A DNA stretch of 64,000 nucleotides. It comes from Escherichia phage FFH2. The position numbers were made by a program, and so were the translations under genes. Under the pieces are notes generated by a model. That model was not told where the DNA came from. It ran no database searches and saw only the letters and a list, made by a program, of their open reading frames with translations. This document shows, one piece after another, positions 1 through 64,000 of this stretch; within the stretch, counting starts at the first letter, position 1; each line of letters opens with the position of its first letter. The stretch is from the sequence record KJ190158; one strand, given 5' to 3'.

Positions 1-30
1 TTTGCTACCGGATTGTTCATTAAGCACCCC

Positions 31-609
31 TCAGCGTTCATAGTAAATCTTATTTAACATTACCTCATCCTTTGCAGAAAGGATATCTAGATATGCATCA
101 CCGAATCTACCTGCAACAACCTCTGCATGATACATCACTTCGTTAATATCGTCAAGAGTGATAACTGGATGACCGTATCTCTCTGAGTATTGTCTCAGAG
201 TGCGATGTAGGGAGTCATCATCATAGGCAGACTTTTTAATATCACAAACACGACGAATAGCCTTGATGTCGAAAAACCCTGTACGATACCAACCAAGAAA
301 AAGGTTTCGTGCAGTGTCAACATCTACATCAATACCATTAAGAACCTTATCTACAAGATAGCTGTCATCCTTTGGACCAGCTTCCTTAGTGCGAATGTAG
401 TTGCCATCTTTTCCAGGTGACATCTCCTTCTCATCACCAACCTGCATGCCATCATTTGGCGGTGTTAGCCACTTATCCGGATGCTTACGATCACGAGCGT
501 TAGAATGATTACGCTGGAAACCAGGCTTCCACTTGAAAGTTTTCTCCATCTGTTCTTCATTCTGATAACGTTTTGCAATCTTTTCACGGTCATCTTTGCG
601 TGAACCCAT
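31..609 (-). CDS. hypothetical protein (192 aa)
   Basis: Long ORF at window edge; no recognisable motif. Confidence 0.4.
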   Translation of the reverse strand: MGSRKDDREKIAKRYQNEEQMEKTFKWKPGFQRNHSNARDRKHPDKWLTPPNDGMQVGDEKEMSPGKDGNYIRTKEAGPKDDSYLVDKVLNGIDVDVDTARNLFLGWYRTGFFDIKAIRRVCDIKKSAYDDDSLHRTLRQYSERYGHPVITLDDINEVMYHAEVVAGRFGDAYLDILSAKDEVMLNKIYYER

Positions 610-1012
610 AGCTGCCTCCTCTTCAAGTTATAGAAAAACTCACTGTATCACTTTGTAACGAGCTTTTCTATCAAACTGGTGCGATTGCATTACCTGGTAT
701 AGTTTATATAGCTGTGGAGCGATTTAGGGGCCTTCTTGTCAGTTTCCACACATAAACTTCATCCAAGCTCGCGCGGGAGACTCTCAACCGACTCCTTACT
801 GCGCTGGCAAGCTTTCGTCGGTGGTCCACATCAGTGCTCGGCCTTTGGCCTGCGCTATCGCTTCGCTCCCACACATGTTAACAGACCTGCATGTATGCAC
901 TTCTGTTATTGTGTGCACCAAGGAGGCCCGGCATCTCGCCCCTCGTAGGCGAGTGCCAATGAAGGGCCGACACTACCTATAGTAAGTAATAATTTTAAAA
1001 CATGGTACTTAG

Positions 1013-1084
1013 GATCTAGTATATTCTACATAAGTTAAGTATATGTACTTAGTATCATAAGTACTAGATCTTTTATTTTTTATT
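1013..1084 (+). terminator. putative intrinsic terminator (nested inverted repeats followed by T-run)
   Basis: gatctagta(1013-1021)/tactagatc(1062-1070) outer stem, inner stem gtactta/taagtac, then ttttattttttatt. Confidence 0.45.
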
Positions 1085-1113
1085 ATTTAGTTATTTTAGT
1101 TATATTCTTTATG

Positions 1114-1172
1114 TGTCCGTATTACGGGCAGATGTGTCCGCGTGACGGACAGTAGTGTCCGTATCACGGACA
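1114..1172. promoter_or_regulatory. three tandem palindromic operator-like sites (TGTCCG-N5-CGGACA) with 21-bp periodicity
   Basis: tgtccgtattacgggca / tgtccgcgtgacggaca / tgtccgtatcacggaca read directly at 1114, 1135, 1156. Confidence 0.5.
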
Positions 1173-1247
1173 GTTACTGACCTCTGTTCCAGAGCGAACA
1201 TAAAACATACGAATCCTTATAGTACAGATATTTAAGTTTTTACTGGT

Positions 1248-1598
1248 CTAACCAGTTGTTGACATTCGAATAACCTCTTCTGGTGGCAAAACTTTGGAAA
1301 ATGTACATCTTTTACCTCTCCCTTGTGTGGATATTTCAACCACTCCTGCACATTCTAAAGTTTTAACGCACGCTGCTGCTTTTGTTTTCTTTATCCCAAC
1401 ATCTGCTGCAATTTTCCTTGTGCTTGGTGTGAAGCGTGAATTTCCTCCAAGCTTATACCAGTTGTGCAGGTAGCAGTATACGATCTTGTCATATAAGTCA
1501 AGAACAACAACCTCCCCAGTTGTGTCATTCAAAACTTTTGACATAGACAGTATTTCAAGGGGGACTTTAAGATATAGCAGCTTATCCCCATCTTTCAT
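1248..1598 (-). CDS. hypothetical protein, possible DNA-binding (HTH-like segment)
   Basis: 116-aa ORF; basic segment IAADVGIKKTKAAACVKTLECAG resembles an HTH; lies next to the operator-like triplet. Confidence 0.3.
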   Translation of the reverse strand: MKDGDKLLYLKVPLEILSMSKVLNDTTGEVVVLDLYDKIVYCYLHNWYKLGGNSRFTPSTRKIAADVGIKKTKAAACVKTLECAGVVEISTQGRGKRCTFSKVLPPEEVIRMSTTG

Positions 1599-1645
1599 AT
1601 CTCCTGATTCTCCTTGTGTGGCAATTTTCTTTAAAATAGCAGGGA

Positions 1646-2200
1646 TTACTCCCCGCTGTCAATAGCAAGACTCATTGCAATACGGTATGCCTCTTCTAAT
1701 GGTAAGAGTCTCCCCCACACATCCCAACCGACATCAAACTGCCTGCCAAACAACTGCTGTGTGGTTCCGTGAGCATGACCGAACAGTTGGACTGATCCGT
1801 GAGGCTTTCTGTTCCACTTTGCAAACTGGTAATGGCTCATACAGATCAAATTCTTGTTGTGGCGAAGCTCGTAATAATCTACAACCTCATGACCGAACTC
1901 TTTCATAATTCTGACAGTCGTCCTTGTGTCATGGTTACCACGAACAAGAATAATATGTCCGTTCAACATATTTAGAACATCTGGGAGCAATTTGTTGATA
2001 TTCTTATCATTAGTGCACGCAATATCTCCCAAGTGAAACACAGTGTCTGCAGGTGACACAACAGAGTTCCACTTGGTGATGATTCCCGCATTCATACTGT
2101 CAAGATTGTGATCATACTGAGATCTGTGTTTTTGACATGAATCGAACTCCATGACCCGCTGGTGGAGAAAGTGTGTGTCGCTTGTTACAAAGTATTTCAT
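1646..2200 (-). CDS. calcineurin-like metallophosphoesterase (putative RNA 3'-phosphatase of the repair module)
   Basis: Motifs SDTHF (DxH), HLGDIA (GD), GNHD; start reassigned to ATG at 2198-2200 (MKYFVTSDTHF), 7 nt after the kinase stop. Confidence 0.7.
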   Translation of the reverse strand: MKYFVTSDTHFLHQRVMEFDSCQKHRSQYDHNLDSMNAGIITKWNSVVSPADTVFHLGDIACTNDKNINKLLPDVLNMLNGHIILVRGNHDTRTTVRIMKEFGHEVVDYYELRHNKNLICMSHYQFAKWNRKPHGSVQLFGHAHGTTQQLFGRQFDVGWDVWGRLLPLEEAYRIAMSLAIDSGE

Positions 2201-2207
2201 ACATTCC

Positions 2208-2618
2208 TCATTTAAGTTTAATGCAGTTTTTAAGCTGGCGTTCCATACGATCCACAACCCTGTCTGGAACATCATGAATGCTTTTATTACCATGGCGGTT
2301 TTCAACCACGATCACGGTATAACTATACCCATGACTGATCGCCATGTCAATATATTCTTGCACATATTTTTCTTTTGTAAACGTATTACTTACCACGATA
2401 CGGTCGTATCCCATACGCATCATATCTTCTACGTTATCTTTGCACCATTTTGCTGCAAGTGTTACTTTACTTGCATCCCAGTTATAATTTCCATCATCAT
2501 CGTACCAGAACATGTCGTTCTCAAAATGTGGATACAGACCTTCTAAAGATAGCGCATTTGCCAGTGTTGATTTGCCAGACCCTGGCAGACCACGCACGAT
2601 ATATAGCATTTTAGACAT
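2208..2618 (-). CDS. P-loop polynucleotide kinase-like protein (T4 Pnk kinase-domain-like)
   Basis: Walker A GLPGSGKST near N-terminus; start reassigned to ATG 2616-2618 with GGAGG SD 6 nt upstream; directly upstream of the phosphatase. Confidence 0.65.
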   Translation of the reverse strand: MSKMLYIVRGLPGSGKSTLANALSLEGLYPHFENDMFWYDDDGNYNWDASKVTLAAKWCKDNVEDMMRMGYDRIVVSNTFTKEKYVQEYIDMAISHGYSYTVIVVENRHGNKSIHDVPDRVVDRMERQLKNCIKLK

Positions 2619-2718
2619 AGCAATCCTCCGTTTTAATTTTAATGATAGTATACCTAACTGTTTTGTTAATTTCAAGTGTTGACACTAGGTTATTTGTGTG
2701 GCAGGATAGACTGACAAA

Positions 2719-3654
2719 ATGACAAATGAGGAACGTATGATGAAGTATTTTAATGCAGATGACCTAGTAGACAAAGGTCTTGTAACCAGTCGGTATTATC
2801 CAGATCTTGGATTAAAGATCTATAAATATGCCAGAAAAGTATTCTACAACAATCTGTGGCATTTGTCTCCGCGTTTACTGGAGTGCCGAGGTATTGTTGT
2901 TGGCAATGAGGGGAATGTTGTGGCATGGCCTTTCACAAAAGTATTCAACTTAGGAGAAAACTCCACCAATCTACCGGACAGTAAACTTGTTACTGCGGTA
3001 GAGAAAAAGAACGGATTCCTCGGTGTGGTATCATCTCATAAAGGTGAACTATTGTTCTCAACAACCGGGTCTCTTGATTCCCCATATTGTAACCTCGCAA
3101 AAGAAACCATCAGGGAGCAATGTGGTAATTTAGATCTTATCAAGAAGGTTATGGGCAATGAAAACATGACATTCATGTTTGAAATTTGCCACCCTTCAGA
3201 TCCGCATATTGTTCAGGAAGATCATGGCGCATATTTGATAGGTTGCAGATATAATGATTCTGGAATAATGCTACCAGAAGCAGCTTTAGATGGGATTGCC
3301 AAATACCTTGGTGCAAAACGTCCTCACACTGTGCGTGAAATTCCGTTCAGCTATGCAAAAGAATTAGCTGCAGAAACAAGAGGTGAAGGGTATATGATTC
3401 GTAAGCCTTACTACCCTTATGATCTGCAGCTGAAGATCAAGTCTCCATACTATCTGGCACGGAAGGCAGTAATGAGGGGTAAAGCTTGGAAGATTTGGGA
3501 TGATGATATCTTTAAACGTGTTGACGAAGAGTTTTACGGTATGGTAAAATTTATTCGTAGCAACTATACAGAAGATGTGTGGAATTGCTTATTAGAGCAG
3601 GAGCGTCGTGAGATACTGGACTACTATTTCCACAACGAGGACTATATGCAATGA
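2719..3654 (+). CDS. rnlA: RNA ligase, T4 Rnl1 (gene 63) family
   Basis: LLECRGIVV, KVFNLGENS and nucleotidyl-lysine motif VEKKNGFLGVVSS match T4 Rnl1 (ECRGIMF, KFFNLNENP, ILTKEDGSLVS) as recalled. Confidence 0.8.
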   Translation: MTNEERMMKYFNADDLVDKGLVTSRYYPDLGLKIYKYARKVFYNNLWHLSPRLLECRGIVVGNEGNVVAWPFTKVFNLGENSTNLPDSKLVTAVEKKNGFLGVVSSHKGELLFSTTGSLDSPYCNLAKETIREQCGNLDLIKKVMGNENMTFMFEICHPSDPHIVQEDHGAYLIGCRYNDSGIMLPEAALDGIAKYLGAKRPHTVREIPFSYAKELAAETRGEGYMIRKPYYPYDLQLKIKSPYYLARKAVMRGKAWKIWDDDIFKRVDEEFYGMVKFIRSNYTEDVWNCLLEQERREILDYYFHNEDYMQ

Positions 3655-4001
3655 AGAAGTGGATTGTGTGGCTTGATGATTTTAGAGATCCGTCAGATTA
3701 TGGACTCCCAGACGCTCTGTGGCTAAAGAATTCTTCTGAGTTTATGGATTTTCTTAATGATAAGAGAAAGCTCTACAGACGCGTATCTGAGTGGTATTTT
3801 GACAATGATCTAGGTGAAGTGCTTGAAGGGTACGACTGCTTCTCTGCGCTAGAGGAGAAACTTGTATTCGGAAAGCCACCACTTATTGACAACGTGATTA
3901 TTTTCGTGCATACTTCTAATCCATCGGCAGCTCGTAAATTTATGCTTGCTGCTGACTCATTCAAGAAGTTTGGAATAGAGATTAAACAAAACATCTACTG
4001 A
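3651..4001 (+). CDS. hypothetical protein (116 aa), translationally coupled between rnlA and the sirtuin
   Basis: ATGA overlap with rnlA stop; 8 nt before sirtuin start; no recognised motif. Confidence 0.45.
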   Translation: MKKWIVWLDDFRDPSDYGLPDALWLKNSSEFMDFLNDKRKLYRRVSEWYFDNDLGEVLEGYDCFSALEEKLVFGKPPLIDNVIIFVHTSNPSAARKFMLAADSFKKFGIEIKQNIY

Positions 4002-4009
4002 GGACACTT

Positions 4010-4771
4010 ATGCGACGACTGATTATTATCTCCGGTGCTGGTTTGAGCGCTGAATCTGGTATTCCCACTTTCCGATCTGGTAGCACTGCAATGTGGGAGA
4101 ATTTCAGCATCGATGAGGTGTGCAACATCCACACCTTTGCCAAGAACTACTATAAGGTGCATGACTTTTACAATGCACGTCGTGTAGCTCTGGGCAGTGT
4201 TGATCCTAACCTTGCACATCTTCGGATCGCTGAGTGGTATTCCCGCTGGTCTGGTCGTGTGATCAACCTTACCACCAATGTAGATGATTTGCTGGAGCGT
4301 GCTGGTGTAAAACATGAAGATATTTTACATGTCCACGGGTATTTGCCTGAAATCACCTACGAAGATGCTGAAGGTAATGATGTAATTAAAAATATCGGAT
4401 ACACGGAGGTAGATACAGGCAAGTATACCTGGGTTAAGCCCAATGTAGTGTTCTTCGGTGAGGTTGCTCCTAAGTATACAGACATGTATGACCTGTTGAC
4501 ATCTCTCACAAGCAATGATATGGTGATCCTAGTAGGTTGTTCTAACACAGTTATTAATTTTAACTGGGAATTGTTTCCTGCTACTTGTAAAGGCACAAAA
4601 CTGCTGATTGTAAACAAGTATGACTCGCAGAGTGCAGATGGAAGTGGCATTTCACGTAGCGACCTTTATCAATATGAGGATCGCGGGATCCCTGTATGGT
4701 TTAACGGTGCTGTTGACGCTTTCTCTGATAAAGCATTTATTGAAACTGTAGAAAACTTTATGGAACTTTAA
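4010..4771 (+). CDS. Sir2/CobB-family NAD-dependent deacylase (sirtuin)
   Basis: GAGLSAESGIPTFR, FYNARR, PNLAHL, TTNVDDLLERAG, catalytic HVHG, VVFFGE; near-collinear with E. coli CobB as recalled. Confidence 0.8.
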   Translation: MRRLIIISGAGLSAESGIPTFRSGSTAMWENFSIDEVCNIHTFAKNYYKVHDFYNARRVALGSVDPNLAHLRIAEWYSRWSGRVINLTTNVDDLLERAGVKHEDILHVHGYLPEITYEDAEGNDVIKNIGYTEVDTGKYTWVKPNVVFFGEVAPKYTDMYDLLTSLTSNDMVILVGCSNTVINFNWELFPATCKGTKLLIVNKYDSQSADGSGISRSDLYQYEDRGIPVWFNGAVDAFSDKAFIETVENFMEL

Positions 4772-4784
4772 AAGGAGACCTTTA

Positions 4785-5498
4785 ATGCTGAATACTAAAC
4801 TGATCGACAACCTGGAAAAACTGTCTCAGCCTGAAAACTACCTTTGGTCTGCCAACTGGGTGGAAAACTGGAACCGTGTGGCAGCTAAAGTGAAAAAATC
4901 ATACACACCATTCGAATTACAGCTTAGCTTCATTGAGGAAGAGTTCAATGAGGTTTTGGAAGAGCTGGAGAAAGGTGATGGTGGAGATCACCTGCTAAAA
5001 GAGGCCTGCGATCTTCACGTTGTCACAAGTTATGCCGCTTATCTTGTTAATGATAATCACGAAAAGTGGTCAAACCTGTTTGATAATCCACGAGGTCTTA
5101 AGTTCAAGATCGGTGAGTTCTATGATACACTGATCGCTGCGAAAAACACATCCAAGCAAAGAGCGTCAGCTTACCGCTTAGCGGAGTTGTCAACAGCTTT
5201 GCTGTTCCAGCTTCGCGGCGATGTGTGTGGGATGATGCGGAAGGTTCTCAAATCGAATGACAGCAAGTTTGCACGGGTCAACCATCTACGGTATTCACAC
5301 GGTGCCAGTGCAGATATGCCTGCTGAACAACTCATCGAGTTGGAGATTAAAGATCTTGAGCGACGCTTTGATGGTCGATATGAAGGTTTTGTTGCTAAGG
5401 AAGAATTCTACAACGGTAATAAAGTTATCATATTCCTTGACAGTAAAGGTAAGATCATGAAGCCTTCAAGCTTCAAGGATGTAACAGAGTATATTTAA
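4785..5498 (+). CDS. hypothetical protein, possible MazG-like all-alpha NTP pyrophosphohydrolase
   Basis: Acidic EEEFNEVLEELEKGDGGDHLLKEACDL segment resembles the MazG/HisE E-x-x-E ... D motif; weak. Confidence 0.3.
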   Translation: MLNTKLIDNLEKLSQPENYLWSANWVENWNRVAAKVKKSYTPFELQLSFIEEEFNEVLEELEKGDGGDHLLKEACDLHVVTSYAAYLVNDNHEKWSNLFDNPRGLKFKIGEFYDTLIAAKNTSKQRASAYRLAELSTALLFQLRGDVCGMMRKVLKSNDSKFARVNHLRYSHGASADMPAEQLIELEIKDLERRFDGRYEGFVAKEEFYNGNKVIIFLDSKGKIMKPSSFKDVTEYI

Positions 5499-5538
5499 CA
5501 ACATAGCCGGGGATCACCCGGCTTTACTTGTTGTACAA

Positions 5539-5862
5539 GTGAGGCAGATAGTTATGTACAAGCACTCTAGAGATCTTGAAAACGATGCTGTGTTTGGAGA
5601 TCAGATGAAAGAGTTGGTTAAACTCATAGGCAGGATAGAGGATAAGTTTGACACTAAGATCTACATCGACAGCAAAGTATTCAACCACAAAATATGGACA
5701 AATCTGTGTGTTGGACTCCATGGAGATAAAGATGTGGTAAATTTAGTTGTAATTAAGTTCATAGTGTGGCAGAATAAAACTATAAATTATTACGATCCAC
5801 ACCTGCTTGTTTACCCGATAAAAGACCTATTAGATAAGGAGGACTGCAATGCCGTTATTTAA
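5539..5862 (+). CDS. hypothetical protein (107 aa)
   Basis: Co-oriented ORF in operon context. Confidence 0.3.
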   Translation: MRQIVMYKHSRDLENDAVFGDQMKELVKLIGRIEDKFDTKIYIDSKVFNHKIWTNLCVGLHGDKDVVNLVVIKFIVWQNKTINYYDPHLLVYPIKDLLDKEDCNAVI

Positions 5863-6118
5863 TCTTGCTAAACCTGTAGAAGCACACCAGTTTGATGGAA
5901 GCTCTTCATCAGTATCTGATCTGCAACGGTGGATTGATACAGGTGTGTTTACATCGTCACCTGTTCGGACCAGAGATATTCGTCGCATGTGTGAGCTTGT
6001 CGAGCCGTTTGGTAACCTGGTCTTGTACCAGGGAGATTGGTTAGTTGACTTTATGGGAGACTGGTTGGTAATGAGTAAAGAAGAGATGTTTAACATTTTT
6101 AAGGAAGAGGCCGAGTAA
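5849..6118 (+). CDS. hypothetical protein (89 aa)
   Basis: Co-oriented ORF; stop overlaps ligase start. Confidence 0.35.
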   Translation: MPLFNLAKPVEAHQFDGSSSSVSDLQRWIDTGVFTSSPVRTRDIRRMCELVEPFGNLVLYQGDWLVDFMGDWLVMSKEEMFNIFKEEAE

Positions 6119-7401
6119 TGCATCAGATCAAAACAACACTGTACGCACTGAACAAAGATGGCAGCTACCAACAGTGGAAAGTATTCACGGATGGTGATAA
6201 GGTTATCGTAGAGTTTGGCAAGCTTGATGGTAAACTGCAATACAAAGAGACGATCTGCACACCTAAGAACGTGGGTCGCGCCAATGAAACTACAGCTGAG
6301 CAACAGGCCGAGCTGGAAGCGATCAGTAAGTGGGAAAAACAGGTCCGACTCGGGTACGTGGAGAGTATGGAAGATTGTGAGCAAGGTGTTGATCTTTTAC
6401 CCATGTTGGTGCATGACTACCTGAAGCGTGGCAAGGCACTTAAATTACCTTGCTGGATCTTGCGTAAGTTAGATGGCCTTCGTCTACTTGTTGTTTTCCA
6501 GAATGGTGAGCCTAAATTTATTTCCCGTGGTAATAAGTCCTACCCTATTCAAGGGAAGCTTCTGGAGCAACTTCGCTCTTTCCACCTAACCACCGGGATT
6601 AAACAGCTCGACGGAGAGCTCTATATTCATGGTCTGCCTCTGCAGAAAATAGTGTCTCTTGCTAAACGGTGGCGCACACAGGAAGAAATTCAGGCCGAGA
6701 TCGATAAAGACTACAAGGCAGATAAAAAACGCCGTCAGGCTGCTATTAAAGCAGGTTTAGCAACATACAAAAACTTCAACAAGATGGACATTCCTGTTGA
6801 TGTTGAGCCTGTTCGTGATGATTTGCGTTACGGAGGGTACTGCAGCTACGACTTAGAGTATCATATTTTCGATATTCCTAGCGATAAGGTGTGGTGGGAT
6901 CCTGAAACAGAGTCTGGACGCTGTAAGGATCTTATGGAGGCAAATGGTGCTATTGCTTCTTTGATGCTTGATCATATTAAGGTTGTTGATGCAGAGCTTG
7001 CATACACAGTTGATCGGTGCGAAGAGTCTGTTGGTATATTTATGTCTGAGGGATATGAAGGTACCATTATGCGTAACTTCTGTGGTAAATATGAGTATGG
7101 TCAGCGAACATCTGAAGCATTGAAATGGAAAAAGTTCAACGACGCAGAGGTGAAAGTTATTGACGTTGAGAAAGATAAGAATGATGAAGGTGTTCTTATC
7201 TGTGTTGACAAGGAAGGTGTTATTGTTAAAATGAAGATGAAAGGCACGCACGAGGAGCGTAGCTATGACAGGATGCAGGAAATGATCGGCAAGTTTGTCA
7301 CCTTCAAATATCAATCAAGGACAGAAGACAACAACTACCAATTCCCTGTCGGTATCTGCGTCCGAAATGTTAACCCAGACACTTGGGAGGTGCTGGAATA
7401 A
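6118..7401 (+). CDS. ATP-dependent DNA ligase
   Basis: Motif I KxDGxR (RKLDGLR), motif III (QLDGELY), motif IV (EGTIMRN), motif V (KWKKF). Confidence 0.75.
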   Translation: MHQIKTTLYALNKDGSYQQWKVFTDGDKVIVEFGKLDGKLQYKETICTPKNVGRANETTAEQQAELEAISKWEKQVRLGYVESMEDCEQGVDLLPMLVHDYLKRGKALKLPCWILRKLDGLRLLVVFQNGEPKFISRGNKSYPIQGKLLEQLRSFHLTTGIKQLDGELYIHGLPLQKIVSLAKRWRTQEEIQAEIDKDYKADKKRRQAAIKAGLATYKNFNKMDIPVDVEPVRDDLRYGGYCSYDLEYHIFDIPSDKVWWDPETESGRCKDLMEANGAIASLMLDHIKVVDAELAYTVDRCEESVGIFMSEGYEGTIMRNFCGKYEYGQRTSEALKWKKFNDAEVKVIDVEKDKNDEGVLICVDKEGVIVKMKMKGTHEERSYDRMQEMIGKFVTFKYQSRTEDNNYQFPVGICVRNVNPDTWEVLE

Positions 7402-7543
7402 TTTAGGTATGTTTAGTAGCCAATTGAATAAGTGTTTTCAATTTGCACCTACATATGCCCTGATGTATGAACTGTGCAACCTAGCCACACCACACAGTGG
7501 TGCTGATCGGGGCTCGTTATGAGTGAACTGGAGAGTATGAAAA

Positions 7544-8014
7544 ATGAAACTTGATAAAAATGTTCAACGAAAGGCTTTCTTGGATATGATCGCATATTCG
7601 GAAGGCACAGATAATGGTAGACAACCTACCAAGGATCGGGGATACGATGTCATAGTCGGAGGCAAGCTGTTCAGCGATTACAGCAAGCATCCCGGTGTTT
7701 ACGTTAAGCTAAATGCTAAACTTACCTCCTCCGCTGCTGGGCGTTACCAGGTTTTGGAGAAGTTTGCTAAACACTACATGGAACAGTTAGGATTGCCAGA
7801 TTTTGGCCCTGCCAGTCAGGACAAGATTGCGTTGCAACTGATCCGTGAGTGCAAGGCTCTCGCCGACATTGACGAAGGGCGTATCCACGAGGCTATCCAT
7901 AAATGCCGTTCCCGCTGGGCTTCGTTGCCTGGTGCTGGATATGGTCAGCATGAACAGAAGATTGAGAAGTTGATCGAGGTGTTTAAAAAGGCAGGCGGTG
8001 TTGTCCTTGATTGA
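7544..8014 (+). CDS. endolysin, lambda R-like lytic transglycosylase
   Basis: QRKAFLDMIAYSEGTDNGRQ...GYDVIVGG...AGRYQ...WASLPGAGYGQ is near-collinear with lambda R as recalled. Confidence 0.85.
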   Translation: MKLDKNVQRKAFLDMIAYSEGTDNGRQPTKDRGYDVIVGGKLFSDYSKHPGVYVKLNAKLTSSAAGRYQVLEKFAKHYMEQLGLPDFGPASQDKIALQLIRECKALADIDEGRIHEAIHKCRSRWASLPGAGYGQHEQKIEKLIEVFKKAGGVVLD

Positions 8015-8077
8015 TCATTGACATAACCACACGGACGTGGTATTGTTACCTCATAAAATGTTTAGGAGGGTTTAACC

Positions 8078-8284
8078 ATGAAAGACTTTCTGTTGGCAAT
8101 TTTGTTCATGGCAGCATGTCTGGCCTGTGGTGTCGTGTTTGCAGGTGAAACAGCGTATCTTGTCGATGTATATCGGGACAATGGTAAACGTATTTGCCTT
8201 TATGAGACAAGTCAAGGTGAGCTCTACGAGCTTGTGAAACAAGGCGAGGCTGGATCTTGTCCTCGCACCCATTTCTTTGAGTGA
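8078..8284 (+). CDS. small secreted/lipoprotein-like protein (possible lysis accessory)
   Basis: N-terminal hydrophobic segment with Cys (LFMAACLACG); immediately downstream of the endolysin. Confidence 0.35.
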   Translation: MKDFLLAILFMAACLACGVVFAGETAYLVDVYRDNGKRICLYETSQGELYELVKQGEAGSCPRTHFFE

Positions 8285-8293
8285 GGAGAATAC

Positions 8294-8758
8294 GTGGAAG
8301 ACGGACGTTTAATGAAGTCTGAACGCAGGCTTATTGTGCAACTGATCCCAGAAACAGCTTGGTATAATAACCTCCGAAACGCTGTGAAGAAGAGTGAGTG
8401 GGATAAGATCCGCAAGAAGTGCTATAGAGAAGCCAACTACACCTGTGAGGTGTGCGGCGGTAAAGGAAGCAAACACCCAGTGGAGTGTCATGAACTTTAC
8501 ACTTTCGAAGAGGGAGTGATCCGGCTTGTCGGACTGATAGCGTTGTGCCCAGATTGCCACACATCGGTGCATCCTGGGTTAGCAAATATCCGTGGAAAGT
8601 ATGCTCAGGCAGTTAATCAGTTGGCTAAGGTGAATAAGATCACCAAAGGTATGGCAGAGGCGTATTACCGAGACTGCTTTGCAGAGTGGCGTGAGCTTAG
8701 TAAAGTTCCAGAATGGAAGACTGACTTTTCGTGGATAGAGGGTTACCTTGATGGCTAA
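8294..8758 (+). CDS. HNH-type zinc-finger nuclease-like protein
   Basis: CEVCGG ... ECHELY ... CPDCH..VH cysteine/histidine pattern. Confidence 0.45.
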   Translation: MEDGRLMKSERRLIVQLIPETAWYNNLRNAVKKSEWDKIRKKCYREANYTCEVCGGKGSKHPVECHELYTFEEGVIRLVGLIALCPDCHTSVHPGLANIRGKYAQAVNQLAKVNKITKGMAEAYYRDCFAEWRELSKVPEWKTDFSWIEGYLDG

Positions 8759-9041
8759 GAGACCTGTAAAAGAGAAATTCGATAAGACAGCTTTTGTATT
8801 CGATACACCTCTGGACGATATCATCAGAGGTATGCAAGCCTTGTATAGGAAGGCTGAATCTGAGCAGTTGTCTGAATCAGAACTTTACTGGCTTGGTTGG
8901 TGGGAGTTAAACCTGCCTAAAGCTGAAAGTTCTTGTCTGAGAACTGTTAAAACGTGCGCCCAAGAAAACGCTGCACTTGGAATCTACCACAAAAGGAAAA
9001 GATCAACAAAAAGCTCTCCAAGAAAGACTAAAAAGTCTTGA
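8748..9041 (+). CDS. hypothetical protein (97 aa)
   Basis: Co-oriented ORF. Confidence 0.3.
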   Translation: MMAKRPVKEKFDKTAFVFDTPLDDIIRGMQALYRKAESEQLSESELYWLGWWELNLPKAESSCLRTVKTCAQENAALGIYHKRKRSTKSSPRKTKKS

Positions 9042-9067
9042 CAAAAGTGTTATTAATCTGATATTAT
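9038..9067 (+). promoter_or_regulatory. sigma70-like promoter (TTGACA-18-TATTAT)
   Basis: Hexamers read directly; upstream of ORF 9101. Confidence 0.45.
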
Positions 9068-9100
9068 CGGTCAGATATCTATAAACTAGGAGAACTAGAT

Positions 9101-9409
9101 ATGCTTAAAATTTTTATTATTGAAGATAAAGATATTGTCCAGTTGTATGCAAACGAGAATCATAAAGGTATGATTCTGAAGAAGGCAAGCAACCTTCATG
9201 AAAACACAATTCAACCTGGCGATGTAATTAAGATCTGTGGTTATATGATACCAGACTCCTTGATGAAAATAACCCACCACTGGGGGTCTAATCCGTTCCT
9301 TTTTGAAAAGTATTGGGATGTTGAGTCACTTATTGCAGAGAGTGATGATGCATTCCATTACAGCATTCAACCATCTTGCAGAATAACTAACAGGAGGGTC
9401 TTTGAGTAG
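9101..9409 (+). CDS. hypothetical protein (102 aa)
   Basis: ORF with AGGAG SD. Confidence 0.4.
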   Translation: MLKIFIIEDKDIVQLYANENHKGMILKKASNLHENTIQPGDVIKICGYMIPDSLMKITHHWGSNPFLFEKYWDVESLIAESDDAFHYSIQPSCRITNRRVFE

Positions 9410-10541
9410 AGAATATCCACTTATTGAGTCCATAGATTGTCTGGCTGATCTTCTTGAACCTGACGCTATAGTTTATTATGACTTCGATCAGGTTGCATAT
9501 CAAGCTGCAGCAAGTTGTGAAAAAAGGACAATTGAGGTAACACACAAAGCCTCCGGACGTAAGAAGATGTTTAAAACACGAACAGAGTTCTGGGGGCGGC
9601 AGAAGAACACCGTTGGTGGTTGGTTAAAAGCTGAGAATACCAACCGTGAAGCTGCATGTAAAAAGGCTGGCAAGGAGTTTATTCCGTGGACACGGGAAGA
9701 TTTTGATGTCTTGGATATCCAAACCCCTGATCCTGTAGAGAACTGCTTGCACACAATTAAGTGTAAAGCTAATGCAGTCCTTAATTATCTCGGTATTCCG
9801 GAAGATCGGTGCGTGGGGGTACTTGGAGGCACAGGTAATTTCAGACTAGATCTTCCCATGCCGGAAAGATATAAAGCCAACCGTAACAATACTCTTCGAC
9901 CACTGCTGCTTGGAGATGCAAGACAGTATCTCCAAAAGCAGTATAATGCTCAAGTGATCAACGGTATCGAGGCTGATGACTGGTTAGCTATCCAGCAATT
10001 TGAAGGTTGGAACCACTACCAAAAAACAGGTAAGTTCAACAAGTTTATTATCTCTATTGATAAGGACCAAAGAACACTACCGGGGCTTGTGTTCGATCCC
10101 ATGCGAAACGATAAGGGAGATTTTGTAAGGGAAACCCCTATGCTGATCGATAACGGTATGGGTAACATCTTCATGAAGCCTAATGGAGAGGTTGGTGGTT
10201 ACGGAATGCTGTTCTTCGGATACCAAATGCTGTGTGGTGACTCTGCTGACAACATCAAGCCGTATCAAGGACTTATCGGTAAGGGTAAGTTCGGGGATGC
10301 CTCAGCATTCTACCTGCTGTCTCAGTGCAGCACTCCAAAGGAGATGTGGGTGGCTATTATTGATCAGTACAAGAAGTGGTTCCCGAAAGGTGTTGTTAAG
10401 TATACTGATTTCAATGGTATTGATCGTAGAATTTCCGTAGGTCAGTGGATGAGTATAATTTTTGACTGTTTGTATATGAAGCGAACATTCAATGATCAAA
10501 CAAAACTTGTTAACGTTCTTAGAAATGTTGGAGCAATTTGA
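9402..10541 (+). CDS. 5'-3' exonuclease / flap endonuclease (FEN, RNase H-like)
   Basis: ERYKANR and GIEADDWLA match the YKxxR and G-EADD motifs of 5' nucleases; TTG start with AGGAGGG SD. Confidence 0.65.
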   Translation: MSREYPLIESIDCLADLLEPDAIVYYDFDQVAYQAAASCEKRTIEVTHKASGRKKMFKTRTEFWGRQKNTVGGWLKAENTNREAACKKAGKEFIPWTREDFDVLDIQTPDPVENCLHTIKCKANAVLNYLGIPEDRCVGVLGGTGNFRLDLPMPERYKANRNNTLRPLLLGDARQYLQKQYNAQVINGIEADDWLAIQQFEGWNHYQKTGKFNKFIISIDKDQRTLPGLVFDPMRNDKGDFVRETPMLIDNGMGNIFMKPNGEVGGYGMLFFGYQMLCGDSADNIKPYQGLIGKGKFGDASAFYLLSQCSTPKEMWVAIIDQYKKWFPKGVVKYTDFNGIDRRISVGQWMSIIFDCLYMKRTFNDQTKLVNVLRNVGAI

Positions 10542-10873
10542 TGACTAAAAACTCTGTAGATAGTGCAATTATGGAAGCTGTTTTTGAGGATGATCATACA
10601 ACAGGGGCCATTAAAACAAAAAATACATTCGTTGTTGCCACAGGTATGTGGCGGTTGTATGAAGATGACACCATTTCATACATCCTGTACACAGATGATT
10701 ACGCAGATGACCGTGTATGGTCTGCTGTTTTAAAAGAGGATTGTGAGTTGATTGAGGGCGAGCGGTTATGCATGTTCACCAGTGTGGAAACAGATGTTAA
10801 GCTTTGCTCTCTCGTCTTGTTCAAAGATAAGGCTTATGCTCCTGATGAAGGAGAGGAGGATGAGGAAGCATGA
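10538..10873 (+). CDS. hypothetical acidic protein (111 aa)
   Basis: Overlapping start/stop with neighbours. Confidence 0.35.
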   Translation: MMTKNSVDSAIMEAVFEDDHTTGAIKTKNTFVVATGMWRLYEDDTISYILYTDDYADDRVWSAVLKEDCELIEGERLCMFTSVETDVKLCSLVLFKDKAYAPDEGEEDEEA

Positions 10874-11499
10874 GAGAGCGTCTATTATCCATAGACCAGT
10901 CGTTGACACACACAGCTTGCGTTGTATGGGACGATGGAAAGCCTGTTCATAAGGTTGTGTTACGAACTCAAAGCTCATCTGCAAAAGAGAAGAAACCAGG
11001 GACGGTTTCTTTTGCAACAGCTGCTGAGCGTATTGACTGGATCTGCAAACAGGTCAGATATTATATCCACACGCATCACGTTGACACCGTGGTTATGGAA
11101 GGGCTTTCCTTTGGATCACGCGGGGATGCCACACGTGAACTGGCTGGGTTGTTTTACGGTCTTGAAATTATGCTTTGGGATGCCTTAGCTGATTGTGAAA
11201 ATGACGGCCTGTTTAAGGTCCACACAGTGACACCAACAACTGCCAAAAAGTTTGCTCGTAGTCATCTTCCTGAAGAACTTGCTTTTGAGGAGAAGAAAAA
11301 GCTTGACAAAAAGACAGGTAAAGAGCATACTGTGAAGAAACCTGTTACAATGGATAAAAAGTTGATGGTTAAGGCCTGCGAAGTATCTGAACCTGGGTTC
11401 CTAGACGGGATCAATTTGGTACAAGGTAAGGCCGATCTCGCAGATGCTTATTGGATAGGCAGGGCTCATCTGGAGGGATTATCGCAAAGCGTAAAATAA
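10870..11499 (+). CDS. putative RuvC-like Holliday junction resolvase
   Basis: N-terminal SIDQSLTHTACVV resembles the RuvC GIDPG...G.. strand-1 motif; weak. Confidence 0.4.
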   Translation: MRERLLSIDQSLTHTACVVWDDGKPVHKVVLRTQSSSAKEKKPGTVSFATAAERIDWICKQVRYYIHTHHVDTVVMEGLSFGSRGDATRELAGLFYGLEIMLWDALADCENDGLFKVHTVTPTTAKKFARSHLPEELAFEEKKKLDKKTGKEHTVKKPVTMDKKLMVKACEVSEPGFLDGINLVQGKADLADAYWIGRAHLEGLSQSVK

Positions 11500-12056
11500 G
11501 AAAGAAAGCTGTCAAAGCCCCAGTTCATAACGGGTGGTTAAAAGATTCTAAGGACATAGCCAACTTTCGAAAAGAATTGTCAGAGGAGCAGGATGGTCTT
11601 GATCCGATCTTGTGCGAGCCACTTCGTAAGCCTTGTTTAGATCATGATCATCTGACTGGTCGTTGCAGGGGTGTTTTGTCTCAATGCACTAATACCTTTG
11701 AGGGGTATGTGCTTAAATACTGGATGAAATACTGTAACGAGTATACAGATTGCAGTTTATCAGAGGCGTTGCGCCGGATGGCTGACTATTTGGAGAAAGA
11801 CTACAGCGACTTCCCGCTCCACAAAAACTACAGAGATGATATGACAAAGTTCTTGAGGAGATGCTCTAAAGCTACGATTATTGCACGAGCAGAATCAGAT
11901 CTCAATCTTGTCATTGATCCGGAGTGCACCAAGCATGAGGCTATTGAGTTCTACATGCAAGAGTTTATAAAGAAAACTGAGGAGAGAGATTTCTATGGGG
12001 ATGAAAAAGGTATTCAATCCTTGCGACTCGGTCCTGATCAGGATGAAATACCGTAA
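11451..12056 (+). CDS. endonuclease VII-like (T4 gp49 family) protein
   Basis: CLDHDHLTGRCRGVLSQCTN matches the Endo VII Zn/HNH-like core (DHDH.TG..RG.LC..CN); annotated start overlaps upstream gene. Confidence 0.55.
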   Translation: MDRQGSSGGIIAKRKIRKKAVKAPVHNGWLKDSKDIANFRKELSEEQDGLDPILCEPLRKPCLDHDHLTGRCRGVLSQCTNTFEGYVLKYWMKYCNEYTDCSLSEALRRMADYLEKDYSDFPLHKNYRDDMTKFLRRCSKATIIARAESDLNLVIDPECTKHEAIEFYMQEFIKKTEERDFYGDEKGIQSLRLGPDQDEIP

Positions 12057-12216
12057 CTGGAAAGGTGTTGTTGCAGATCGCTGCGTTACTGAGCCTAATT
12101 TATGGTTTGGCTCTACAGAGTATCATAAAGAAGAGCAGTGGTTGATGCGTGCCTTCGATGTAGACAAGGGCGAATATCGTGACTTCGCTTTAAAAGACAT
12201 TCTTCAGTTTTACTAA
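11995..12216 (+). CDS. hypothetical protein (73 aa)
   Basis: Co-oriented ORF. Confidence 0.3.
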   Translation: MGMKKVFNPCDSVLIRMKYRNWKGVVADRCVTEPNLWFGSTEYHKEEQWLMRAFDVDKGEYRDFALKDILQFY

Positions 12217-12228
12217 GGAATCTTAACG

Positions 12229-13212
12229 ATGATGACAAAGTTAACTCTTGAGCAAATTTTAACACTAAAGCAACAGGGATACACTAATAGACAAATTGCT
12301 CGTGAATTTTTAGGCCGTGAGTCACGTGAGAGCTGGATCCGACTGCAGCTTAAACGTGCACAAGAGAATATGTCAGAGATTGTAGGAGAAGCAACGGAGC
12401 GCTTCCTTGAAGAGCACAAAGGTGCTAAAGTTTGGGTGTATGATACAGAGACATCTCCAACAAACGGCTGGTTCTTTGGGCACTATAAGACCAACATTCA
12501 AACCTGCGGTATTGAAATTATGCCATATATGCTAACTTTCGCAGGTAAGTGGTTAGACAGTCCTAGTGTGGTTGACTGCGCTCTTCCTGATTATAAAATG
12601 TGGAGCGAAGATATTCACAATGATCTTGAATTGATTCAGGACTTGTGGTATTATCTTGATAAATGCGATGTAGCAGTAGCCCACAATTCAGGTTTTGACT
12701 GTGGGTGGGCCAACCAACGATTTGCATTTCACGGGTTGCCTCCAACAAGCTCCTACAAAGAGGTTGACACCCTTAAAATGATCAAGAAGGCATTCCGTTT
12801 GAATGCAAACACTTTAGAGTATGCATGCAAATACTTCCAACTGGCCCGACAGAAACTGATTGACCACACATTTGAAATGTGGATCAAGTGTGTCCATGGC
12901 GATCTTGAGGCATTTAAACAGATGCGGGAGTATAATGTTGGTGATATCCTGTCTCTGGAAGGCTTGTATTTGCTGGCTCGCCCGTTTGCTAAGCAGCACC
13001 CAAACATGTCATTGTACTACCAGGACGAGGAGCCAAAGGTTCGTTGCCCACGCTGTGGTGGAGAACACCTTCACGAGGAAGAAGCTTTGGCGTATACTCA
13101 GCTGAGTGCATTTAAAACATACCGCTGCGAAGGTTGTGGATCTGTTGTTCGTGATCGTAACAACATCCGTACCAGAGAAGAGATGAAAAACACCCTGATT
13201 CAGATAATCTAA
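12229..13212 (+). CDS. DEDDy 3'-5' exonuclease with N-terminal HTH and C-terminal zinc ribbon
   Basis: Exo I VYDTETS, Exo II HNSGFD, Exo III YNVGD; CPRCGG...CEGCG. Confidence 0.6.
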   Translation: MMTKLTLEQILTLKQQGYTNRQIAREFLGRESRESWIRLQLKRAQENMSEIVGEATERFLEEHKGAKVWVYDTETSPTNGWFFGHYKTNIQTCGIEIMPYMLTFAGKWLDSPSVVDCALPDYKMWSEDIHNDLELIQDLWYYLDKCDVAVAHNSGFDCGWANQRFAFHGLPPTSSYKEVDTLKMIKKAFRLNANTLEYACKYFQLARQKLIDHTFEMWIKCVHGDLEAFKQMREYNVGDILSLEGLYLLARPFAKQHPNMSLYYQDEEPKVRCPRCGGEHLHEEEALAYTQLSAFKTYRCEGCGSVVRDRNNIRTREEMKNTLIQII

Positions 13213-13216
13213 CAAG

Positions 13217-13248
13217 TAGAGGGAGGCTTGCGCCTCCCTTTTCCTTTT
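13217..13248 (+). terminator. intrinsic terminator-like hairpin (GGGAGGC ttgc GCCTCCC + T-rich)
   Basis: Read directly; overlaps the annotated non-ATG start of the next ORF. Confidence 0.45.
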
Positions 13249-14076
13249 GGAGGCACTTTGAGCAAGAAAGAGTCTAACGACAAATACTACACAAACCCTG
13301 AGTATGCAGAATATCTTGTTGGTAGAGTAAAAGACAAGTATGGGAATTGTGCATACGTTGAGCCTTCTGCTGGAAGGGGTTCTTTTTCAAAACTATTTTC
13401 AGAGATACTGTCGTACGATCTAGTACCAGATCCTGAATTTGAAGGACCAACACCGTGCATTCAGGCAAACTTCTTGGAGGTGCATCCCAAGGCAGATGTC
13501 TTCATAGGTAACCCACCATTTGGCAAGAATTCATCTTTAGCTTGCAAATTCTTTAACCATTGTGCATCGTTGCTAGATCTTGGCGGGGCTATAGCCTTCA
13601 TCTTGCCACGGACATTTGAAAAAATATTTTTTGCAAACAAACTGGACATGTCTATGCACCTTGTCTACAGCGAAAGGTGCCCTAAGAACTCGTTTTTACT
13701 TAATGGCAAACCTTATGACGTGCCATGTGTTTTCCAAATTTGGGAGAAAAAGGCGTGCAATAGGGATCCTGTAGAGATTGGAGAGAATAGGTTATTTTCT
13801 TTTAGCACACCAGATGACTACGACTTCTGTGTAAGACGTGTTGGGTATAATGCTGGAAAAGTATTGGGTGATGATGACCCAAAATCTAAAGAATCTACAT
13901 ATTTCATAAAATCTTTAGTTGACGGTGTTGACAGAGTGTTTGCTGAATGCTATTCTTCTTTTCAAGAAGAAGCAGGTAAGACTGCTGGAATGAAGAGTAT
14001 AGGCAAGAAAGAACTACAATACATTTTGGAGACCCGGTATGATCAAAAGTATAGACTTGACCAAAGAACTTACTGA
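13228..14076 (+). CDS. N6-adenine DNA methyltransferase-like protein
   Basis: AdoMet motif VEPSAGRGSF and catalytic NPPF (FIGNPPFGKN); non-ATG start, exact start uncertain. Confidence 0.6.
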   Translation: MRLPFPFGGTLSKKESNDKYYTNPEYAEYLVGRVKDKYGNCAYVEPSAGRGSFSKLFSEILSYDLVPDPEFEGPTPCIQANFLEVHPKADVFIGNPPFGKNSSLACKFFNHCASLLDLGGAIAFILPRTFEKIFFANKLDMSMHLVYSERCPKNSFLLNGKPYDVPCVFQIWEKKACNRDPVEIGENRLFSFSTPDDYDFCVRRVGYNAGKVLGDDDPKSKESTYFIKSLVDGVDRVFAECYSSFQEEAGKTAGMKSIGKKELQYILETRYDQKYRLDQRTY

Positions 14077-14497
14077 TGCAAAAGCTTTTGGTGAGACAGC
14101 AGTACAAAGGGGGCAGGCGATGGGACTGGCACTACCTTTCGTCTTAAAAGAGCACTTTACAGATTTTCAACTTATCAAGGGTGATAAGGGAATGCTTATC
14201 CTGGAGCATAAGTTGAGTAAGAAACGCTATAAAGTTGTTTTTAATTCTAAAGCTCCAACAAAACTGGGATTCAGAACTTACAATCTTAACCCATCCTACA
14301 CTAAGGGTGTTGGAAGGGTAGAACAACAGCATTTCAGTGCCAGAGCTTCTTTAGCCCCTTTGATGCTAAATTTCTCAGGGGTGGCTTTAGGATACCTTGA
14401 TAAGAAAAGAGTTCTTCATGTCCGTTTCACAGACTTTGTAACGCTCTTAGCTAACAACGAGGTTGATGAAAAGGGACGTGTAAAAACAAACTTCTAA
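14039..14497 (+). CDS. hypothetical protein (152 aa)
   Basis: Co-oriented ORF. Confidence 0.35.
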   Translation: MIKSIDLTKELTDAKAFGETAVQRGQAMGLALPFVLKEHFTDFQLIKGDKGMLILEHKLSKKRYKVVFNSKAPTKLGFRTYNLNPSYTKGVGRVEQQHFSARASLAPLMLNFSGVALGYLDKKRVLHVRFTDFVTLLANNEVDEKGRVKTNF

Positions 14498-14512
14498 TAA
14501 CGCATAGTATGA

Positions 14513-14716
14513 TTGGAGACCGAAATGACACTAAAGTTAACAATTCCAGACAGCTTTTCAGAAAACTTTATCCCAGAAATGATGAGTAAGATGCGATCAT
14601 TGCTTGATCAGATTGAGGAGGCTGTTTGGGAAGACGATGCTGTAGTGGCTAACGAGCTGGTAGATAAGTGTAAAAGTATTATTGATGCAGTTGAAGAATA
14701 CCACGGAGGTTTTTGA
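14513..14716 (+). CDS. hypothetical protein (67 aa)
   Basis: ORF; ATGA overlap with next gene. Confidence 0.35.
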   Translation: METEMTLKLTIPDSFSENFIPEMMSKMRSLLDQIEEAVWEDDAVVANELVDKCKSIIDAVEEYHGGF

Positions 14717-15330
14717 TGGATATTATTGTTCTTAACGCCCCACCCAGCAGTGGTAAGGATCACATTGCAGATCTCTTGTTGGAAGCTATTCCTAACTCAC
14801 ACCACCGCGAGGTTAAGGAGATGCTCTTTAGTGTGGCAATTAAGGCAGCTGGTGTAACTCCTCAACTCTGGAATGCACTTTATGACCGCCACTACAAAGA
14901 AGAGCCTTGCCCTTTCTTAATGATAGACGGCAAGCATGTTTCTCCGCGAGAATGGATGATCCATTGTAGTGAAAATCTGATTAAACCTATCTTTGGTGAA
15001 GATGCTTTCGGTAAAGCCGCAGTCGCATCTTTGAAGAAAGATTTCCCTAAAGGTAAAGGGGTTGTTGTTTACTCCGATGGTGGATTCAAAGAGGAGCTGG
15101 CATGCCTTAGCGAGTACGCATACAGCACAGGTGGAGATCTGTTGTTGTTCCGTATTCACCGTGTCGGATATGACTGGGGAAATGATTCCAGAACCTATCT
15201 AAGTCTGGAAAAGAACGGAATAAAAGGAATTGAGTTTGATGTTGTAAACCCTGAAGGTGCACCTTGGGAATGTGCATCGGAGATTGTGTGCAAGTATATT
15301 GATGCTAAAGAGGCCCAAGAAGAATGTTAA
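14713..15330 (+). CDS. deoxynucleoside monophosphate kinase-like P-loop protein
   Basis: N-terminal IIVLNAPPSSGKDHIADLL resembles the T4 gp1 dNMP kinase P-loop (SGKD..AD). Confidence 0.5.
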   Translation: MMDIIVLNAPPSSGKDHIADLLLEAIPNSHHREVKEMLFSVAIKAAGVTPQLWNALYDRHYKEEPCPFLMIDGKHVSPREWMIHCSENLIKPIFGEDAFGKAAVASLKKDFPKGKGVVVYSDGGFKEELACLSEYAYSTGGDLLLFRIHRVGYDWGNDSRTYLSLEKNGIKGIEFDVVNPEGAPWECASEIVCKYIDAKEAQEEC

Positions 15331-15917
15331 TCGGAATTGATGTAGATTTGACACTGGTAGATTCAGGAACAGCATGGTGGGAGTGGTTGGAGCGTTTGTA
15401 TGGTCCAGCCAGTAAGACAGTCGCTAAACCTTCTAATGGACTGATGTATTACGATCTGTCAAAGTATTGGCCTGATCGCCCCAAAGAAAACATCATAGGG
15501 CCTTTTGATTTCTGGAGTGACCCATTCCTCTACGACTTTCTTAAGCCTGAAGAGGGGGCTATTGAGGTTATGAAAGATTTGGTGGCTCGTGGTCACAAGC
15601 TTGCATTTATCTCGGTATGCAAGAAAGGTCACCTTGCATCTAAATCAAGGTTCTTAAAGCGTTGGACCAGTGATTTTATGGATCTGGACGATCACACCCA
15701 GGGTCACGGCTTCTACGCCACACATTTCAAAGGAAATGTGGCTGTAGATGTTATAATTGACGACAGGCATGAATACCTTAACCAATTCGCTTCACGACCT
15801 GAAGTTATTAAAATCCTAAAAGATACGCCTTATGAGCAATTCGAGGAGTTAAAGGTCAGTGTTGACTATACCGCTAATAGTTGGTATAAAATAGGAAAGT
15901 TTTTAGAAGGTATTTGA
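15324..15917 (+). CDS. HAD-superfamily phosphatase (putative 5'-deoxynucleotidase)
   Basis: N-terminal DxDxT motif (GIDVDLTLVD). Confidence 0.45.
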   Translation: MLIGIDVDLTLVDSGTAWWEWLERLYGPASKTVAKPSNGLMYYDLSKYWPDRPKENIIGPFDFWSDPFLYDFLKPEEGAIEVMKDLVARGHKLAFISVCKKGHLASKSRFLKRWTSDFMDLDDHTQGHGFYATHFKGNVAVDVIIDDRHEYLNQFASRPEVIKILKDTPYEQFEELKVSVDYTANSWYKIGKFLEGI

Positions 15918-15918
15918 A

Positions 15919-16119
15919 ATGGGCAGATGTTCTAAAGGTGGCGATCCTGTAGTCAGATACGGTGACTGGCTGGAGGTATATGATCTGGGGGGTAAGCTAG
16001 TGTATGCCTCCAGGATCACCCAAGATATGTGCTCTGATATGTTTAACAGATACCTTGCATTTAAGGCCAATATAAACCCAGACGAAATTTCCAAAATTAA
16101 AACAAGGAGAGCTAAATAA
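15919..16119 (+). CDS. hypothetical protein (66 aa)
   Basis: ORF abutting thyX. Confidence 0.3.
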   Translation: MGRCSKGGDPVVRYGDWLEVYDLGGKLVYASRITQDMCSDMFNRYLAFKANINPDEISKIKTRRAK

Positions 16120-17102
16120 TGCTAAAACTGTGCACTGCAAAGATCATTGCTGACAGCATTTCCGAGAAAGGTAAGCGTATCACCACTTTTGAACTAGAGT
16201 ATCCTCGAATTATTCACTCAGAGCTTATGACGCACCGAGTATTCAGCCGAAACGCCATGTCTTCCCGTGCAGTGCCTGTCGGCAAGATGCTGCAGCAGAT
16301 TGTGGAGAATCCGGCAATGCCAGTTCGCTTCGGTGTAAATAAGCGAGGGATGGAAGATGGTGGGGAACACGATCAAAAGATCCGTGTAGAGTACACTGAC
16401 ATGGAGCTAACCCCTGAAGAGTTTTGGAAAGAAGCTGCAAAAAACGCCGCTTGGCATGCAGAGAAGTTCGCCCTTGCTGGTTACCATAAACAAGTATGTA
16501 ACCGCTTAGTGGAGCCGTTTCAGCGCATGAAAACAGTTGTAACAAGCACAGAGTGGAATAATTTTTTCCATCTCCGTTGCTGGCACGATGCGGATCCTAC
16601 GATTCAGATGTTGGCTAATTGTATGTGGGAAGCTCTTGTGAATAGCACTCCTGAAATCCTTAAACCAGGTCAATGGCACACTCCATATGTAGAGCACGTT
16701 TATTTGGACGGAGAGTTTAACTACGCTGTACGTGACACAGAAGGAAAGCTCTGCATTCTTGATACTAAAGAAGCTCTGTCTATTAGTGCTAGTTGCTGTG
16801 CACAAGTATCTTATCGAAATATTGACAGCACGTTTGAAAAGGCAGACAGTGTGGCTAAAAAATTGATTGGTGGGGATCGTATTCATGCAAGCCCTTACGA
16901 ACACCAGGCAACACCTATGGATCATGATAACGCAATGGAACGTTTAAACTACTACCTATCTTCATGTGAAATCACACAAGACATTAGTACTTGGCAGGAA
17001 GGTGTAACCCATCAAGACCGTGATGGTAAATTCTGGTCTGCCAACTTTTGTGGGTGGGTTCAGCACAGACAACTGCTTAATAACCACTTCGTGAAAGGTT
17101 AA
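16119..17102 (+). CDS. thyX: flavin-dependent thymidylate synthase ThyX
   Basis: ThyX signature RHRxxSxxxxSxR present (THRVFSRNAMSSRAV). Confidence 0.85.
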   Translation: MLKLCTAKIIADSISEKGKRITTFELEYPRIIHSELMTHRVFSRNAMSSRAVPVGKMLQQIVENPAMPVRFGVNKRGMEDGGEHDQKIRVEYTDMELTPEEFWKEAAKNAAWHAEKFALAGYHKQVCNRLVEPFQRMKTVVTSTEWNNFFHLRCWHDADPTIQMLANCMWEALVNSTPEILKPGQWHTPYVEHVYLDGEFNYAVRDTEGKLCILDTKEALSISASCCAQVSYRNIDSTFEKADSVAKKLIGGDRIHASPYEHQATPMDHDNAMERLNYYLSSCEITQDISTWQEGVTHQDRDGKFWSANFCGWVQHRQLLNNHFVKG

Positions 17103-17131
17103 TCCTATCACAGCGATAGGTAACTTTTGTG

Positions 17132-17160
17132 TTGACTAATAGTATCAGATAATCTATAAT
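17132..17160 (+). promoter_or_regulatory. sigma70-like promoter (TTGACT-17-TATAAT)
   Basis: Read directly; immediately upstream of ORF 17162. Confidence 0.5.
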
Positions 17161-17161
17161 A

Positions 17162-17662
17162 ATGGCTCACTTTGTTGGTGAGCCAGAAATGGAGACAGAT
17201 ATGAGTAATGTTATGATTCCTAAAAAGACATTTATTTCAGTTACTTTAGATTTCCTAGCTACCGTCCCTGGGTTTAACGTTCGCACACGAAACGGTCTCC
17301 GAGCTGCACTCTTCGCCGTAGGGTTTGATTTAAAAAATATTGATGTTCTTCGTGGAAAAAACGTTAGATGCAAAAATAAGCCAACCCATTATCGAAAGGC
17401 AGATGTATTTGCTGGTGTCATGCGTGCAGACTTTAGATACCCACAAATGTATAACGGTGTAGATATTTTAGATGTAGATAAAGCACCTGGTGAGGCAATG
17501 CTTGTTCAAGATCTTCCGTATGATATCCCTGTAGAGGATCGTGTTAATGTAAGAAAGTATACAAAACAATCTGAAAAGGCTGAAGATATTCATATTGTTG
17601 ATGAACCTTTCAATTTTGAAGATCTGCATCGCCTAGAAAAATTATTCGGTATTGAAAGCTAA
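17162..17662 (+). CDS. hypothetical protein (166 aa)
   Basis: ORF downstream of consensus promoter. Confidence 0.4.
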   Translation: MAHFVGEPEMETDMSNVMIPKKTFISVTLDFLATVPGFNVRTRNGLRAALFAVGFDLKNIDVLRGKNVRCKNKPTHYRKADVFAGVMRADFRYPQMYNGVDILDVDKAPGEAMLVQDLPYDIPVEDRVNVRKYTKQSEKAEDIHIVDEPFNFEDLHRLEKLFGIES

Positions 17663-17903
17663 GGTGGTGAAGATGAGTCATAACTCCAAGTGGAAGGATC
17701 TTGGTTTTGCAAGTCGGGCAGAATATGTTGGCTGGCTTTGGTTCAACGGCCTGACAAACGATATTAAAATGTATGATGATGTTTATTATGACGAGTATAC
17801 AGGTAAAATTATAAATATCTCTGTAGAAGAGGATACCTTTGTCCAGCAAGATACTGATACCTGCCTTGATAAATACGTTAATGAAGCGGAGGAAGCAAAT
17901 TGA
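17652..17903 (+). CDS. hypothetical protein (83 aa)
   Basis: ORF overlapping nrdA start. Confidence 0.35.
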   Translation: MKAKVVKMSHNSKWKDLGFASRAEYVGWLWFNGLTNDIKMYDDVYYDEYTGKIINISVEEDTFVQQDTDTCLDKYVNEAEEAN

Positions 17904-20215
17904 TCACCAAGGTAATTAAAAGCAACGGATGTGAAGTGGCATTCGATCCAGAACGTTTAAATAAGGCAGCTATTTTCGGTGACGACGGTAACGGCAATTG
18001 GTCACACATTGCACTGGATGCATACAAACGACTGTATGATGGATGTACAACCAAAGAAGTTAACCAAGCTATCATAGACTCCTGTGTTAGCCGTAAAGAC
18101 GAAGCACATTCCCGTATGGCTGGTCGTGTTCTTATTGGTCAGATTTATAAAGAGGCTTTTGGAGGGTTTACAAAGATCCCTTCCTTACCATCATTCTACA
18201 ATACCATGGTTGAGAAAGGGTATTGGGAGGATATGGGCTATAGCTTTACCGAGCTAAACACTTTAGACGCTGTTATTGACCACAGTAAAGATCTCGGTTA
18301 TGGCTATGCAGTCCTTAAACAGTTTCGCGACAAATACGGGATCAAGGATACTCTTAAAGACACCTTGTTTGAATCTCCCCAGATGATGTTTATGGGGATA
18401 GCAATGGCTGTCATGAAGAATATGCCGAAAGAACGTCGTATCAACGATGTTGTAAAATTATACACTTATCTGTCCGACTTAAAGATCAATGCCCCGACAC
18501 CGTACTTAAACGGGCTGCGCACAGGTAAGACAGGGTATGCATCTTGTTGTGTAATAAAAGCTGATGATACAGCAAAATCTATTGGTGTGGCACGTGAAGT
18601 TGCGTACACAATGACGGTTAACCAAGCAGGTATCGGCTACTATTTATCATCAAGATCTGCAGGCGATGGTGTTCGTGGTAACACTATTAAACACATGGGT
18701 AAGATTCCATATTATCGAGGTATTGATGCTGGGGTTAAGGAGAACAGACAACAATCACGTGGCGGTTCTGCAACAGTATCATTCCTTGCACTAGACCCGC
18801 AGATTGATGAGCTAATCCGTTTGAGAAACCCTATGACTGTTGCTTCAAAAAGAATCAACACCATGGACTACTCTATAGGTATTAATAGGTCGTTTATCAA
18901 CCGTGTGGCTAAGAATTTAGATTGGATGCTTGTTTCTTATAAGCACGCGCCTCAACTGCATGAAGGTATCTTCACCATGTCTATGGAGGAGTTTGATGCA
19001 GAGGTTGATCGTATCGCTAAAGATGACAGTATTCCTAAAACATGGATCCGAGCTAGAGATCTTGCTGTTGAACTGCTCACGCAGCGTATTGAGGTTGGAA
19101 GGCTGTTCGTATACTGGACAGACGAGATGAATAGACATACACCTTTTAAAGATGTGATCTATTCAAGTAACCTGTGTGCAGAAATAGCCCTCCCGACAAA
19201 AGGCTATTCAGATATGCGTAATATCTTCAAGCACGATGTTGATGATGGCGAAGTTGCATTGTGCTTCCTGTCATCACTTGTAGCTGGAAGGGTTACCCCA
19301 GAGGAGTATGAGGATGTTGCATATTACACGGTGCTTATGATTGACAATGTTATGGAAATCATGACATATCCGTATGAAAATATGGAGAGCACTGTTAAAA
19401 AACGCAGATCCATCGGAGTTGGCCTTACCAATGTTGCACATTTTATTGCCAGCCACAAGGTTACTTACGGATCTCCTGAAAGTAAACAGCTTGTTCACGA
19501 TCTTGCAGAACTTCACAGCTACAGCTTGCATAAGGCAAGTTTACGGTTGGCAAAAGAGCGTGGTGTCTGCGAGTGGATGCATAAAACAAAATATCCAGAA
19601 GGTTGGTTACCAATCGACACCTATAACAAAGAGGTCGATAGCGTGGTGAAAGATCCTTCTCTTAAACAGGATTGGGAAGGGTTACGTAAAGAAATCATTG
19701 AAAATGGTGGGCTACGTAATAGCGTTCTTGAAGCATATATGCCTAATGAAAGCTCTTCGCTGGCAACAAACACCACTAATGGGGTTTATCCTGTCCGTGA
19801 GCACATTATCTTTAAAAAATCGCCACAAGGGCAGGTGCTGTTTATCGTTCCTGACTATGATGAGTTGAAAGAGTATTACACCTCGGCTTGGGACGTTGAT
19901 ACTAACGACATGATCGATATGTATGCTGTGATTCAAAAATTCACAGGTCAGGCAATCAGCGCGGATTTATACATAGACTACACCAAGTTGAAAGATGGTA
20001 AAATTTCAATGAAGGAGCAGCTAGGGTATCTTATCCGTGCCACTAAATTCGGGATGAAGACATGGTATTATTTAAACTCCAGGGTTGGTGCTGGTGACTC
20101 CTTGGCAGAGGAACTTCATGCCAAGAAACAGGCTGAAGATGAAACCAGAAAGAACTATCCTTTGATTGCAGATAGTTCAGTTGAAGATCCGTATTGCGAA
20201 AGTTGTGCACTATAA
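17900..20215 (+). CDS. nrdA: ribonucleotide reductase class Ia alpha subunit
   Basis: 771 aa; N-terminal ATP-cone (VIKSNGCEVAFDPERL); C-terminal Cys pair (CESCAL); TTG start with GGAGGAAG SD. Confidence 0.88.
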   Translation: MITKVIKSNGCEVAFDPERLNKAAIFGDDGNGNWSHIALDAYKRLYDGCTTKEVNQAIIDSCVSRKDEAHSRMAGRVLIGQIYKEAFGGFTKIPSLPSFYNTMVEKGYWEDMGYSFTELNTLDAVIDHSKDLGYGYAVLKQFRDKYGIKDTLKDTLFESPQMMFMGIAMAVMKNMPKERRINDVVKLYTYLSDLKINAPTPYLNGLRTGKTGYASCCVIKADDTAKSIGVAREVAYTMTVNQAGIGYYLSSRSAGDGVRGNTIKHMGKIPYYRGIDAGVKENRQQSRGGSATVSFLALDPQIDELIRLRNPMTVASKRINTMDYSIGINRSFINRVAKNLDWMLVSYKHAPQLHEGIFTMSMEEFDAEVDRIAKDDSIPKTWIRARDLAVELLTQRIEVGRLFVYWTDEMNRHTPFKDVIYSSNLCAEIALPTKGYSDMRNIFKHDVDDGEVALCFLSSLVAGRVTPEEYEDVAYYTVLMIDNVMEIMTYPYENMESTVKKRRSIGVGLTNVAHFIASHKVTYGSPESKQLVHDLAELHSYSLHKASLRLAKERGVCEWMHKTKYPEGWLPIDTYNKEVDSVVKDPSLKQDWEGLRKEIIENGGLRNSVLEAYMPNESSSLATNTTNGVYPVREHIIFKKSPQGQVLFIVPDYDELKEYYTSAWDVDTNDMIDMYAVIQKFTGQAISADLYIDYTKLKDGKISMKEQLGYLIRATKFGMKTWYYLNSRVGAGDSLAEELHAKKQAEDETRKNYPLIADSSVEDPYCESCAL

Positions 20216-20254
20216 TTTTAAAGGGGCTTCGGCCCCATTTTAGAGGTTAGAATA

Positions 20255-21343
20255 ATGGCTGTATTTAATGCTGAGAACACCGCTCATAAAACTGGTGACT
20301 ATCCGCTGTTTCTAGGACAGCAAATGGGTATGTACGACTCTATCAACAAAAAATATCCACAACTGTTTGAACTATACAAAAAACAAAAAGAACAAGACTG
20401 GGCAGAGGATGAAGTGGATTTGTCGCAATCTATTTCAGATTTTGTAACATGCTCCAAGTCAACTTATGATGTGATGGTGCAGACCTTGATGTGGCAATGG
20501 GAGGCTGATAGCGTTGCGGCAAGATCGATCATCTGCCTCTTTTCACCATTCATCACTAATAGTGAGCTTTTCACTCTATTGATGAAACAGTCAGAGATTG
20601 AAGTTCTTCACGCACTAACTTACTCAGAGATTGTTAGACAATGCCTCCCCAATGCCCGTGAGATTATAGAAGAGATTCAGGAAAACCAAAACGTTCTGAG
20701 CAGATCTGGCGTTATTGTCAAATACATGCAAGAGCTTGAGGTTATTGGTGCAAAATACCGACTGGATCCTTCTAGTGTTAAAGAAGATATTGTGCGGAAA
20801 TGCATTCTTAGAGCGCTTTTTGCACTTTTAGCCCTGGAAAGTATTGAGTTTATTGCAAGTTTTGCATGCACTTTCGCAGTAGCTGAACAGGGTATTTTTG
20901 TTCAGGTGGCGCAGCTTGTTCAAAAAATCATGCTTGACGAAATGCTACACTCGAAAGGTGATTTTGCCATCATTGATATCCTGCTTAATGATCCGGCATG
21001 GGAGAAAAGCTTCCTTGAGATAAAAGGGGAGTTAAAAGAGATTCTTGATGAAGTACGAACCAAAGAGTACGGTTGGAGTGACTATATTTTCAGCGAAGGA
21101 AGAGCGATTATAGGTCTTAACTCACCGTTGCTTAAAGAATGGGTTGACTATAACTGCTCACCAATTTATGATTACTATGGCATCGACAAAGACTTTGTGC
21201 CGCCAACAAAGGACCCTCTACCGTTTATGCAGGTGTGGATGAAACCTTCATTGCAACAGACGGCGAACCAAGAAATGTCGAACACTGACTACCGCGTCAA
21301 CACAACTGTTAACGACGCTGAAGAAGAAATTTGGGAGTTTTAA
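20255..21343 (+). CDS. nrdB: ribonucleotide reductase class Ia beta subunit
   Basis: 362 aa directly after nrdA; ExxH iron-ligand pairs (EVLHA, DEMLH). Confidence 0.82.
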   Translation: MAVFNAENTAHKTGDYPLFLGQQMGMYDSINKKYPQLFELYKKQKEQDWAEDEVDLSQSISDFVTCSKSTYDVMVQTLMWQWEADSVAARSIICLFSPFITNSELFTLLMKQSEIEVLHALTYSEIVRQCLPNAREIIEEIQENQNVLSRSGVIVKYMQELEVIGAKYRLDPSSVKEDIVRKCILRALFALLALESIEFIASFACTFAVAEQGIFVQVAQLVQKIMLDEMLHSKGDFAIIDILLNDPAWEKSFLEIKGELKEILDEVRTKEYGWSDYIFSEGRAIIGLNSPLLKEWVDYNCSPIYDYYGIDKDFVPPTKDPLPFMQVWMKPSLQQTANQEMSNTDYRVNTTVNDAEEEIWEF

Positions 21344-21346
21344 TAT

Positions 21347-21625
21347 ATGAGCTGTGAAAAATCTTTTTTCTTTATTATTTACGGTAAAGATAACTGCCCA
21401 CATTGTGTAAGAGCAAAAGAATTTGCAGTCAGTAAGGGTCTGCCTTTTGTATATAAGACACTTGGCGAGGGTTACACAAAAGAAGAGCTTATTGAGAAGT
21501 GCAGTCCAATCGTACCCAGAACGTTGCCGCAGATCTTCTTAGAAAGTAATCTTGAAAGTGTCCATATAGGCGGTGCCGACGATTTCATCTCTTTTGTTAA
21601 AAATGGTTTTGGAGAGAAAAAGTGA
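21347..21625 (+). CDS. glutaredoxin/NrdH-like redoxin
   Basis: CxxC motif (DNCPHCVRAKEF); between nrdB and nrdD. Confidence 0.6.
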   Translation: MSCEKSFFFIIYGKDNCPHCVRAKEFAVSKGLPFVYKTLGEGYTKEELIEKCSPIVPRTLPQIFLESNLESVHIGGADDFISFVKNGFGEKK

Positions 21626-22482
21626 AAGTTGTAAAACGGGACGGTAGAGAAGAGTTCTATAACGGAATTAAGGTGATCAAGGCGGCAGAGTCCGCCTTAC
21701 TTGAGTCTGGACATACTGAAGAAGAAGCTTACCGGATCGCCTGCGCGGTTAATGAAGTTGTTGCTAACAATCTACCAACCGACCAGTGCACGATCTCTGT
21801 AAAAAATATCCATATCCTTGTTGAAGACGCTCTTATGGATATGGGTTTAAAATGTGCAGCCAGAGAATACATCCAGTATAGGCAGACAAGAGATAATAAC
21901 AGAGAGGCAGGTGGAAAACTGCTTGCAGATATTAGTGGCTTCTTGGATCGCACTTGTGATGAATTTACAAAAGAAAACGCAAATAAGCCTACCAATCATG
22001 TACACACTCATCGTGACCTGCTTGCAGGCATCCTTAGCAAACACCTTGCATCAACACAGATCCTGACAGACCGTGTCTCAGAAGAGCACAATAAAGGCTT
22101 CATCCATGTGCATGATCTTGACTACTTGATCAGTCCGTTAACAAACTGTTGTTTGGTAAATTATCCAGATATGTTGGAAAACGGATTCAACATTGGTAAC
22201 GCCCATGTCAGTAAGCCGAAGTCAATAGGGGTTGCAACAACAATCCTTAGCCAAATCTCTAGTGCAGTAGCTAGTGCTCAATATGGAGGTCAGACTATGA
22301 GCCATATTGATCATTATCTGGCACAGTATGCTGAAGCGACCTATGAGAAGAACCTTAAATTTTGCCAGGAACATTGGTTGCCAGATGCTGAGACTGTTGC
22401 AATGCAAATGACAGATAAAGACGTATTTGACAGCATGCAGACTTTGCTCTATCAAATCAATACGTTAACCTCTGTCAACGGT
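21622..22482 (+). CDS. nrdD: anaerobic ribonucleotide reductase NrdD, exon 1
   Basis: ATP-cone N-terminus (VVKRDGREEFYNGIK); reading frame ends ...SVNG then stop at the proposed 5' splice site (exon ends in U). Confidence 0.75.
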
Positions 22483-23280
22483 TAACAAACTGGCCGTTGT
22501 AAAACTCTCCTAACCTCATAAGAGGGGTCGGTAAATCCGGCTAACGGGGAACGCTAAGGCGAAAGCTATGCCAATCCCGTGACTAGTTCTTACAGGAGTT
22601 GGAACGGTTGTAACGACTAACGAAAGGCAGAGATGCTTGACAAACATTTCTGAACCAAGTAGTGTAGAGGTTAGTTGAAATACTAACTTCGAAATGGAGA
22701 GGCTCTATGAAAAAGATCATTCTTAATGGTGAAGAATCAAACTATGTGATTGATGAGGTTGGAAACGTATACGGAAAACGTGGAATGCTACACCCAATAT
22801 TGTGGGGAGGTTATGGAAAAGGTAACAAGCATGTTAAACGCCGTTATATGTACTCTTTCAACCACAAAGGTAAAAAGATTCGAATCCAAACCTCAAGGAT
22901 TGTTGCCTTGTATTGTTTGCCAGATGTCCCAGAAGACCCTGAAAACTGGGAAGTGAATCATAAAGACGGCAATACATTGAATGATCATCCGTCTAACCTA
23001 GAGTGGGTTTTGCCGGAAGATAATAAGAGACATGCTTTCCGAACAGGGCTTTGCCCAGGCAAGTGCTATAGGAAAGTGCAGGCATACAAAGGGAAAACCT
23101 TGGTGGGTGAATATCCTTCACTCTATGCCTGTGCAAAAGCCTTAAATTTGAACGTAGGTAACGTTCATAGGGCTATCGAAGGAAATGCCGAAGGTAAGCA
23201 TCTCACAATAAAGGGTTATTATCTTATTGAAGTAGAGTAAGAGATAGTCTGGCCCTGTGGAAACACAGGGGAGGAGACAG
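22483..23280 (+). mobile_element. putative group I intron interrupting nrdD, with internal HNH endonuclease ORF
   Basis: 798-bp insertion; splicing after T22482 and G23280 joins ...SVNG to QTPFITLSLG in frame; structured GC-rich flanks. Confidence 0.6.
22707..23240 (+). CDS. HNH homing endonuclease (intron-encoded)
   Basis: EVNHKDGNTLNDHPSNLEWV HNH motif; sits in the nrdD gap. Confidence 0.7.
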   Translation: MKKIILNGEESNYVIDEVGNVYGKRGMLHPILWGGYGKGNKHVKRRYMYSFNHKGKKIRIQTSRIVALYCLPDVPEDPENWEVNHKDGNTLNDHPSNLEWVLPEDNKRHAFRTGLCPGKCYRKVQAYKGKTLVGEYPSLYACAKALNLNVGNVHRAIEGNAEGKHLTIKGYYLIEVE

Positions 23281-24543
23281 CAGACTCCATTCATCACATT
23301 AAGTTTAGGACTGGATACCTCGGTCTTTGGTAGAATGATTACCAAAAATTACTTGAAAGTCCACAAAATGGGTCTTGGTGAAGAACGTATCACACCTGTG
23401 TTCCCTAAAGTGCTGTTCTTCCTAGAAGAGGGTGTCAACATGAACCCTGGAGATCCTAACTATGATTTGAAAAGATTGGCTCTGGAATGCTCTGCAGAGC
23501 GGATTTATCCTGACTTTGTTTCTGTTCCACTAAATCGTAAAGTGACAGGCTCGACAGATGGTAAAGTAACGAGCATGGGTTGCCGGAGTTTTCTTAGCAA
23601 ATACAATGACTTGGAAACAGGCGAGGAGAAATACCTTGGCAGATTTAACTTAGGCGTTGTTAGCCTTAACCTGCCAATGATTGCGGCAAAAGCTAAAACG
23701 GAAGGTGTTGATTTCTTTGCAGTTCTTGACGAATACTTGGATCTTGCATACGAGGCTCACCTTGTAAGGGTTAACCGTCTAAAAGGAACAAAGGCAGGGC
23801 AGAACCCTATCATGTGGTGTGAAGGCGCTCTTGCTCGCCTGGATCCTGAAGAGAGTATTGATAAACTCTTCTATGACGGGTACGCTTCCATCAGTATTGG
23901 GTATATTGGTGTGTATGAAACCTGTCAGATTTTGGGCAGAGAGGGTGACAAGGCTTTAGCTCTTGGAATCCTTCAGCACATGAAAGATGCTTGTGAGCGA
24001 TATAAGAAGGAAAGTGGACTAGCATTTAGCTTGTACGGCACCCCTTCTGAGAGTTTATGCTATAAAGCTGCAACCTGTCTGGATCGTGAATATCCAGAAG
24101 TGTTGAAGCACGAGCATGAATACCTCACCAACAGTTTCCATCAGCCAGTATGGATCAATAGTTCACCTTTTGATAAGTGGAAGTATGAAGAAGGTTTTGC
24201 TATGATCTCTTCTGGTGGCAACATTGGATATATAGAGACACCTAACCTGAAAAACAACCTGGATGCTTTAGAGGCTCTTGTTGACTTCGGGTATAAACAC
24301 ATTATGTATTTTGGTATTAACCAACCTGTGGATAAATGTCTCAAGTGTGGTTTCTCTGGTGAGTTCAGTGCAACAGCTAAAGGCTTTGTATGCCCAGAGT
24401 GTGGAAACCATGAAGAGGGAACGATCAGTGTAATTCGACGTGTGTCCGGATACCTTTCCAGTCCTAACTCCCGTCCTTACAATAAAGGTAAGCAAGCGGA
24501 AGTTATCGAGCGAGTTAAGCACTATGGAAGTTGTAGTTGCTGA
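23281..24543 (+). CDS. nrdD: anaerobic ribonucleotide reductase NrdD, exon 2
   Basis: C-terminal glycyl-radical motif RVSGY and Zn ribbon CLKCG...CPECG. Confidence 0.78.
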   Translation, partial: QTPFITLSLGLDTSVFGRMITKNYLKVHKMGLGEERITPVFPKVLFFLEEGVNMNPGDPNYDLKRLALECSAERIYPDFVSVPLNRKVTGSTDGKVTSMGCRSFLSKYNDLETGEEKYLGRFNLGVVSLNLPMIAAKAKTEGVDFFAVLDEYLDLAYEAHLVRVNRLKGTKAGQNPIMWCEGALARLDPEESIDKLFYDGYASISIGYIGVYETCQILGREGDKALALGILQHMKDACERYKKESGLAFSLYGTPSESLCYKAATCLDREYPEVLKHEHEYLTNSFHQPVWINSSPFDKWKYEEGFAMISSGGNIGYIETPNLKNNLDALEALVDFGYKHIMYFGINQPVDKCLKCGFSGEFSATAKGFVCPECGNHEEGTISVIRRVSGYLSSPNSRPYNKGKQAEVIERVKHYGSCSC

Positions 24544-24606
24544 TACTTGACAAAAGCTACAAGGATGTGGCATATTATTGACACACAGTGAGCTAGGAGG
24601 TACAGT

Positions 24607-24723
24607 ATGTCTACAGGTATTTATAAAATTTGCAAGTGTGGTTGTCGTTGCAATCTTCGTTGGTGCAAGGCACTGGACGATTTTATTTGGCATTGCCCTA
24701 AATGTGATGCGGAGTATCTATGA
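24607..24723 (+). CDS. small Cys-rich zinc-ribbon-like protein (38 aa)
   Basis: AGGAGG SD; CKCGCRC ... CPKC; ATGA overlap with nrdG start. Confidence 0.4.
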   Translation: MSTGIYKICKCGCRCNLRWCKALDDFIWHCPKCDAEYL

Positions 24724-25193
24724 ACATTGCCGGATACACAGAAATATCTTACACCGAAGGACCAGGTATTAGAACTGCCTTATGGGTATCTGGGTGCCCA
24801 CACGCTTGCCCTGGTTGCTTTAATCAGGCATTTTGGTCAAAAGATAAGGGGAGAGAGTTTACTGAAGAAGATTTGCAAAAAATCTTGTCAGATTTAGATA
24901 ACCCGTCTGTGTGCGGTATCTCTCTGCTGGGTGGAGAACCATTAGCATACTATAATGAGCCAGATATTATTAGCCTGATGGAGAAAATTAAGGAAAAATT
25001 TGGTGACAAGAAAACTATTCTTGTATATACTGGGTTCACATTTGACCATATCTCTAGTGATGTTCTTAAACTGGCTGATATCATCATTGACGGTAAGTAT
25101 GTAAAAGATTTACCAACCAAGAAACCGTTCCGAGGTAGCGATAACCAAAGAATGTTTAAAAAAGTAGCAGGCGGTTGGGTTCAGGTAGACTAG
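24720..25193 (+). CDS. nrdG: anaerobic RNR activating protein (radical SAM)
   Basis: CPHACPGC (CxxxCxxC) in GPGIRTALWVSGCPHACPGCFN. Confidence 0.85.
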   Translation: MNIAGYTEISYTEGPGIRTALWVSGCPHACPGCFNQAFWSKDKGREFTEEDLQKILSDLDNPSVCGISLLGGEPLAYYNEPDIISLMEKIKEKFGDKKTILVYTGFTFDHISSDVLKLADIIIDGKYVKDLPTKKPFRGSDNQRMFKKVAGGWVQVD

Positions 25194-25196
25194 TTG

Positions 25197-25226
25197 TTGA
25201 CAAAGCTTTGTTTAGATAGGTATAAT
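25197..25226 (+). promoter_or_regulatory. consensus sigma70 promoter (TTGACA-18-TATAAT)
   Basis: Perfect hexamers read directly. Confidence 0.55.
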
Positions 25227-25257
25227 TATCGTAAAATGAAAGAAGAGGGGGTGCCAA

Positions 25258-25371
25258 ATGGCTAAAAAAGCCTTGAAGAAGGCGTACAAAAAAGAGATTG
25301 CGCTTGAGCTTAAGAAAAAACACAAGCGTGAAAAGAAATATCATGAGGATGAAGAGGGGGTGCAACAGTGA
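25258..25371 (+). CDS. small lysine-rich protein (37 aa)
   Basis: Below ORF-track cutoff; SD present; stop overlaps the GTG start of the next gene. Confidence 0.35.
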   Translation: MAKKALKKAYKKEIALELKKKHKREKKYHEDEEGVQQ

Positions 25372-25718
25372 CACAAGAACGTATCGATTTGGCTAATAAG
25401 TTTGTAGATCTCATTTTGCCACGGTTAGTTACTCAACATGCAGATGCTATTTCTACTAATCTTGATGGCTTACGTCTAATGCTGAATCGCACAGATGACC
25501 CTCGTATTCGGGCTGATTTAGAAGCCTCTGCCAACAAACTGGAAAAGTTCTTGCAAGTGGACACGCAAGAAGCCTTGCACAAGATCATGGTGGAAGGTTT
25601 CTCTAAAGAATTTACCGTTAAAGAGCTTAAGGAGCTGATCCACCAAGAAGAGATGAATATCCGAGTTCAGGCTGTTGCAAGCAGCATGGAAGCGGCTATT
25701 GAAAAACTGTTGCAGTAA
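25368..25718 (+). CDS. hypothetical protein (116 aa)
   Basis: Co-oriented ORF. Confidence 0.4.
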   Translation: MTQERIDLANKFVDLILPRLVTQHADAISTNLDGLRLMLNRTDDPRIRADLEASANKLEKFLQVDTQEALHKIMVEGFSKEFTVKELKELIHQEEMNIRVQAVASSMEAAIEKLLQ

Positions 25719-25756
25719 AAGTACTTGGCACATCTCAATCTGAAAGGAGTCCCAAC

Positions 25757-26545
25757 ATGGGTCGAGCTAAAGAAACAAAACGCATGCGTGATGAAGCTAG
25801 AGAGGCTCGCAAATCTGATCGCCTGCGTAAGGCTGCTGAGAAATTTGCTGACGAAAGAGAGCACACTGCTCCAGCTCTCCGACCAATGAATAAGAAGCAG
25901 CAAAAGTATCTTGATTATCTAGGGTCACGTAAGATTATTATTGTAAACGGTGTGTTTGGATCCGGTAAGACGTTCATGGCATCTGCATATGCAGGTGATC
26001 TTCTGCGTAAGAACGAGATTGATAAGATCATTGTTGCACGTCCTTACGTTCAGACAGGAAAGACTTCAGGATTTAAACCTGGAAATGCAATGCAGAAACT
26101 GTGGCCCTATCTTCGAAGCATGATGGACACGATTTGTCGTCGTGTTGGCAAAGGTGCTTTTGCCGCAATGCTGGGAGACGGTCAGAACAGCCGTATCGAG
26201 ATTTGTGAGGTTGAAAGCATTCGTGGTCGTAGTTTCGATGAGCGATGCTTTGTCCTGATTGACGAGGCACAGCAAACTAACCCTGAAGAAATGTTGTCAA
26301 TTATCACAAGGATCTCTGATCAGGCCACCCTTGTAATTATGGGCGATAATAGCCAACGTGACATCCCTGGTAAATCTGGCCTTGCATGGGTGACGGATTT
26401 CTTTACTCGTCATCCAGATCCTGAGGTTGGAATGATCAGCTTTGATAGTCCAGACGATGTTGTTCGTTCCGGGTTGGGTCGTCAGATTGCACTCAATCTT
26501 ATTGAGGATCGTGCAAATCATATTTGGACCCCTGTTTCCGAGTAA
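25757..26545 (+). CDS. phoH: PhoH-like ATPase
   Basis: Walker A GVFGSGKTF; PhoH-like length and layout. Confidence 0.8.
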   Translation: MGRAKETKRMRDEAREARKSDRLRKAAEKFADEREHTAPALRPMNKKQQKYLDYLGSRKIIIVNGVFGSGKTFMASAYAGDLLRKNEIDKIIVARPYVQTGKTSGFKPGNAMQKLWPYLRSMMDTICRRVGKGAFAAMLGDGQNSRIEICEVESIRGRSFDERCFVLIDEAQQTNPEEMLSIITRISDQATLVIMGDNSQRDIPGKSGLAWVTDFFTRHPDPEVGMISFDSPDDVVRSGLGRQIALNLIEDRANHIWTPVSE

Positions 26546-26589
26546 TACAGAAGGGTGGTTATTCCACCCTTAGATATCTAAAACAGCTG

Positions 26590-26618
26590 TTGACAAACAG
26601 GTAAGATTTAGATATTAT
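26590..26618 (+). promoter_or_regulatory. sigma70-like promoter (TTGACA-17-TATTAT)
   Basis: Read directly. Confidence 0.45.
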
Positions 26619-26648
26619 TACCGGACAAGACAAGGAGAAGGAGATAGT

Positions 26649-26960
26649 ATGGCTACAATACAAGAGAGGCTGAATAAAATATACTGCCTGTTTGTCTATA
26701 ACGGCGAGACAATTTTGGCATATAAAGGATCCAAGAATGTATGGATCAAGGACAGTGGTGGTAATATAATCAACTTAGCGTTGCTACGTGAGCGCCGACA
26801 CAGATTCTTTATCGAGTCTCGGATTATTGAAAGCAACACCTGCTACAGAACAGGCGATAAAGTGATTGTTGACAATGATACGTGGTATGTGGTAGACTGG
26901 CAATCATTGAGCTGTGATGCTTCTGACAATCGTAAGTATTCCCTAGTGATTGCTAAATAA
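26649..26960 (+). CDS. hypothetical protein (103 aa)
   Basis: ORF with GGAGAAGGAG SD. Confidence 0.4.
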   Translation: MATIQERLNKIYCLFVYNGETILAYKGSKNVWIKDSGGNIINLALLRERRHRFFIESRIIESNTCYRTGDKVIVDNDTWYVVDWQSLSCDASDNRKYSLVIAK

Positions 26961-27020
26961 AGGTAAATGTGAATCAGGTTTAAATAAATAGCTTTCAACT
27001 TCCAATATTAAGGATTTCTC

Positions 27021-28070
27021 ATGAATTTAACACCTCGCAGCACCATGGTACACGGCATGAAAGAAAAACAGAACGGTTTCGAACCTATGAGTAATAAAAT
27101 GTTTGGTATGCCGGGTGGTATTATGGAAACATACAGCTACCCAACACCTGTTGTTGACCACGTTCTTTATATCGACGATTTGGAAGACTTACAAGATCAT
27201 ATGTCTCGTCTGCAGACGATCCGTATGGCTCAGCCGGAAGAAAGCATTCGGGTGATCATCAATAGCCCTGGGGGTTGCGTGCACATTGCAATGGCTTATC
27301 TGCAGGCATTCCGCGAGTCTCAGGCAAGCGTTGTTGCACATGCCGAAGGGATGTGTTGCTCTGCTGGAACAATCTTATGGCTTGGTTGCAAAGAACGTAC
27401 TGTGGCTCCGGACACAGAATTTATGTTCCACTACTATCAAGGTGGCACTTATGGTAACGGTGTGAACATGAATACTCAGGTCAGCTACTGGAAAAAACGT
27501 TTTGAACGCCTGATCGAAAAATACTACGGTGGGGTGCTGACAGAAGATGAGATCGCATCCATCACAGCTGGTGGCGAAGTGTGGTTGGACGGAGAAGAGC
27601 TGGCAGCACGCACTGGAGCTATTATTCTGGATGAAGGCAACATACAACGCATCCAGAACGGACAAAAACCGAAAAAGCTTCTGGCAAAAGGTGATGAGGA
27701 AGGCGTGTTAGGTGAAGCAGGTCTTCCGGAGATTCACCAGTGCACATCTTTAGATGAGTTAGTTCATGCTGTTGAATCTGCAAAAGCGGGCGGTTCGAAA
27801 GGTGATGTTCACACCGTGTTCCTGAACCTGCAGATGGAAAGTGGCGAGACCGTCAGAATTGCCCTGGGTGAAATTACTTCAGAAGATCTGCAGAGATTCT
27901 CTGTCGTTGAACTTCAGGATATTCTGTCTCAATTGAAGACTACTCTGAACGGCGGTGAAGAGGTTAAGGTGAAAGATAAGACTCGCAAGCGTCTGGTGGA
28001 TAATATTATTAAAACAGCAAAAGAGCTCAATGAAAAAATCCTGGGTGCAGGAATTGTCGAAGAAGTTTAA
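27021..28070 (+). CDS. ClpP-family serine protease with C-terminal extension
   Basis: INSPGG, active-site Ser context GMCCSAGT, His context MFHYYQGG parallel ClpP. Confidence 0.7.
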   Translation: MNLTPRSTMVHGMKEKQNGFEPMSNKMFGMPGGIMETYSYPTPVVDHVLYIDDLEDLQDHMSRLQTIRMAQPEESIRVIINSPGGCVHIAMAYLQAFRESQASVVAHAEGMCCSAGTILWLGCKERTVAPDTEFMFHYYQGGTYGNGVNMNTQVSYWKKRFERLIEKYYGGVLTEDEIASITAGGEVWLDGEELAARTGAIILDEGNIQRIQNGQKPKKLLAKGDEEGVLGEAGLPEIHQCTSLDELVHAVESAKAGGSKGDVHTVFLNLQMESGETVRIALGEITSEDLQRFSVVELQDILSQLKTTLNGGEEVKVKDKTRKRLVDNIIKTAKELNEKILGAGIVEEV

Positions 28071-28082
28071 ACATTAATTCTA

Positions 28083-28106
28083 AAGCCCTCTTCGGAGGGC
28101 TTTTAT
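28083..28106 (+). terminator. intrinsic terminator (AGCCCTC ttcg GAGGGCT + TTTT)
   Basis: Read directly after the protease gene. Confidence 0.7.
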
Positions 28107-28121
28107 GATCTGGAGATTTGC

Positions 28122-28655
28122 ATGACTTGTGCTAGAAAACCTGATGAACAACGTAACGCCTACGATGAGTATGTGACACCGGAGTGGTGTGCAGAAGGGC
28201 TGTATGACCTTATTCCGTTCCCAGAAGACTGGACCTACTTAGAGCCTTGCAGGAATAGTGCCTCAGGTGTGTTCTACTCCCGTATGCCGTTAGGATCTGC
28301 ATGGGGAGAAATCCAAGAAGGTGTTGACTATCTGAATACAGAATACAACCATGTTGACTGTATTATCACCAACCCACCATACAGCTTGGCTCGTGAGTTT
28401 GTAGACAAGGCGTTGAAAGATGCTGACGTAGTTATTATGCTTTTACGTCTTAATTTTCTGGAAAGCAAAGCCAGATTTGAATGGTGGCTTGATAATGCAC
28501 CTACCACTGTGATCACAATATCTAAGCGTCCATCATTTCAATCAAATGGTAGAACTGACGGGCAAGCATATGCATATTTTGTATGGGACAAGAAAAACCG
28601 TCTAGACTTGCCGCCATTTATGTGGTTGGCACCACCAGAGGCAGATTTGAAATGA
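28122..28655 (+). CDS. small N6/N4 DNA methyltransferase-like protein
   Basis: DCIITNPPY (DPPY catalytic motif) and EPCRNSASGVF (motif I-like). Confidence 0.55.
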   Translation: MTCARKPDEQRNAYDEYVTPEWCAEGLYDLIPFPEDWTYLEPCRNSASGVFYSRMPLGSAWGEIQEGVDYLNTEYNHVDCIITNPPYSLAREFVDKALKDADVVIMLLRLNFLESKARFEWWLDNAPTTVITISKRPSFQSNGRTDGQAYAYFVWDKKNRLDLPPFMWLAPPEADLK

Positions 28656-28936
28656 AAATGAGTGCTAAGGACAAGTTGCACCAGTTAGCGCTAAAACGTC
28701 CTGTAACGCTCCCTGACGAGCTTAACTCCATTTATGATGCGATTGTAGGGGAGATACAAAATAAAGCGTTAGCAGGCTTTCTGGGATGCGGATTTTCGAT
28801 AAATCTACCCTCGCATCTCTCAGATTACTTCCCGCACATTGTTGGGGATTTGAGGGCAGGAGGTCTGCAGGTGGATGTTGTTGGCATCTCTCCGGAGAAA
28901 AATAACACAGTTGCCTACTTGACAGTGACCTGGTAG
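28651..28936 (+). CDS. hypothetical protein (about 95 aa)
   Basis: Start reassigned to ATG overlapping the methyltransferase stop (ATGA). Confidence 0.35.
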
Positions 28937-28938
28937 TA

Positions 28939-29211
28939 GTGTATTTTGTTTTCAACAAGAGGGGGTCATTTATGTACAAGTCATTCTCAATCTACTCAAG
29001 ACAGGCGAAACACTACACAGAGATCCTGATCACTCAGAAAAAGTCTGTAGAAGGTGAGTGGGAGTATCACCATAAAATGTTGCGTCCAGATTGGGTTTTT
29101 GATAGACTTATTGCTATGATCCCTCTTGGAGAAGTATACCCTCTGACAGGTCATAGGGATGCTTGGGATTTAATTGATTACATAGATTCATTTAAGGAGC
29201 CCAGTGTATGA
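28939..29211 (+). CDS. hypothetical protein (90 aa)
   Basis: Co-oriented ORF. Confidence 0.35.
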   Translation: MYFVFNKRGSFMYKSFSIYSRQAKHYTEILITQKKSVEGEWEYHHKMLRPDWVFDRLIAMIPLGEVYPLTGHRDAWDLIDYIDSFKEPSV

Positions 29212-29606
29212 AGATTGAGATCACTAAAGAAGGTAAGAAAGTGTCTGGAGACTATGCAACAGTAATTCGAGATTTAATGTTTGAAACCACCAAGTTCGGC
29301 ACATCTAAAGTTGGTCAAACTGTTAGTGTGCAAGGCAATATCACCACAGGGGAGAAGATAATCATCGTGATCAAAGGACAAGATCCTGTGGAAGGAACAG
29401 TGGGCCGAGGAGGCTACCTGTGCATTTCTGAAGAACCGCGCATGCTGGTTGCTGATAACTCCACAGGTAAAAAGCGGGTATGTAACACGGACGAGGTGAT
29501 GATTATCTATCCAGTCAATCCAGATGATCCGGCAACATGGATTGTGGGAAATGAAATCTTCTCTTTAGAAGAGTTATCCTTTCCAGCTCCGCGCTCTGTT
29601 CAGTAA
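29208..29606 (+). CDS. small protein in the acidic small-gene array (MKIEIT N-terminus)
   Basis: N-terminus MKIEIT like ORFs 36728 and 40177. Confidence 0.4.
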   Translation: MKIEITKEGKKVSGDYATVIRDLMFETTKFGTSKVGQTVSVQGNITTGEKIIIVIKGQDPVEGTVGRGGYLCISEEPRMLVADNSTGKKRVCNTDEVMIIYPVNPDDPATWIVGNEIFSLEELSFPAPRSVQ

Positions 29607-29645
29607 TAATTTATCTTACCAGGGACGGTAGAAGTAGGAGGTAGC

Positions 29646-29879
29646 ATGAAAGTTAAATTTCTTACAGATTTAGGGTACCCTTCCTTGGTTGACTGCATTG
29701 GTAAAATTGTGGAAGCAAAACGGCTATCTGCAAACGATAATGTTGTCATGGTTAAGGGAAAAGATTTATTAGCTGCAGGTGCAGAGTCTGGCAGGATCTC
29801 TCCTGACTATACATATTACTTATCTTTAAGTAATCTACCAGAACGAGGCGGCAAAGGCCTTGAAGTTGTGGAGGAGTGA
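29646..29879 (+). CDS. small acidic protein, paralogue group A (MKVKFL ... GKDLLAAGA ... VVEE)
   Basis: Shares motif layout with ORFs 33306 and 33523. Confidence 0.45.
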   Translation: MKVKFLTDLGYPSLVDCIGKIVEAKRLSANDNVVMVKGKDLLAAGAESGRISPDYTYYLSLSNLPERGGKGLEVVEE

Positions 29880-30421
29880 CAGGTATGCTTCTGATTAACT
29901 GGGAAGACCTCTATGGGGACAAAGACCCTGTTGCGTTTGTTGATCGTAGATGGAGATACACTGAAGAACAACTGGCTGCAAAAAATTTAACTGCGAAACG
30001 CAGAAAGATCATCCAGTGCAAGTACAAATACGCACAATTTGCTGCAAAAGTGTCTCCACAAATCGAGAGTTTTGTACTTAAATTGTATGACGAATACCTC
30101 AAGTTCAAATTGGATTTTGTACAGGTGTACCGTGCACAGGTACGCCCAGATACCAACATATGTAGATGGAAGGTTGTTTGTGACGGTAAAGATTTGCCGC
30201 TCAGCTTGACAATTGAGTGGCGTTATGGGTATCATGAGTGTGGTCTGTATGATACTTGGGATGTCATTGTAGATCCTGCTAAGTACCTGAACACAGAGGA
30301 GCTGGAATATATCAATAAGGTTATTCTCGATATGTTTTTCAGATACACCCGTGAAAACTCTGAGAAAGAACGGGATGATTTTCTTGACACCATCAGCAAC
30401 CATCTGCAGTATACAATTTAA
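29876..30421 (+). CDS. hypothetical protein (181 aa)
   Basis: Co-oriented ORF. Confidence 0.4.
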   Translation: MTGMLLINWEDLYGDKDPVAFVDRRWRYTEEQLAAKNLTAKRRKIIQCKYKYAQFAAKVSPQIESFVLKLYDEYLKFKLDFVQVYRAQVRPDTNICRWKVVCDGKDLPLSLTIEWRYGYHECGLYDTWDVIVDPAKYLNTEELEYINKVILDMFFRYTRENSEKERDDFLDTISNHLQYTI

Positions 30422-30439
30422 CCTACAAAGGGAGGGCTA

Positions 30440-30664
30440 ATGAGTATAAATGTTGTGCTAATAGGCTACCTGGTAATAGCCGTTATAACAGCGGTATTCT
30501 TGACAGGTATATGCATCGTGTCTAGACGAAAGGTGAAGTTTGATGATTTTATCACCATCATCACTGCTGCACCTTTTTGGCCTATTGTTATCTTCATCGT
30601 AATAATGTGCCTAGTTGATTACTACAAGAATATTCGTAAGGAGAAAAAGGAGAGTAGGGATTGA
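30440..30664 (+). CDS. small membrane protein (74 aa)
   Basis: Two hydrophobic helices. Confidence 0.4.
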   Translation: MSINVVLIGYLVIAVITAVFLTGICIVSRRKVKFDDFITIITAAPFWPIVIFIVIMCLVDYYKNIRKEKKESRD

Positions 30665-30877
30665 GACCGCACCTAAAACTGTTTATACTGTTCTTAAAGA
30701 GATTGCGTTCTACGCAGATCTTAGCCAGGCACCTTTATGGGAAAAGAGCATGTATTTAAAATGGTGCGTTAATTTAGGGAGACCTTCCAGTGTTTCAAGC
30801 CATGTTTATTGAGATGCTATCTGGGGTATTGTTACTGGTAGCCATCTTAGGTGGTGCAGTTCTGATGTATAACTATC

Positions 30878-31081
30878 TTGAAAAAGGAGACAGCAATGGC
30901 AAAAAATAAATCTTTAGAGCAGGCTGAAAACCTTCTCCACGAGCTGGTAAAGGAGTGGAAAGTTGAATACTCAGATTTTAATGCACGAGAGGGTGAAGAT
31001 TATTGGCCTACGGAGCGCTCAGAGGGCGAATGGTATCAAGATTTTATAGAGTGGTTATATCAGACGTGCGATGAGGGGTGA
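30878..31081 (+). CDS. hypothetical protein (67 aa)
   Basis: ORF with GGAGA SD. Confidence 0.35.
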   Translation: MKKETAMAKNKSLEQAENLLHELVKEWKVEYSDFNAREGEDYWPTERSEGEWYQDFIEWLYQTCDEG

Positions 31082-31539
31082 CGATGTTTGTTAAATATGT
31101 AAAAACGTGCCTCAACAGTCTTGGCAGAGAGCATTGGTACACCTTACTTGAAAAAGGAGAAATTTTAACAAAATCTGGAAAGATAACTTTGATACCCTTG
31201 GACGATAAAGACCCGTCACTCCTTGTCATAGATGATTACGTTACAGGTGTGTCGTACGAGGTCTCTGTGGAGAGGTTAATACGCAGAGCTGGCGGCCCTT
31301 GTGATCAAAGAGAGTATGTTTTCGATTCCGTTACAGAGAGGGATCATCCGTCTTTAATGTTCAGGATGGTAATCAGGGATATGAGGTCATCTATAGATAG
31401 GATCGTAAAGGACATTAAGGAACCTTTTAGGGTAAAAGTTAAGAAGTTTTTTGATTCTAAGATTAACATACTTGCTGTTGTGCTAGGCGTAATTCAACTT
31501 CTGTTAATTTTGCACTATTTTGAACTGTTGTTTAAGTAG
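31078..31539 (+). CDS. hypothetical protein with C-terminal membrane anchor (153 aa)
   Basis: C-terminal hydrophobic helix. Confidence 0.4.
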   Translation: MTMFVKYVKTCLNSLGREHWYTLLEKGEILTKSGKITLIPLDDKDPSLLVIDDYVTGVSYEVSVERLIRRAGGPCDQREYVFDSVTERDHPSLMFRMVIRDMRSSIDRIVKDIKEPFRVKVKKFFDSKINILAVVLGVIQLLLILHYFELLFK

Positions 31540-31599
31540 TGTGCAACAAGGCACAAAGGATGTGCCATAATTAAACAAATTAAGAAAGAGGTAGAGAGA

Positions 31600-31947
31600 A
31601 TGTCAAAGATTAAATCGATATTAATGTGGGTAGCTGTTGTGGCTTTTGTAGGATACTGGACTTGGGAAACTGAATTAAAAGATATCGGATATACCAGTCT
31701 TGAGAGCAAGGCATGCATTGGCATAACCGATGCATTCAGGCAAAATGCTATGGATCACGAATGTGTCGATGCAGATATAGATGAGAAACTGTCTAAGGAC
31801 AAGGATTTTTACCATGGTCATGCCTTGCTTGATAGTGGTGACACTGTAGAATTCTGGTCGTGGTTCCGTGAAGATGGAACAATAAAGACAGCAGTAAAGA
31901 TTTCCAACAAAGAGTTAATGCTGTTGCAGCAGAAGGAGGTGCAATGA
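31600..31947 (+). CDS. hypothetical protein with N-terminal membrane anchor (115 aa)
   Basis: N-terminal hydrophobic helix. Confidence 0.4.
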   Translation: MSKIKSILMWVAVVAFVGYWTWETELKDIGYTSLESKACIGITDAFRQNAMDHECVDADIDEKLSKDKDFYHGHALLDSGDTVEFWSWFREDGTIKTAVKISNKELMLLQQKEVQ

Positions 31948-32231
31948 TTTGGATATCCTACACTGATGGCACCATGCTGTATACTGCAGGTACTAGGTAT
32001 GAAGTTCAGGAGGACGATAAAAAATTTATCGTAAAAACATTTGACAAGGACGACAACCTTTTGTTAGAATTGACTTACAAGGTTGGGGAGGTATCTAGCA
32101 TCCAATTGGATTGCGGTCATAAAGATAACCCGCTCAAGAAACCTGGGGTAGGTAAAGCTTCAGAAGAACGCCTGTCTCGTATTGCAGAAAGCGTTTCTGC
32201 ACAAAAATCTAAGAAGAGGATTAGAAAATGA
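31944..32231 (+). CDS. hypothetical protein (95 aa)
   Basis: Overlapping start/stop. Confidence 0.35.
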   Translation: MIWISYTDGTMLYTAGTRYEVQEDDKKFIVKTFDKDDNLLLELTYKVGEVSSIQLDCGHKDNPLKKPGVGKASEERLSRIAESVSAQKSKKRIRK

Positions 32232-32428
32232 GTGACAAAATTCTTAAATTTAATACCTACTATGAGAATGATTTGAACGATCTGTATTATATAGTGCGTA
32301 GCGAAAACCCAAATGTAGTACTGTTTTGCCGAGAACCTTTCAAAAAAGAGGAGATTGAATCTACCATGGATGTGGATCAGATTTCACACCTGCTGCTCCT
32401 TGGATCATTAAAAGAGGCAGTATTCTAA
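32228..32428 (+). CDS. hypothetical protein (66 aa)
   Basis: Overlapping start/stop. Confidence 0.3.
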   Translation: MSDKILKFNTYYENDLNDLYYIVRSENPNVVLFCREPFKKEEIESTMDVDQISHLLLLGSLKEAVF

Positions 32429-32447
32429 ACCAGGATGGAGGGTTTTT

Positions 32448-32633
32448 ATGAAGCACTATTGTCTGTCTGGTAGAATGGGTGCAGATTGTGATTGGGTTTT
32501 CTTAAAACTTGTCAGCATTCGAGAGTCCATTTCAGAGGAAGAGCAAGAAAGTGAGCTAATGTCCTGGATCAACCATTACGGTAACACTTTTCGGCATGTT
32601 AAGGTAGAAGAGTTGCCAAGTGAGGCTGATTGA
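32448..32633 (+). CDS. hypothetical protein (61 aa)
   Basis: Co-oriented ORF. Confidence 0.3.
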   Translation: MKHYCLSGRMGADCDWVFLKLVSIRESISEEEQESELMSWINHYGNTFRHVKVEELPSEAD

Positions 32634-32728
32634 CTATGATTGCATCAATATTAACGTTTATGGGTGGCGTGGCATTCGGATTCATTGTTTGCCTGTTTAT
32701 AGTGATTATGTCTATGCGAGGCTGAATT

Positions 32729-33025
32729 ATGAAACTTTTTGAGTGGTTTAAAAAGTTTAAATATAAAGCTGTAGCCATCGTGCCGTGGTCCATTCAGTGG
32801 GTTGATGAAGGTGGTCTACCAATACCTGGTGACAAAGATACTGGGTACTGGATTATGATGGAGAACGGGTTTGGAAAGCGAAAGTATACGTGCACAAACT
32901 CTACTCGATCTGCGCTTAATAGAGTGCCTGGTTACAAACTTATGGTTGTGTGGAAAATGTCAGGCGTGCCTCCAGCTAATGCTCAATTTCTTACTGACAA
33001 TCCGACCACGGTAGAGGAAGATTGA
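32729..33025 (+). CDS. hypothetical protein (98 aa)
   Basis: Co-oriented ORF. Confidence 0.35.
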   Translation: MKLFEWFKKFKYKAVAIVPWSIQWVDEGGLPIPGDKDTGYWIMMENGFGKRKYTCTNSTRSALNRVPGYKLMVVWKMSGVPPANAQFLTDNPTTVEED

Positions 33026-33309
33026 TAATGAAAAAGATTAACAGTGGTGAAGTTGAGTTTAAACTTGTCGGGAAAGGCACTTACTGGGAAGTTCGTCAAA
33101 AGGTATATTTGTTCGGTCTTATTCCCTATTGGTCTAAATTCTACTGGGGAGCTAACGAGTGGGGAAGATACGCCACCAAATCAATGGCACTTATTGGTAT
33201 AGCAGAGTACATTGCAGCCAGAGATAGGGTTGGAGACACTTATTACTATACTGCGGACGATATTCGTAACAGTGTTTACGTCCCACAACCACCTGATGGA
33301 GACCGTTGA
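33022..33309 (+). CDS. hypothetical protein (95 aa)
   Basis: Overlapping start/stop. Confidence 0.35.
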   Translation: MIMKKINSGEVEFKLVGKGTYWEVRQKVYLFGLIPYWSKFYWGANEWGRYATKSMALIGIAEYIAARDRVGDTYYYTADDIRNSVYVPQPPDGDR

Positions 33310-33533
33310 TGAAAGTTAAAGTTTTAGATTCAAGCTTCTATATTGGTCAGGAGCCTTTAGTAGGAAAAGTGTTTACTGCTGTCCCTAACGAAGATTACCC
33401 TGACCTTTTAAAAATAAAAGGAGCAGATCTTATTGCCGCTGGTGCATCTCAGGAATGCTTTGACAGTCAGTGGACCTACAACTTTGCCCTAGGTGAGGAT
33501 GTAGAGGTAGTGGAGGACGATCATGAAGGTTAA
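33306..33533 (+). CDS. small acidic protein, paralogue group A (MKVKVLD ... GADLIAAGA ... VEVVEDD)
   Basis: Clear paralogue of ORFs 33523 and 29646. Confidence 0.5.
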   Translation: MMKVKVLDSSFYIGQEPLVGKVFTAVPNEDYPDLLKIKGADLIAAGASQECFDSQWTYNFALGEDVEVVEDDHEG

Positions 33534-33777
33534 AATTCTTGATTCTAACGTCTACTTGGGACAATCCTTCCTGAATGGAAAGGTCGTTCCTGCGGTATAC
33601 TTTGAAGGGTTGCCGTGGGATGATCCTGTGCGGCAACATCACAGTTATGTAGGCCACAACGTGGTGTTTATCTTGGGATCAGACCTGATCACCGCTGGTG
33701 CACCTGAATATTATTTCGGGGAAGAGTCCTACTATGCCTTTGGGGTAGGGTCAGATGCAGATATTGTAGAGCTGTGA
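33523..33777 (+). CDS. small acidic protein, paralogue group A (MKVKILD ... GSDLITAGA ... DIVEL)
   Basis: Tandem duplicate of ORF 33306. Confidence 0.5.
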   Translation: MKVKILDSNVYLGQSFLNGKVVPAVYFEGLPWDDPVRQHHSYVGHNVVFILGSDLITAGAPEYYFGEESYYAFGVGSDADIVEL

Positions 33778-33789
33778 TGGGTAACCGTT

Positions 33790-34188
33790 GTGAAAAATAA
33801 ACTGTTTAAAGTTACAATGAAAATTCGCGGGGCTTGGAGCGTAAAGCAAGGGCGTATTCCAGAATTTGAGAAAGACTTCTACGTAGTCTCCACCTCGGAG
33901 GAGGCTGCATGCTGGCAGGCTGGCTATGCCTATGCAAGAACCTGGTACGAAGGGTACCAGACTGGGGGCTATGACGGAGAAATTATCAGCAAGGGTGTAG
34001 AAGAAATTAATGTGTTGACAAGTGAAAAAGTTTTTGTTATAGTGCATCCAGATTCCAGAGTGAAGCATTACTGGAATGCCAGAACAAAAACTTGGACACC
34101 GTTTGCAGATTCTGCTACGCCACTTTTAAACCAGAAAGCTCTTGACTCTGCCCCAAGTTATGGGGTTGTTGAAGAAAAGCTAAACTGA
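33790..34188 (+). CDS. hypothetical protein, paralogue group B (HP.S...YW...WTP)
   Basis: FVIVHPDSRVKHYWNARTKTWTP parallels FVMRHPHSNIAYYWDVLNNEWTP in ORF 35995. Confidence 0.45.
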   Translation: MKNKLFKVTMKIRGAWSVKQGRIPEFEKDFYVVSTSEEAACWQAGYAYARTWYEGYQTGGYDGEIISKGVEEINVLTSEKVFVIVHPDSRVKHYWNARTKTWTPFADSATPLLNQKALDSAPSYGVVEEKLN

Positions 34189-34205
34189 AACAGTGAGGTG
34201 TCACC

Positions 34206-34496
34206 ATGATGGATTTAATTCTAAATATTGATAACGCAGGAGAGTTTAAAGACGATGGTGTAACAAGCATGGACAAACCCTGCTCTGCTAAGGTTGACTC
34301 AAAATGGACCTACAAGTTTGACGGAGAGATCTTCGCAAATGATGAGAAGGTTGTAGATGCTGCAGCCATTTTAAACGCTCTAGGGTACGACCCTGTGAAT
34401 TCTTTGATCAAGGATCCTGTTGAGTTTGCAGAGTATGTTCGAAAAATGGCAGATCTTGCTGTGGATATTTTAAAAACTATCGACAACAAGCTGTAA
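34206..34496 (+). CDS. hypothetical acidic protein (96 aa)
   Basis: Co-oriented ORF. Confidence 0.35.
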   Translation: MMDLILNIDNAGEFKDDGVTSMDKPCSAKVDSKWTYKFDGEIFANDEKVVDAAAILNALGYDPVNSLIKDPVEFAEYVRKMADLAVDILKTIDNKL

Positions 34497-34502
34497 AAAC
34501 TG

Positions 34503-34531
34503 TTGACACAACGCTTCAGATTTAGTATCAT
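34503..34531 (+). promoter_or_regulatory. sigma70-like promoter (TTGACA-17-TATCAT) for the HPF-like gene
   Basis: Read directly; followed by 5' UTR hairpin GAGGGtttggttCCCTC. Confidence 0.45.
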
Positions 34532-34578
34532 TGTTTTCAAAGAGGGTTTGGTTCCCTCTTCTTTAAAAGGAACACGTT

Positions 34579-34896
34579 ATGCAAATTGAAATCACTGGCA
34601 ACGTAGAAATCACTGAAGGTATGGTGTCTTTCATTTCCCACAAAATGTCTAAGCTGGAGCGTTTGCACCCCTCTGCCAACTATGCACGTGTGAGTGTAAA
34701 AGTTGAAAATGATCACCAGGAAGTTATGGCGCTCATTTTTGACAATTCTGGAAAAGAAGTTATTGCCAGGGCTAAAGGTAGTGATGCTTACGAGGCAACT
34801 GACCGTATGGTAGATGTTGCAGCACGTCAGCTGGCTAAATGCGGTGGAAAGAAAGGTAAGGGGAAAGGCAAAGTAAAGATTGACTTTGGAGAATGA
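34579..34896 (+). CDS. hpf: ribosome hibernation promoting factor / RaiA (YfiA) family protein
   Basis: MQIEITGNVEITEGM...KLERLH...VSVKVEN...GKEVIARAKGSDAYEATDRMVDVAARQLAK parallels bacterial HPF/YfiA (MQLNITG.NVEIT...KLE.....V.V.....HA...D.Y.AID...KL.RQL.K) as recalled. Confidence 0.75.
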   Translation: MQIEITGNVEITEGMVSFISHKMSKLERLHPSANYARVSVKVENDHQEVMALIFDNSGKEVIARAKGSDAYEATDRMVDVAARQLAKCGGKKGKGKGKVKIDFGE

Positions 34897-34905
34897 GGTG
34901 CTACA

Positions 34906-35007
34906 ATGGGCGTGATTAAGAAACTAGTCCCAAATGTAGAGATTGCATGCTTTGAAATTATGTTTGCAATCGCAGTTGTAGTTAATGTGTTAGGTTACGG
35001 CTATTAA
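34906..35007 (+). CDS. small hydrophobic peptide (33 aa)
   Basis: Below cutoff; GAGGTG SD; single transmembrane-like helix. Confidence 0.25.
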   Translation: MGVIKKLVPNVEIACFEIMFAIAVVVNVLGYGY

Positions 35008-35033
35008 TATCAAATAATTGAGGAGACCTCTAA

Positions 35034-35303
35034 ATGAAAATTAAATTATTCAAAACTGAGCTGGCAGACAAAAACTGTGGACTGGTTGAAGGCATGATTG
35101 TCGAAGCACGACCAGTTGACTATATGAAGGTGGTTCGTGATGCCCTGGGTGAAGGTTTTGATCTGATGGAGCCAGCTCTGCGAGAAGATGTTATCGAGAT
35201 GGCTAAAAAGCACACACCTGAAGGAATGGTGGTGTTTGTTGCACCAGGTAACGGAGAAGAGTTGATTGTAACTCCGGATGTGTATGAGATTGTAGAGGAA
35301 TAA
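35034..35303 (+). CDS. small acidic protein in array (MKIKLFK ... EIVEE)
   Basis: Similar termini to neighbouring small acidic ORFs. Confidence 0.4.
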   Translation: MKIKLFKTELADKNCGLVEGMIVEARPVDYMKVVRDALGEGFDLMEPALREDVIEMAKKHTPEGMVVFVAPGNGEELIVTPDVYEIVEE

Positions 35304-35394
35304 TCCTGCTTGGATTAGCATACTTCCTCGACAAGGAAGGTTTGTAATTATTTGTGGGAAAGGAATCCCAATCTCTTACCATAGGTGATACTAT

Positions 35395-35658
35395 ATGATT
35401 GTTTATTTTAAAACTTCAGGTGGATACCCTGATTCTCAAAGCTTGATCGGAAAAACGTGCACAGCATACTCACCTCTTGATGAGGAGGTAGGCGATATTC
35501 TACGAAATATGTATCGGATTGATCCCCAAGAAGCCTTTGATCAAAACCTTGTATTTGTCAAGGGCTCAGACATGAAGTCTTTGGGAGCATTCCCTGAAGC
35601 AGATGATGATGCCGTTTATTCGTTCATGACCCCTTTTGAAGCTATGGTTGTCGGGTGA
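35395..35658 (+). CDS. small acidic protein in array (YPDSQSLIGK ... VFVKGSDMKSLGA)
   Basis: Resembles ORF 29646 (YPSLVDCIGK ... VMVKGKDLLAAGA). Confidence 0.45.
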   Translation: MIVYFKTSGGYPDSQSLIGKTCTAYSPLDEEVGDILRNMYRIDPQEAFDQNLVFVKGSDMKSLGAFPEADDDAVYSFMTPFEAMVVG

Positions 35659-35995
35659 TAATATGAAAGTACGCTTTATTGGTGAAACAATTCCTGTGCA
35701 TCTCCGGTCGCCTGAAGATTCTGCAGATCTTGCATCTCAGAAGGCGAGAGGTTATGATAAGAAAGTAATCTCAACCGATGTAGAACTTGAGGCTACTAGT
35801 CTACCTGACCCTGCTGCATTCTTTAATCATTATGGATACTATTTCAGCAATCTGATGAATATCGGTGAGCTTGTGTTTATTAGTGGTGGAGAAATTGTTA
35901 GCAAGCTTGGCGGCGATCCGGATGTCTTTCATGAAACCTGTCCTTTTGCATTTGTGGTAGGTTCAGATGTGGAAGTTATTGAGGAGGTGCGGTAA
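35636..35995 (+). CDS. small acidic protein in array (119 aa)
   Basis: C-terminus VVGSDVEVIEEVR like group A tails. Confidence 0.4.
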   Translation: MKLWLSGDNMKVRFIGETIPVHLRSPEDSADLASQKARGYDKKVISTDVELEATSLPDPAAFFNHYGYYFSNLMNIGELVFISGGEIVSKLGGDPDVFHETCPFAFVVGSDVEVIEEVR

Positions 35996-36390
35996 TGGTA
36001 AGCCTATACCGTGTTGAGTATAGCTCAGATACTGTGTACAACGTAAGAAGCAAAGATCGCAGCGACAGAGTGCAAGAAATGTATGTTCTTGCCGACAGTC
36101 CGTTATCTGCAGCGTTCAAGGCAGGGGCTCTTGCATCTCGTTGGAAATTTGAAGGCGGATCTTTCTATGAAGAAACCCTTGAAGATTCTGTTGTTATTTC
36201 TTCTGTAGAGGTTTCAGATGACTACGAAGGGAAAAAGTTCGTAATGCGGCACCCACACAGCAACATTGCGTACTACTGGGATGTTCTGAACAACGAGTGG
36301 ACCCCAGATCTTCAGAAGGCTACTGTGCTAACACCGTTTTTGGCAGATAAGTTCCCACCAGAAGGTAATTTATCCGCACTGTTTCAGTAA
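35995..36390 (+). CDS. hypothetical protein, paralogue group B
   Basis: Paralogue of ORF 33790. Confidence 0.45.
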   Translation: MVSLYRVEYSSDTVYNVRSKDRSDRVQEMYVLADSPLSAAFKAGALASRWKFEGGSFYEETLEDSVVISSVEVSDDYEGKKFVMRHPHSNIAYYWDVLNNEWTPDLQKATVLTPFLADKFPPEGNLSALFQ

Positions 36391-36408
36391 TTTTCTTGCA
36401 CACAGGTG

Positions 36409-36437
36409 TTGACAACACCAACCCTGTGTGAAATAAT
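36409..36437 (+). promoter_or_regulatory. sigma70-like promoter (TTGACA-17-AATAAT)
   Basis: Read directly. Confidence 0.35.
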
Positions 36438-36466
36438 ACCTTCATCTTAACAAGACGGGAGACTGA

Positions 36467-36727
36467 TTGATGAAGATTAAACTGAAAAACCTTGAAATGG
36501 CAGAGATTCAGGATGGTGTTGATTTCCGCTCTAAAGATGGTGACATCTTAGAGGTAAATCTTCCAACCTACGAGCTGATTAAAGGTTTTGGCAACGTTCA
36601 GGAAGAGGATATTCCAGAAATTCTTATGATGTTGATTCTTGACGGAACTGTGTTTGTAGGTGAAGGTGAGAACGCTATTGCAATCCCAGGCCATTTTTAT
36701 GAAGTAGTTGACGAAGAGGTGCTGTAA
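36467..36727 (+). CDS. small acidic protein in array (MKIKLKN ... EVVDEEVL)
   Basis: Acidic C-terminus. Confidence 0.4.
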   Translation: MMKIKLKNLEMAEIQDGVDFRSKDGDILEVNLPTYELIKGFGNVQEEDIPEILMMLILDGTVFVGEGENAIAIPGHFYEVVDEEVL

Positions 36728-37078
36728 ATGAAAGTAGAAATTACCGGTTTTGATGTGAATGTGGTTCCGGAAGATATTTTAGCTAAACTTCCAGAAGGTT
36801 TTGGTAACGGCGTTGTGGTGGATGCTGTTCCTCCTACCAAAGACATTCTGCTGCAGTATGGTGTAGCAGAGGAAGATGTCGATAAAGTTCTTACAATGAT
36901 GGCAATCGATCGTGTTGTCGTTGTTAAAGGTCTCGATAATTTTGAGAGTGATCCACTGATTATTCGTGGAGATGACTACAAAATCATCGATAATGAAGGC
37001 CAAGAGTTCTATGAGCCTTGTGCAGAAGATATTCTTAACTTATTACTGGAAGCAGGCACCGAAGAGGAGGACGAATAA
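36728..37078 (+). CDS. small acidic protein in array (MKVEITG ... TEEEDE)
   Basis: Acidic C-terminus. Confidence 0.4.
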   Translation: MKVEITGFDVNVVPEDILAKLPEGFGNGVVVDAVPPTKDILLQYGVAEEDVDKVLTMMAIDRVVVVKGLDNFESDPLIIRGDDYKIIDNEGQEFYEPCAEDILNLLLEAGTEEEDE

Positions 37079-37407
37079 TGAAGATTGACCCGTTACTGAA
37101 GGCTCGTGCAGAAAAAGCGTACACCATTAAGTTGACCAACTTGGTTCCTACTTGTCATCCGGATGTAGGTTGGCCCGAAGGTTTGGTGGAGGGAACTGTA
37201 ACAGCTGCATACCTTCCTAACATCAAATACCTCATGGAAATCTTGGAGCTGGATGAGGAAACGGCAGAAGAGTTCCAGTTGGACATGAAACAAAGTGGGA
37301 CTCTGGTTATTCACGGGTGGTATAATACTAAAGATGCAGAAGACCCTCTGGTAACTTCTAATCTGGCATATGAAATCTTAGGGCCTTTGAACCTGGAGGA
37401 AGACTAA
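37078..37407 (+). CDS. small acidic protein (109 aa)
   Basis: Overlapping start/stop. Confidence 0.4.
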   Translation: MKIDPLLKARAEKAYTIKLTNLVPTCHPDVGWPEGLVEGTVTAAYLPNIKYLMEILELDEETAEEFQLDMKQSGTLVIHGWYNTKDAEDPLVTSNLAYEILGPLNLEED

Positions 37408-37694
37408 TGAAAGATCTGGTTAAGATTAAGATTAAAGATACCAATGGAGAACTCAGTCATTTTGGAATTAATGATGGTGACGAGCTGATCGCACACCTGC
37501 CTACCAAGGAGGTTGTAAGCAAAGCAGTTGCCGGAGAAGAAGCTGCAATGCAGGCTGCAGGTGTGGATGAAAACTATGTAGCTATGTGCATGTGCCGAGA
37601 TCAGGTTGTTCTGTATAAAGCGTATCGACCAAACGGAGCCACGGAGTGGCTTGTATTCCGACCCGAAGGATATGAAATCTTAGAGGCACTATGA
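37407..37694 (+). CDS. small acidic protein (95 aa)
   Basis: Overlapping start/stop. Confidence 0.4.
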   Translation: MKDLVKIKIKDTNGELSHFGINDGDELIAHLPTKEVVSKAVAGEEAAMQAAGVDENYVAMCMCRDQVVLYKAYRPNGATEWLVFRPEGYEILEAL

Positions 37695-37783
37695 TAAATC
37701 TTGCCAAGGTTGCAACGGCACTGTTAATTATTTGCTGGTCAGTAACCTTAACACTGTGTCTTGTATTTCAGTGAGGTGCTTGT

Positions 37784-38047
37784 ATGAACATCCTGATGTG
37801 GGTTATAGCAGTGGCGTTTGTTGCATGTTTTTGCTGCTGGGTTGCGGTGAGGATTTCTGTAGCTACCCTTCGGAAGTTGGGGTTCTCAGAATGGGATATT
37901 AATATCCTTTCTTTTCGCAATGAAACAATCTCAGCCGCCCTGCTTTGTAAGAAATTTAAGTGGGAACCTTGTGAGGTCATGAGCTATCTAAGAACAGGCG
38001 ATATCCCTGAAAGATTTAAAAAAGTTCTTGACGGCAAGGATAAATGA
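37784..38047 (+). CDS. small membrane protein (87 aa)
   Basis: N-terminal transmembrane helix. Confidence 0.35.
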   Translation: MNILMWVIAVAFVACFCCWVAVRISVATLRKLGFSEWDINILSFRNETISAALLCKKFKWEPCEVMSYLRTGDIPERFKKVLDGKDK

Positions 38048-38202
38048 CAGTATAGTGACTAACAAGAGGTGAGGGGTGACTGATTTTACTGAAGCTTTAA
38101 TGATGGCCTTGTCTGTTTTAGCGCTATCGGTGTGTTTTGGGGCGTTATTCACATCTCTGGTTAAAGTTTTACATACAGTATTATTACCCAAGGAGCGCAG
38201 TA

Positions 38203-38454
38203 ATGACGAAGATTGACTTGAATGCTGGTGATCATGTTGTTGTCAAATGCATTGGAGATTATCTTGGATTCACAATCGGCAATACTTACGAGGCGGTAGT
38301 GGCGAAGGTTTATCATGATAAAGTCCTCAGTCTTGTATTTGACTGTGATGATGACGGAGATGACCGTTACGTCTGTGAGGTGCTGGCTCGTGACGATAGT
38401 GAAGACCAGAAATTCCTGGTTATTGAACTGAACGGTATTTTTGTAGAACGTTAA
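38203..38454 (+). CDS. small acidic protein (83 aa)
   Basis: Start reassigned to ATG 38203 with AGGAG SD. Confidence 0.4.
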   Translation: MTKIDLNAGDHVVVKCIGDYLGFTIGNTYEAVVAKVYHDKVLSLVFDCDDDGDDRYVCEVLARDDSEDQKFLVIELNGIFVER

Positions 38455-38482
38455 TTTAAAACAACATAAGGAGACTCTTACT

Positions 38483-38788
38483 ATGGCTAAATCTAAAGTT
38501 GAACTGTTCACCTCTCTTCCTTCTGACACTGCAGAGCGTGATCGCCTTCGCAAAACAATCGAAGAACTGGTGGAACTCCAACTTCAGATTAAAGATCTGA
38601 AAGATGCCATTAAGGATATCATTCTCGTTGAGAAGCAGGATCACCTGTATTCTCCTAAATTCATCAAATCTCTGGTTGCTACCGAGTTTGATATTCGCTA
38701 TGAGGCTGAAAAACGTCGAGCTAAAATCGAAGAAGAGGTTGAGCACATGTCCGAGGCAGACATTCTGTTCAAACGCTCTGTAGAATAA
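38483..38788 (+). CDS. hypothetical coiled-coil protein (101 aa)
   Basis: ORF with AGGAGA SD. Confidence 0.4.
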   Translation: MAKSKVELFTSLPSDTAERDRLRKTIEELVELQLQIKDLKDAIKDIILVEKQDHLYSPKFIKSLVATEFDIRYEAEKRRAKIEEEVEHMSEADILFKRSVE

Positions 38789-38793
38789 TGACA

Positions 38794-38822
38794 AAGAGGG
38801 GGGCTTGGGCCCCTCTTTTTAC
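38794..38822 (+). terminator. intrinsic terminator (GAGGGGC ttgg GCCCCTC + TTTTT)
   Basis: Read directly. Confidence 0.6.
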
Positions 38823-38843
38823 TATCTATGGAGGAGATTTAAG

Positions 38844-39176
38844 ATGGGTATACCGATCACTGTAAAAGAATTGAATGAACGTGATGCAGGTGGTCTATGG
38901 CCTGCACGAAAAATACGCTGCATCCGTATGAAAGAGAACCTTGAGCATCTTGAGCAACAGAAACGGATTGAGGTTGGCGATATTTTCGAAGTATTTTATT
39001 CTGATCGCCGTAACTGGGAAACCATTCAACCTTCCGGTTTTGTTCTTGCTAAGCTTGACACTGGAGAAGTGATTGTTCCTGGGTTGGATATTGTCTTCGA
39101 AATTATACAGGAGTGGGATCCGGACAAGATTAGATACGAAGAGCTATTCGGTGAAGGTATTATCAAACCTGTGTGA
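38844..39176 (+). CDS. hypothetical protein (about 110 aa)
   Basis: Start reassigned to ATG 38844 with GGAGG SD. Confidence 0.4.
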   Translation: MGIPITVKELNERDAGGLWPARKIRCIRMKENLEHLEQQKRIEVGDIFEVFYSDRRNWETIQPSGFVLAKLDTGEVIVPGLDIVFEIIQEWDPDKIRYEELFGEGIIKPV

Positions 39177-39484
39177 GGTGGATTATGTCTACAAAGGCGG
39201 CTAAATACTCCTATATGCCATCAACCTCTGCAGAGGTAGACTTTAGTTTCGATGTGTTTCCACTGTTTGAGGTGGTTCTGGCATACCCAACAATACTATC
39301 TACTCCTGAATCACTTGTGCCTGTTAAGTTGCAGAACGCTATGCATTACATGCACTACAACAACAAATGTAGGCACAGATGGTGTCAGGACGAGGAAAAA
39401 GATTTGGATAGTTTGAGAGATTTTGACAGTCACCTTTTGACACCTTTCAGCTACTCCAACCTTGATAAGCCCTCGTGGGTATAG
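39173..39484 (+). CDS. hypothetical protein (103 aa)
   Basis: Overlapping start/stop. Confidence 0.35.
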   Translation: MRWIMSTKAAKYSYMPSTSAEVDFSFDVFPLFEVVLAYPTILSTPESLVPVKLQNAMHYMHYNNKCRHRWCQDEEKDLDSLRDFDSHLLTPFSYSNLDKPSWV

Positions 39485-39506
39485 CAAAATATCAAATTTA
39501 AGACAC

Positions 39507-39535
39507 CTAGGACGCTCTGTGGCGTCCTTTTCTTT
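39507..39535 (+). terminator. intrinsic terminator (GGACGC tctgtg GCGTCC + TTTTCTTT)
   Basis: Read directly. Confidence 0.6.
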
Positions 39536-39844
39536 ATCTGGTGCACGATTGCATACCTTGGGTAGTTAATCTCATTACAGAGCGTTTAAGAGCTCCCTAC
39601 AAACAACTCCATATTTCGAGCGTAGCGAGAACGCACGTCCGTTTTGACCCAAATCACCATACGCTCGGATTTTAACCAAACCCTCGCGGCGTTTCTGTGG
39701 ACACATTACCGATCCAGTGATAGTATCCACACATAGTTTGTAGAATATGGAGTACACAATGAGAACATTGTCCGAAGTTTTAGTGGTGATCCTGATGATC
39801 ATTACGTCCATAGCGGCTGTTGCCGGAATACTCACGGGTGGAAC

Positions 39845-40057
39845 ATGATCAACACACATGCATCTGAAGAGACATCCGAAGGAGTTACCATCTGTCCCTT
39901 GGCTGAGCCAGTGAAAGAGGAAAACTTCGATTCTGAAGATTATCCATCTCCGTCCCAGGTAGATCCTGAGGCTGATGACCTAACGTGGGAAGACATCGTA
40001 GATATCTGGTTCTCTATTATGCCTGAGCACGAAGAGTTCAGGGGTGGTAGACTATGA
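39845..40057 (+). CDS. small acidic protein (70 aa)
   Basis: Start overlaps (ATGA) the stop of a 33-aa hydrophobic mini-ORF at about 39749-39850. Confidence 0.35.
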   Translation: MINTHASEETSEGVTICPLAEPVKEENFDSEDYPSPSQVDPEADDLTWEDIVDIWFSIMPEHEEFRGGRL

Positions 40058-40176
40058 AGCACCGAGCCCACACAGGTTCCTCATACTAAAGCATGGCCTG
40101 AAGAGGCAAACGTGCATAATTCCTGCGCATTTGGACGTATAATCCTGTTCACACTCTCATTTCCAGAGGAGATTTT

Positions 40177-40392
40177 ATGAAGATAGAAATATTTGGTGGA
40201 GCTGACAACACTCGTGGCCTGATTTACCTTGAATTTGATGAATCATACCTGCCAGAGGTGTTAAATATAGACTCTGTTGCTGAGGCTTTGGGAGTAAACC
40301 CTAAAGAACTCCACTCTTGTGCTGAGATCGATGGTTGGGAAGAGACCATGAACATTGATTTCAGTGAAGTAGAGGATGAACCGCTGGACTGA
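40177..40392 (+). CDS. small acidic protein (71 aa; MKIEIFG N-terminus)
   Basis: GGAGA SD; last gene of the rightward block. Confidence 0.4.
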   Translation: MKIEIFGGADNTRGLIYLEFDESYLPEVLNIDSVAEALGVNPKELHSCAEIDGWEETMNIDFSEVEDEPLD

Positions 40393-42805
40393 CACACAAT
40401 TAGCTGCCCGGCTAAAGTGCTGGAAGCACCTATAACACATCTTTCAACTAAATTTCCTACCACCACAATCACTTACCTCCCACACATGACTGTTTGCTTG
40501 TTTAGTGAGCAGTCATGCCTTGACATTCTTGCCTATCCTGATAAAATTAAGTTCTTCTCTTTTCTTTTACCGAGTAATTCGGGTTTTCTGTTCTCTTCGG
40601 TTTGAAGGGGTATAGAGATACACCTGAGTGAACAGGGTGAACAACCGAACATTTGGCTATGGCATTAGCATGGCGAAGCGGACGGGTGACGAAAGAGGGG
40701 CCGGAGGACACCAGTCACTGCCATATGATATATGGGTGATAACCTGAAGAGTCTGAATAAGTGTTTAAGTACCAGTCAGAGGAAAAGGTGAATGGTAGCC
40801 GAAGGGGGAGGGGGGTTTCTTGTATCTTTAATTTGTATATTATGTATACACTTGTAAACCAATCTCATCTGAATTTGTTTACCACACAAAGTGGATAGGG
40901 ACAAATATTACCTATTAAACTTGAATTATTTATAGAAATACCACAACACCACTTAAGTCTTTGATTTTACACACAAATCCTACAGATATTCACCCTCCAT
41001 ATTTAACATACCTGTAACATATTCCATACCCTACCTGACCGATCAATTCACCCAACTACATCCCCATATTTTCCCTGTCTGTACTACCCCTGCCCCGCCG
41101 GGAGTCCCGTCATATCTGGCTTTCCAGCAAATATCACACCCACAAATATCATTGCCTGAAGAGGGTTTCATCCCATAATACATGCCTTACCTGAAGAGCG
41201 CTTCATACACCACGTAAATTTTTTAATTGACCCCCTCCCCGCCGCCGGAGAGGTTGGCTTTTCCCACACAGACCTGAAGAGTCAGCCAGAAATATCTGAA
41301 CAGGTCCAGCTATGCCACGATTTTGTGCTTGTCCTACAGGAGTGCCTCCCTGTCAGGAGCCGGTAGCGACTGGAGTGCTGCCAGGCGGACGAAATGGGAA
41401 TCATTCTCATTCTTATAACAATTCTCAAATATCGAGGCAGTGAGGCAAATTAATAGGTGAGGCCGTTCACACAATGGCACAACATTTGCAACCTATCTTG
41501 TGGGAGTGAATGAGAATACCTATCATTGTGAGAATAGTTATCATTACGGGCAATTTAACATAATACCCATTATGCGCACCACTGGCGATCCATACAGGGA
41601 TTGATAACATGGGTTACTGTTTACACACATAACAATTATATTTCTTACTATTTGTGTGGGATATAGTTAGCAGCCGATAGATTAGATATTGACCTGTAGA
41701 CTTCCAACCGTCCAGACGTCTAAACGCCCACACAACAAGGGTTATACATACACAACTGAATGTAAACAGGGCCGCAAAAATGCTACCATACAAGCTTGTA
41801 AATTTTTCATGCAGCACTTGACAAAGAGGAGGAAAACTTGTCTGACACTTTAGACACAATAGTGACATAATATGACATAATGGTGACACTGAACATAATT
41901 GACATGCCTGACTGTTTACATAGCTAACTATTCATACAGAAATGATAAGCCATGCCATTCGTTTGCATGATAATAATTAACTTGTTTACAATAGATGACA
42001 TAATATAAAAGCAGGGCAACTATTAGAAGATCTATAGTTGCCTTGCTTGTTATGTCATGATTAACTAAATACAAGGCAACTATGATCTGATTAATAGTTT
42101 GCAGACAAACTATCACGGGGGTGATGGTTACTGCTTTTATATTATGTCGCGACTCCGTCGCGCCATGCCATTCGTTTGCATAGTTGCCTTATTGTTACAG
42201 ATAAAATAATTGTATTGTTAATTATTTCTTATCTTTCTCTTAGTCATCTAATGATTCCAGTCAGTATAGTAATGTACAGTAAACATTAGACGACTAAAGA
42301 TTTCTCTGTTTATTATAACTTACCGTGACAATTTCAGGCTGTTTACGAAAAATGTTGACACCTGGGCCGATTTATGTTATGCAGTTTACACGAATAATTA
42401 TTTTATGCAGGTATTGACTATTCCGTTATTCTATGGTTGGAATAAATACTTAGCAGACTATAGAATGGTGAGCGTACGTAAATTCTGAGATCTGGCGGCT
42501 ATAGTTATACTCGATTTTTCACGTAGAACACGCTTTTGTTAGTGTGTAAGTGTATGACTTATAAAGATTTTTAGTTGTTGACAAGATATTGAAGATGTGC
42601 ATCAGGTTAAATTTTGTGCAATAGCGGCATTACGTGCAATTTTGAGAGAGAAAACGGGTAAAAATGGCCTTGCTATCACACAATGAAAAATTATGCAATA
42701 GTTATTTTACATGTATGTTTGTACAGTGTGTGGGATTGATGGCTAGTCAATTATTCCACTTGCCAGGCTGGGCCGTTTGTGGTAGGAGAAATACAGACAA
42801 AAAGA

Positions 42806-42830
42806 AAGGGGCCTTTTAAAGCCCCTGATA
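42806..42830 (-). terminator. intrinsic terminator for the leftward block (GGGGC tttaaaag GCCCC + T-run on minus strand)
   Basis: Read directly just downstream of the stop of ORF 42845..43264. Confidence 0.55.
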
Positions 42831-42844
42831 GTTTAGTTAAGAAA

Positions 42845-43264
42845 TTATAATGATTCGTATATTTCATAGATTCGATTTGCCAGGTCGTTACGGTAGCGGA
42901 ATTTTTCCTCACGTTTGATCATCAGATCTTTAAAGCCATATTCTTTAAGCACTTCATTAACTTTATGGCGGCATACCTTCATATTATCCTGTGCGTCACC
43001 AATAAACCTGTTGCTATGGTGCATGGCTTTAATTTCTTCTTCCAGGACCAGAGCAACTATGCGGACCGGATCAAGCTGATAGGCGGTAACATCCATGCGG
43101 CATTGTAAACGACTTTTTACGTCTGCCACCGGATATACTGCAACCTCTTCCCCGTCAACATTGACAATAATTAGTTTACCATCGATTTCGAATCCTTTCG
43201 CCGCCGGACCGTGACAAAAAGCGTTATCAAAGCTATATGCCGGATTATTAGATTTAATGTTCAT
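42845..43264 (-). CDS. hypothetical protein (139 aa)
   Basis: AAGAGG SD; promoter TTGACA-17-TATATT upstream. Confidence 0.45.
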   Translation of the reverse strand: MNIKSNNPAYSFDNAFCHGPAAKGFEIDGKLIIVNVDGEEVAVYPVADVKSRLQCRMDVTAYQLDPVRIVALVLEEEIKAMHHSNRFIGDAQDNMKVCRHKVNEVLKEYGFKDLMIKREEKFRYRNDLANRIYEIYESL

Positions 43265-43410
43265 GGTGTTTTTACCTCTTAGTTAATTTTCTTACAACTT
43301 CCCTTCAAAAAAGAATATAGCAAAACTGCCGATCCTTGTCAACCAAGGATAGCATAATTTTTATGTGATCAAGGGGCTTTATTGCCCCCCTGATCGTGCA
43401 ACTTGTTGTA

Positions 43411-43674
43411 TTATTTGTTGCTCATCCAGTTTTCCCAAGCTGCCTGATAATCTGCCTCACTGCGGCGGATCTCTTCTTGTTCTTCAAGCCGGATCTCTTC
43501 TTCCAGGTACCCCAGGATATCGGCTTTTTTGGTCTGGCGTAACATCCAATCATCTTTTTTACGAGTAAAGATCTTATAAGCTTTCTCGCAAACCTCTTTT
43601 TTGCTACCTTTTTGGACTTCAAGAACACGATAAGCCATATATTGAACTAGTTTGAGCTGGTCAAGACGTTTCAT
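43411..43674 (-). CDS. hypothetical protein (87 aa)
   Basis: Strong SD. Confidence 0.4.
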   Translation of the reverse strand: MKRLDQLKLVQYMAYRVLEVQKGSKKEVCEKAYKIFTRKKDDWMLRQTKKADILGYLEEEIRLEEQEEIRRSEADYQAAWENWMSNK

Positions 43675-43734
43675 AGTGTTTTCCTCTTTGTGCGGTTCTG
43701 ATTAGTGGGCCTTTTGGCCCGTGTCATTATCTTA

Positions 43735-44007
43735 TTACTTATGGCGGCAGAATTCAAGCGTTTTTAATTGATAATCTTCCTCAGCCTGGAGTACTACCGC
43801 CTCGATCATTTCGTTGGCATTGTTAAAGCCATAACCTTTAGCGAACTCATCCGCGCCACCTTCGTGATCATGTTCTGCGTTCATCGCTTCCACAAAATGG
43901 AATTCCAAATTGTTGAGGTAGGGGCTTGATGTTCCGTCCTCTTTTTCGATGAGATCCCAGATAGCATTAAAACGTGATTCGACTTCTTGATTAATCCAGC
44001 TTGACAT
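43735..44007 (-). CDS. hypothetical acidic protein (90 aa)
   Basis: Promoter TTGACA-17-TAACAT and 5' hairpin upstream. Confidence 0.4.
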   Translation of the reverse strand: MSSWINQEVESRFNAIWDLIEKEDGTSSPYLNNLEFHFVEAMNAEHDHEGGADEFAKGYGFNNANEMIEAVVLQAEEDYQLKTLEFCRHK

Positions 44008-44218
44008 AATGTTTTCCTCTCTTCTGGTTGTTGTGTGGGCACTTTTGCCCCTTCAAGATAAATGTTACCCCACCCCCTGGCAGATGTCAACGGTTTTTAT
44101 AGTTCTTATATGACAGGCAGGCCCGGTGATTGTCTCCCCCCGTCGCCAGGTGCCTGCCGTTGAATAAGTATAACAAAAAACAGGACCATTGCAAGCCCTG
44201 TTTTCTAGTCAATAAGGA

Positions 44219-44410
44219 TTATATTTTTTCGCCTATGTAGTCCGGTCGGTTTTTCTCTGTCATGCGCTTTAGCAATTCTTGCATGTTACTTATGGCTTGT
44301 AGTGTATCCCCTTCCAGGCTTGAATCAACATAATCAGGATCGTCTATGACCTTTCTATGATTATGATAACGCAGTACCGCTAATACCTTTCTAACTTGTT
44401 CGATATTCAT
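44219..44410 (-). CDS. hypothetical protein (63 aa)
   Basis: ORF followed by terminator-like hairpin. Confidence 0.35.
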   Translation of the reverse strand: MNIEQVRKVLAVLRYHNHRKVIDDPDYVDSSLEGDTLQAISNMQELLKRMTEKNRPDYIGEKI

Positions 44411-44559
44411 TTTTACCGCTCTTTAAAACAAGGTGCCAACCGTTTCCAATAGATCACTGACTACCAGGACAATACTGATCAGCACATACCTAACCATAAG
44501 GGGAAAGAGCGCCAGCGATCCCGCCACAATCCCCAAGGTGATGATTATCTTTCTCATGG

Positions 44560-44844
44560 TTAACGGTTTACGTAAGCTTTACCGTTTACGGTGATGGGCA
44601 GATCTTCCAGGTCTGGATCTTCCTTAAGGTCGCGAGCAAGCTCACCGCACCGGATACCCTCGAATCCGTAGTACTCTGTCGTGCCGTCCTGGAAAGTTTT
44701 AGCGGCAAGGCATAAGCGATAAGTAACCCCGATTTGATTGACGGCATGAATATCCGTTAGATTAACCTCTTTTGCCAGCTCTTTAGCCATTACAGGCGCA
44801 TTAAGTCCAACAACCAGGGCAACCACTGCGATCATCTTTTTCAT
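44560..44844 (-). CDS. secreted small protein with signal peptide (94 aa)
   Basis: N-terminus MKKMIAVVALVVGLNAPVMA. Confidence 0.45.
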   Translation of the reverse strand: MKKMIAVVALVVGLNAPVMAKELAKEVNLTDIHAVNQIGVTYRLCLAAKTFQDGTTEYYGFEGIRCGELARDLKEDPDLEDLPITVNGKAYVNR

Positions 44845-44935
44845 TGTGTCTATCCTCTTTCTGCTACGTTTAAGGCGGCGGTAACCGCCTGTTTATGCTT
44901 TGTTGGTTAATTTTCGGGTATCGGTATAAATTAAA

Positions 44936-45151
44936 CTATGCTGTACGCTCAACTATAACAACGGTTTGGGGGATCTCCCCTTCCACCACTAGTAAGGCCT
45001 TTTTCTGCGTGATAGATATCTTTACCCGTTGCAGCGTGGCGGTGAAGTCTTTCATTTCGTCACGTGGTGTTTTAGTGCAATGCCAGATTTCAGGCTTGCC
45101 GATCTGTAAGTTGCGTAAAAATTCTGTTTTTCCTGTTTTGTTAGTGATCAT
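44936..45151 (-). CDS. hypothetical protein (71 aa)
   Basis: Co-oriented ORF. Confidence 0.35.
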   Translation of the reverse strand: MITNKTGKTEFLRNLQIGKPEIWHCTKTPRDEMKDFTATLQRVKISITQKKALLVVEGEIPQTVVIVERTA

Positions 45152-45160
45152 TTGTCAACC

Positions 45161-45265
45161 TCACCCGATACCGTTGGAAGACAAGATCACATTAGCCATG
45201 GTTGCAATCAGGCCAATACCTAAGGCAATAACCAGGATCACAGCATCAATTAATTTTTGTTTCAT
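45161..45265 (-). CDS. small hydrophobic peptide (34 aa)
   Basis: Below cutoff; AGAGAATAAACACC-ATG SD context shared with neighbours. Confidence 0.3.
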   Translation of the reverse strand: MKQKLIDAVILVIALGIGLIATMANVILSSNGIG

Positions 45266-45342
45266 GGTGTTTATTCTCTTCTGTTAGTAACCTTATTCAT
45301 GGGGCCGTAGCAGCGGCCCCAGGGTAAGGCGGCTATATGCTT

Positions 45343-45588
45343 TTAGTGTTTCATTCCAACCATCGCGGCACGGATCGCCGTAGTGCTGTACTTGAAGCCG
45401 TCCGGGGTCTTATCTTGTCCGGTTAGCTCCAGAAAAAGCATCATATCCCGCGCCGCATCATTACGATTAGCATTGGCGTTAATAAAGCCTTGGGCCAACC
45501 GGTACAATGACTCATCGTTATTAATCCAAAGGCTTACATTCCAATGAGTTTTGTTTTTGTAACCGTTATAACCTTTATTGCTTTTCAT
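45343..45588 (-). CDS. hypothetical protein (81 aa)
   Basis: Strong SD (AAGAGGTAAACACC). Confidence 0.4.
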   Translation of the reverse strand: MKSNKGYNGYKNKTHWNVSLWINNDESLYRLAQGFINANANRNDAARDMMLFLELTGQDKTPDGFKYSTTAIRAAMVGMKH

Positions 45589-45679
45589 GGTGTTTACCTC
45601 TTCTTTGTTCCAGGTGGCGGATCATTCTACCACCTTATGTATTATGCTTTGTTAGATGGTTGTTTGTTGTCAAACTATT

Positions 45680-45859
45680 TTAACGATAATCATCATATGC
45701 TTTATTGACCTGGCGAATATAACATTCAAAAGCTAGATCAATAGATTTATATTCACGGATATATTCACCGTAGGAAACCACATACATTTCTATAGCTTCC
45801 TCATATGCGAGTAGAATAGAATCTAAGCCTACGATCTCAGTCTTTGCAATAATAGCCAT
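45680..45859 (-). CDS. small protein (59 aa), below ORF-track cutoff
   Basis: AAGAGGA SD; fills an otherwise empty 346-bp gap. Confidence 0.3.
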   Translation of the reverse strand: MAIIAKTEIVGLDSILLAYEEAIEMYVVSYGEYIREYKSIDLAFECYIRQVNKAYDDYR

Positions 45860-45934
45860 GATTTTTATCCTCTTTGTGGTTGGTGGGGCTTGTTGCCCCC
45901 TTTGATTTATATATTACAGTCTTATATGGTCATG

Positions 45935-46168
45935 TCAACTATTTTCAAAAAATTTTTCTGCTGTGATATTCTTCCCGGTAGGGTTCGCTACTTTCAAAAT
46001 TTTATCATGCACTGGACGCCCAAAAGAATAAGCGCCGTACACAGTAAACCAATAATCGCCGTCAGGTTGTACTATTACCGCCGCATATGGTACGCCTTTT
46101 TCGTTTTTGCTGACAAAATAGATCACATTGCCATTAATAGCCTCAGCGCGTTTAATTTGTTCCATCAT
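45935..46168 (-). CDS. hypothetical protein (77 aa)
   Basis: Strong SD. Confidence 0.4.
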   Translation of the reverse strand: MMEQIKRAEAINGNVIYFVSKNEKGVPYAAVIVQPDGDYWFTVYGAYSFGRPVHDKILKVANPTGKNITAEKFFENS

Positions 46169-46222
46169 GATGATTTACCTCTCTTTATTTTCATAATTGG
46201 GGCCTTTTCGGCCCCGCCAGGT

Positions 46223-46507
46223 TTATTTATTGATAGCGTGCAGTGGGAAAGGTACGCCAGGTTGATAAATAACCTTTACAACCTCATCAGGACAAAAGAA
46301 GTTGCAGAACTCACCGCAATATGCCTCATCCTCTTTCAACTCTTCATCAACATACTCAAAAAAGTAGTCGATGCTTGGATAATCCTGGCCGGGATTATAG
46401 TCAACCATCGTTAATAATAACTCTTGATCATTCCGTAGGATGTGCATACCCGCTTTTAAGTATTTTGCTTCCATTTCTACTACATCGCCAGCGGTAACAA
46501 TAGCCAT
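46223..46507 (-). CDS. hypothetical acidic protein (94 aa)
   Basis: ORF with GGAG SD. Confidence 0.4.
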   Translation of the reverse strand: MAIVTAGDVVEMEAKYLKAGMHILRNDQELLLTMVDYNPGQDYPSIDYFFEYVDEELKEDEAYCGEFCNFFCPDEVVKVIYQPGVPFPLHAINK

Positions 46508-46637
46508 GATTTTAACTCCTATCTATCTGGTCAACGATTGGGGGCCTCCCCCTCGACAACTCTTATTATCCATATTGTCGGGAATGATGCAAGTACTTCT
46601 TTAAAAATTTTTTAAGCGCCCCGTATGCCGTTGTAAC

Positions 46638-46673
46638 GCCAAAATAATAAAGGCCATGCGGTTGCATGGCCTT
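46638..46673 (-). terminator. intrinsic terminator (GGCCATGC aacc GCATGGCC + TTTATTATTTTGG on minus strand)
   Basis: Read directly. Confidence 0.6.
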
Positions 46674-46709
46674 TATGTGATTATATTGCTGCAGGCCCTG
46701 CTAGGGGCC

Positions 46710-47060
46710 TTATTTTGCATTCTTGCCTGTATTGCCGCCACGGTACCAGCGTCTGCGGTGAAAATGGTAATAATCACCCTCGGCATTAAACATCAGATGA
46801 TTTTCAATAACCAGCTTACGAAGGTAGGCCGGATCTTGTTCCATTCTTGCCAGATTCCAGCGGCTGTTACGTAAGCGTATAAATTCCATATTCAGGCCGT
46901 TGATTGCAGTATGGATGTCAAAGTAACCACCTTTGAGACGTTCACGCATGGCGTTAAGCTCAACACAATATACAGATTTCTCACAAATCAAGGTATTAGC
47001 TATGGCGCGGACCTGGGCAAGGGGGTTAAGCTCATTAAGGTAATATAGTTTTATTTTCAT
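46710..47060 (-). CDS. hypothetical protein (116 aa)
   Basis: Co-oriented ORF. Confidence 0.4.
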   Translation of the reverse strand: MKIKLYYLNELNPLAQVRAIANTLICEKSVYCVELNAMRERLKGGYFDIHTAINGLNMEFIRLRNSRWNLARMEQDPAYLRKLVIENHLMFNAEGDYYHFHRRRWYRGGNTGKNAK

Positions 47061-47077
47061 AAAATCACCTGCTGAAA

Positions 47078-47386
47078 TTAGTTTGAGAAAACATCGTTCA
47101 CAATAGCGATCACAATGCCGCCCACCTTGTCACGGTCAACAACGCACAAATCACCATAGATCATGCGGTAGTCTGGATGATCTTTCACAGAATAGTCAAT
47201 AAGTGTTTTCTTGTCGTCCAGCTTCGTAACTTCCATTCTCATAACGATATGAGAATCATCAAAGGCATTATTCCGAAAAGTCATAGCCTGACCGCCAGGG
47301 CACCCGGTGATCTCCACTTCCACACCATCTACGATCTGACCATCAAAGAAATAAAGATTATTAGCCTGGATAAACATGTCTATCAC
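47078..47386 (-). CDS. hypothetical protein (102 aa)
   Basis: Preceded by the conserved promoter-hairpin repeat. Confidence 0.4.
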   Translation of the reverse strand: MIDMFIQANNLYFFDGQIVDGVEVEITGCPGGQAMTFRNNAFDDSHIVMRMEVTKLDDKKTLIDYSVKDHPDYRMIYGDLCVVDRDKVGGIVIAIVNDVFSN

Positions 47387-47424
47387 TCCTTGTTAACTGC
47401 GTGGTCTTTTAACAGGGTTTAAAT

Positions 47425-47470
47425 TTACTTTATTGATGGCCCTGAAGTCAAGGCCATCTAAAAATAAATT
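47425..47470 (-). repeat. conserved 45-bp promoter-associated hairpin element, copy 1
   Basis: tttactttattGATGGCCctgaagtcaaGGCCATCtaaaaataaatt; minus strand carries TTGACT in the loop and TAAATT 18 nt downstream. Confidence 0.5.
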
Positions 47471-47671
47471 TTACAGGCCTACAATCTCTTTGATTCGTTT
47501 AACCGCCGCCTCAGCGCCTTGGGGGTAAAAATTATGGTAACCAATCACGCGAGTGATACTAATCGCCGTTTGATGATCTTCATAGTCGCCCTTGAAGATT
47601 TCTTGACCGTCAATCAGCACGGCAATTTTTTCTTCTTTTTTGAAGTTAATAACGCGGATATTGTTGCTCAT
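47471..47671 (-). CDS. hypothetical protein (66 aa)
   Basis: Strong SD. Confidence 0.4.
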   Translation of the reverse strand: MSNNIRVINFKKEEKIAVLIDGQEIFKGDYEDHQTAISITRVIGYHNFYPQGAEAAVKRIKEIVGL

Positions 47672-48149
47672 TTTTGTTTCTCCTTTCTGGTTTTTGTGTT
47701 GGTGGGGATGTTTCCCCGTTGATTGTTATTATCCATATTGCGGACCAGATTGCAACACCCTGGAAGAAAAATTTTTTGAAAAAGTTAAGCCCCCATGATC
47801 GGGGGCGTTATCAGTTACTTATAGCAATAAAGTACATTCCTACCCCTAACAATATTTCAAGGGCGATGATCTCAAGCCATACCATAACACGGCGCACCTT
47901 ATCAGCGCATGGCTTATCCTTGGTTGTCATCGTCTCCCCCTTCCCTCCTGTTAGTAGTGACGTGGTTTACAATGGCCCCCAGGAGTCCTATCACCACGCA
48001 CACCACAAGAAAAATTATCTCCGCTGTTGTTCGATCCATTGTTATAAAATTCCTCAAGATCAGGCCTGAAAATAAAGCGTTCGTTATTGAATCCGTCACG
48101 CCAGGCGGCTGGCTTCAAATCTTCACTAAAGGGATTAATTAACGTGACG

Positions 48150-48521
48150 TTATTTAAACGGCTGGTCCACATATTTTCTATTCCTCTCAAATAGGCGATC
48201 CGCCTCAGTTAAACATATCTCATGGGCTTGGTCTCTGGTTTTAGCCTCATCAAAAACCTGTTGTGCCAGGCTGCAGCGTAGGGAGACTGGAAGATCACTA
48301 TAATAGGCGTTGACAAACGTTTGTGCGTCATACAGGTCGGAAAACACTTTACCCTTTCTATTATCGCCCTTGTCAACAATTGCAAGGATAACCAATACAA
48401 TAGTTGCAACCACTCCCAGGAAAATAGATATAACAAACCATAGAAAAGCGGATCTACCTATCTTGCCAGCGATCCAGGCGTTGAACAAGGCAACTACTAC
48501 AGCCAAAATAATAAATTCCAT
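48150..48521 (-). CDS. small membrane protein (about 123 aa)
   Basis: Start reassigned to internal ATG 48519-48521 with AAGAGG SD; 2-3 hydrophobic helices. Confidence 0.4.
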   Translation of the reverse strand: MEFIILAVVVALFNAWIAGKIGRSAFLWFVISIFLGVVATIVLVILAIVDKGDNRKGKVFSDLYDAQTFVNAYYSDLPVSLRCSLAQQVFDEAKTRDQAHEICLTEADRLFERNRKYVDQPFK

Positions 48522-48585
48522 TCTATGTACCTCTTTTGCAGTTCTGTTTAACAATAAGGCGGCAAATATGCCGCCTGTTACCTGA

Positions 48586-48966
48586 TTAAAAATTATCGCC
48601 GTAAATCTTTCCGCTTTCTGCCCACACCACCACGCGGGGCATGTTATCCCATACATCTTGTTTCAGATTTAACGCGTGCAATTCTTCGGTGGTGCTCATA
48701 CCAGGCACGGGCTGATTGTATACTGCAAAACGACCACCTGCATAATCATAGGCCAGGGTTAAATCACACTGAATCATCTTTTTGATCATGGCGTTGAGCA
48801 TAGCGTTAGCCGCATACTGGTCACGTTTTAAAGGCAACTCTTTGATTAGTTTGCGATAGTTTTCAATGTGATCGCACACTGTTTCACGTGGAAGATCTTT
48901 CATATCCTCGCGAAAGGTAACCAGGTTAAACATAACGGTGTCAATAGCTTTAGTAGTGTTTTTCAT
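48586..48966 (-). CDS. hypothetical protein (126 aa)
   Basis: Promoter TTGCAA-16-TATATT and 5' hairpin GGGGGCAAGacgtttGCCCC upstream. Confidence 0.4.
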   Translation of the reverse strand: MKNTTKAIDTVMFNLVTFREDMKDLPRETVCDHIENYRKLIKELPLKRDQYAANAMLNAMIKKMIQCDLTLAYDYAGGRFAVYNQPVPGMSTTEELHALNLKQDVWDNMPRVVVWAESGKIYGDNF

Positions 48967-49055
48967 AATGTTTTCCTCTTTGTTTTGTGTGGGGCAAACG
49001 TCTTGCCCCCTTGAGTTTTAATATAGCAGGTTTTTAGATTATTGCAACACTTTAT

Positions 49056-49679
49056 TTATGAAAAACTCATCTCTCCATATTCATCTACATCAAACCGCCA
49101 ATCATTGGCCTCAATAAGGCCGATCAGGTTTTCGGTAGTGAACTGCTCTAGATAGGCCTCCTCCAGGTCTACGTAAACCTTGCGGGATAGCTCCCGTACC
49201 GTCTCGGTGATCAGCTCTTCCAGGTCTTCCACTTTGTTTTCTTGTTTGGCGGTCAGATCTAGCCAGGTGGTATCAATGTATCCGCTTACAGTGTTTTCAT
49301 GGCTGTAATGGCTGTACTTGTCGCGTTCAATACTGGCTGATAACTCGCCATCGTGCATTGTGCCGAACAAGTGACGAATTGATCGGAACTTGGTCAGGGC
49401 CTTTACTTTACGCAAGAATTTTTCTAAATCCACGTTTTCAGCACTGATTGACGCGCCGTCACCCTGGCACCAAAAGCCGGACCAATGTACATCGGTATCT
49501 TCAAGGCCGTACTCTGGAAAAACTTGTTCTTTATAATATTCAATTACACTTTCTGCGAAAAAATCCTCTCCGCTGTGTTCTTCTCTTTCGCGGACCATTT
49601 CAATAGCTTTTTCTTTTTGTTCGTCGGTCAGCACGTCGAAAGATAAATTGCAACCTGTGGTAATGTTAACGGTGGTCAT
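49056..49679 (-). CDS. hypothetical acidic protein (207 aa)
   Basis: Promoter TTGACA-16-TATAAT and 5' hairpin upstream. Confidence 0.45.
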   Translation of the reverse strand: MTTVNITTGCNLSFDVLTDEQKEKAIEMVREREEHSGEDFFAESVIEYYKEQVFPEYGLEDTDVHWSGFWCQGDGASISAENVDLEKFLRKVKALTKFRSIRHLFGTMHDGELSASIERDKYSHYSHENTVSGYIDTTWLDLTAKQENKVEDLEELITETVRELSRKVYVDLEEAYLEQFTTENLIGLIEANDWRFDVDEYGEMSFS

Positions 49680-49736
49680 GATATTTTCTCCTGTTTTCTT
49701 TGTTAGTGGCGGGAAGTTTTCCCGCCTGTGTGTTTA

Positions 49737-49764
49737 ATTATACTTATTGAGATTTACTTGTCAA
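49737..49764 (-). promoter_or_regulatory. sigma70-like promoter (TTGACA-16-TATAAT) followed by 5' stem-loop GGCGGGAAaactTCCCGCC (49708-49726)
   Basis: Read directly on minus strand. Confidence 0.5.
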
Positions 49765-50014
49765 CACTATTTTTTAAATTATTGTGGCGCAAAATGTTTA
49801 AAATCTCTTCAACGTCATCAACACGGCGGCAATTTTTAAACGCTACCAATTGCCCCATGATTTTAATCACTGGGCGGCCTTGCCAGTGCCCCTGGAGAAA
49901 GCGCGCCTTGACTTTATCGGTGGGACTATCACGCCACCAAATGGCCTTGTTATTGCAGTAGTAAAAATTATTCAGGACAATATCAACTTTATCAAAATTT
50001 TTTAATTTACGCAT
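49754..50014 (-). CDS. hypothetical protein (86 aa)
   Basis: Co-oriented ORF. Confidence 0.35.
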   Translation of the reverse strand: MRKLKNFDKVDIVLNNFYYCNNKAIWWRDSPTDKVKARFLQGHWQGRPVIKIMGQLVAFKNCRRVDDVEEILNILRHNNLKNSVDK

Positions 50015-50259
50015 AGTGTTTACTCCTTCCTTCTTGCTTTGATGTGGTTAGTATATCCGGACTATTCCAAGGTGTCAAGCTTTAAATAAAATCACTGTCA
50101 ATGATATTTTTAACACCATAAAACGGCCCTAGGCGATGTTTTCAGGTTAATAAAGGGGATTGCATAGGTAGGGGCTTTTGTGGCGTTTGTGGGGCCAACC
50201 AGGGGCGCTATTCGTAGGATAGAAATAAAAAGCCCCGCACAATGGCGGGGCGTTGGTTG

Positions 50260-50481
50260 CTATTTGTCTTTGTGGCGGTATCGTTCCGCCTGTCGTTCAC
50301 GTTCCAAAAGCAGGCCCGGTAATTTGCGATCATAGTGATTTCTCCAGATCTTCCCGAACCTTTTCGGTTTATTCAGTTTATTGTTACGCTGGCGGCGTTC
50401 CGGCAGCTCTTCGGAATCGTGGGGGCGCTTTACAATTTTTTCGAAATTAATTTTCATAAACGCCCCCTTTACTGATCTCAA
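50260..50481 (-). CDS. small highly basic protein (73 aa)
   Basis: Arg/Lys-rich; possible nucleic-acid binder. Confidence 0.35.
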   Translation of the reverse strand: MRSVKGAFMKINFEKIVKRPHDSEELPERRQRNNKLNKPKRFGKIWRNHYDRKLPGLLLERERQAERYRHKDK

Positions 50482-50818
50482 TATTTGCCTGAATCGCCCG
50501 GATACGACGTTTTATAGTCTCCTGATCCTTGCAATCATATCCCCAAAAGTCTACGATTTTTGCGCCGCCAGCCTTTAAGCGGTATAATGTTTCTTGCATC
50601 TTGTAAGCTGGGATCGGTCTCGGTGTTACCTGGTCCCCTTTCCCATCCTTGTACTTGATAATGTAGTCTTCGTTGTCGTTGAATACCCAAAATGGGTATT
50701 CTGTAAGCGCGTTGCTCTCTTTTTCGTTTTTGGATTGGATCTTGTTTACAATTAAAGCCGTAGCAATAGCGCCAATAATAAAACTTGCCCCGCTGATCAT
50801 GTTACTTTCTCCTTTCAT
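50447..50818 (-). CDS. membrane-anchored protein (123 aa)
   Basis: N-terminal hydrophobic helix. Confidence 0.4.
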   Translation of the reverse strand: MKGESNMISGASFIIGAIATALIVNKIQSKNEKESNALTEYPFWVFNDNEDYIIKYKDGKGDQVTPRPIPAYKMQETLYRLKAGGAKIVDFWGYDCKDQETIKRRIRAIQANIEISKGGVYEN

Positions 50819-50876
50819 TGTGCTGATAAACTATCTTTATAGATGGCCCTGCCACCAGGACCACCGAAAAAACAGT

Positions 50877-51122
50877 TTATTTGACGATACCGACAAAACA
50901 GATCCCGCCTTCCCCTATATAGGCAATATCGGTAATTTTATAATTTGTCAAGATCCGCGTGTTCAGATCATTAATAAAATCGGTCATCGCGTTGGTGTAG
51001 TTGTCTTCCGTGTCTAAGGCATAATCCCAGGTGTAAACCTTTTTACGTCCGAAGCCTTTTACCATGATACGGGCGCTTTTGGTGTTGGTAGGGGCATAAT
51101 ATTTGGTAATTAGTGCGGCCAT
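50877..51122 (-). CDS. hypothetical protein (81 aa)
   Basis: Preceded by conserved promoter-hairpin repeat copy 2. Confidence 0.4.
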   Translation of the reverse strand: MAALITKYYAPTNTKSARIMVKGFGRKKVYTWDYALDTEDNYTNAMTDFINDLNTRILTNYKITDIAYIGEGGICFVGIVK

Positions 51123-51165
51123 TGTTTTAACTCCTCTATATTAGTTCAGTGTTAACAGTGTAAAG

Positions 51166-51213
51166 TTTACTTTATTGATGGCCCTGGAGTCAAGGCCATC
51201 TAAAAATAAATTT
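51166..51213 (-). repeat. conserved 45-bp promoter-associated hairpin element, copy 2
   Basis: Near-identical to copy 1 (ctggag in place of ctgaag). Confidence 0.5.
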
Positions 51214-51553
51214 ACTCGTTTTCTTCCAGTTCTGCAAGCTCTTCTTTCACTTCTTCAAGCTCTGTCTGTAATTCTTGGTATTCTTCATCGTCCTCAATAT
51301 CCAGGCTGTCGATGTAGTCGCTAAATCCGCAGCGGTAAGCGATAGGATCTAGCTCCTTGAGGATACGCGACGGAAGAAAAGAAATGTTTCCGATCATAAT
51401 TTCGCCGTAGATCTCGTCTAACCATTCATCATAGTTTTCGTCGTACTTGTCCTCGTCGATTTCAAAGTTATCGATCTTATTCTCAAGGTCTGCGATCTGT
51501 TTTTTCAGCGCGGCGATCTGCATGGCTTTTTCTGCGGCGGTCATAGTAGTCAT
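51212..51553 (-). CDS. hypothetical acidic coiled-coil protein (113 aa)
   Basis: Promoter TTGACA-18-TACTAA and 5' hairpin upstream. Confidence 0.4.
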   Translation of the reverse strand: MTTMTAAEKAMQIAALKKQIADLENKIDNFEIDEDKYDENYDEWLDEIYGEIMIGNISFLPSRILKELDPIAYRCGFSDYIDSLDIEDDEEYQELQTELEEVKEELAELEENE

Positions 51554-51631
51554 GGTGTTTTCTCCTTTTGTGTGTTCTGGGAAGTTTTCCCGTTTATGTG
51601 TTTAGTATACTGATCTAAGTTAGCTTGTCAA

Positions 51632-51751
51632 TTAAAAGTTTAAGAAAAATTTTGCGATACCGTTGGCGCTACCCATCAACATTTGCGCCAGGATGTAACC
51701 AATGATGCAAACGATAATAGTTACCTTTGTGTGCTGGCGTGTAGTACTCAT
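51632..51751 (-). CDS. small hydrophobic peptide (39 aa)
   Basis: Below cutoff; AAGGAGG SD; downstream of promoter-hairpin repeat copy 3. Confidence 0.3.
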   Translation of the reverse strand: MSTTRQHTKVTIIVCIIGYILAQMLMGSANGIAKFFLNF

Positions 51752-51783
51752 CTTCAAGCCTCCTTTTAGCTTAACTGGGATTA

Positions 51784-51830
51784 GTTTACTTTATTGATGG
51801 CCCTGGCGTCAAGACCATCTAAAAATAAAC
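51784..51830 (-). repeat. conserved 45-bp promoter-associated hairpin element, copy 3
   Basis: Near-identical to copies 1 and 2. Confidence 0.5.
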
Positions 51831-52226
51831 TTAGTAAGTTTTCAGTACTTTCCCGTCCAATCTGTCAAGCTGGATCTCGATAGCTGCAGAAAACCTATTA
51901 TAAACCACATCGCCCATGGAGTCCAGCCAATCTATGACGTTATACACCTGCTCTTTATTCTTGCAAGTCCGGATCCGTTTCATTACGTAAGACGGATCAA
52001 TATTAGTGCTCTCGTTGTTGTGGTCATGCGCCTGGCCTGCTGCATTAGTTATAGATTTTACAACCACCTGAAAGGGCTTTAAGGTGCCTTTTGCGTTCAT
52101 CTCACGCGCTTTTGCGGCGCGGTTGTTATATGTTACACAACGGCGGCAAATGTTGACCAAATGCATATCAATAATTTTTTCATCGTTTGCCAGTTCGTTC
52201 ATGATGCGGCGTACGTTCTTATTCAT
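51831..52226 (-). CDS. hypothetical protein (131 aa)
   Basis: Promoter TTGACA-16-TAAACT and 5' hairpin GGCGGGAAtgttTCCCGCC upstream. Confidence 0.4.
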   Translation of the reverse strand: MNKNVRRIMNELANDEKIIDMHLVNICRRCVTYNNRAAKAREMNAKGTLKPFQVVVKSITNAAGQAHDHNNESTNIDPSYVMKRIRTCKNKEQVYNVIDWLDSMGDVVYNRFSAAIEIQLDRLDGKVLKTY

Positions 52227-52312
52227 GATCTTTTTCCTTTGTGTTGGCGGGAAACATTCCCGCCTTTTGTGCCCAGTTTACTTTAATTTTGCAGCGTGTC
52301 AATAATTTTTTT

Positions 52313-52711
52313 TTATTCGTGGGCGCATGTCACAATGTGCTTTTTATACCCCAGGTGGGCAGCAAGTGCTGACAAAAACTCATCTTCATAGATCCAGCCG
52401 TTGGCAGTGATCCCCATAGCATTTAACGCGCTTTCAAGTGCTGCATTGGCCTTATCATAACCGTGACCGCTCGCCTTGCCACCAGTATAACCGTACTTGT
52501 TGTTCTTGCTGTCGTGCATCCAAAAGACGCAATAATGAGTGTTACCGCTGGAGGCGGCATAGTACCGGATCTCCGCTACTTCGTGCAAATTATTATCATC
52601 GTCCAGGCCAACCAGATTATAAGCCTTGTAAAATCCACGATCACGGCGGCAGTTCTTGACATCAGAAAAAGAGAAGTCGGCATTGTCAAAATTAAAGGTT
52701 GTGGTTTTCAT
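52313..52711 (-). CDS. hypothetical protein (132 aa)
   Basis: Co-oriented ORF. Confidence 0.4.
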   Translation of the reverse strand: MKTTTFNFDNADFSFSDVKNCRRDRGFYKAYNLVGLDDDNNLHEVAEIRYYAASSGNTHYCVFWMHDSKNNKYGYTGGKASGHGYDKANAALESALNAMGITANGWIYEDEFLSALAAHLGYKKHIVTCAHE

Positions 52712-52775
52712 GATTTTATCCTCTTAGTGTCTTTTGTGATTTCAGTATATTTTGTGTCGGGGCGTATGTCAATAC

Positions 52776-52973
52776 TTATTTTTTATTAAACCAGTGATTG
52801 ATCTGACCTTTTGTCAGGGCGCAACGATTAAGTTGGTGCCGGGTATAGCTCTGACCGCGACGGAATTTATAAAGGCCTTGCCCGTTGTTGATGGTTACGT
52901 CCACCTGGCAAACCATTTGATCGGTGACCACCTGGCGAGCGTTGCGACGTACTTTGATTCCGTAGGCGTTCAT
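52776..52973 (-). CDS. small basic protein (65 aa)
   Basis: Co-oriented ORF. Confidence 0.35.
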   Translation of the reverse strand: MNAYGIKVRRNARQVVTDQMVCQVDVTINNGQGLYKFRRGQSYTRHQLNRCALTKGQINHWFNKK

Positions 52974-53058
52974 GATTTTTTATCCTCTCTGTTAATTAGT
53001 GTGGTGTTGTTCACCTTGCGAGGATAAGAATAACAAGAACTGTCCGAGCTGTCAACTA

Positions 53059-53235
53059 TTAGTTAAAATTATTTTTTGGGCGGAATTCTCCAGCCGCCGC
53101 CCCTGCCAGGTTAACCATCATTTTTTCGTACTCTTCTTTATATTCCAACGCTCCCGCTATAGCCTTTTCAACCAGGGCGATAGCCTCAGCGTCATTAATA
53201 GCTACATTTTCCAGGGGGATCATATTACCTTTCAT
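53059..53235 (-). CDS. small protein (58 aa), below ORF-track cutoff
   Basis: GAGGAGG SD; Ala-rich. Confidence 0.3.
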   Translation of the reverse strand: MKGNMIPLENVAINDAEAIALVEKAIAGALEYKEEYEKMMVNLAGAAAGEFRPKNNFN

Positions 53236-53394
53236 TTTTGTACCTCCTCTTCAATTGTTACCTATCCTATAGCATAGGCCCACCAGGTTTACAAGCCTTC
53301 ATTCTCTCCTACCTGGTCAGTTAGGTCCTGCCAGGCTGGCCCCACTAGGTTGCAGCGGTTAGTGCATCAGGTTAGAAAAATTTTTTGAAAAGTG

Positions 53395-53520
53395 TTGACA
53401 GCGGCCCCGCCAGGTGGCACAATATACCTATCGAAAGGACGGCAGGCACCGGTGACGGGGGAGACAACCACCGGGGATGGGCGCTGCATAAAATGAGAAC
53501 GGTTATCATTATCATTTAAA
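53395..53520 (+). ncRNA. candidate small RNA unit 1 (promoter, GC hairpin with GGGAGACAACCACCGG, then GAGAACGGTTATCATT tail)
   Basis: TTGACA at 53395; shares hairpin and tail motifs with unit 2. Confidence 0.3.
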
Positions 53521-53538
53521 AATTTATGCAAAAAATCC

Positions 53539-53660
53539 TTGCTTTCTTTGTCCTGTGTGATACTATAATAACAAGCCGGGGCAACAGGGGCCGGGAGACA
53601 ATCACCGGGCCTGCCCGTTATTCTGCAAACGAGAATGATTATCATTCAAAATTCTAAATG
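53539..53660 (+). ncRNA. candidate small RNA unit 2 (TTGCTT ... TATAAT, GGGAGACAATCACCGG hairpin, GAGAATGATTATCATT tail)
   Basis: Tandem to unit 1 in a non-coding island. Confidence 0.3.
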
Positions 53661-53762
53661 AGAACTCCTCGCATTTAATAAATTTAATTAGCACGCTAAT
53701 TACACTCCGTAACAATTTACTATAAAATAGTATCCACTAAAATATTCCCATATAGAAATTTT

Positions 53763-53950
53763 AAAAATCCATTTCTGAAAACGAAAAATCGATTTCGTCC
53801 CTAAAAATTTCAGGCCTAGATCCGGAACGATTTCCAGAAAATCCGATTCAGAAAACGAAAAACAGATCGAGTACTGAGAAATTTATCGAGAAAAATTTTC
53901 AGAAAATCCAAGCCCTGAAATGAAAAGTAGATCGAGTACCTGGAAAGCTG
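53763..53950. repeat. three degenerate tandem direct repeats (about 65 bp each; core AGAAAATCC ... CTGAAAACGAAAA ... GATCGAGTAC)
   Basis: Read directly; inverted partial copies at 54112-54215. Confidence 0.55.
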
Positions 53951-54251
53951 CACCGCAACTTCAAGATAGTGGTTAGATTGTTACCATAGAAGGTCAAGGG
54001 TAAGTGGAGGAAGTTCTAGTAGAGGGAGGTTAGCATGTGTGGGAAATCTATAATGGTGGCCTGGAATATAGTGCAAACGATAGGATGAGTTATTCAGCTT
54101 GTCGCGCCTACTCTGAAAAATCCATTTTAGTTTTCGATCCATTTTCTGATTTTCTAAGAATTTTAAAATATCCGGCCCGGTGAAATATCAAAAGGAGGAA
54201 ATCCATTTTAGAAATCCCCCTTATACTTGATATGCCAGGAATTTTCAAGTA

Positions 54252-54581
54252 TCAGCTGTCTTTGTTTTTAGGTTTGTACATGCGCAGAGGTATGGTCTTT
54301 GTAACATTCCATTTCCTCAACCCTTCCCAGCTCCAGTTGTGGGCGTGATACCCGGTTATGCATGCACTGCTGGCGTGATCATAAGCATAAGAGAACGCTA
54401 TGTGCACCAGGTGGGGCCAGTCCTTCCACGGCTGTGGACCGTAAGCCTTTCTCCAACACCGACACAAACTAATTGTCTCAAGAATAGGGAGAATAACAAT
54501 TCCATATACCACCACCAGAATGGTCAGTGCAATGATTGTCAGGAACACATACCCTGCAGTTGAAATGATGATCTCTGTCAT
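54252..54581 (-). CDS. membrane protein (109 aa)
   Basis: Two hydrophobic helices. Confidence 0.4.
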   Translation of the reverse strand: MTEIIISTAGYVFLTIIALTILVVVYGIVILPILETISLCRCWRKAYGPQPWKDWPHLVHIAFSYAYDHASSACITGYHAHNWSWEGLRKWNVTKTIPLRMYKPKNKDS

Positions 54582-54781
54582 TTGTCGTCCCCTTTCTTAC
54601 GAATATAGATGTGAGAGCCTGCCTGTATATAAATTTCTCGACCATCCTCTGCAAAGATATGAAATACACGATCACCTTCGTACTCGATACGAGATATCTT
54701 CATAATGGTCTTTCCACCTGGGATACGGATCTCGTCCCCCACAGCGATGTTCCATGCAGATTTAAGCTTAAACATCTGCAC
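54578..54781 (-). CDS. hypothetical protein (67 aa)
   Basis: Overlapping start/stop. Confidence 0.35.
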   Translation of the reverse strand: MQMFKLKSAWNIAVGDEIRIPGGKTIMKISRIEYEGDRVFHIFAEDGREIYIQAGSHIYIRKKGDDK

Positions 54782-55013
54782 CCTCCTTTGGGAACTTGAA
54801 CTCTGGCATAGCCATATACGCTACAACAGGGTTGTGATCAAAGTAGAACTGACCGTTAATTATCCCGGTTTTGTCCACATAGTTACCAGATCCTGCAAGA
54901 ACAACCTCGCAAGCTCCGAAATCCACATTGCCATTCTCATCTGCCATGGCTACAATATACTTTCCTAGAGGCATGTTTTTAACGCCGTCTACAAATGTCC
55001 ACCCTTTGTTCAT
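54768..55013 (-). CDS. hypothetical protein (81 aa)
   Basis: Co-oriented ORF. Confidence 0.35.
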   Translation of the reverse strand: MNKGWTFVDGVKNMPLGKYIVAMADENGNVDFGACEVVLAGSGNYVDKTGIINGQFYFDHNPVVAYMAMPEFKFPKEGADV

Positions 55014-55034
55014 AACTTTATCTCCTGGACTTTC

Positions 55035-55367
55035 TTAAGGTAACCAGTAAACAATTTCGCCTTTCAGTTCCATGTCGTTACCGACATAGATTTTCCAGCC
55101 ATCCATTTTAGCCACTGCAGGAGTGAAGTCCGAAGAACCACTAACCTCTTTCCAAGTCCCGTAGTCAGGTTGCCAGATATAGAATCCACCTTCCTTGTCC
55201 CATGCTCCATATACCACATCGAGCAGGTTGCCCATTGCAACAATAGTAGGCCGTGGGAACAATGCATCTACAGATGCGCCACAATATCTAGTATCTTTTA
55301 AATTGCACTCCCAAAAGATGTCTGCCAGTGTGGCGGCGATAGCTTTACGTCTTTCTAATGTTACCAT
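55035..55367 (-). CDS. hypothetical protein (110 aa)
   Basis: Co-oriented ORF. Confidence 0.4.
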   Translation of the reverse strand: MVTLERRKAIAATLADIFWECNLKDTRYCGASVDALFPRPTIVAMGNLLDVVYGAWDKEGGFYIWQPDYGTWKEVSGSSDFTPAVAKMDGWKIYVGNDMELKGEIVYWLP

Positions 55368-55374
55368 ATCATAC

Positions 55375-55566
55375 TCACTTGTTGTTGATAAGTTCTAAAA
55401 CTTTCTGTCTTACTTTGTCAAGGTCTGTGGATTCAAAAACTGTACGATATCCCCAACTTTGCCCATAGGAGTGACTGCAATCCCCGTAGCACCATTGCTC
55501 AATTTGATAGTATTCAAGGAACGGGTGCTGTCTAACTATGATACCATCCCGGTTAAAAATTACCAT
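55375..55566 (-). CDS. hypothetical protein (63 aa)
   Basis: Co-oriented ORF. Confidence 0.35.
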   Translation of the reverse strand: MVIFNRDGIIVRQHPFLEYYQIEQWCYGDCSHSYGQSWGYRTVFESTDLDKVRQKVLELINNK

Positions 55567-55629
55567 AATACATCACTCTCTGTTAGTTTATGCATATATT
55601 ATACACTGCAGTTTTCAGATGTCAATCTT

Positions 55630-55881
55630 TTACAGGTTACTCCAGTATAATCGGCATTTACATTTTGGGCAATAAGGTTCTTTTATGTAATAACCATCAG
55701 TCTTTGGAACACTTTTTGGTGCAGTTTTAAGATTGTACCTGGTAAAACATCGGAAGCAGGTTACCTCTCCCACCTGTTGATCGTTGATCCACTCACCAGA
55801 GTAAAGCTCTTTCTTGTTTCTCATAATTCTCTCCCAAATCCTCTGCAATCTTATACCAAAATCTCCAGCCAGAAAGCACAC
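55630..55881 (-). CDS. small Cys-containing protein (possible zinc ribbon; start uncertain)
   Basis: CFRCF ... CPKCKC. Confidence 0.35.
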   Translation of the reverse strand: MCFLAGDFGIRLQRIWERIMRNKKELYSGEWINDQQVGEVTCFRCFTRYNLKTAPKSVPKTDGYYIKEPYCPKCKCRLYWSNL

Positions 55882-56074
55882 GGGAACACTTTGAGGATTG
55901 AATCTTTACTTGGCTCGGAAGTTCTTTTTCCGTATGGTAGGTAGAAATACCCTCCTGCAGACTCTAACACAGCCCCTTCGGTTGTATCTATCACAGCCAG
56001 AATTAAGATTTTAGTCTCCATAGTGCTCCCTCTCTCAATCGTTGTGGTGACTATACCATCTCAAAAACCAGCTG

Positions 56075-56614
56075 TCAACACTTTTTGTACTCCACCACGA
56101 TAATATCCATATCAAAAGTGGCAAGGTTAATAACGTCCTCTACGTGCTCCCACTTCAAACCGCCTATGCCGCACCCGATCTTAGGGATGTAGAATGGTAA
56201 AGTCGATCCACTGAATACCTCATTGACTAGCTCAAAGCCTTTCAGGATTGAGAAATATTCAGCATTAGGTCCTGGGTAGAACTGAGTATACAGATTGATT
56301 CCGTAGACAATACCTCTCGGAGATAAGTGCTCCCATCGGGAGAACGCACCCAGTTTACTTAGGCAACCATGTCTGGTCTCTTTGTCAGCTGCCAATGCTT
56401 GAGGGAACTCACGGGCAATCTGTTTTGCTATCCCCTTGCCCATTGTGTGGAAGCAGTTACAACCGTGGATCAGGTGACCAGCACCACTCTTAAAAAGGGA
56501 GATTAAATCTCCCTCTACAGTATCAATAATCACGGTATGCCAGCTCCTCTTCCACAATTTCAAAAAACTCATCCCAACCTTGTGGCATATTTGAGTTACC
56601 GAAGTGGCTTTCAT
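56075..56614 (-). CDS. macro-domain protein, Poa1p-like (ADP-ribose derivative phosphatase/hydrolase family)
   Basis: HGCNCFHTMGKGIAKQIAREFP and IPKIGCGIGGLKW match the Poa1p-like macro signatures (N-C ... MG.GIA and GCG.GGL.W); start uncertain (possible GTG near 56533). Confidence 0.65.
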   Translation of the reverse strand: MKATSVTQICHKVGMSFLKLWKRSWHTVIIDTVEGDLISLFKSGAGHLIHGCNCFHTMGKGIAKQIAREFPQALAADKETRHGCLSKLGAFSRWEHLSPRGIVYGINLYTQFYPGPNAEYFSILKGFELVNEVFSGSTLPFYIPKIGCGIGGLKWEHVEDVINLATFDMDIIVVEYKKC

Positions 56615-56948
56615 AGTAAAGGTTCTTACCGCTAGGAAGGTAGAAATCTGTTACCTCATAAAATCCACAATCGTCGCACTCACCTTCTTCAAACTTGGCC
56701 TTAACCTTAATACCGAGGAAGGTGAAAAGTTTATGGACATCTTCAGTTTCGAACTCCCAGGGAATGTTGTTTTCCGCATCGGTGTAGAACTGGATCAGCA
56801 GACCATTGTCCAGTTTACCAAAATACTCTGTGAAGTAACTTCCTTCCCAGAAATCTTTATGACAAATAATATCCATGCGTTTGCCCATAATAATGGTGTG
56901 AGCGTTTTGGGCATCGTCACGAATCAGTTTTGGCATTTCATAGATCAT
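56523..56948 (-). CDS. hypothetical acidic protein (141 aa)
   Basis: Co-oriented ORF. Confidence 0.4.
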   Translation of the reverse strand: MIYEMPKLIRDDAQNAHTIIMGKRMDIICHKDFWEGSYFTEYFGKLDNGLLIQFYTDAENNIPWEFETEDVHKLFTFLGIKVKAKFEEGECDDCGFYEVTDFYLPSGKNLYYESHFGNSNMPQGWDEFFEIVEEELAYRDY

Positions 56949-57016
56949 CTTAGTTCTCCGGGTTCAACAGGTGGTGGCGCTACAGGAAGATCATAAAACA
57001 TAGCTATCACAGTCTC

Positions 57017-57214
57017 TTACACAGGAATTGCTTCAAACAGGCCGTTATCTATACCGTCCTTCAGATAGAGATTATATTCTATGTCGGTATCTGTGTAAAG
57101 GGCAGCATCCAGCATTCTATCTGTGAGTCCATCCATTGGGTGGAGAAACCACCACCCACGCCAGTCAAAGTAACAGCCTGGTGCATCTTCTCTTACACGG
57201 ATTCGATAAATCAT
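57017..57214 (-). CDS. hypothetical protein (65 aa)
   Basis: Co-oriented ORF. Confidence 0.35.
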   Translation of the reverse strand: MIYRIRVREDAPGCYFDWRGWWFLHPMDGLTDRMLDAALYTDTDIEYNLYLKDGIDNGLFEAIPV

Positions 57215-57310
57215 GGGCAGTGGCCTCCTGTTAGTTATACATCCCAGTTTTCTTCGTTCATCACGTCCTCCCGTTCTATGAAGTTATAATTGCACACCTT
57301 TCAACCTGTG

Positions 57311-57727
57311 TCAACAGAAAACTTCAACAAATTCTTCCACAGTTTTAATGTCGTGGGAAAAAGGTTTACGGCTATAACGGGCAATAGCACTATCAACCAC
57401 CGCCCGGTACTCTAAATCTTCAGAGTATTTCATGAAGCATTGTAGCGTCTCTGGACAGATAGCTAAATAGCTCCACCACCCCTCTTCAGATTGGTAGTCG
57501 AATCCCATACTCTCCAACCATGAAGCGTACACACCTGCACCCTCTAGCCAGTGGGTATTTTCATCAAGAAATTTATTCACCGACATGTGTGCTTCCAGGC
57601 ACTCGTCAAGCTCTTTTCCGTTAACCAGCCATGCACTGACTGTGGCGCATCCGAGGTCTACAGATTGAGTTGACAGGTTGTATTGGTCATAGTTCTCAGG
57701 TTTAACAATGATATCTTCTAATGTCAT
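57311..57727 (-). CDS. hypothetical acidic protein (138 aa)
   Basis: Co-oriented ORF. Confidence 0.4.
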   Translation of the reverse strand: MTLEDIIVKPENYDQYNLSTQSVDLGCATVSAWLVNGKELDECLEAHMSVNKFLDENTHWLEGAGVYASWLESMGFDYQSEEGWWSYLAICPETLQCFMKYSEDLEYRAVVDSAIARYSRKPFSHDIKTVEEFVEVFC

Positions 57728-57789
57728 TTTTCAGATCTCCTTATACAAAAATGCCCCACCCTTTCGGGCAGGGCTATGTTAACTAGATG

Positions 57790-59016
57790 TTAAAACGGTA
57801 TGTCATCATCAAAGGCGTACTGTGCTGGATTCTGATCCATCGGGTCATCTTCCTCATCATTTACAGGAGGAGCGTCTACAGTGTTTTGCTGTGGAGCTGC
57901 TTCCTGTTTGGCAGCCTGAGGTTCTTGATGGTCAGTTGACCCAGCACCGTTCTTGATCCAATCGTACAACGGCTCAGCCAGATTAGTCAAGACATCTTTT
58001 GCTTCTGCAGTAATTGCCACTGCAAAATCATCAACTTTCGTTTTCTTGTCAATACGGCGACAAGCGTTCAACACCGCATTACCGACACTGGCACCTACTT
58101 CATCTTCAGTTCGGTTGGTGGCTTGAGCATACTCTTTCTTAAGCTCAATGGTGACTACGTGCAGTGTTTTAGCCACTCCCAGTGGGTCGTCTACCTTAAA
58201 CCCGCGATCCAGGATGATCTGCAACGCATTGATGCTATGCCCCGTTTCCACACCGATAGGGTCGTAAGAGGATTTACGCTTGCCACCAGATCCTTGAGTG
58301 CCGTTCTCTGCCTTAGGGGGATAGGCCTTGAAACCACTGATAATGTTTCCGGTGTCTTTGTCAACAATGGCTGCAACACGACCACCTACCACCAGGTCTT
58401 TAAGCTGCTCATCAGTTACAACCATAGCACCTTCGCCAATCTTGTGGTCATTAACAGTAACCACGTTGCCAACAATCTGAGTCACATCACCATAGATGCG
58501 TAAAACGTCCTGATTGGCATTCTGCTGAGGTTTCTGCTTCTGGCCTTGTGATTGTGCACCTTGTTGCTGTTTTTGCTGCTGAGTCGCTGCTGGAGCCTCT
58601 CCTGCACCCAGCTTAACCATCTTAGCCAGTGAGCCCTTGTAATAGGTCTTACCGTTATGCTCGTTTGCCTTCAAAGGGATATTTACGATCCATCCTGGCG
58701 TTACGGTTTCCCACTTGTCATCAATCTTAACAGAGACAGAGTCTTGATGACCTGGTTTAAGCAGCTTATCACCCATGCTGATCCAGACTTCTTCACCACC
58801 TTGAAGCAGGTTATCAGAGGAATCCAGTTCAGAAATCAGTAAAGAGATGGTGTGGCTGGATTCAATTTTCTTACCTTGCCACACAGTGGTTTTAATACCT
58901 GTTGTAGGATCAGCACCTTTAATAGGCTTGATGCTAACACGTTTAATCATGCCGTGAGCTAGTAAAACAGTTTCACGCGGATTCATTGGGTTAGCGAATT
59001 GTTGAATAACGCTCAT
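57790..59016 (-). CDS. putative ssDNA-binding protein with bacterial SSB-like C-terminal tip (DDDIPF)
   Basis: C-terminus ...AFDDDIPF matches the E. coli SSB acidic tip; Gln/Gly-rich linker; sits in the replication cluster near the DNA polymerase. Confidence 0.55.
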   Translation of the reverse strand: MSVIQQFANPMNPRETVLLAHGMIKRVSIKPIKGADPTTGIKTTVWQGKKIESSHTISLLISELDSSDNLLQGGEEVWISMGDKLLKPGHQDSVSVKIDDKWETVTPGWIVNIPLKANEHNGKTYYKGSLAKMVKLGAGEAPAATQQQKQQQGAQSQGQKQKPQQNANQDVLRIYGDVTQIVGNVVTVNDHKIGEGAMVVTDEQLKDLVVGGRVAAIVDKDTGNIISGFKAYPPKAENGTQGSGGKRKSSYDPIGVETGHSINALQIILDRGFKVDDPLGVAKTLHVVTIELKKEYAQATNRTEDEVGASVGNAVLNACRRIDKKTKVDDFAVAITAEAKDVLTNLAEPLYDWIKNGAGSTDHQEPQAAKQEAAPQQNTVDAPPVNDEEDDPMDQNPAQYAFDDDIPF

Positions 59017-59381
59017 TATTTGTCTCCTTGTTCTTCGTTAGTGCTTGCCGTGTGTGCGAACCCTGCTTGAATTAATTTGTCCTGAACTTGAGCCAACAGG
59101 CCCATTGCAAAACTTGTGGTCCCAGAGAGGGCCATCAGCATATCCCGTTGTTGAGCTACCCAACCTAAGGCATAGTCCAAACGACGATATTTTTCTTCTT
59201 CACGCAGAGCCTGAAATAATTGTTCAGCCTCCGGTTGTTGTGTGAGCTCCTGAAGTCTTCCCATGAAAGAAGAAAGCACTAGCAAAAGAGACACTTGATC
59301 TTTACTTAACCCTAAGAAAAATTCTTGAGGTTGTTCTTGCTCGTTCATCGCAACCGACTCTTGATCGTTCATTTGTTCCAT
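59016..59381 (-). CDS. hypothetical protein (121 aa)
   Basis: Start/stop overlap with neighbours. Confidence 0.4.
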   Translation of the reverse strand: MEQMNDQESVAMNEQEQPQEFFLGLSKDQVSLLLVLSSFMGRLQELTQQPEAEQLFQALREEEKYRRLDYALGWVAQQRDMLMALSGTTSFAMGLLAQVQDKLIQAGFAHTASTNEEQGDK

Positions 59382-59464
59382 TATGGAATCTCCGATTTTA
59401 TTTGAACAACATAGAAGGAGACACTATTTTAGCATCCCCTTCTGTAAATTACAATAGGTATTTG

Positions 59465-59710
59465 TTAGCCAATCACTTCGAAAGTTCCCCAATTCCCGTC
59501 CAGCAGGCAGGTGATCGGATCCCCATCGTCGTCAAAGATTTCAAAGTTTTCAGCATCCAGGATGTGGCCCTCGAACACAATACTTTCGTCGCCACCACCA
59601 GAGATAACAGCGTATTCCTTACCTTGAGTCAAGTTTTGACACCCTTTGCCACCAAAACCTACTTCAACACAACGTACTTTCTGTCCTGCGCGAGCAACTA
59701 CTTCAGTCAT
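59465..59710 (-). CDS. hypothetical protein (81 aa)
   Basis: Co-oriented ORF. Confidence 0.35.
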   Translation of the reverse strand: MTEVVARAGQKVRCVEVGFGGKGCQNLTQGKEYAVISGGGDESIVFEGHILDAENFEIFDDDGDPITCLLDGNWGTFEVIG

Positions 59711-59727
59711 CTTAAGGTCTCCTGATA

Positions 59728-60048
59728 TTAATCGTCAAGTTCAAAATAGATTTTAACAGCTTCATCGAAGATTGGAATCCCGATGTTGTTGATAAGCTGC
59801 CAAACTACCATATCTTTACCTGGATCTGGGAGAATGTCAACCTTTCTCCATGCGCTGTATACCCAGTTCGGACCGCCTTCTGCACTAACTGGCAGATTTT
59901 CACCAGCCTCCTGTAGATACTTATACAGCAAAAGATATTCTGGATACTCCAGAACACTGTCCTCTGTAGTATATAGCAGTTCACGGTATACTTTTAAGAA
60001 CCCTGCTGGGGTGATGTTTTCAGTCTTCATTTGCTGCTTCTCCTGCAT
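59728..60048 (-). CDS. hypothetical protein (106 aa)
   Basis: Co-oriented ORF. Confidence 0.4.
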   Translation of the reverse strand: MQEKQQMKTENITPAGFLKVYRELLYTTEDSVLEYPEYLLLYKYLQEAGENLPVSAEGGPNWVYSAWRKVDILPDPGKDMVVWQLINNIGIPIFDEAVKIYFELDD

Positions 60049-60409
60049 TCATCAGATCTGCCATAGCGTCACCCACGAAGAGAACAACCACATCGTTTAC
60101 CGCGTCAGCATCATCTTTGTTGACGTTGCTGAATTTAGGACACACAGCAATAATCATATAGACACCGTTACCCACCTGAACTGTCCGTGTGGTGCACATC
60201 ATGGCGGTATTTGTGCCTTCTTTGAAGGCGAAGCCTTGAAGACGCTCCTCTAGAGTGTTACCGGTAGACTTCAGAAGCGCCAGCTCGTCCAAGGCATAGA
60301 TGATATCTCCGGAAGTTAGTGTTGCCTTGCCATCAGACACCATAATCACTCCATCAGCACCGTCAAGCTTAGAGGCTTCAAAGATATCAATATCCCAAAT
60401 ATTTTTCAT
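60020..60409 (-). CDS. hypothetical protein (129 aa)
   Basis: Co-oriented ORF. Confidence 0.4.
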   Translation of the reverse strand: MKNIWDIDIFEASKLDGADGVIMVSDGKATLTSGDIIYALDELALLKSTGNTLEERLQGFAFKEGTNTAMMCTTRTVQVGNGVYMIIAVCPKFSNVNKDDADAVNDVVVLFVGDAMADLMNAGEAANED

Positions 60410-60741
60410 TACGCTTCCTCGTCGTCTAAGTAATCATCAAGAGAGGTGAAGATTTCACCGAAGTATTCTAAGATTTCTAGCTCACGTGTGGTGCAGCAAA
60501 CATAATCGCCTTGGTCGTCCTTAATAGTGGCCTCTTTACCCAGAATATCTACTTCAAGTTCATCGTTCAACAGGACGGCCCCTGTGTAAACTTTGTCAGC
60601 TGTGCAGTCCCGAAAAGCAGAGTCCTTCTCCAGATAGTCTGGCTTAACCTTGGCTTTAATTCGTTGGTATTGTTTGGTCATTGTTGTGGTCCCCTTTCGT
60701 TTTGATAGGACCATTGTATTAGGTCCTATCGCTGTTGTCAA
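60409..60741 (-). CDS. hypothetical protein, tandem paralogue with 60745..60999
   Basis: KPDYLEKDSAFRDCTADKVY vs KPECVANDRAFKDCTVGAIY. Confidence 0.45.
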   Translation of the reverse strand: MTTAIGPNTMVLSKRKGTTTMTKQYQRIKAKVKPDYLEKDSAFRDCTADKVYTGAVLLNDELEVDILGKEATIKDDQGDYVCCTTRELEILEYFGEIFTSLDDYLDDEEA

Positions 60742-60744
60742 GTA

Positions 60745-60999
60745 TTAATGTTCAGGTTTTACAAAAACGACTTCATTAACAGTGCACCAGACAGAGTCTC
60801 CTTCATCATCTTTAAAGGTAAGGCACTGTGCTGAGTTTTCCAGCTCATCGATCTCTTCTTGTGATAAAGGGGCCCCTTCTTCCAGAAGGGCTTTTACCAG
60901 AGGGTTCTCACAAAACTCTGCTTCATAAATTGCACCGACTGTGCAATCTTTAAAAGCTCGGTCATTTGCAACGCATTCTGGCTTCAAAGTAATTTTCAT
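60745..60999 (-). CDS. hypothetical protein, tandem paralogue with 60409..60741
   Basis: Shared motif and acidic tails. Confidence 0.45.
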   Translation of the reverse strand: MKITLKPECVANDRAFKDCTVGAIYEAEFCENPLVKALLEEGAPLSQEEIDELENSAQCLTFKDDEGDSVWCTVNEVVFVKPEH

Positions 61000-61075
61000 C
61001 TTGGCAGTCTCCTTAGTTATTTAAAAATCACCGATCTGTTTGTGTGAAGCATCTTATATCTAATCTTACTTCTTG

Positions 61076-61474
61076 TCAATGGCTATTTTCAATCAGCCAC
61101 ACAGGGTCGAGGTAAATTTGTTGGCGTGTTGCCCAATGACAAACTTCATTGTACATCTGAATCTCTTTGTCCGTCAGTTCACGAATAGGCTCATCTATAC
61201 CCTCATTTTTGTGGTAATCCCAGTCGGCATCGATTTCCCACAGCCATGACTTGTTGTCACCACGCTTACGCACACAGAAGTCACCGGGACGGCCTGCCAA
61301 TGCATTTAAGAACTCGTTCTCCGCTCGCTCTTGGAGAATACTAAGGAGCAAAACGTTAGAACATGACCGTAGAATATGCTTCAGCTCACAATCATCAATC
61401 TCAACTTCAATACGTTGTTTGACTGTGTGGGTACCTTTTACTAACATCCTACCTCCTCTAAACGAACTCTGCAA
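61076..61474 (-). CDS. hypothetical protein (132 aa)
   Basis: Co-oriented ORF. Confidence 0.4.
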   Translation of the reverse strand: MQSSFRGGRMLVKGTHTVKQRIEVEIDDCELKHILRSCSNVLLLSILQERAENEFLNALAGRPGDFCVRKRGDNKSWLWEIDADWDYHKNEGIDEPIRELTDKEIQMYNEVCHWATRQQIYLDPVWLIENSH

Positions 61475-61652
61475 GGGTTGTGTTGTTCACTGCACCGCAG
61501 TAAATGGAGTATCCCAGCCCATTAGAGTGCAGAAACCACGGCGTTCCGAAATTATCTTTCACGTAGACATCGCCGTTGCTTGTAAAGGGCCAATATTCTT
61601 CGCCAAGGGTAAAATACCTACTCATACCTTCAGCAAGATACTTTACTTTCAT
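61458..61652 (-). CDS. hypothetical protein, tandem paralogue with 61649..61876
   Basis: GTPWFLHSNGLGYSIYCGA vs GIAWFISHLANGEYHIYGT. Confidence 0.4.
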   Translation of the reverse strand: MKVKYLAEGMSRYFTLGEEYWPFTSNGDVYVKDNFGTPWFLHSNGLGYSIYCGAVNNTTLAEFV

Positions 61653-61876
61653 AGGTCCTCTTCTACAGCTACAAACTTGGCAAGCAGGGTGGTTCCGTAG
61701 ATATGATACTCACCGTTTGCCAGATGGGAGATAAACCAGGCAATCCCTTCCTCGTCTTTAATCATCTTGTTTGCACGATTTTTATCGTAATAAACCTCGT
61801 AGGTCTTTCCTTCTTTAAAGAATGACAGGTCTGTCATCTTTTCTTCTACAAAAGTAGCTTTAACCAAAGTTGTCAT
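61649..61876 (-). CDS. hypothetical protein, tandem paralogue with 61458..61652
   Basis: Shared motif. Confidence 0.4.
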   Translation of the reverse strand: MTTLVKATFVEEKMTDLSFFKEGKTYEVYYDKNRANKMIKDEEGIAWFISHLANGEYHIYGTTLLAKFVAVEEDL

Positions 61877-62190
61877 TGATCGGTCTCCTTCTTGTTAAGT
61901 CTGAATACTGCAATAATAACATTCCCAAGGTGCAGTGTCAAATCATTTCCAAGATACCACAACATTCCACGGTCATCTTTGATGAAAGGGTAACAATCTG
62001 GTGCCTTCCAGACATTGTACACTTTCCCAACCTGAAAGAAATCAGGCCCTGTTGGGATTTTGGTACCAGGCCACACTTGAGATACCTGAACACACTCCAC
62101 CTGCATAATAACAGGGATAGTCATAGATGTAAATGTTTTTGTTGGTTCTACTACCATAAAAGTCTCCTCTTTGCTCAACAACACTTCCAT
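61873..62190 (-). CDS. hypothetical protein (start probably internal ATG after polymerase stop)
   Basis: Annotated ORF overlaps the polymerase 3' exon by 40 nt; internal Met gives a non-overlapping start. Confidence 0.3.
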   Translation of the reverse strand: MEVLLSKEETFMVVEPTKTFTSMTIPVIMQVECVQVSQVWPGTKIPTGPDFFQVGKVYNVWKAPDCYPFIKDDRGMLWYLGNDLTLHLGNVIIAVFRLNKKETDQ

Positions 62191-62206
62191 GTGTTGATAG
62201 TTTACA

Positions 62207-62560
62207 TTAGTGACAATCACCCCAATTACGACCACACAAGTATTCACCTGTGATCTGGAACGGGACTCCCATCATTTTAGAAGCTTGCCAGAAGCAATGT
62301 ACCACCATTTCGCCCACAGGACTCCAGATAAGTTCAAGCTTTCCGTCATCGTTCAAGATAGGATCGTACACCGTGTTTCCGTCTCTGTCAACCACTTCGT
62401 TTCCGTCCTCATCCTTGCGTGCCTTTTTGTACTTATGACCGTCGAACACATGAAGTTTGGCCTCCTGCTCTGCCTTAAATGCTTCCAGTTCTTCGATTGT
62501 GTCGAAGGTGTACACAGTCTTATACTTCGGTGTGTCAGGGACTTGAAGCTGATATTCATC
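62207..62560 (-). CDS. family A (T7-like) DNA polymerase, 3' exon (motif C to C-terminus)
   Basis: Spliced junction reads YYH/DEYQLQV (motif C HDE); C-terminus ...GRNWGDCH parallels T7 gp5 ...GPNWAICH as recalled. Confidence 0.7.
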   Translation of the reverse strand, partial: DEYQLQVPDTPKYKTVYTFDTIEELEAFKAEQEAKLHVFDGHKYKKARKDEDGNEVVDRDGNTVYDPILNDDGKLELIWSPVGEMVVHCFWQASKMMGVPFQITGEYLCGRNWGDCH

Positions 62561-63403
62561 CATCTGTTCAGGTAGGTCGTTAAGCTACCCCGCACCATTA
62601 CGTGCATAGCCATACAGTTTCCTGTATGGATCGGACTACCTCACTGCCTTGGTAACAAGGCACCTCCCATTTCGACCGCACTTGCTGGCCTACTCTACTC
62701 GCTTCTTCACACCAACCTATGTTGGAGCTATGCTTTCGATAGTCTCTGAACGTTACTACCAGGTGTAGTTTTTAGAGATATGTTTCCACTGTCTTCTTTG
62801 CTTTATAGCCCTGACGGTCTCATAAGGATATCCAAGATCCCTAATCTCGCATTGTCGTAGACCACTCTGCAACAGTTCGCAAATCTCTATTACCTCATCT
62901 TCTGTCAGCACAGCGTTAGCATTATACTCACCAACTGGCCTTACTCTGAGGTCATTATCATAGGCGTGCTTGATATTTCCACCAGGGGTGGTCCATTCTA
63001 GGTTCCAGTATGCATTGTTGTACTTATTCCCATCCTTATGGTTCACCCATGTGAGTCTTTCAGGATCTGGGTTTGATACAAAGCATTCAGCAACCAGGTG
63101 GTGGACACCTTTTGTGCACTGCTTCCCCTCGATTAGCATGGTTACGCAAAGGTAACCTCTACCATTATCAAAACAAAACATTGTTGTATGATCACGTTTC
63201 GATAAAGGTATTGTTCCATCATCAAACACGGTATACCCGTGATAATCAGCTGTTCTAGCCATTTTAACTACACCCCTTTAGTCTTCGCTGCGGATTAGCA
63301 TATTGAGCTTTTACCATACTCAGGTGTAAAAGTCAACTTAGCTTCCCCGTCAATTAAAGAGGTTATTCGACATAGATTACTCTATGAAGCCACAATGTTA
63401 TTT
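62561..63403 (-). mobile_element. putative group I intron in the DNA polymerase gene, carrying an HNH homing endonuclease
   Basis: 843-bp insertion exactly before motif C; upstream exon ends in U (CAT), intron ends in G; the upstream frame stops immediately after the junction. Confidence 0.6.
62756..63262 (-). CDS. HNH homing endonuclease (intron-encoded)
   Basis: VNHKDGNKYNNAYWNLEWT HNH motif, similar to the nrdD-intron endonuclease. Confidence 0.7.
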   Translation of the reverse strand: MARTADYHGYTVFDDGTIPLSKRDHTTMFCFDNGRGYLCVTMLIEGKQCTKGVHHLVAECFVSNPDPERLTWVNHKDGNKYNNAYWNLEWTTPGGNIKHAYDNDLRVRPVGEYNANAVLTEDEVIEICELLQSGLRQCEIRDLGYPYETVRAIKQRRQWKHISKNYTW

Positions 63404-63997
63404 ATGGTAATAAATAATACGACGAACACCTTCATCGTACCACCCACGCTTCACCATTTGGTGGTGCATGAGTATCCCAACTAAGTCACACAACGATGCA
63501 CCACCATTTTGTTGGTATGCATTAAGTAAAGAGTGTTTAGATCGGGTCCAGATGGCATGACCATCAAAAGAGTAGATAAACTTCTTACCCGTTGCTTCCC
63601 AGAATTTCTCCAGATCCTCTTTACGGCCCTTAAGACCAGGGTTGGCATCCCAAAGCGCATCGATTACCCTTTGTCCCAACTCTGGAGAGATGTCCAGCAT
63701 ATCTGCAACTTTATCTTTTTGTGCCCCGTACATAACCCCATACGTGATAGGTTTACCGTCGTTACGGGACACCTCTCTGCCTGCTACTTTTGTATATGCC
63801 TCAGCATTGTTTTGGTGTGCGTCTCCGTTACTTACAACATCATAATACAAGCCGTTGTCGAACTCAAAGGCACCCCAAGCCCCGATAAGCTGCTCTAAGT
63901 TGGACCCGTCAATACCGATCTCAAAGTATCCAGGAGGAACACCCCACAGACTACGCATCTCTTTACCCATAACCACTTTAGGAGATGGTTTAGGCAT
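63404..63997 (-). CDS. family A (T7-like) DNA polymerase, 5' exon fragment (motifs A and B); N-terminus lies beyond window end
   Basis: GIDGSNLEQLIGAWG...FDNGLYYDVVSNGDAH (motif A region) and RNDGKPITYGVMYGA (motif B) parallel T7 gp5 GLDASGLELRCLAHF...RDNAKTFIYGFLYGA as recalled. Confidence 0.75.
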
Positions 63998-64000
63998 GTT

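Follow-up and report, generated by a model that had tools for sequence, protein, structure and literature searches.

A probable mobile group IA2 intron with an HNH open reading frame in the nrdD gene of a vequintavirus

The gene for the class III ribonucleotide reductase NrdD lies in two pieces in the DNA of Escherichia phage FFH2 analysed here (record KJ190158; the whole stretch of 64,000 nucleotides is referred to as the window), raising the question of whether one gene is interrupted by an intron or two separate genes are present. Megablast aligns the window with Vequintavirus genomes at 95-98% identity, and its source is by this measure a Vequintavirus, an rV5-like E. coli myovirus. The initial annotation of the locus had proposed that nrdD is interrupted at ...VNG/QTPF... 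by a group I intron containing an HNH open reading frame (ORF), and the precise absence of the insert in relatives together with a full P1-P10 core upholds this proposal. We put at about 0.9 the probability that a mobile and optional IA2 group I intron carrying an HNH ORF splits the vequintavirus nrdD.

The boundaries drawn initially for the two pieces, ending at 22482 and resuming at 23281 across a gap of 798 bp, agree with both the ORF listing and the protein profiles. The listing gives an upstream frame (21622-22485) with the C-terminal sequence ...LTSVNG followed by a TAA stop, and a downstream frame (23257-24543) with the C-terminal end ...VIRRVSGYLSS.... Exon 1, whose GTG start codon overlaps the stop codon of the glutaredoxin gene, matches the Pfam ATP-cone domain (E 3.8e-14) and positions 1-154 of the NRDD profile, and exon 2, read from 23281, matches NRDD positions 156-562, so that the two halves abut in the profile. 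The Gly_radical match of exon 2 (E 4.6e-23) bears out the glycyl-radical motif RVSGY previously noticed at its end. An NRDD barrel, the Gly_radical domain, RVSGY and a nearby radical-SAM activase, NrdG (24720-25193), identify the product as a class III reductase. Both genes of a class I reductase, nrdA and nrdB, lie directly upstream.

The comparison with intron-less nrdD genes that had been suggested as a check places the junction exactly. The bases equivalent to 22482 and 23281 are contiguous in 74 intron-less Vequintavirus records, the insert being precisely missing from these homologous alleles with the reading frame left intact. The joined exons amount to 2124 nt, the length of the coding sequence in the intron-less phage BP9, and the protein spanning the junction is identical in the window, BP9, rV5 and DrSchubert. 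DrSchubert carries the closest uninterrupted gene, differing from the joined exons of the window only at positions -1 and +3 (GGG/CAA vs GGT/CAG). All four intron-less junctions that were read, those of BP9, rV5 and DrSchubert included, have G at position -1, and the exact intron-bearing junction sequence occurs in 0 of the 74 intron-less records.

Public records show the locus to be polymorphic, in three states: intron-less (about 74-80), intron with ORF (26) and intron with the ORF deleted (14). Between phages whose copies of exon 2 share only 93-96.5% identity, the intron sequences agree at 97-99.6%. The ORF-less allele measures 257 nt and retains a 25-nt leftover of ORF codons 8-15. Phage rV5 is intron-less at the nrdD site, and its genome paper names introns in terminase only; a second optional intron is present in some relatives. 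Within the genus all three stages of a homing cycle are represented at a single site, from the empty allele through the intron with its endonuclease to the intron from which the endonuclease has been deleted, and the vequintavirus nrdD site would suit as a natural system for the spread and loss of coliphage introns.

Table 1. Coordinates of the nrdD exons, the intron and its structural elements (window numbering).
Feature	Position	Strand	Detail
nrdD exon 1	21622..22482	+	287 codons; ATP-cone and NrdD barrel (N-terminal part)
Group I intron, subgroup IA2, SPO1-like architecture	22483..23280	+	798 nt; starts with in-frame TAA, ends with G23280
P1	22476..22499	+	exon CAACGGU 22476-22482 / internal guide GCCGUUG 22493-22499, 7 bp
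P3 5' strand	22505..22510	+	CUCUCC, pairs with GGAGAG 22696-22701
hpA	22514-22525	+	CCUC-AUAA-GAGG; extra hairpin between P3 and J3/4
hpB	22527-22541	+	GUCGG-UAAAU-CCGGC; second extra hairpin between P3 and J3/4
P4-P5-P6 domain	22544..22609	+	P4 ACGGGG/UCCCGU; P5/P5a with GAAA loop; P6 GAC/GUU; P6a
P7 5' strand	22615..22619	+	GACUA, guanosine-binding helix; pairs with UAGUC 23245-23249
P7.1-GUA-P7.2	22620..22690	+	P7.1 22620-22663; GUA 22664-22666; P7.2 22667-22690
P3 3' strand	22696..22701	+	GGAGAG; doubles as Shine-Dalgarno of the HNH ORF
P8	22702..23238	+	GCUCUA 22702-22707 / UAGAGU 23233-23238; loop is the whole endonuclease ORF
Intron ORF, I-HmuI-like HNH homing endonuclease (predicted)	22707..23240	+	177 aa, intact
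Intron 3' end	23239..23280	+	J8/7 AAGAGA; P7 3' strand UAGUC 23245-23249; P9; 10-nt tail; G23280
P9	23253-23270	+	CCCUGUG-GAAA-CACAGGG
nrdD exon 2	23281..24543	+	420 codons plus stop; glycyl-radical motif RVSGY at end

The insert has the anatomy of a group I intron (Table 1), with a conserved P3-P9 core, the P3/P7 pseudoknot and the P, Q, R and S elements. The 5' splice site lies at U22482, the final base of exon 1, which forms the splice-site pair U22482·G22493 in P1; in the ORF-less haplotype P1 reads AAACGGU/GCCGUUU, a compensatory change. The P1 loop is UAACAAACUG, and its 3' end, CUG (22490-22492), forms P10 with CAG (23281-23283) of exon 2, directly after the terminal G of the intron. 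P10 covaries, relatives with a P1 loop ending in AUG having frame-compatible 3' exons that start with CAU. A conserved GUAAC stands just ahead of the P7 5' strand, which is unchanged across all relatives, whereas 11 different P3 helices occur among them, all completely paired. P7.1, which is enlarged and carries TTGACA in its loop, and P7.2 lie between P7 and the P3 3' strand and are joined by G-U-A, the signature of subgroup IA2 (PMC3428280). The hairpins hpA and hpB are found in SPO1 and 8 metagenomic relatives, and both covary in 10-11 relatives, the SPO1 intron included. P6 and P6a likewise covary among relatives, BLAST matches the P4-P5-P6 block to regions of Bacillus and Listeria phages that bear introns, and P8 in the ORF-less haplotype reads GUCUGA/UCAGGC. 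Of the GC-rich ends described initially only a modest enrichment remains, with 45% GC in the 5' 224 nt and 57.5% in the 3' 40 nt against 42.7% for the window.

Compensatory changes distinguish the two Vequintavirus haplotypes in P1, P3, hpB, P6a, P8 and P9. With the ORF excised, the intron has a folding z-score of -6.16, and none of 200 shuffled sequences folds as well. Helices assigned by hand are 100% paired within each sequence and 50-72% paired when strands are swapped between sequences; assignment by eye brings a selection bias to this contrast, which is offset only in part by unconstrained minimum free energy (MFE) folding, which for the window and 7 of 10 relatives returns P1, P3, hpA, hpB, P4, P7.1, P7.2, P8 and P9. 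Folding of each sequence with strand-swap controls was used in place of a MAFFT alignment of ten ORF-excised cores, in which the variable hairpins were mis-aligned. Pattern scans of metagenomes and genomes returned 56 loci, mostly chance matches without the remaining core, and only about 12 were real introns.

The Rfam group I model (Intron_gpI, RF00028) scores the locus weakly. In permissive mode the window reaches 27.7 bits (E 7.8e-5) and the 257-nt ORF-less allele 29.8 bits (E 1e-5, full model covered), both short of the gathering score of 50 bits, and in gathering mode nothing was found in the entire window. Phage introns are noted to be under-represented in the model (PMC11878797), and the SPO1 intron, whose splicing is experimentally established (PMC11878797), scores only 25.6 bits, so a sub-threshold score is typical of the SPO1-like subclass.

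The HNH ORF that had been placed within the insert is present as described. It scores 29.3 bits against Pfam HNH_3 (cut-off 24.8), contains the HNH motif HKDGN..N....NLEWV and matches PHROG 59 (E 1.5e-26). Against I-HmuI (PDB 1U3E) residues 8-160 align end-to-end on 8-159 (E 2.7e-4), and BLASTP gives 25% identity over 167 aa (E 1e-8); the C-terminus has a weak NUMOD-like match (18.4 bits vs a cut-off of 27). At 25% identity the likeness to I-HmuI is remote, and the product is a predicted endonuclease that may either nick DNA or cut both strands, with a specificity presumably directed to the nrdD site. The ORF is under purifying selection: the differences summed over five relatives comprise 46 nt and only 5 aa, synonymous changes being dominant.

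These features suggest a splicing path to a full-length reductase. Transcription through nrdD would yield a pre-mRNA in which the intron folds, the seven terminal bases of exon 1 pairing with the internal guide in P1 and the P3-P9 core building a guanosine site in P7. Free guanosine would attack 3' of U22482, G23280 would then occupy the same guanosine site with exon 2 aligned by P10, and ligation would join the exons as ...GTCAACGGT/CAGACTCC..., giving an mRNA for a 707-aa NrdD of the same length as in intron-less relatives. In a mixed infection nrdD alleles lacking the intron would be cut or nicked by the endonuclease close to the insertion site, and recombinational repair would copy the intron and the adjacent synonymous exon bases into the cut alleles (homing).

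Could the insert instead be a homing-endonuclease gene that does not splice, leaving two nrdD genes whose products come together post-translationally? Precedent comes from phage Aeh1, where a ribonucleotide reductase gene, nrdA, is likewise interrupted by an HNH homing-endonuclease gene, mobE (PMC7344957, PMC3653736), and a C-terminal fragment could begin in the window at an in-frame GTG (23257). However, that GTG frame stems from a single extra G private to the window, five relatives being without it, and no Shine-Dalgarno sequence precedes exon 2. Moreover mobE is free-standing, lacks a ribozyme or splicing and leaves two polypeptides, whereas the nrdD ORF is enclosed by a complete, covarying group I core; nor would an endonuclease cassette explain why 14 records carry a 257-nt ORF-less version at this position. 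We therefore regard a split gene as extremely unlikely. An intein or other protein-level intervening sequence, although inteins are known in phage ribonucleotide reductases, is incompatible with the in-frame TAA at 22483 and with an exon 1 frame closed through the insert, and the Pfam scan returned no intein domains; this reading was rejected, as was a group II intron, given the in-frame stop codon, the insert's size and the absence of corresponding domains.

The same extra G, together with the sub-threshold Rfam score and the presence of nrdA and nrdB, could also point to a decayed, splicing-defective relic in an nrdD pseudogene, the phage relying on its class I enzyme. Yet both exons are still open and conserved, the core helices are all intact, the extra G sits in the unpaired tail before the 3' splice site, outside P9, P9.0 and P10, and the low score is common to the functional SPO1 intron. 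Selection on the intron ORF also speaks against decay, leaving a relic very improbable. A spliced nrdD with an optional intron is the preferred reading.

The arrangement of the ORF start suggests a coupling between the ribozyme and its endonuclease. The region of the P3 3' strand and ORF start reads GGAGAGGCUCUAUG, and since the Shine-Dalgarno sequence is the P3 strand itself and the AUG lies in P8, folding of the ribozyme and translation of the endonuclease should exclude each other. An internal promoter freeing the ribosome-binding site was considered as an escape from this sequestration and is unsupported: the sigma-70-type candidate (TTGACA at 22637, N17, TAGTGT) was not among the matches of a consensus scan, and promoter-like matches in this region are no more frequent than expected by chance. 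With P3 and P8 doubling as the translation-initiation region, splicing and enzyme synthesis would be exclusive RNA states. A broader proposal combines three elements: that the SPO1-like architecture is a distinct, widespread subclass systematically missed by RF00028, that splicing and homing-enzyme synthesis are mutually exclusive here, and that the intron is a possible weapon. The subclass may be marked by the two extra hairpins between the P3 5' strand and J3/4 and by a conserved P1 loop, UAACAAAAUG, supplying P10. If the proposal were true the intron could serve co-infecting vequintaviruses as a weapon against one another, a role reported for the ΦPA3 intron endonuclease in phage competition (PMC11620839). 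Taken jointly, we consider these elements speculative and doubtful.

As a mobile element the nrdD intron is of an ordinary kind, and it leaves knowledge of group I introns unchanged. The spliced annotation already stands in near-identical public phage records: BASEL GenBank records give the nrdD coding sequence as a two-piece join, following the comparative method of PMC8594841. In many public records gene callers break nrdD into two or three "genes", and the locus illustrates how phage introns are mis-annotated, with split gene calls and a default Rfam threshold that reports nothing.

Introns of subgroup IA2 that encode HNH nicking endonucleases are known from conserved replication and nucleotide-metabolism genes of other phages (I-BasI, I-HmuII, I-PfoP3I and Twort nrdE; PMC3428280, PMC3653736). 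These differ from the nrdD intron in gene, insertion site and ORF position, the I-PfoP3I ORF, for instance, beginning in P6a and not in P8.

The parallel to the T4 nrdD (sunY) intron drawn in the initial annotation, with an endonuclease of HNH type as the exception, holds in part. Both are IA2-type phage introns in the same conserved region of the same gene, both start with UAAC, and they have sequence motifs of P4, P7 and J8/7 in common. However, the sunY site lies 32 nt upstream (E/YEVNTLFSSNGQTPF vs VNG/QTPF), and the T4 endonuclease, I-TevII, is a GIY-YIG enzyme encoded 3' of an uninterrupted core, after P9; neither of these two marks of the sunY lineage is found in the window, where the HNH ORF occupies P8. 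The T4 intron also lacks the hairpins between P3 and P4 and scores 105 bits with Rfam. A T4 intron with a swapped endonuclease was rejected on the different site, the HNH ORF in P8 and the extra hairpins. The 32-nt shift, the different endonuclease and ORF position and the closer likeness to SPO1 argue for an independent invasion of a neighbouring site.

The intron in gene 31 of Bacillus phage SPO1 (DNA polymerase, I-HmuI) is, from its architecture, a closer relative of the nrdD intron than T4 sunY. Both run from the P3 5' strand through two hairpins, UAA and P4 to P7, P7.1, GUA, P7.2, the P3 3' strand and P8, both carry the endonuclease ORF in the P8 loop and both score below the Rfam threshold. 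A literature search for a name of the two extra hairpins (P3.1/P3.2) returned nothing relevant. The encoded HNH proteins are colinear (174 aa in SPO1 vs 177 aa), though only 25% identical. The SPO1 intron differs in its host gene and in the phylum of its host, and has a P2 hairpin and a far larger second hairpin. Its ORF has a Shine-Dalgarno sequence of its own within the P8 loop, whereas that of the nrdD intron is a strand of P3.

The insert that interrupts nrdD is a group I intron. Pfam places the first and third ORFs on two portions of the same protein (ATP-cone plus NRDD profile positions 1-154, and, from 23281, NRDD positions 156-562 plus the glycyl-radical domain), with an above cut-off HNH_3 match in the middle ORF between them, and therefore the initial annotation of a single nrdD split by 798 nt stands. 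The gene follows nrdB and a glutaredoxin gene and precedes the radical-SAM activase nrdG (Pfam). Its most probable start codon is GTG 21622, which overlaps with the stop of the glutaredoxin gene (GTGA). Counted from there the ATP-cone spans the first 91 aa of the product (E 3.8e-14), and the FV3 and BP9 nrdD annotations also start at GTG; the BASEL CDS start, an ATG equivalent to 21835, loses most of the ATP-cone. A cysteine-rich 38-aa ORF (MSTGIYKICKCGCRCNLRWCKALDDFIWHCPKCDAEYL, 24607-24723), hypothetical in relatives' annotation, lies between nrdD and nrdG, and the WalterGehring spacer additionally holds a 993-nt putative homing-endonuclease gene.

Features of the split nrdD gene and its intron (window coordinates; RNA letters for helices)
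Feature	Position	Strand	Remark
ORF, nrdD first piece	21622-22485	+	ends ...LTSVNG, then TAA
Middle ORF	22707-23240	+	177 aa
ORF, nrdD last piece	23257-24543	+	C-terminus ...VIRRVSGYLSS...
P1	U22482·G22493		pair at splice site
P3	22505-10 with 22696-701		
hpA, hpB	22514-22525, 22527-22541		hairpins between P3 5' strand and UAA-P4
P4/P5/P6/P6a			assigned helices of core
P7			GACUA/UAGUC
P7.1, GUA, P7.2			consecutive elements of core
P8, P9, terminal G	G23280		intron's last base
P10	CUG 22490-92 with CAG 23281-83		

Vequintavirus (rV5-like) coliphages match this region of the window at 95-98% identity, and many of them contain a query with 22482 joined to 23281 without a break, bearing out the exon junction initially proposed. 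A 60-nt junction query found the site uninterrupted in 74 records, none of which (0/74) has the exact junction of the intron-bearing alleles. These read GGT/CAG (slash at the junction), whereas the intron-less alleles read (DrSchubert, BP9 and rV5) have GGG/CAA; the best intron-less match, DrSchubert, differs only at these two bases. The peptide across the junction (...TSVNGQTPFITL...) is identical in BP9 and rV5, and the two exons together measure 2124 nt, as does the CDS of BP9, which lacks the intron. Shifting both boundaries by one base leaves the protein unchanged and breaks both group I rules, a U before the 5' splice site and a G at the intron end, and the intron was therefore placed at 22483-23280. 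Both junction differences are synonymous, fall at the U(-1) required by the ribozyme and where P10 gains a pair, and may also affect endonuclease recognition. A 4-bp hairpin (GGAG 23273-76 with CUCC 23285-88) spans the 3' splice site; its counterpart in the haplotype without the endonuclease ORF (ORF-less) is GGGG/CCCC, a single event that pairs an A-to-G in the intron with a synonymous T-to-C in the exon. In the intron tail (23267-23271) the window's CACAGGGGAGG has one G more than the CACAGGGAGG of all five ORF-containing (ORF-plus) relatives compared; this G falls outside the helices and could reflect either true variation or an error in sequencing the homopolymer.

At the curated threshold Rfam has no match in the window, while permissive settings give an Intron_gpI match (27.7 bits, E 7.8e-5) that is mis-registered because of the ORF. 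Decisive for group I identity is a natural control: 14 relatives, e.g. AlexBoehm, have a 257-nt ORF-less intron at the same nrdD site, which aligns to the full-length Rfam model (29.8 bits, E 1e-5), and the helices were assigned from this alignment together with reading of the sequence. The sub-threshold score is a property of an architecture shared with the DNA-polymerase intron of Bacillus phage SPO1 and is not counted against the intron, since the SPO1 intron, a validated self-splicer (PMC11878797), itself scores only 25.6 bits (T4 sunY, 105). P7.1 and P7.2 are joined by G-U-A, the criterion for subgroup IA2 (PMC3428280). With the ORF excised the RNA folds at -103 kcal/mol versus -73 ± 5 for shuffles (z = -6.2), and its unconstrained minimum-energy structure includes every assigned helix but P7, which forms a pseudoknot with P3. 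The core differs by ~15% between the two Vequintavirus haplotypes, with compensating changes in P1 (CAACGGU/GCCGUUG versus AAACGGU/GCCGUUU), P3 (CUCUCC/GGAGAG versus CUCUGC/GCAGGG) and likewise in hpB, P6a, P8 and P9. Helix map, ORF-less control, fold z-score and covariation uphold the group I assignment first made from the sequence alone.

Searching public contigs (viral, metagenome and genome) for sequence patterns gave mostly chance matches but also 8 more distinct introns sharing the 5' signature. One of them interrupts a gene resembling family B DNA polymerases (a host-gene reading made for L053 only) and another a lysin-like gene; the others lie in further phage genes. The signature, UAACAAAAUGGCC...CUAACGGGGAAC, occurs in metagenomic or phage contigs labelled L008/L011, L009, L012, L013, L039, L053 and L057; the polymerase reading comes from the upstream exon of L053, related motifs occur in the L057 flanks, and L008 is the lysin-like case. 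In these introns the endonuclease ORF is in P6, not P8, or is absent, and L057 apparently has no P8 at all. Across the relatives and SPO1, helices are fully paired within each sequence, a figure inflated by picking strands by eye, and 50-72% paired when strands are swapped between sequences; separate folding of each core, which is independent of that choice, gave the same helices complete in 8 of 11 sequences. In the relatives, frame-compatible 3' splice sites lie 2-10 nt past P9 (8-10 nt except in L012). Relatives whose P1 loop ends in AUG start the 3' exon with CAU, as CUG goes with CAG in the window, a correspondence that supports the predicted P10.

If nrdD were split without splicing, on the model of Aeh1 nrdA/mobE, the last piece would be translated separately, and the GTG-started ORF at 23257 does enter exon 2 in frame. 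It does so solely through the extra G, an insertion private to the window, and this reading leaves unexplained both the covarying core and the survival of a 257-nt version without the ORF; we regard it as very improbable. Decay of the intron is unlikely, every helix and both exons being intact. With a TAA at 22483, the insert cannot be an intein.

Within the group I intron, the Shine-Dalgarno of the ORF is the 3' strand of P3 (within GGAGAGGCUCUAUG), its AUG consists of the final base of the P8 5' strand and two further bases, and its stop codon shares bases with the 3' strand of P8. The folded ribozyme would conceal this initiation region, and a ribosome bound there would disrupt P3/P8. Comparable ribosome-binding-site sequestration in T4 intron endonucleases is lifted by internal late promoters (PMC2988022). 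P7.1 is ~40 nt larger in the ORF-plus haplotype than its ORF-less counterpart, a minimal ACC-UUUU-GGU hairpin, and within the enlarged loop TTGACA, a -35 hexamer without mismatch, precedes TAGTGT by 17 nt (22628-22665); this candidate promoter has a poor -10 partner and is absent from the promoter scan output.

In the phage collection ~74-80 records are intron-less, 26 have intron plus ORF and 14 the ORF-less intron, counts that include some GenBank/RefSeq duplicates. Among the ORF-plus phages compared the intron is 97-99.6% identical and exon 2 only 93-96.5%, while five comparisons of the ORF together give 46 nucleotide differences but only 5 at the amino-acid level. These patterns are compatible with recent lateral spread, and the few amino-acid changes indicate that the ORF encodes a functional protein. 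The ORF-less form retains a ~25-nt stretch resembling ORF codons 8-15 (20/25 bases) and therefore arose by ORF deletion. Outside Vequintavirus phages, identity to the nearest proteins reaches no more than 50%, and only along a portion of the ORF; full-length matches are at ~32%. Enzymes of the I-HmuI type nick a single strand, and I-HmuI itself, encoded by the SPO1 intron, cuts intron-plus and intron-less DNA alike (PMC3428280, PMC2988022).

A second group I intron, td/sunY-like and with a different HNH ORF, is present in phita32 (L002; 2468-3217), C2, JEP1 and L010, at a site equivalent to window 23578/23579 in codons ...SMG/CRSF..., aligning with T4 ...PMGCRSFL.... The genus therefore has at least two optional nrdD intron sites, in addition to the T4 site. 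The window is without this second intron, and no other group I core motifs were found in it. At the nrdD locus about 20 GenBank records named 'Campylobacter phage' (MG0656xx; among them C2, A141 and A147) share 92-98% identity with E. coli vequintaviruses, which suggests mislabelled hosts or contaminating coliphages. Elsewhere in the window lies a 154-aa Cys/His-rich ORF (8294-8758) that, judged by its size and its place in the gene order, seems to be the counterpart of the free-standing 'putative homing endonuclease' of WalterGehring (bas51_0209).

Elements of this kind are known, and this one is already on record: BASEL records WalterGehring, EmilHeitz and AlexBoehm give the nrdD CDS as two joined segments that enclose a 'putative homing endonuclease', the boundaries having been fixed by comparative annotation (PMC8594841), and the join lengths match those found here (2708 - 797 = 2168 - 257 = 1911). 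A literature search found no paper on the structure or splicing of the window's nrdD intron. New here are the exact boundaries, the helix map, the overlap of P3/P8 with the translation-initiation region, the population picture and the affinity to SPO1 instead of T4.

The initial parallel with the T4 nrdD (sunY) intron holds for the gene and only in part for the intron. The T4 site (...QAYE/YEVNTLFSSNGQTPF...) lies 32 nt upstream of the window's. The T4 core is uninterrupted and followed by the GIY-YIG gene I-TevII, whereas the window's HNH ORF sits in the P8 loop; in T4 the P3 strand directly adjoins J3/4, whereas in the window hpA and hpB, both of which covary, intervene. The claim of an HNH-type enzyme was well founded: besides its HNH_3 match, the ORF is colinear with I-HmuI from end to end (PDB 1U3E; residues 8-160 on 8-159, E 2.7e-4; 25% identity across 167 aa, E 1e-8) with the HKDGN...N...NLxWV motif conserved. 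The SPO1 intron has the same helix order, including the two hairpins, and its I-HmuI gene fills the P8 loop as the window ORF does; the window intron is not that of T4, and its closest counterpart is that of SPO1.

Follow-up and report, generated by a model that had tools for sequence, protein, structure and literature searches.

The genome of Escherichia phage FFH2 contains a long run of short rightward genes, which raises the question of whether these genes are related to one another and what their products may do for the phage. The analyzed window (64,000 nucleotides of sequence record KJ190158) is of Vequintavirus origin, with 98% identity to phage PDX and 97.7% to rV5, and the block in question (29208-37694) is the counterpart of rV5 gp121-gp149. 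As recognized in an initial annotation made from the sequence alone, it is a run of small genes with overlaps: it comprises 25 + strand genes encoding proteins of 61-178 aa (mostly 61-132 aa), and nine of its junctions overlap or abut (gaps from -11 to 0 nt). The description of the products as small acidic proteins holds as a tendency (median pI of 4.8 in the block vs. 6.1 elsewhere, p = 0.04, or p = 0.09 vs. other small genes) but not as a rule, the block including seven basic genes (one of them the Group B member at 33790, pI 7.8). Overall, duplicated small genes do occur in the block: 12 of its genes fall into three families (five in Group A, two in Group B and five in Group C, named below by their start positions), and their members are conserved, individually dispensable accessory genes, a fairly ordinary situation for a large lytic phage.

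The transcriptional layout agrees with the rV5 annotation and comprises three strong sigma-70 promoters (26590, 34503 and 36409) and a terminator near 38800. The second of these promoters (34503..34531, + strand, sigma-70-type with an 11/12 match, equivalent to rV5 P144) is located upstream of a gene for an HPF/RaiA homologue in the middle of the block (34579) and of the 35034-35995 genes, and the third (36409..36437, + strand, 11/12 with an extended -10, equivalent to rV5 P150) upstream of the Group C run, while an intrinsic terminator (38798..38814, + strand) ends the transcription unit. The neighbors in this sigma-70-driven unit are nucleotide-metabolism genes, and the morphogenesis module is far away.

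Group A comprises exactly the five genes that had been singled out in the initial annotation: 29646..29879 (77 aa, a compact form), 33309..33533 (74 aa), 33523..33777 (84 aa, overlapping the preceding gene by 11 nt), 35395..35658 (87 aa, divergent) and 35663..35995 (110 aa), all on the + strand. Two of them likely start at ATG codons, as in the rV5 annotation (33309 rather than TTG 33306, and 35663 rather than TTG 35636). Smith-Waterman comparison with shuffled sequences yielded z values of 23 for 33309/33523, 15 for 29646/33309, about 8 for 35663 and about 5 for 35395, and leave-one-out HMMs recovered every member from among 747 six-frame window ORFs with E values from 2.6e-5 (35663) to 3e-14 (9e-8 for 35395), compared with a noise floor of E >= 0.05. 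An independent profile built from 36 non-window relatives (MKVKLL..GGY.G...GKvv.A...v.G.eLi.AGA...Y.F..E.EvvEe, with conserved positions at GGY, GK, DLIxAGA and Y.F) matched all five genes by hhalign (33309 at 99.4%, 29646 at 99.3%, 33523 at 98.8%, 35663 at 95.5% over 40 columns and 35395 at 93.4%), and every other gene of the block at 5.3% or less. A 30-nt stretch of 33309 (33420..33449, + strand, encoding GADLIAAGA) is 80% identical to 33676-33705 and is the recombination site behind a natural 33309::33523 fusion gene, P0014.

The pairing of 33790 (33790..34188, 132 aa, net charge +1) with 35995 (35995..36390, 131 aa), both on the + strand, as Group B is also real: the two share the motif HP.S...YW......WTP, align with a Smith-Waterman z of 18 and an hhalign value of 94%, find each other by reciprocal HMM (E of about 1e-8; 5e-9 for 35995), and each matches phrog_7379 end to end (E of 4e-74 and 2e-66, respectively). 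A scan of IMG/VR for this family returned nothing beyond rV5-like contigs and fragments.

Several further genes had been noted for similar MK(I/V)(E/K)I starts and VVEE/IEE/EED tails. Most of these form a third family, Group C, which explains the shared "MKIK.../...YEIVEE" ends and consists of five + strand genes: 35034..35303 (89 aa, leave-one-out E of 4.4e-4), 36470..36727 (85 aa), 36728..37078 (116 aa with an acidic C-terminal extension, 6e-6), 37078..37407 (109 aa, orthologue of rV5 ORF152, 3.6e-3) and 37407..37694 (95 aa, divided between two ORFs in the reference genome of rV5, 2.7e-5). The leave-one-out E values thus range from 3.6e-3 to 6e-6, and the sequence support appears weaker than for A and B, since pairwise hhalign comparisons reach 51% at best. 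The remaining part of the observation, the likeness of tails across unrelated genes, is in part a by-product of translational coupling, as seven of about ten EE/ED tails contain the Shine-Dalgarno sequence of a tightly coupled downstream gene. In some GenBank records, orthologues of 35034 are labeled "sigma 54 modulation factor." This label appears to have been copied from the neighboring true HPF gene at 34579; 35034 itself was rejected as an HPF/RaiA protein, having no Pfam match and pairing with HPF at <2% (hhalign, outside the top pairs). Two other candidate relationships were rejected as well, namely a fourth family linking the C-terminus of 29885 with 34206 (Smith-Waterman z of 7, but hhalign <2%) and the likeness of 31600 to 37784, which is confined to a 15-residue hydrophobic N-terminal segment.

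AlphaFold models of 33309 for Group A (pLDDT 93) and 36470 for Group C (pLDDT 87) are SH3-like small beta-barrels, each with five antiparallel strands in a closed barrel that superposes on known members of this fold, and the proteins of both groups are accordingly predicted to be single five-stranded SH3-like barrels. In Group A, the predicted barrel is decorated by a short helix following beta3 and by beta2-beta3 loop insertions that vary among members: 29646 would represent the compact barrel form, with a short insertion in this loop in 33523, a loop insertion in 35395 and one of about 50 aa after beta1/beta2 in 35663. In the Group C model, two helices are inserted between strands beta2 and beta3. 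These models suggest that A and C have the fold class alone in common; a common ancestry was rejected as unproven, with hhalign values of 0.7% for thin profiles and 11% for the 36-sequence profile, and no Group C protein is found among the BFVD neighbors of Group A. The statement that no known family is recognizable was borne out by scans of Pfam, NCBIfam and PADLOC with the members and most other genes of the block, in which nothing exceeded the threshold, and by sequence searches of the PDB. In particular, no member matched a KOW domain (NusG/Spt5/L24) in Pfam at E <= 0.1, and there was no Pfam match to a eukaryotic-type peptide-binding SH3 domain (ALYDY motif, WW/P pocket) and no Pfam or NCBIfam match to Ocr, ArdA, Tad2/DUF2829 or other Pfam anti-defence families. 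PDB sequence searches with four profiles gave no credible match (8frf was rejected as a designed protein with no single stretch passing alone), and none of PDB, Pfam, NCBIfam and BFVD yielded a characterized relative. Paralogues are not mentioned in the rV5 genome paper, and candidate papers on phage accessory or early genes are silent on these genes.

The suggestion that these genes evolve fast did not survive comparison across the genus: orthologues are 92-99% identical at the protein level, every A, B and C member is under purifying selection (dN/dS of 0.03-0.20), and the divergence between paralogues is old. Of 120 Vequintavirus records, 113 carry these families, with Groups B and C found in this genus only; in Seunavirus SSE121 and Mydovirus Mydo, the syntenic blocks contain no A, B or C. 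The viable BASEL phage EduardKellenberger (Bas59) naturally lacks the segment corresponding to 30282..34102 (+ strand), which spans 11 whole genes as well as portions of 29885 and 33790; missing with it are two A genes and the greater part of one B gene. This deletion, combined with the absence of all three families from the syntenic blocks of the sister genera, argues for their accessory status. Bas59 is similar to its siblings Bas57 and Bas58 in host range and on 10 of the 11 defence systems tested; EcoPI differs among the three, but without tracking the deletion. Thus, no difference on the 11 systems follows the deletion, an outcome in which the remaining paralogues could mask an effect.

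Group A extends beyond this phage. An uncurated wider family of 69 clusters at 50% identity, which includes phrog_5009, contains tandem forms of two to three domains and one DUF3310 fusion, and the EVVEE end is genuinely conserved within it. Its members are usually single-copy among small accessory ORFs of temperate phages, with neighbors such as RecT, YqaJ, a methylase and NinX, or located between primase-polymerase and terminase or between Q and holin; among the window genes, 29646 is the nearest to P0030, a homologue from an E. coli prophage (45% identity). In a tblastn search of 50,697 phage records with A and B, there were no matches outside rV5-like records. Eighteen of the rV5-like records with such matches are labeled "Campylobacter phage."

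How the three families should be interpreted depends on several alternatives. It is hardly conceivable that the shared motifs reflect chance or compositional likeness among unrelated ORFans: "MK" N-termini are common and embedded Shine-Dalgarno sequences explain part of the tail similarity, but the shuffle z values reach 23, leave-one-out HMMs recover every member, the external profile picks exactly five A genes, and PHROGs independently clusters the A core and B. Indeed, profile alignment, which had been proposed as a check, refutes chance similarity for Groups A and B. A virion-associated role (structural, or as proteins packaged and ejected with the DNA) is very improbable. It would be favored by the supplementary table of the rV5 paper, in which the label "structural protein (MS evidence)" is given to the orthologues of 37078 (ORF152) and 31078 (ORF133). 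Behind each label are two single spectra, assigned to semi- or non-tryptic peptides with XCorr of 1.8-2.5 (for ORF152, two single-spectrum semi-tryptic peptides with XCorr of 1.8-1.9), and the table lists matches of equal quality for other ORFs that do not belong to the morphogenesis module. Moreover, 31078 is missing from viable Bas59, the genes share their sigma-70-driven unit with genes of nucleotide metabolism and lie far away from the morphogenesis module, and the main text of the rV5 paper names none of the other A, B or C members among the virion proteins, the MS table having been checked for 5 of the 12 members.

Two further alternatives, both of which we consider unlikely, assign nucleic acid-related functions to the families. 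As acidic DNA mimics, for which Ocr, ArdA and CarS are precedents, the proteins would sequester host proteins that bind DNA, for example restriction enzymes, nucleoid proteins or repressors. Strong acidity is seen in several members (net charge of -21 over 116 aa in 36728, -13 over 85 aa in 36470 and -10 over 74 aa in 33309), operator DNA is mimicked by an acidic protein of SH3 topology in the case of CarS (PMC2926617), and the type I systems EcoKI and EcoCFT_I restrict Vequintaviruses only mildly (EOP of 0.06-1). This idea is weakened by the lack of charge conservation within families: 29646 has a net charge of -1 and 33790 of +1, the 12 window members range from -0.18 to +0.01 per residue, and 40 members of the Group A family from -0.18 to +0.03, 30% of them near neutral. 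In addition, Pfam searches gave no hit to Ocr, ArdA or any other known mimic family, EcoRI, EcoRV and EcoCFT_II all restrict the phages strongly (the BASEL authors describe these phages as exceptionally RM-susceptible), and the EOP on EcoKI is unchanged by the loss of two A genes and one B gene in Bas59. The other possibility, that of nucleic-acid-binding barrels (KOW-, Sm-, Tudor- or integrase-CTD-like) acting in transcription or translation beside a hibernation factor gene, would fit the presence of the HPF/RaiA homologue mid-block; most members are acidic (pI 4.0-5.4) and thus ill-suited to RNA or DNA binding, and no KOW or other Pfam motif is found in them.

The reading that we favor, with chances that we would put at about even, is that the families are early-unit accessory proteins acting as stand-alone protein-binding modulators with diversified targets; their early timing, binding to proteins and target diversification are all inferred. 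The block would then provide the accessory portion of a Vequintavirus transcription unit of early or middle timing, its three paralogous families being old and encoding small soluble proteins, and Group A may have arisen by local five-fold expansion from a wider phage family whose members are normally single-copy. Each protein would be made early from host sigma-70 promoters as a stand-alone module binding a host or competitor protein, leading to takeover or counter-defence, with specificity residing in the acidic tail and in the variable loop or insert, and the conserved barrel as their scaffold; paralogous copies may be kept due to their different targets, each being dispensable in the laboratory. 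Strict conservation and low dN/dS, unlike the usual arms-race signature, speak against this reading, as does the indistinguishable behavior of Bas59 and Bas57/58 on 10 of 11 defence systems and in host range. A stronger version is rather doubtful, in which the ten barrel genes of A and C would constitute a toolkit of binders, each neutralizing a different defence or takeover target, with CarS-like DNA mimicry possible for some of the most acidic of them; if true, Group A would be a new, widespread anti-defence or host-modulation domain that temperate phages also carry singly.

The present yield of this analysis consists of family definition, fold assignment, dispensability and annotation corrections for a genus that is widely used in biocontrol and therapy. 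Should the proteins prove to bind host or defence proteins, Group A would be a new compact phage effector domain occurring in single, tandem and fused forms, and the five-paralogue series of rV5-like phages would offer a natural map of loop insertions retargeting a small barrel.

A comparison with known systems places these families as follows. In PHROGs, the A core and B are already clustered as phrog_5009 and phrog_7379, respectively, both labeled "unknown function": end-to-end matches to phrog_5009 are obtained with 29646 (E of 6e-36), 33309 and 33523 (E of 1e-32 to 1e-38 for the three), and 33790 and 35995 match phrog_7379 (E of 1e-66 to 1e-74), neither cluster having a function, fold or description. 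PHROGs under-merges the families, as 35395 matches phrog_5009 weakly (E of 1e-4), 35663 is missed, and each Group C gene is its own singleton phrog. By predicted fold and size, the closest proteins are uncharacterized products of 65-90 aa from large lytic phages CS01, Merlin, RB49, Sf20, VpV262 and ZCKP1 (BFVD, TM of 0.7-0.86), which differ in sequence (14-26% identity); a BFVD match to the CM1 orthologue of 35395 has a TM of 0.79. The fold class is the SH3-like small beta-barrel of Spt5/NusG KOW domains, PsaE, the retroviral integrase C-terminal domain and eukaryotic SH3 domains. Within it, a further comparison is with CarS, the antirepressor of Myxococcus xanthus and an acidic DNA mimic of SH3 topology (PMC2926617). 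CarS is matched neither by sequence nor among the top-ranked structures, and the window proteins differ from it in forming multi-copy phage families in which charge is not conserved; by analogy with CarS, they may be small, acidic, stand-alone proteins of SH3 topology that act purely by protein binding.

Our analysis confirmed that the run of small plus-strand genes at window 29208-37694 of Escherichia phage FFH2, an rV5-like Vequintavirus, holds three paralogous families with a total of twelve genes (named here by start coordinate), and a fold was assigned for two of these families. Several paralogue groups had been proposed in the initial annotation, and this is borne out: Group A consists of 29646, 33309, 33523, 35395 and 35663, exactly the membership listed there, and Group B is the pair 33790 and 35995. 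Chance similarity as the source of the shared motifs is refuted for both. Within Group A, none of 300 shuffles reached the Smith-Waterman scores (33309/33523, z = 23; 29646/33309, z = 15; 35663, ~8; 35395, ~5), and leave-one-out HMMs returned every omitted member as the top non-training match among 747 six-frame window ORFs (E from 2.6e-5 to 3e-14, with a noise floor at E of at least 0.05). A profile built from 36 non-window relatives matched exactly these five genes (hhalign probability 93.4-99.4%), with none of the other block genes above 5.3%. The Group B pair is similarly clear (z = 18, reciprocal E ~1e-8, hhalign 94%). Group C gathers the remaining genes combining an 'MKIK...' start with a '...YEIVEE' end (35034, 36470, 36728, 37078 and 37407); leave-one-out E values range from 3.6e-3 to 6e-6 and pairwise profile comparisons are weak (at most 51%), so that its status as one family is probable rather than certain. 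An HMM scan of window ORFs revealed no additional members of A, B or C. Two PHROGs clusters, both labelled as of unknown function, independently correspond to the Group A core (phrog_5009) and Group B (phrog_7379), and the paralogues are not mentioned in the rV5 genome paper. As originally noted, no curated family is recognised, Pfam, NCBIfam, PADLOC and PDB sequence searches being negative for these families.

Over its 8.5 kb, the region shares 98.1% identity with Escherichia phage PDX and 97.7% with rV5, where its counterpart (gp121-gp149) is annotated almost entirely as hypothetical, and it occurs at a coverage of at least 80% in 113 of the 120 phage records matched, each of them rV5-like. 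Eighteen GenBank MG0656xx records named 'Campylobacter phage', with C. jejuni as the listed host, share 93-97% identity with this E. coli Vequintavirus block; their host assignment appears doubtful. The block is a tight run of 25 genes (61-178 aa) with nine overlapping or abutting junctions; genes for PhoH, a ClpP-like protease and a methyltransferase lie upstream, and the same long rightward unit carries nucleotide-metabolism genes. Near-consensus sigma-70 promoters (11/12 positions) occupy intergenic gaps at 26590, 34503-34531 and 36409 (rV5 P121, P144 and P150, respectively), and a terminator follows the block at ~38800, from which we infer that host RNA polymerase transcribes the block at an early or middle stage. 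The promoter at 34503-34531 is that of a mid-block homologue of the ribosome hibernation factor HPF/RaiA (34579-34896), which is conserved throughout the genus, with a dN/dS of 0.10.

Description of the block as small acidic proteins holds as a tendency and not as a rule: median pI is 4.8 inside vs. 6.1 outside (p = 0.04; p = 0.09 vs. other small genes), but seven block genes are basic and the net charge of the twelve family members spans -21 to +1. The N-termini and tails said to be shared by further genes led in part to Group C. Seven of about ten EE/ED tails include the Shine-Dalgarno sequence of a gene that starts within the next few bases, and thus translational coupling partly accounts for the likeness of tails among unrelated genes. 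In the wider Group A family, however, a conserved E-v-E-v-v-E-e end recurs in unrelated genomes. Some existing labels merit attention. 'Virion structural protein', attached to the rV5 orthologues of 31078-31539 (ORF133) and 37078-37407 (ORF152), has propagated into RefSeq and PHROGs (phrog_7821). The ECP26 orthologue of 35034-35303 (L008, 8320-8589) is annotated 'sigma 54 modulation factor', a label appearing twice in each of the nimi, ime and naswa records; neither Pfam nor profile comparison relates 35034 to HPF, and the label therefore seems to have been carried over from the adjoining true HPF gene.

Comparison of the window with rV5, ECP26, FV3 and JEP1 (Nei-Gojobori) gave dN/dS values of 0.03-0.16 for Group A, 0.03-0.06 for Group B and 0.08-0.20 for Group C, with 0.02-0.04 for the flanking ClpP-like protease and methyltransferase. 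The proposal that these proteins are fast-evolving is therefore unsupported at this timescale. All three groups are genuine genes kept under selection, and they were duplicated before the genus radiated. In one rV5-like lineage the tandem 33309 and 33523 is replaced, on contigs of up to 133 kb, by an exact in-frame fusion (protein P0014) of the first 47 codons of the former to the last 23 of the latter; its junction falls at the sole 30-nt stretch common to both (33420-33449/33676-33705), making the fusion a product of unequal recombination between paralogues. Gene 37407-37694, intact in the window, ECP26, FV3 and JEP1, is split in the rV5 reference (L001, 11201-11471) into two overlapping ORFs, gp148 (70 aa) and gp149, owing to a frameshift or else to an error in sequencing. 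The highest dN/dS values of the block (0.26-0.32) belong to 29885, 34206 and 30440. The C-terminal ~75 aa of 29885-30421 resemble 34206-34496 by Smith-Waterman (z = 7, 29% identity; hhalign below 2%), and BASEL records label 29885 a 'putative glycosidase' without Pfam support. A hydrophobic N-terminal segment, which probably serves as a membrane anchor or signal, is almost the same in genes 31600-31947 and 37784-38047 (SILMWVAVVAFVGYW and NILMWVIAVAFVACF), but their likeness ends there.

In word-indexed searches of 5.8 billion proteins, matches to A, B and C came almost exclusively from rV5-like contigs, the only source of Group B in IMG/VR. Exhaustively scanning 1.84 billion cluster representatives with HMMER yielded 69 Group A clusters (E of 1e-3 or below), most of them stand-alone proteins of 63-90 aa and several carrying two or three tandem copies. 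One distant relative (P0124) is fused to a DUF3310 domain, the only such fusion among the 69 clusters, and some relatives carry unrelated C-terminal extensions; the predicted Group A barrel is therefore used as a module. Other phages have a Group A gene in single copy (one locus has two), always among small accessory ORFs: flanked by the Q antiterminator and holin genes in a lambdoid prophage of E. coli, with RecT, YqaJ, methylase, ASCH and NinX close to an integrase, or between primase-polymerase and terminase. Since Seunavirus SSE121 and Mydovirus Mydo also lack A, B and C genes in their syntenic blocks, the five Group A copies per genome represent a lineage-specific expansion. AlphaFold produced confident models of both A and C: the Group A model (pLDDT 92.6) has strands at 2-5, 21-23, 33-37, 56-61 and 65-69 and a short helix at 38-43; that of Group C (pLDDT 87.1) keeps this order of strands and has a two-helix insertion between beta2 and beta3. 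The BFVD neighbours of Group A are uncharacterised 65-90 aa proteins from other phages (TM 0.7-0.86) and include no Group C protein, and sequence profiles provide no link between A and C (0.7% and 11%); common ancestry is thus unproven.

A natural experiment is offered by BASEL phage EduardKellenberger (Bas59; MZ501061, L007), in which a 3.8-kb deletion joined across a 15-bp overlap removes window 30282-34102, including 11 whole genes (among them 33309 and 33523 of Group A), and leaves the N-terminal portion of 29885 fused to the final ~28 codons of 33790, all that is kept of this Group B gene. In published raw plating data, the viable Bas59 behaves like its siblings Bas57 and Bas58, both with the full block: EOP is 0.06-0.8 on EcoKI, 0.2-1 on EcoCFT_I, about 1e-4 to 2e-3 on EcoRI and about 1 on RexAB, PifA, Old and Tin, with essentially no plaques on EcoRV and EcoCFT_II and identical host range; EcoPI sensitivity differs among the three with no correspondence to the deletion. 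Loss of these genes is therefore tolerated, and they account for none of the tested phenotypes. The A, B and C genes are accessory.

The initial interpretation holds only in part. These data leave the suggested anti-defence role without support, although the panel is small and remaining paralogues could mask an effect. CarS, an acidic protein of SH3 topology that mimics operator DNA (PMC2926617), is a true precedent for the alternative suggestion of acidic DNA mimics, but that suggestion is weakened and likewise unsupported here: charge is not conserved within families, no known mimic family is matched, and the phages are restriction-sensitive, the BASEL authors describing Vequintavirinae as exceptionally susceptible to restriction-modification. 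Assignment to the virion would follow the 'structural' entries for ORF152 and ORF133 in the rV5 table; each, however, has two low-scoring, single-spectrum, semi- or non-tryptic peptides (XCorr 1.8-2.5), no better than the matches in that table to other ORFs outside the morphogenesis module, and 31078 is absent from viable Bas59. KOW-like nucleic-acid binding is disfavoured, as the pI values are acidic and no KOW motif was detected.

Overall, the best-supported reading of the families, their predicted fold, selection pattern, accessory status and genomic contexts is that A and C proteins act as stand-alone SH3-like protein-binding modules, for which we infer timing, binding and targets as follows: host promoters would drive their early synthesis, and each may engage a different host or competitor protein via its variable beta2-beta3 loop or insert and its tail. 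The principal value of this analysis lies in a clean definition of Group A, an uncurated and fairly widespread phage domain, and in the annotation corrections. Its broader interest is modest, because large lytic phages usually carry such multi-copy families of small, unknown proteins in their early regions.

Follow-up and report, generated by a model that had tools for sequence, protein, structure and literature searches.

Locus and existing annotation

The window (the whole stretch of DNA analysed, 64,000 nt) represents an rV5-like E. coli phage of the genus Vequintavirus, i.e., rV5-like E. coli myoviruses with genomes of ~137 kb. It is collinear with Escherichia phage rV5 from rV5 position 63619, and rV5 features therefore share window coordinates. 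The region 33500–36500 displays 98–99.6 % identity to 119 phage records, nearly all of them from Vequintavirus. It contains an hpf-like gene with its own promoter and leader; the small genes around it form a long array on the same strand, interspersed with consensus sigma-70 promoters. Between the ATG of hpf and the preceding ORF, whose stop codon is at 34494–34496, lies an intergenic stretch of 82 nt. The following features are distinguished:

34503..34531, + strand: sigma-70-type promoter (rV5 P144), with -35 TTGACA (34503–34508), a 17-nt spacer and -10 TATCAT (34526–34531); 11/12 consensus match
34538..34539, + strand: predicted transcription start, 7–8 nt 3' of the -10 hexamer, deduced from promoter geometry only
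34540..34560, + strand: 5'-proximal stem-loop, AAGAGGG (34540–34546), loop TTTGGTT, CCCTCTT (34554–34560); 7 bp, dG -9.9 kcal/mol
34568..34571, + strand: Shine-Dalgarno sequence AGGA, 7 nt 5' of the ATG, read from the sequence
34579..34896, + strand: hpf-like gene (rV5 ORF144/gp139), ATG start, 105 aa plus stop codon
34579..34839, + strand: part of the hpf ORF preceding the tail; AlphaFold2-predicted strands at residues 2–7, 33–42, 47–55 and 60–67, helices at 13–29 and 70–89
34840..34893, + strand: Lys/Gly-rich tail, residues 88–105 (CGGKKGKGKGKVKIDFGE), net charge +4; AlphaFold2-predicted disorder at residues 91–105
34906..35007, + strand: rV5 ORF145, a hydrophobic ORF of 33 aa (MGVIKKLVPNVEIACFEIMFAIAVVVNVLGYGY), 9 nt 3' of the hpf stop codon
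35034–35303: rV5 ORF146, an ORF of 89 aa, carrying the name 'sigma 54 modulation factor' in a number of Vequintavirus entries in GenBank

In GenBank records DQ832317 and NC_011041 the hpf ORF is designated ORF144/gp139 and described as 'sigma 54 modulation factor', later as 'ribosome-associated translation inhibitor RaiA'; both records also carry a 'Sigma70-type promoter; P144' at 34503–34531. Since these records annotate them, the ORF and its promoter, as well as the assignment to a family, were already public. The rV5 gene product (ABI79209, YP_002003641) is encoded by the same gene at the same locus, with P144 and collinear neighbours, shares 98 % protein identity and differs from the common variant by two substitutions only (F52L, K64R). 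The preliminary description of this DNA had presented the hpf homologue and its promoter as potentially new; they are correctly recognized but not new, being preceded by the GenBank entries (ORF144, P144) and by the experimental paper of Mizuno et al. 2019. What the present analysis adds is the combination of lost basic residues, a polycationic tail and purifying selection, together with the narrow distribution of the gene, its low identity to cellular HPFs and the comparison of the leader hairpin among relatives.

In some records, hpf itself appears as 'ATP-dependent protease La type I'. Furthermore, 18 records 'UNVERIFIED: Campylobacter phage' (MG0656xx, host C. jejuni) contain Vequintavirus genomes with 93–99.7 % identity to the window and are probably mislabelled or contaminant assemblies.

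Promoter and leader of hpf

Between 28 and 42 kb, six matches to the sigma-70 consensus of at least 11/12 are present on the + strand and none on the - strand, with 0.2 expected per strand from dinucleotide shuffles (maximum of 3 in 200 shuffles). The promoter match exceeds chance, and the dedicated TTGACA-17-TATCAT promoter proposed beforehand is identical with P144 of rV5. Neither the sequence nor the position of the -35 hexamer varies among 12 genus variants and a sister clade with 63 % identity (locus L002, protein P0004), and the spacing and the -10 hexamer (TATCAT or TATTAT) are conserved across the 12 Vequintavirus variants. In the sister clade, the upstream region comprises the identical block aaactgTTGACAca, followed by an extended -10-like TGcAATTAT. 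An experimentally mapped transcription start was not found in the literature searched. Around the Shine-Dalgarno sequence, AAAAGGA is nearly invariant in the genus alignments.

The stem-loop in the 5' UTR, likewise noted before, is present as a 7-bp hairpin starting ~2 nt into the predicted mRNA. It is thermodynamically unexceptional: compared to shuffled sequences, folding of the leader yields z = -0.87 (40 of 200 shuffles at least as stable), and z = 0.01 if the start of the ORF is included. The hairpin occurs in all 12 of 12 Vequintavirus variants, with dG values between -5.6 and -11.7 kcal/mol and 3–10 nt in the loop. At one stem pair, phages YP-6 and SYGMH1 carry a compensatory change from G-C to A-U, while HeinrichReichert and A147 have one-sided changes leading to a mismatch at the same pair (intermediates). 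In the covariation count, 95 % of cells are paired and one pair is compensatory, a score equally high in 96 of 500 column shuffles; the comparative support that the alignment appears to lend to the hairpin is weak. The sister clade lacks the hairpin and has a short leader. Judged from these alignments, the stem-loop is real and locally maintained within the genus, with a putative role.

Stabiliser hairpins at mRNA 5' termini, e.g., that of the ompA leader, impede 5'-end-dependent decay by RNase E. The hpf leader hairpin shares the geometry of such ompA-like elements and, by analogy, may stabilise the mRNA.

Two other readings of the hairpin were rejected. As terminator of the upstream gene it would be misplaced, sitting 3' of the -10 hexamer, with a poor U-tract and without a call in the terminator scan. 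As part of a repeated mobile cassette of promoter plus hairpin, comparable to the promoter-early stem-loops of T4, it should recur elsewhere; all TTGACA-N16-18-TAnnnT sites in the window were collected and the sequence 3' of each + strand site folded, revealing no common hairpin or extended motif. Rfam, searched at gathering thresholds, yielded no match to a described RNA family anywhere in the window.

Family membership and predicted fold

The phage protein matches Pfam PF02482 (Ribosomal_S30AE) with 48.2 bits (cut-off 23.7) across residues 3–88, corresponding to profile positions 1–83 of 88, and TIGR00741 ('HPF/YfiA family') with 46.0 bits (cut-off 40.9). Its alignment with E. coli HPF (2rql) covers residues 1–89 (E 5e-12). 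Membership in the HPF/YfiA family and full-length alignment with bacterial HPF, both claimed in the preliminary description, are borne out by these profile scores and by the end-to-end match to E. coli HPF; predicted fold and public annotation agree. Scores with the equivalog models remain far below the respective cut-offs, amounting to 55.5 bits (cut-off 125) for short HPF (NCBIfam NF007780/PRK10470) and 17.4 bits (cut-off 158) for RaiA/YfiA (NF007654). The core (55.5 vs 17.4 bits) is HPF-like rather than RaiA-like, and the assignment holds at superfamily level, the protein representing an equivalog of neither E. coli HPF nor RaiA.

Long HPF of the Gram-positive type has a C-terminal dimerisation domain after a linker. 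The phage protein does not conform to this type, as it comprises 105 aa versus ~180–190 aa, has PF02482 as its sole Pfam match and is predicted to be disordered at residues 91–105.

An AlphaFold2 model built from a 22-sequence alignment reached a mean pLDDT of 82.5 and a pTM of 0.71. With this predicted structure as query, the best 36 PDB matches in Foldseek are all HPF/YfiA/pY chains, the best being HPF of V. cholerae (4hei; TM 0.93, rmsd 1.1 A); HPF of E. coli in the hibernating ribosome (6h4n_x) is matched with TM 0.89 and 41 % identity. The model thus points to membership in the HPF/YfiA fold.

Ribosome-contacting residues and C-terminal tail

The contacts considered here are those described by cryo-EM of Gram-negative HPF and YfiA (bioRxiv 10.1101/2025.10.07.680626). 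They comprise the 16S rRNA-contacting basic track of helix alpha2 (K80, R83, K87, K89 and K91), with R83 contacting m4C1402, as well as T53 and H55, reported to contact m2G966 and uS9 (bioRxiv 10.1101/2025.10.07.680626). The phage proteins were aligned with E. coli HPF and YfiA (checked against PDB chains) and 19 diverse cellular representatives; R17, K80 and K89 are given in E. coli numbering.

All family-invariant residues (T12, K22, G58, A63, D69, Y71 and D75) are kept in the phage protein, as are the contact residues R83, Q84, K87, K91, K25 (E. coli K26), R28 (Q29) and E60. Three basic residues are replaced (R17 by V, K80 by V and K89 by G) at positions each occupied by Lys or Arg in 15 of the 19 cellular representatives, and T53 and H55 are replaced by L and F, respectively. 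The sister clade lacks the same three basic residues (V16, T80, S89). Being common to both phage clades, the losses of R17, K80 and K89 are ancient and fixed, not sporadic. The conserved basic ribosome-binding surface, whose lack the preliminary description had regarded as an argument against its assignment, is accordingly retained in part: R83, K87, K91, K22/K25 and R28 persist, whereas both clades have other residues in place of R17 and of the reported rRNA contacts K80 and K89.

The Lys/Gly-rich C-terminal tail noted from the sequence was found as described (residues 88–105, net charge +4). It exceeds the tail of E. coli HPF by 10 residues and is more basic (+4 vs +2 for HKDKLKQH), and the pI of the whole protein is 8.7 versus 6.5. 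Among the intact Vequintavirus variants extracted, the tail is near-invariant up to residue 97; that of the sister clade has a different sequence, which is also basic.

Compared with short HPF (YhbH; E. coli 2rql, 6h4n/6h58; V. cholerae 4hei), the phage protein keeps K22/K25, E43, D69, Y71, D75, R83, Q84, K87 and K91. It differs in a beta1-alpha1 loop that is one residue shorter in most variants, in the exchange of R17, K80 and K89 for V, V and G and of T53 and H55 for L and F, and in the tail extended by 10 residues. Host hpf is located in the rpoN operon, whereas phage hpf has a constitutive-type sigma-70 promoter. With YfiA/RaiA (protein Y; E. coli 1n3g, 4v8i), the phage protein has in common the fold, the basic alpha2 positions 83, 87 and 91 and a C-terminal extension beyond HPF length; in YfiA, this extension blocks RMF and leads to inactive 70S monomers. 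The tails themselves are unrelated, the polylysine/glycine tail of the phage protein (+4) contrasting with the mixed-then-acidic one of YfiA (net charge -3).

HeinrichReichert and ~18 other records encode an extra Asn (ITGNNVEIT) and thus a protein of 106 aa. In these alleles the length of the E. coli HPF beta1-alpha1 loop is restored, and identity to E. coli HPF reaches up to 44 %.

Distribution and selection

The hpf gene is present at the same locus and with its promoter in all of the ~116 Vequintavirus records, and 116–119 phage records contain it at 90–99 % identity. Searching 50,697 phage records with E. coli HPF (tblastn) yielded matches in 128 records, ~116 of which belong to Vequintavirus; the remainder comprises a few Listeria, Enterococcus, Xanthomonas and unnamed phages as well as one misplaced Salmonella chromosome contig. 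The latter, an apparent 'Salmonella phage' homologue with <60 % identity, was rejected: AGRM01000002.1 is a 691-kb chromosome contig of Salmonella enterica subsp. houtenae in INPHARED, and the match is the bacterial host's own hpf (94.7 % identity to E. coli HPF).

A word-indexed protein search retrieved close relatives only; when 1.84 billion cluster representatives were scanned exhaustively with HMMER, a single close relative emerged, P0004, with 64 % identity. Cellular HPFs follow in that scan at 30–45 % identity (best E-value 3.6e-07), and identity of the phage HPF to E. coli HPF is 35–44 %. A scan of IMG/VR returned 2 loci only. The sister clade represented by P0004 consists of uncultured contigs only, up to 137 kb in length and with syntenic small genes. 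Within the collections searched, the gene is essentially confined to one phage genus and its uncultured sister clade, and it constitutes a long-diverged phage lineage rather than a recent capture.

HPF-like proteins of other phages, i.e., of Cronobacter phage GAP32 (AFC21633), phrog_8990 and a few Listeria, Enterococcus and Xanthomonas phages, likewise belong to PF02482 and to virulent or large phages. They fall into a different PHROG, the rV5-type protein matching phrog_12469 with E 3e-70 versus 2e-06 for phrog_8990. Since GAP32 HPF was placed with Firmicutes-like sequences (Mizuno et al., PMC6375957), the other phage HPFs appear to be independent acquisitions.

Pairwise comparison (Nei-Gojobori) of the window copy with 11 other Vequintavirus copies yielded dN/dS ratios of 0.05–0.18 at dS values up to 0.69, which indicates that hpf, retained in more than 110 phage genomes, is under strong purifying selection. 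In Escherichia phage YP-6 (OQ376695), codon 4 of hpf is changed from GAA to TAA (positions 679–690 of locus L009), and the record annotates a truncated CDS from Met15. This stop may reflect a sequencing error or a natural null allele; in the latter case, hpf may be dispensable in the laboratory. Frameshifted tail variants are present among metagenomic copies (P0003).

Functional interpretation

Short HPF converts the 90S dimers induced by RMF to 100S. No such promotion of 100S was seen with the rV5 protein (PMC6375957), which Mizuno et al. 2019 (Nat Commun 10:752, PMC6375957) listed as ABI79209 among virus-encoded ribosome-associated proteins. In that study, coliphage homologues clustered amidst gammaproteobacterial HPF sequences, and viral HPF was proposed to possibly compete with the cellular homologue, thereby blocking dimer formation. 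Upon expression from pBAD24 in E. coli NM522 and harvest at an OD600 of 1, i.e., at the end of exponential phase, rV5 HPF was present in the crude extract and undetected in the 70S/100S fractions, and the 100S peak was unaltered (PMC6375957). Ribosomes had been pelleted through a cushion of 500 mM NH4Cl, and salt stripping as well as growth phase were considered by the authors themselves as possible reasons for the negative result (PMC6375957). In view of the high-salt wash, the negative ribosome-association result is weak. As the only published experiment on this protein, it leaves modulation of host translation by the phage, considered in the preliminary description, a hypothesis. Five gut isolates of the rV5-like type were later noted to carry hpf as well (Mathieu et al. 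2020, PMC6969025); the literature searched contained no functional follow-up on phage HPF after 2019, including low-salt or infection-context data.

The evidence is best explained, by a slight inclination on our part, by a diverged homologue of short gammaproteobacterial HPF that parks idle host ribosomes and binds them more weakly and in a more salt-labile manner than host HPF. Host RNA polymerase would transcribe hpf from P144 soon after infection, into an mRNA whose leader would open with the possibly stabilising stem-loop. In vacant host ribosomes, the core of the protein would enter the mRNA/tRNA channel that runs between the head and the body of the 30S subunit and bind there via the retained R83, K87, K22/K25 and R28, as in the cellular relatives, while the flexible polylysine tail could provide extra, non-specific affinity for rRNA. 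As an outcome, idle host ribosomes would be held as inactive, nuclease-protected 70S during takeover or in starved hosts. With K80, K89 and R17 lost, the phage protein probably binds less tightly than host HPF and is more easily stripped by salt, which would explain the lack of recovery after the wash with 500 mM NH4Cl and reconcile family membership with the negative result.

The same losses fit weak and easily displaced binding of a different purpose, namely that of an anti-hibernation competitor. Such a protein would occupy the HPF/YfiA site weakly and reversibly, with its basic tail reaching the RMF site as the tail of YfiA does; host RMF/HPF could then not lock 100S, and ribosomes of starved or stationary hosts would stay available for phage mRNAs. 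Competition with cellular HPF preventing dimers is what Mizuno et al. had proposed, salt-sensitive binding would also fit their negative result (PMC6375957), and the tail, 10 residues longer than in E. coli HPF, is nearing the length of that of YfiA, which blocks RMF binding by its C-terminus (PMC7764885). However, the 100S peak was unaltered when the phage protein was expressed (PMC6375957), any occupant of the decoding channel blocks translation too, the phage tail has no sequence in common with that of YfiA, and the core scores 55.5 bits with the HPF model versus 17.4 with the RaiA model. Competition is regarded as the main rival, though an unlikely one.

One may also speculate, with considerable doubt, that the phage protein is a weakened 'placeholder', deliberately so, in which a flexible polylysine tail was gained at the expense of the contacts by K80/K89 (and R17). 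Loosely attached to vacant ribosomes, the protein would keep off host RMF/HPF, and perhaps also ribosome-targeting nucleases or defence effectors, and would readily give way to initiation factors. If this were true, the protein would be a viral anti-hibernation or ribosome-guarding factor and not a hibernation factor. Genes by which phages act on host ribosomes attract general interest, and the loss of R17/K80/K89 together with a polycationic tail and purifying selection provides a concrete and cheap hypothesis for revisiting ribosome binding.

Rather improbably, the HPF scaffold could have been neofunctionalised away from the ribosomal decoding channel to bind another RNA or protein, e.g., as decoy or inhibitor of a host factor or of a defence system recognising HPF-like proteins or ribosomes. 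Ribosome association was indeed undetected (PMC6375957), identity to cellular HPFs is only 30–45 % (best E-value 3.6e-07 among 1.84 billion representatives), and several conserved contacts are replaced in both clades under purifying selection that is still strong. On the other hand, the most conserved ribosome-contacting arginine, R83, is kept along with Q84, K87, K22, K25 and the DxY...D motif, nothing found here suggests another partner, and the high-salt wash weakens the negative result.

A neutral passenger or decaying host-derived gene without a role in infection might account for the nonsense codon 4 of YP-6, the frameshifted tails among P0003 and the lack of a phenotype on expression (PMC6375957). 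In view of the dN/dS values (0.05–0.18 at dS up to 0.69 within the genus) this is very unlikely; moreover, all of the ~116 Vequintavirus records, as well as the sister clade with its 63 %-identical protein, maintain the gene and its promoter at the same locus. The name 'sigma-54 modulation factor' predates the recognition that the PF02482 family binds ribosomes. Action on transcription as such a factor is suggested by the legacy GenBank annotation only and can practically be dismissed, as the structural neighbours retrieved by Foldseek are all ribosome-bound hibernation factors.

Adjacent genes and non-coding region

ORF145, which the sister clade lacks, probably shares a transcript with hpf. 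The end of hpf and the start of ORF145 are overlapped by a promoter-like TTGACT-16-TACAAT with extended TG (34880–34907). ORF146 was considered as a second HPF paralogue and rejected: it has neither a match to PF02482 nor similarity to the HPF ORF, so its name in the GenBank records represents an annotation carry-over error.

Further downstream, the ~2.6 kb between 40400 and 43000 have no CDS annotated in rV5 (longest ORF 91 aa) and contain neither tRNA genes nor a match to Rfam. This region separates two convergent gene arrays, on the + strand at ~3–40.4 kb and on the - strand at 43–64 kb. Consensus promoters with TTGACA are found across the window (1–64000) on the + strand at ~4.5–40.5 kb and on the - strand at ~43–62.4 kb, a strong strand switch that mirrors the direction of the genes flanking the non-coding region. 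The latter harbours, besides other repeats, a perfect 18-nt inverted repeat (41997–42014/42131–42148) and an exact 20-nt direct repeat (GCCATGCCATTCGTTTGCAT) at 41949 and 42162.
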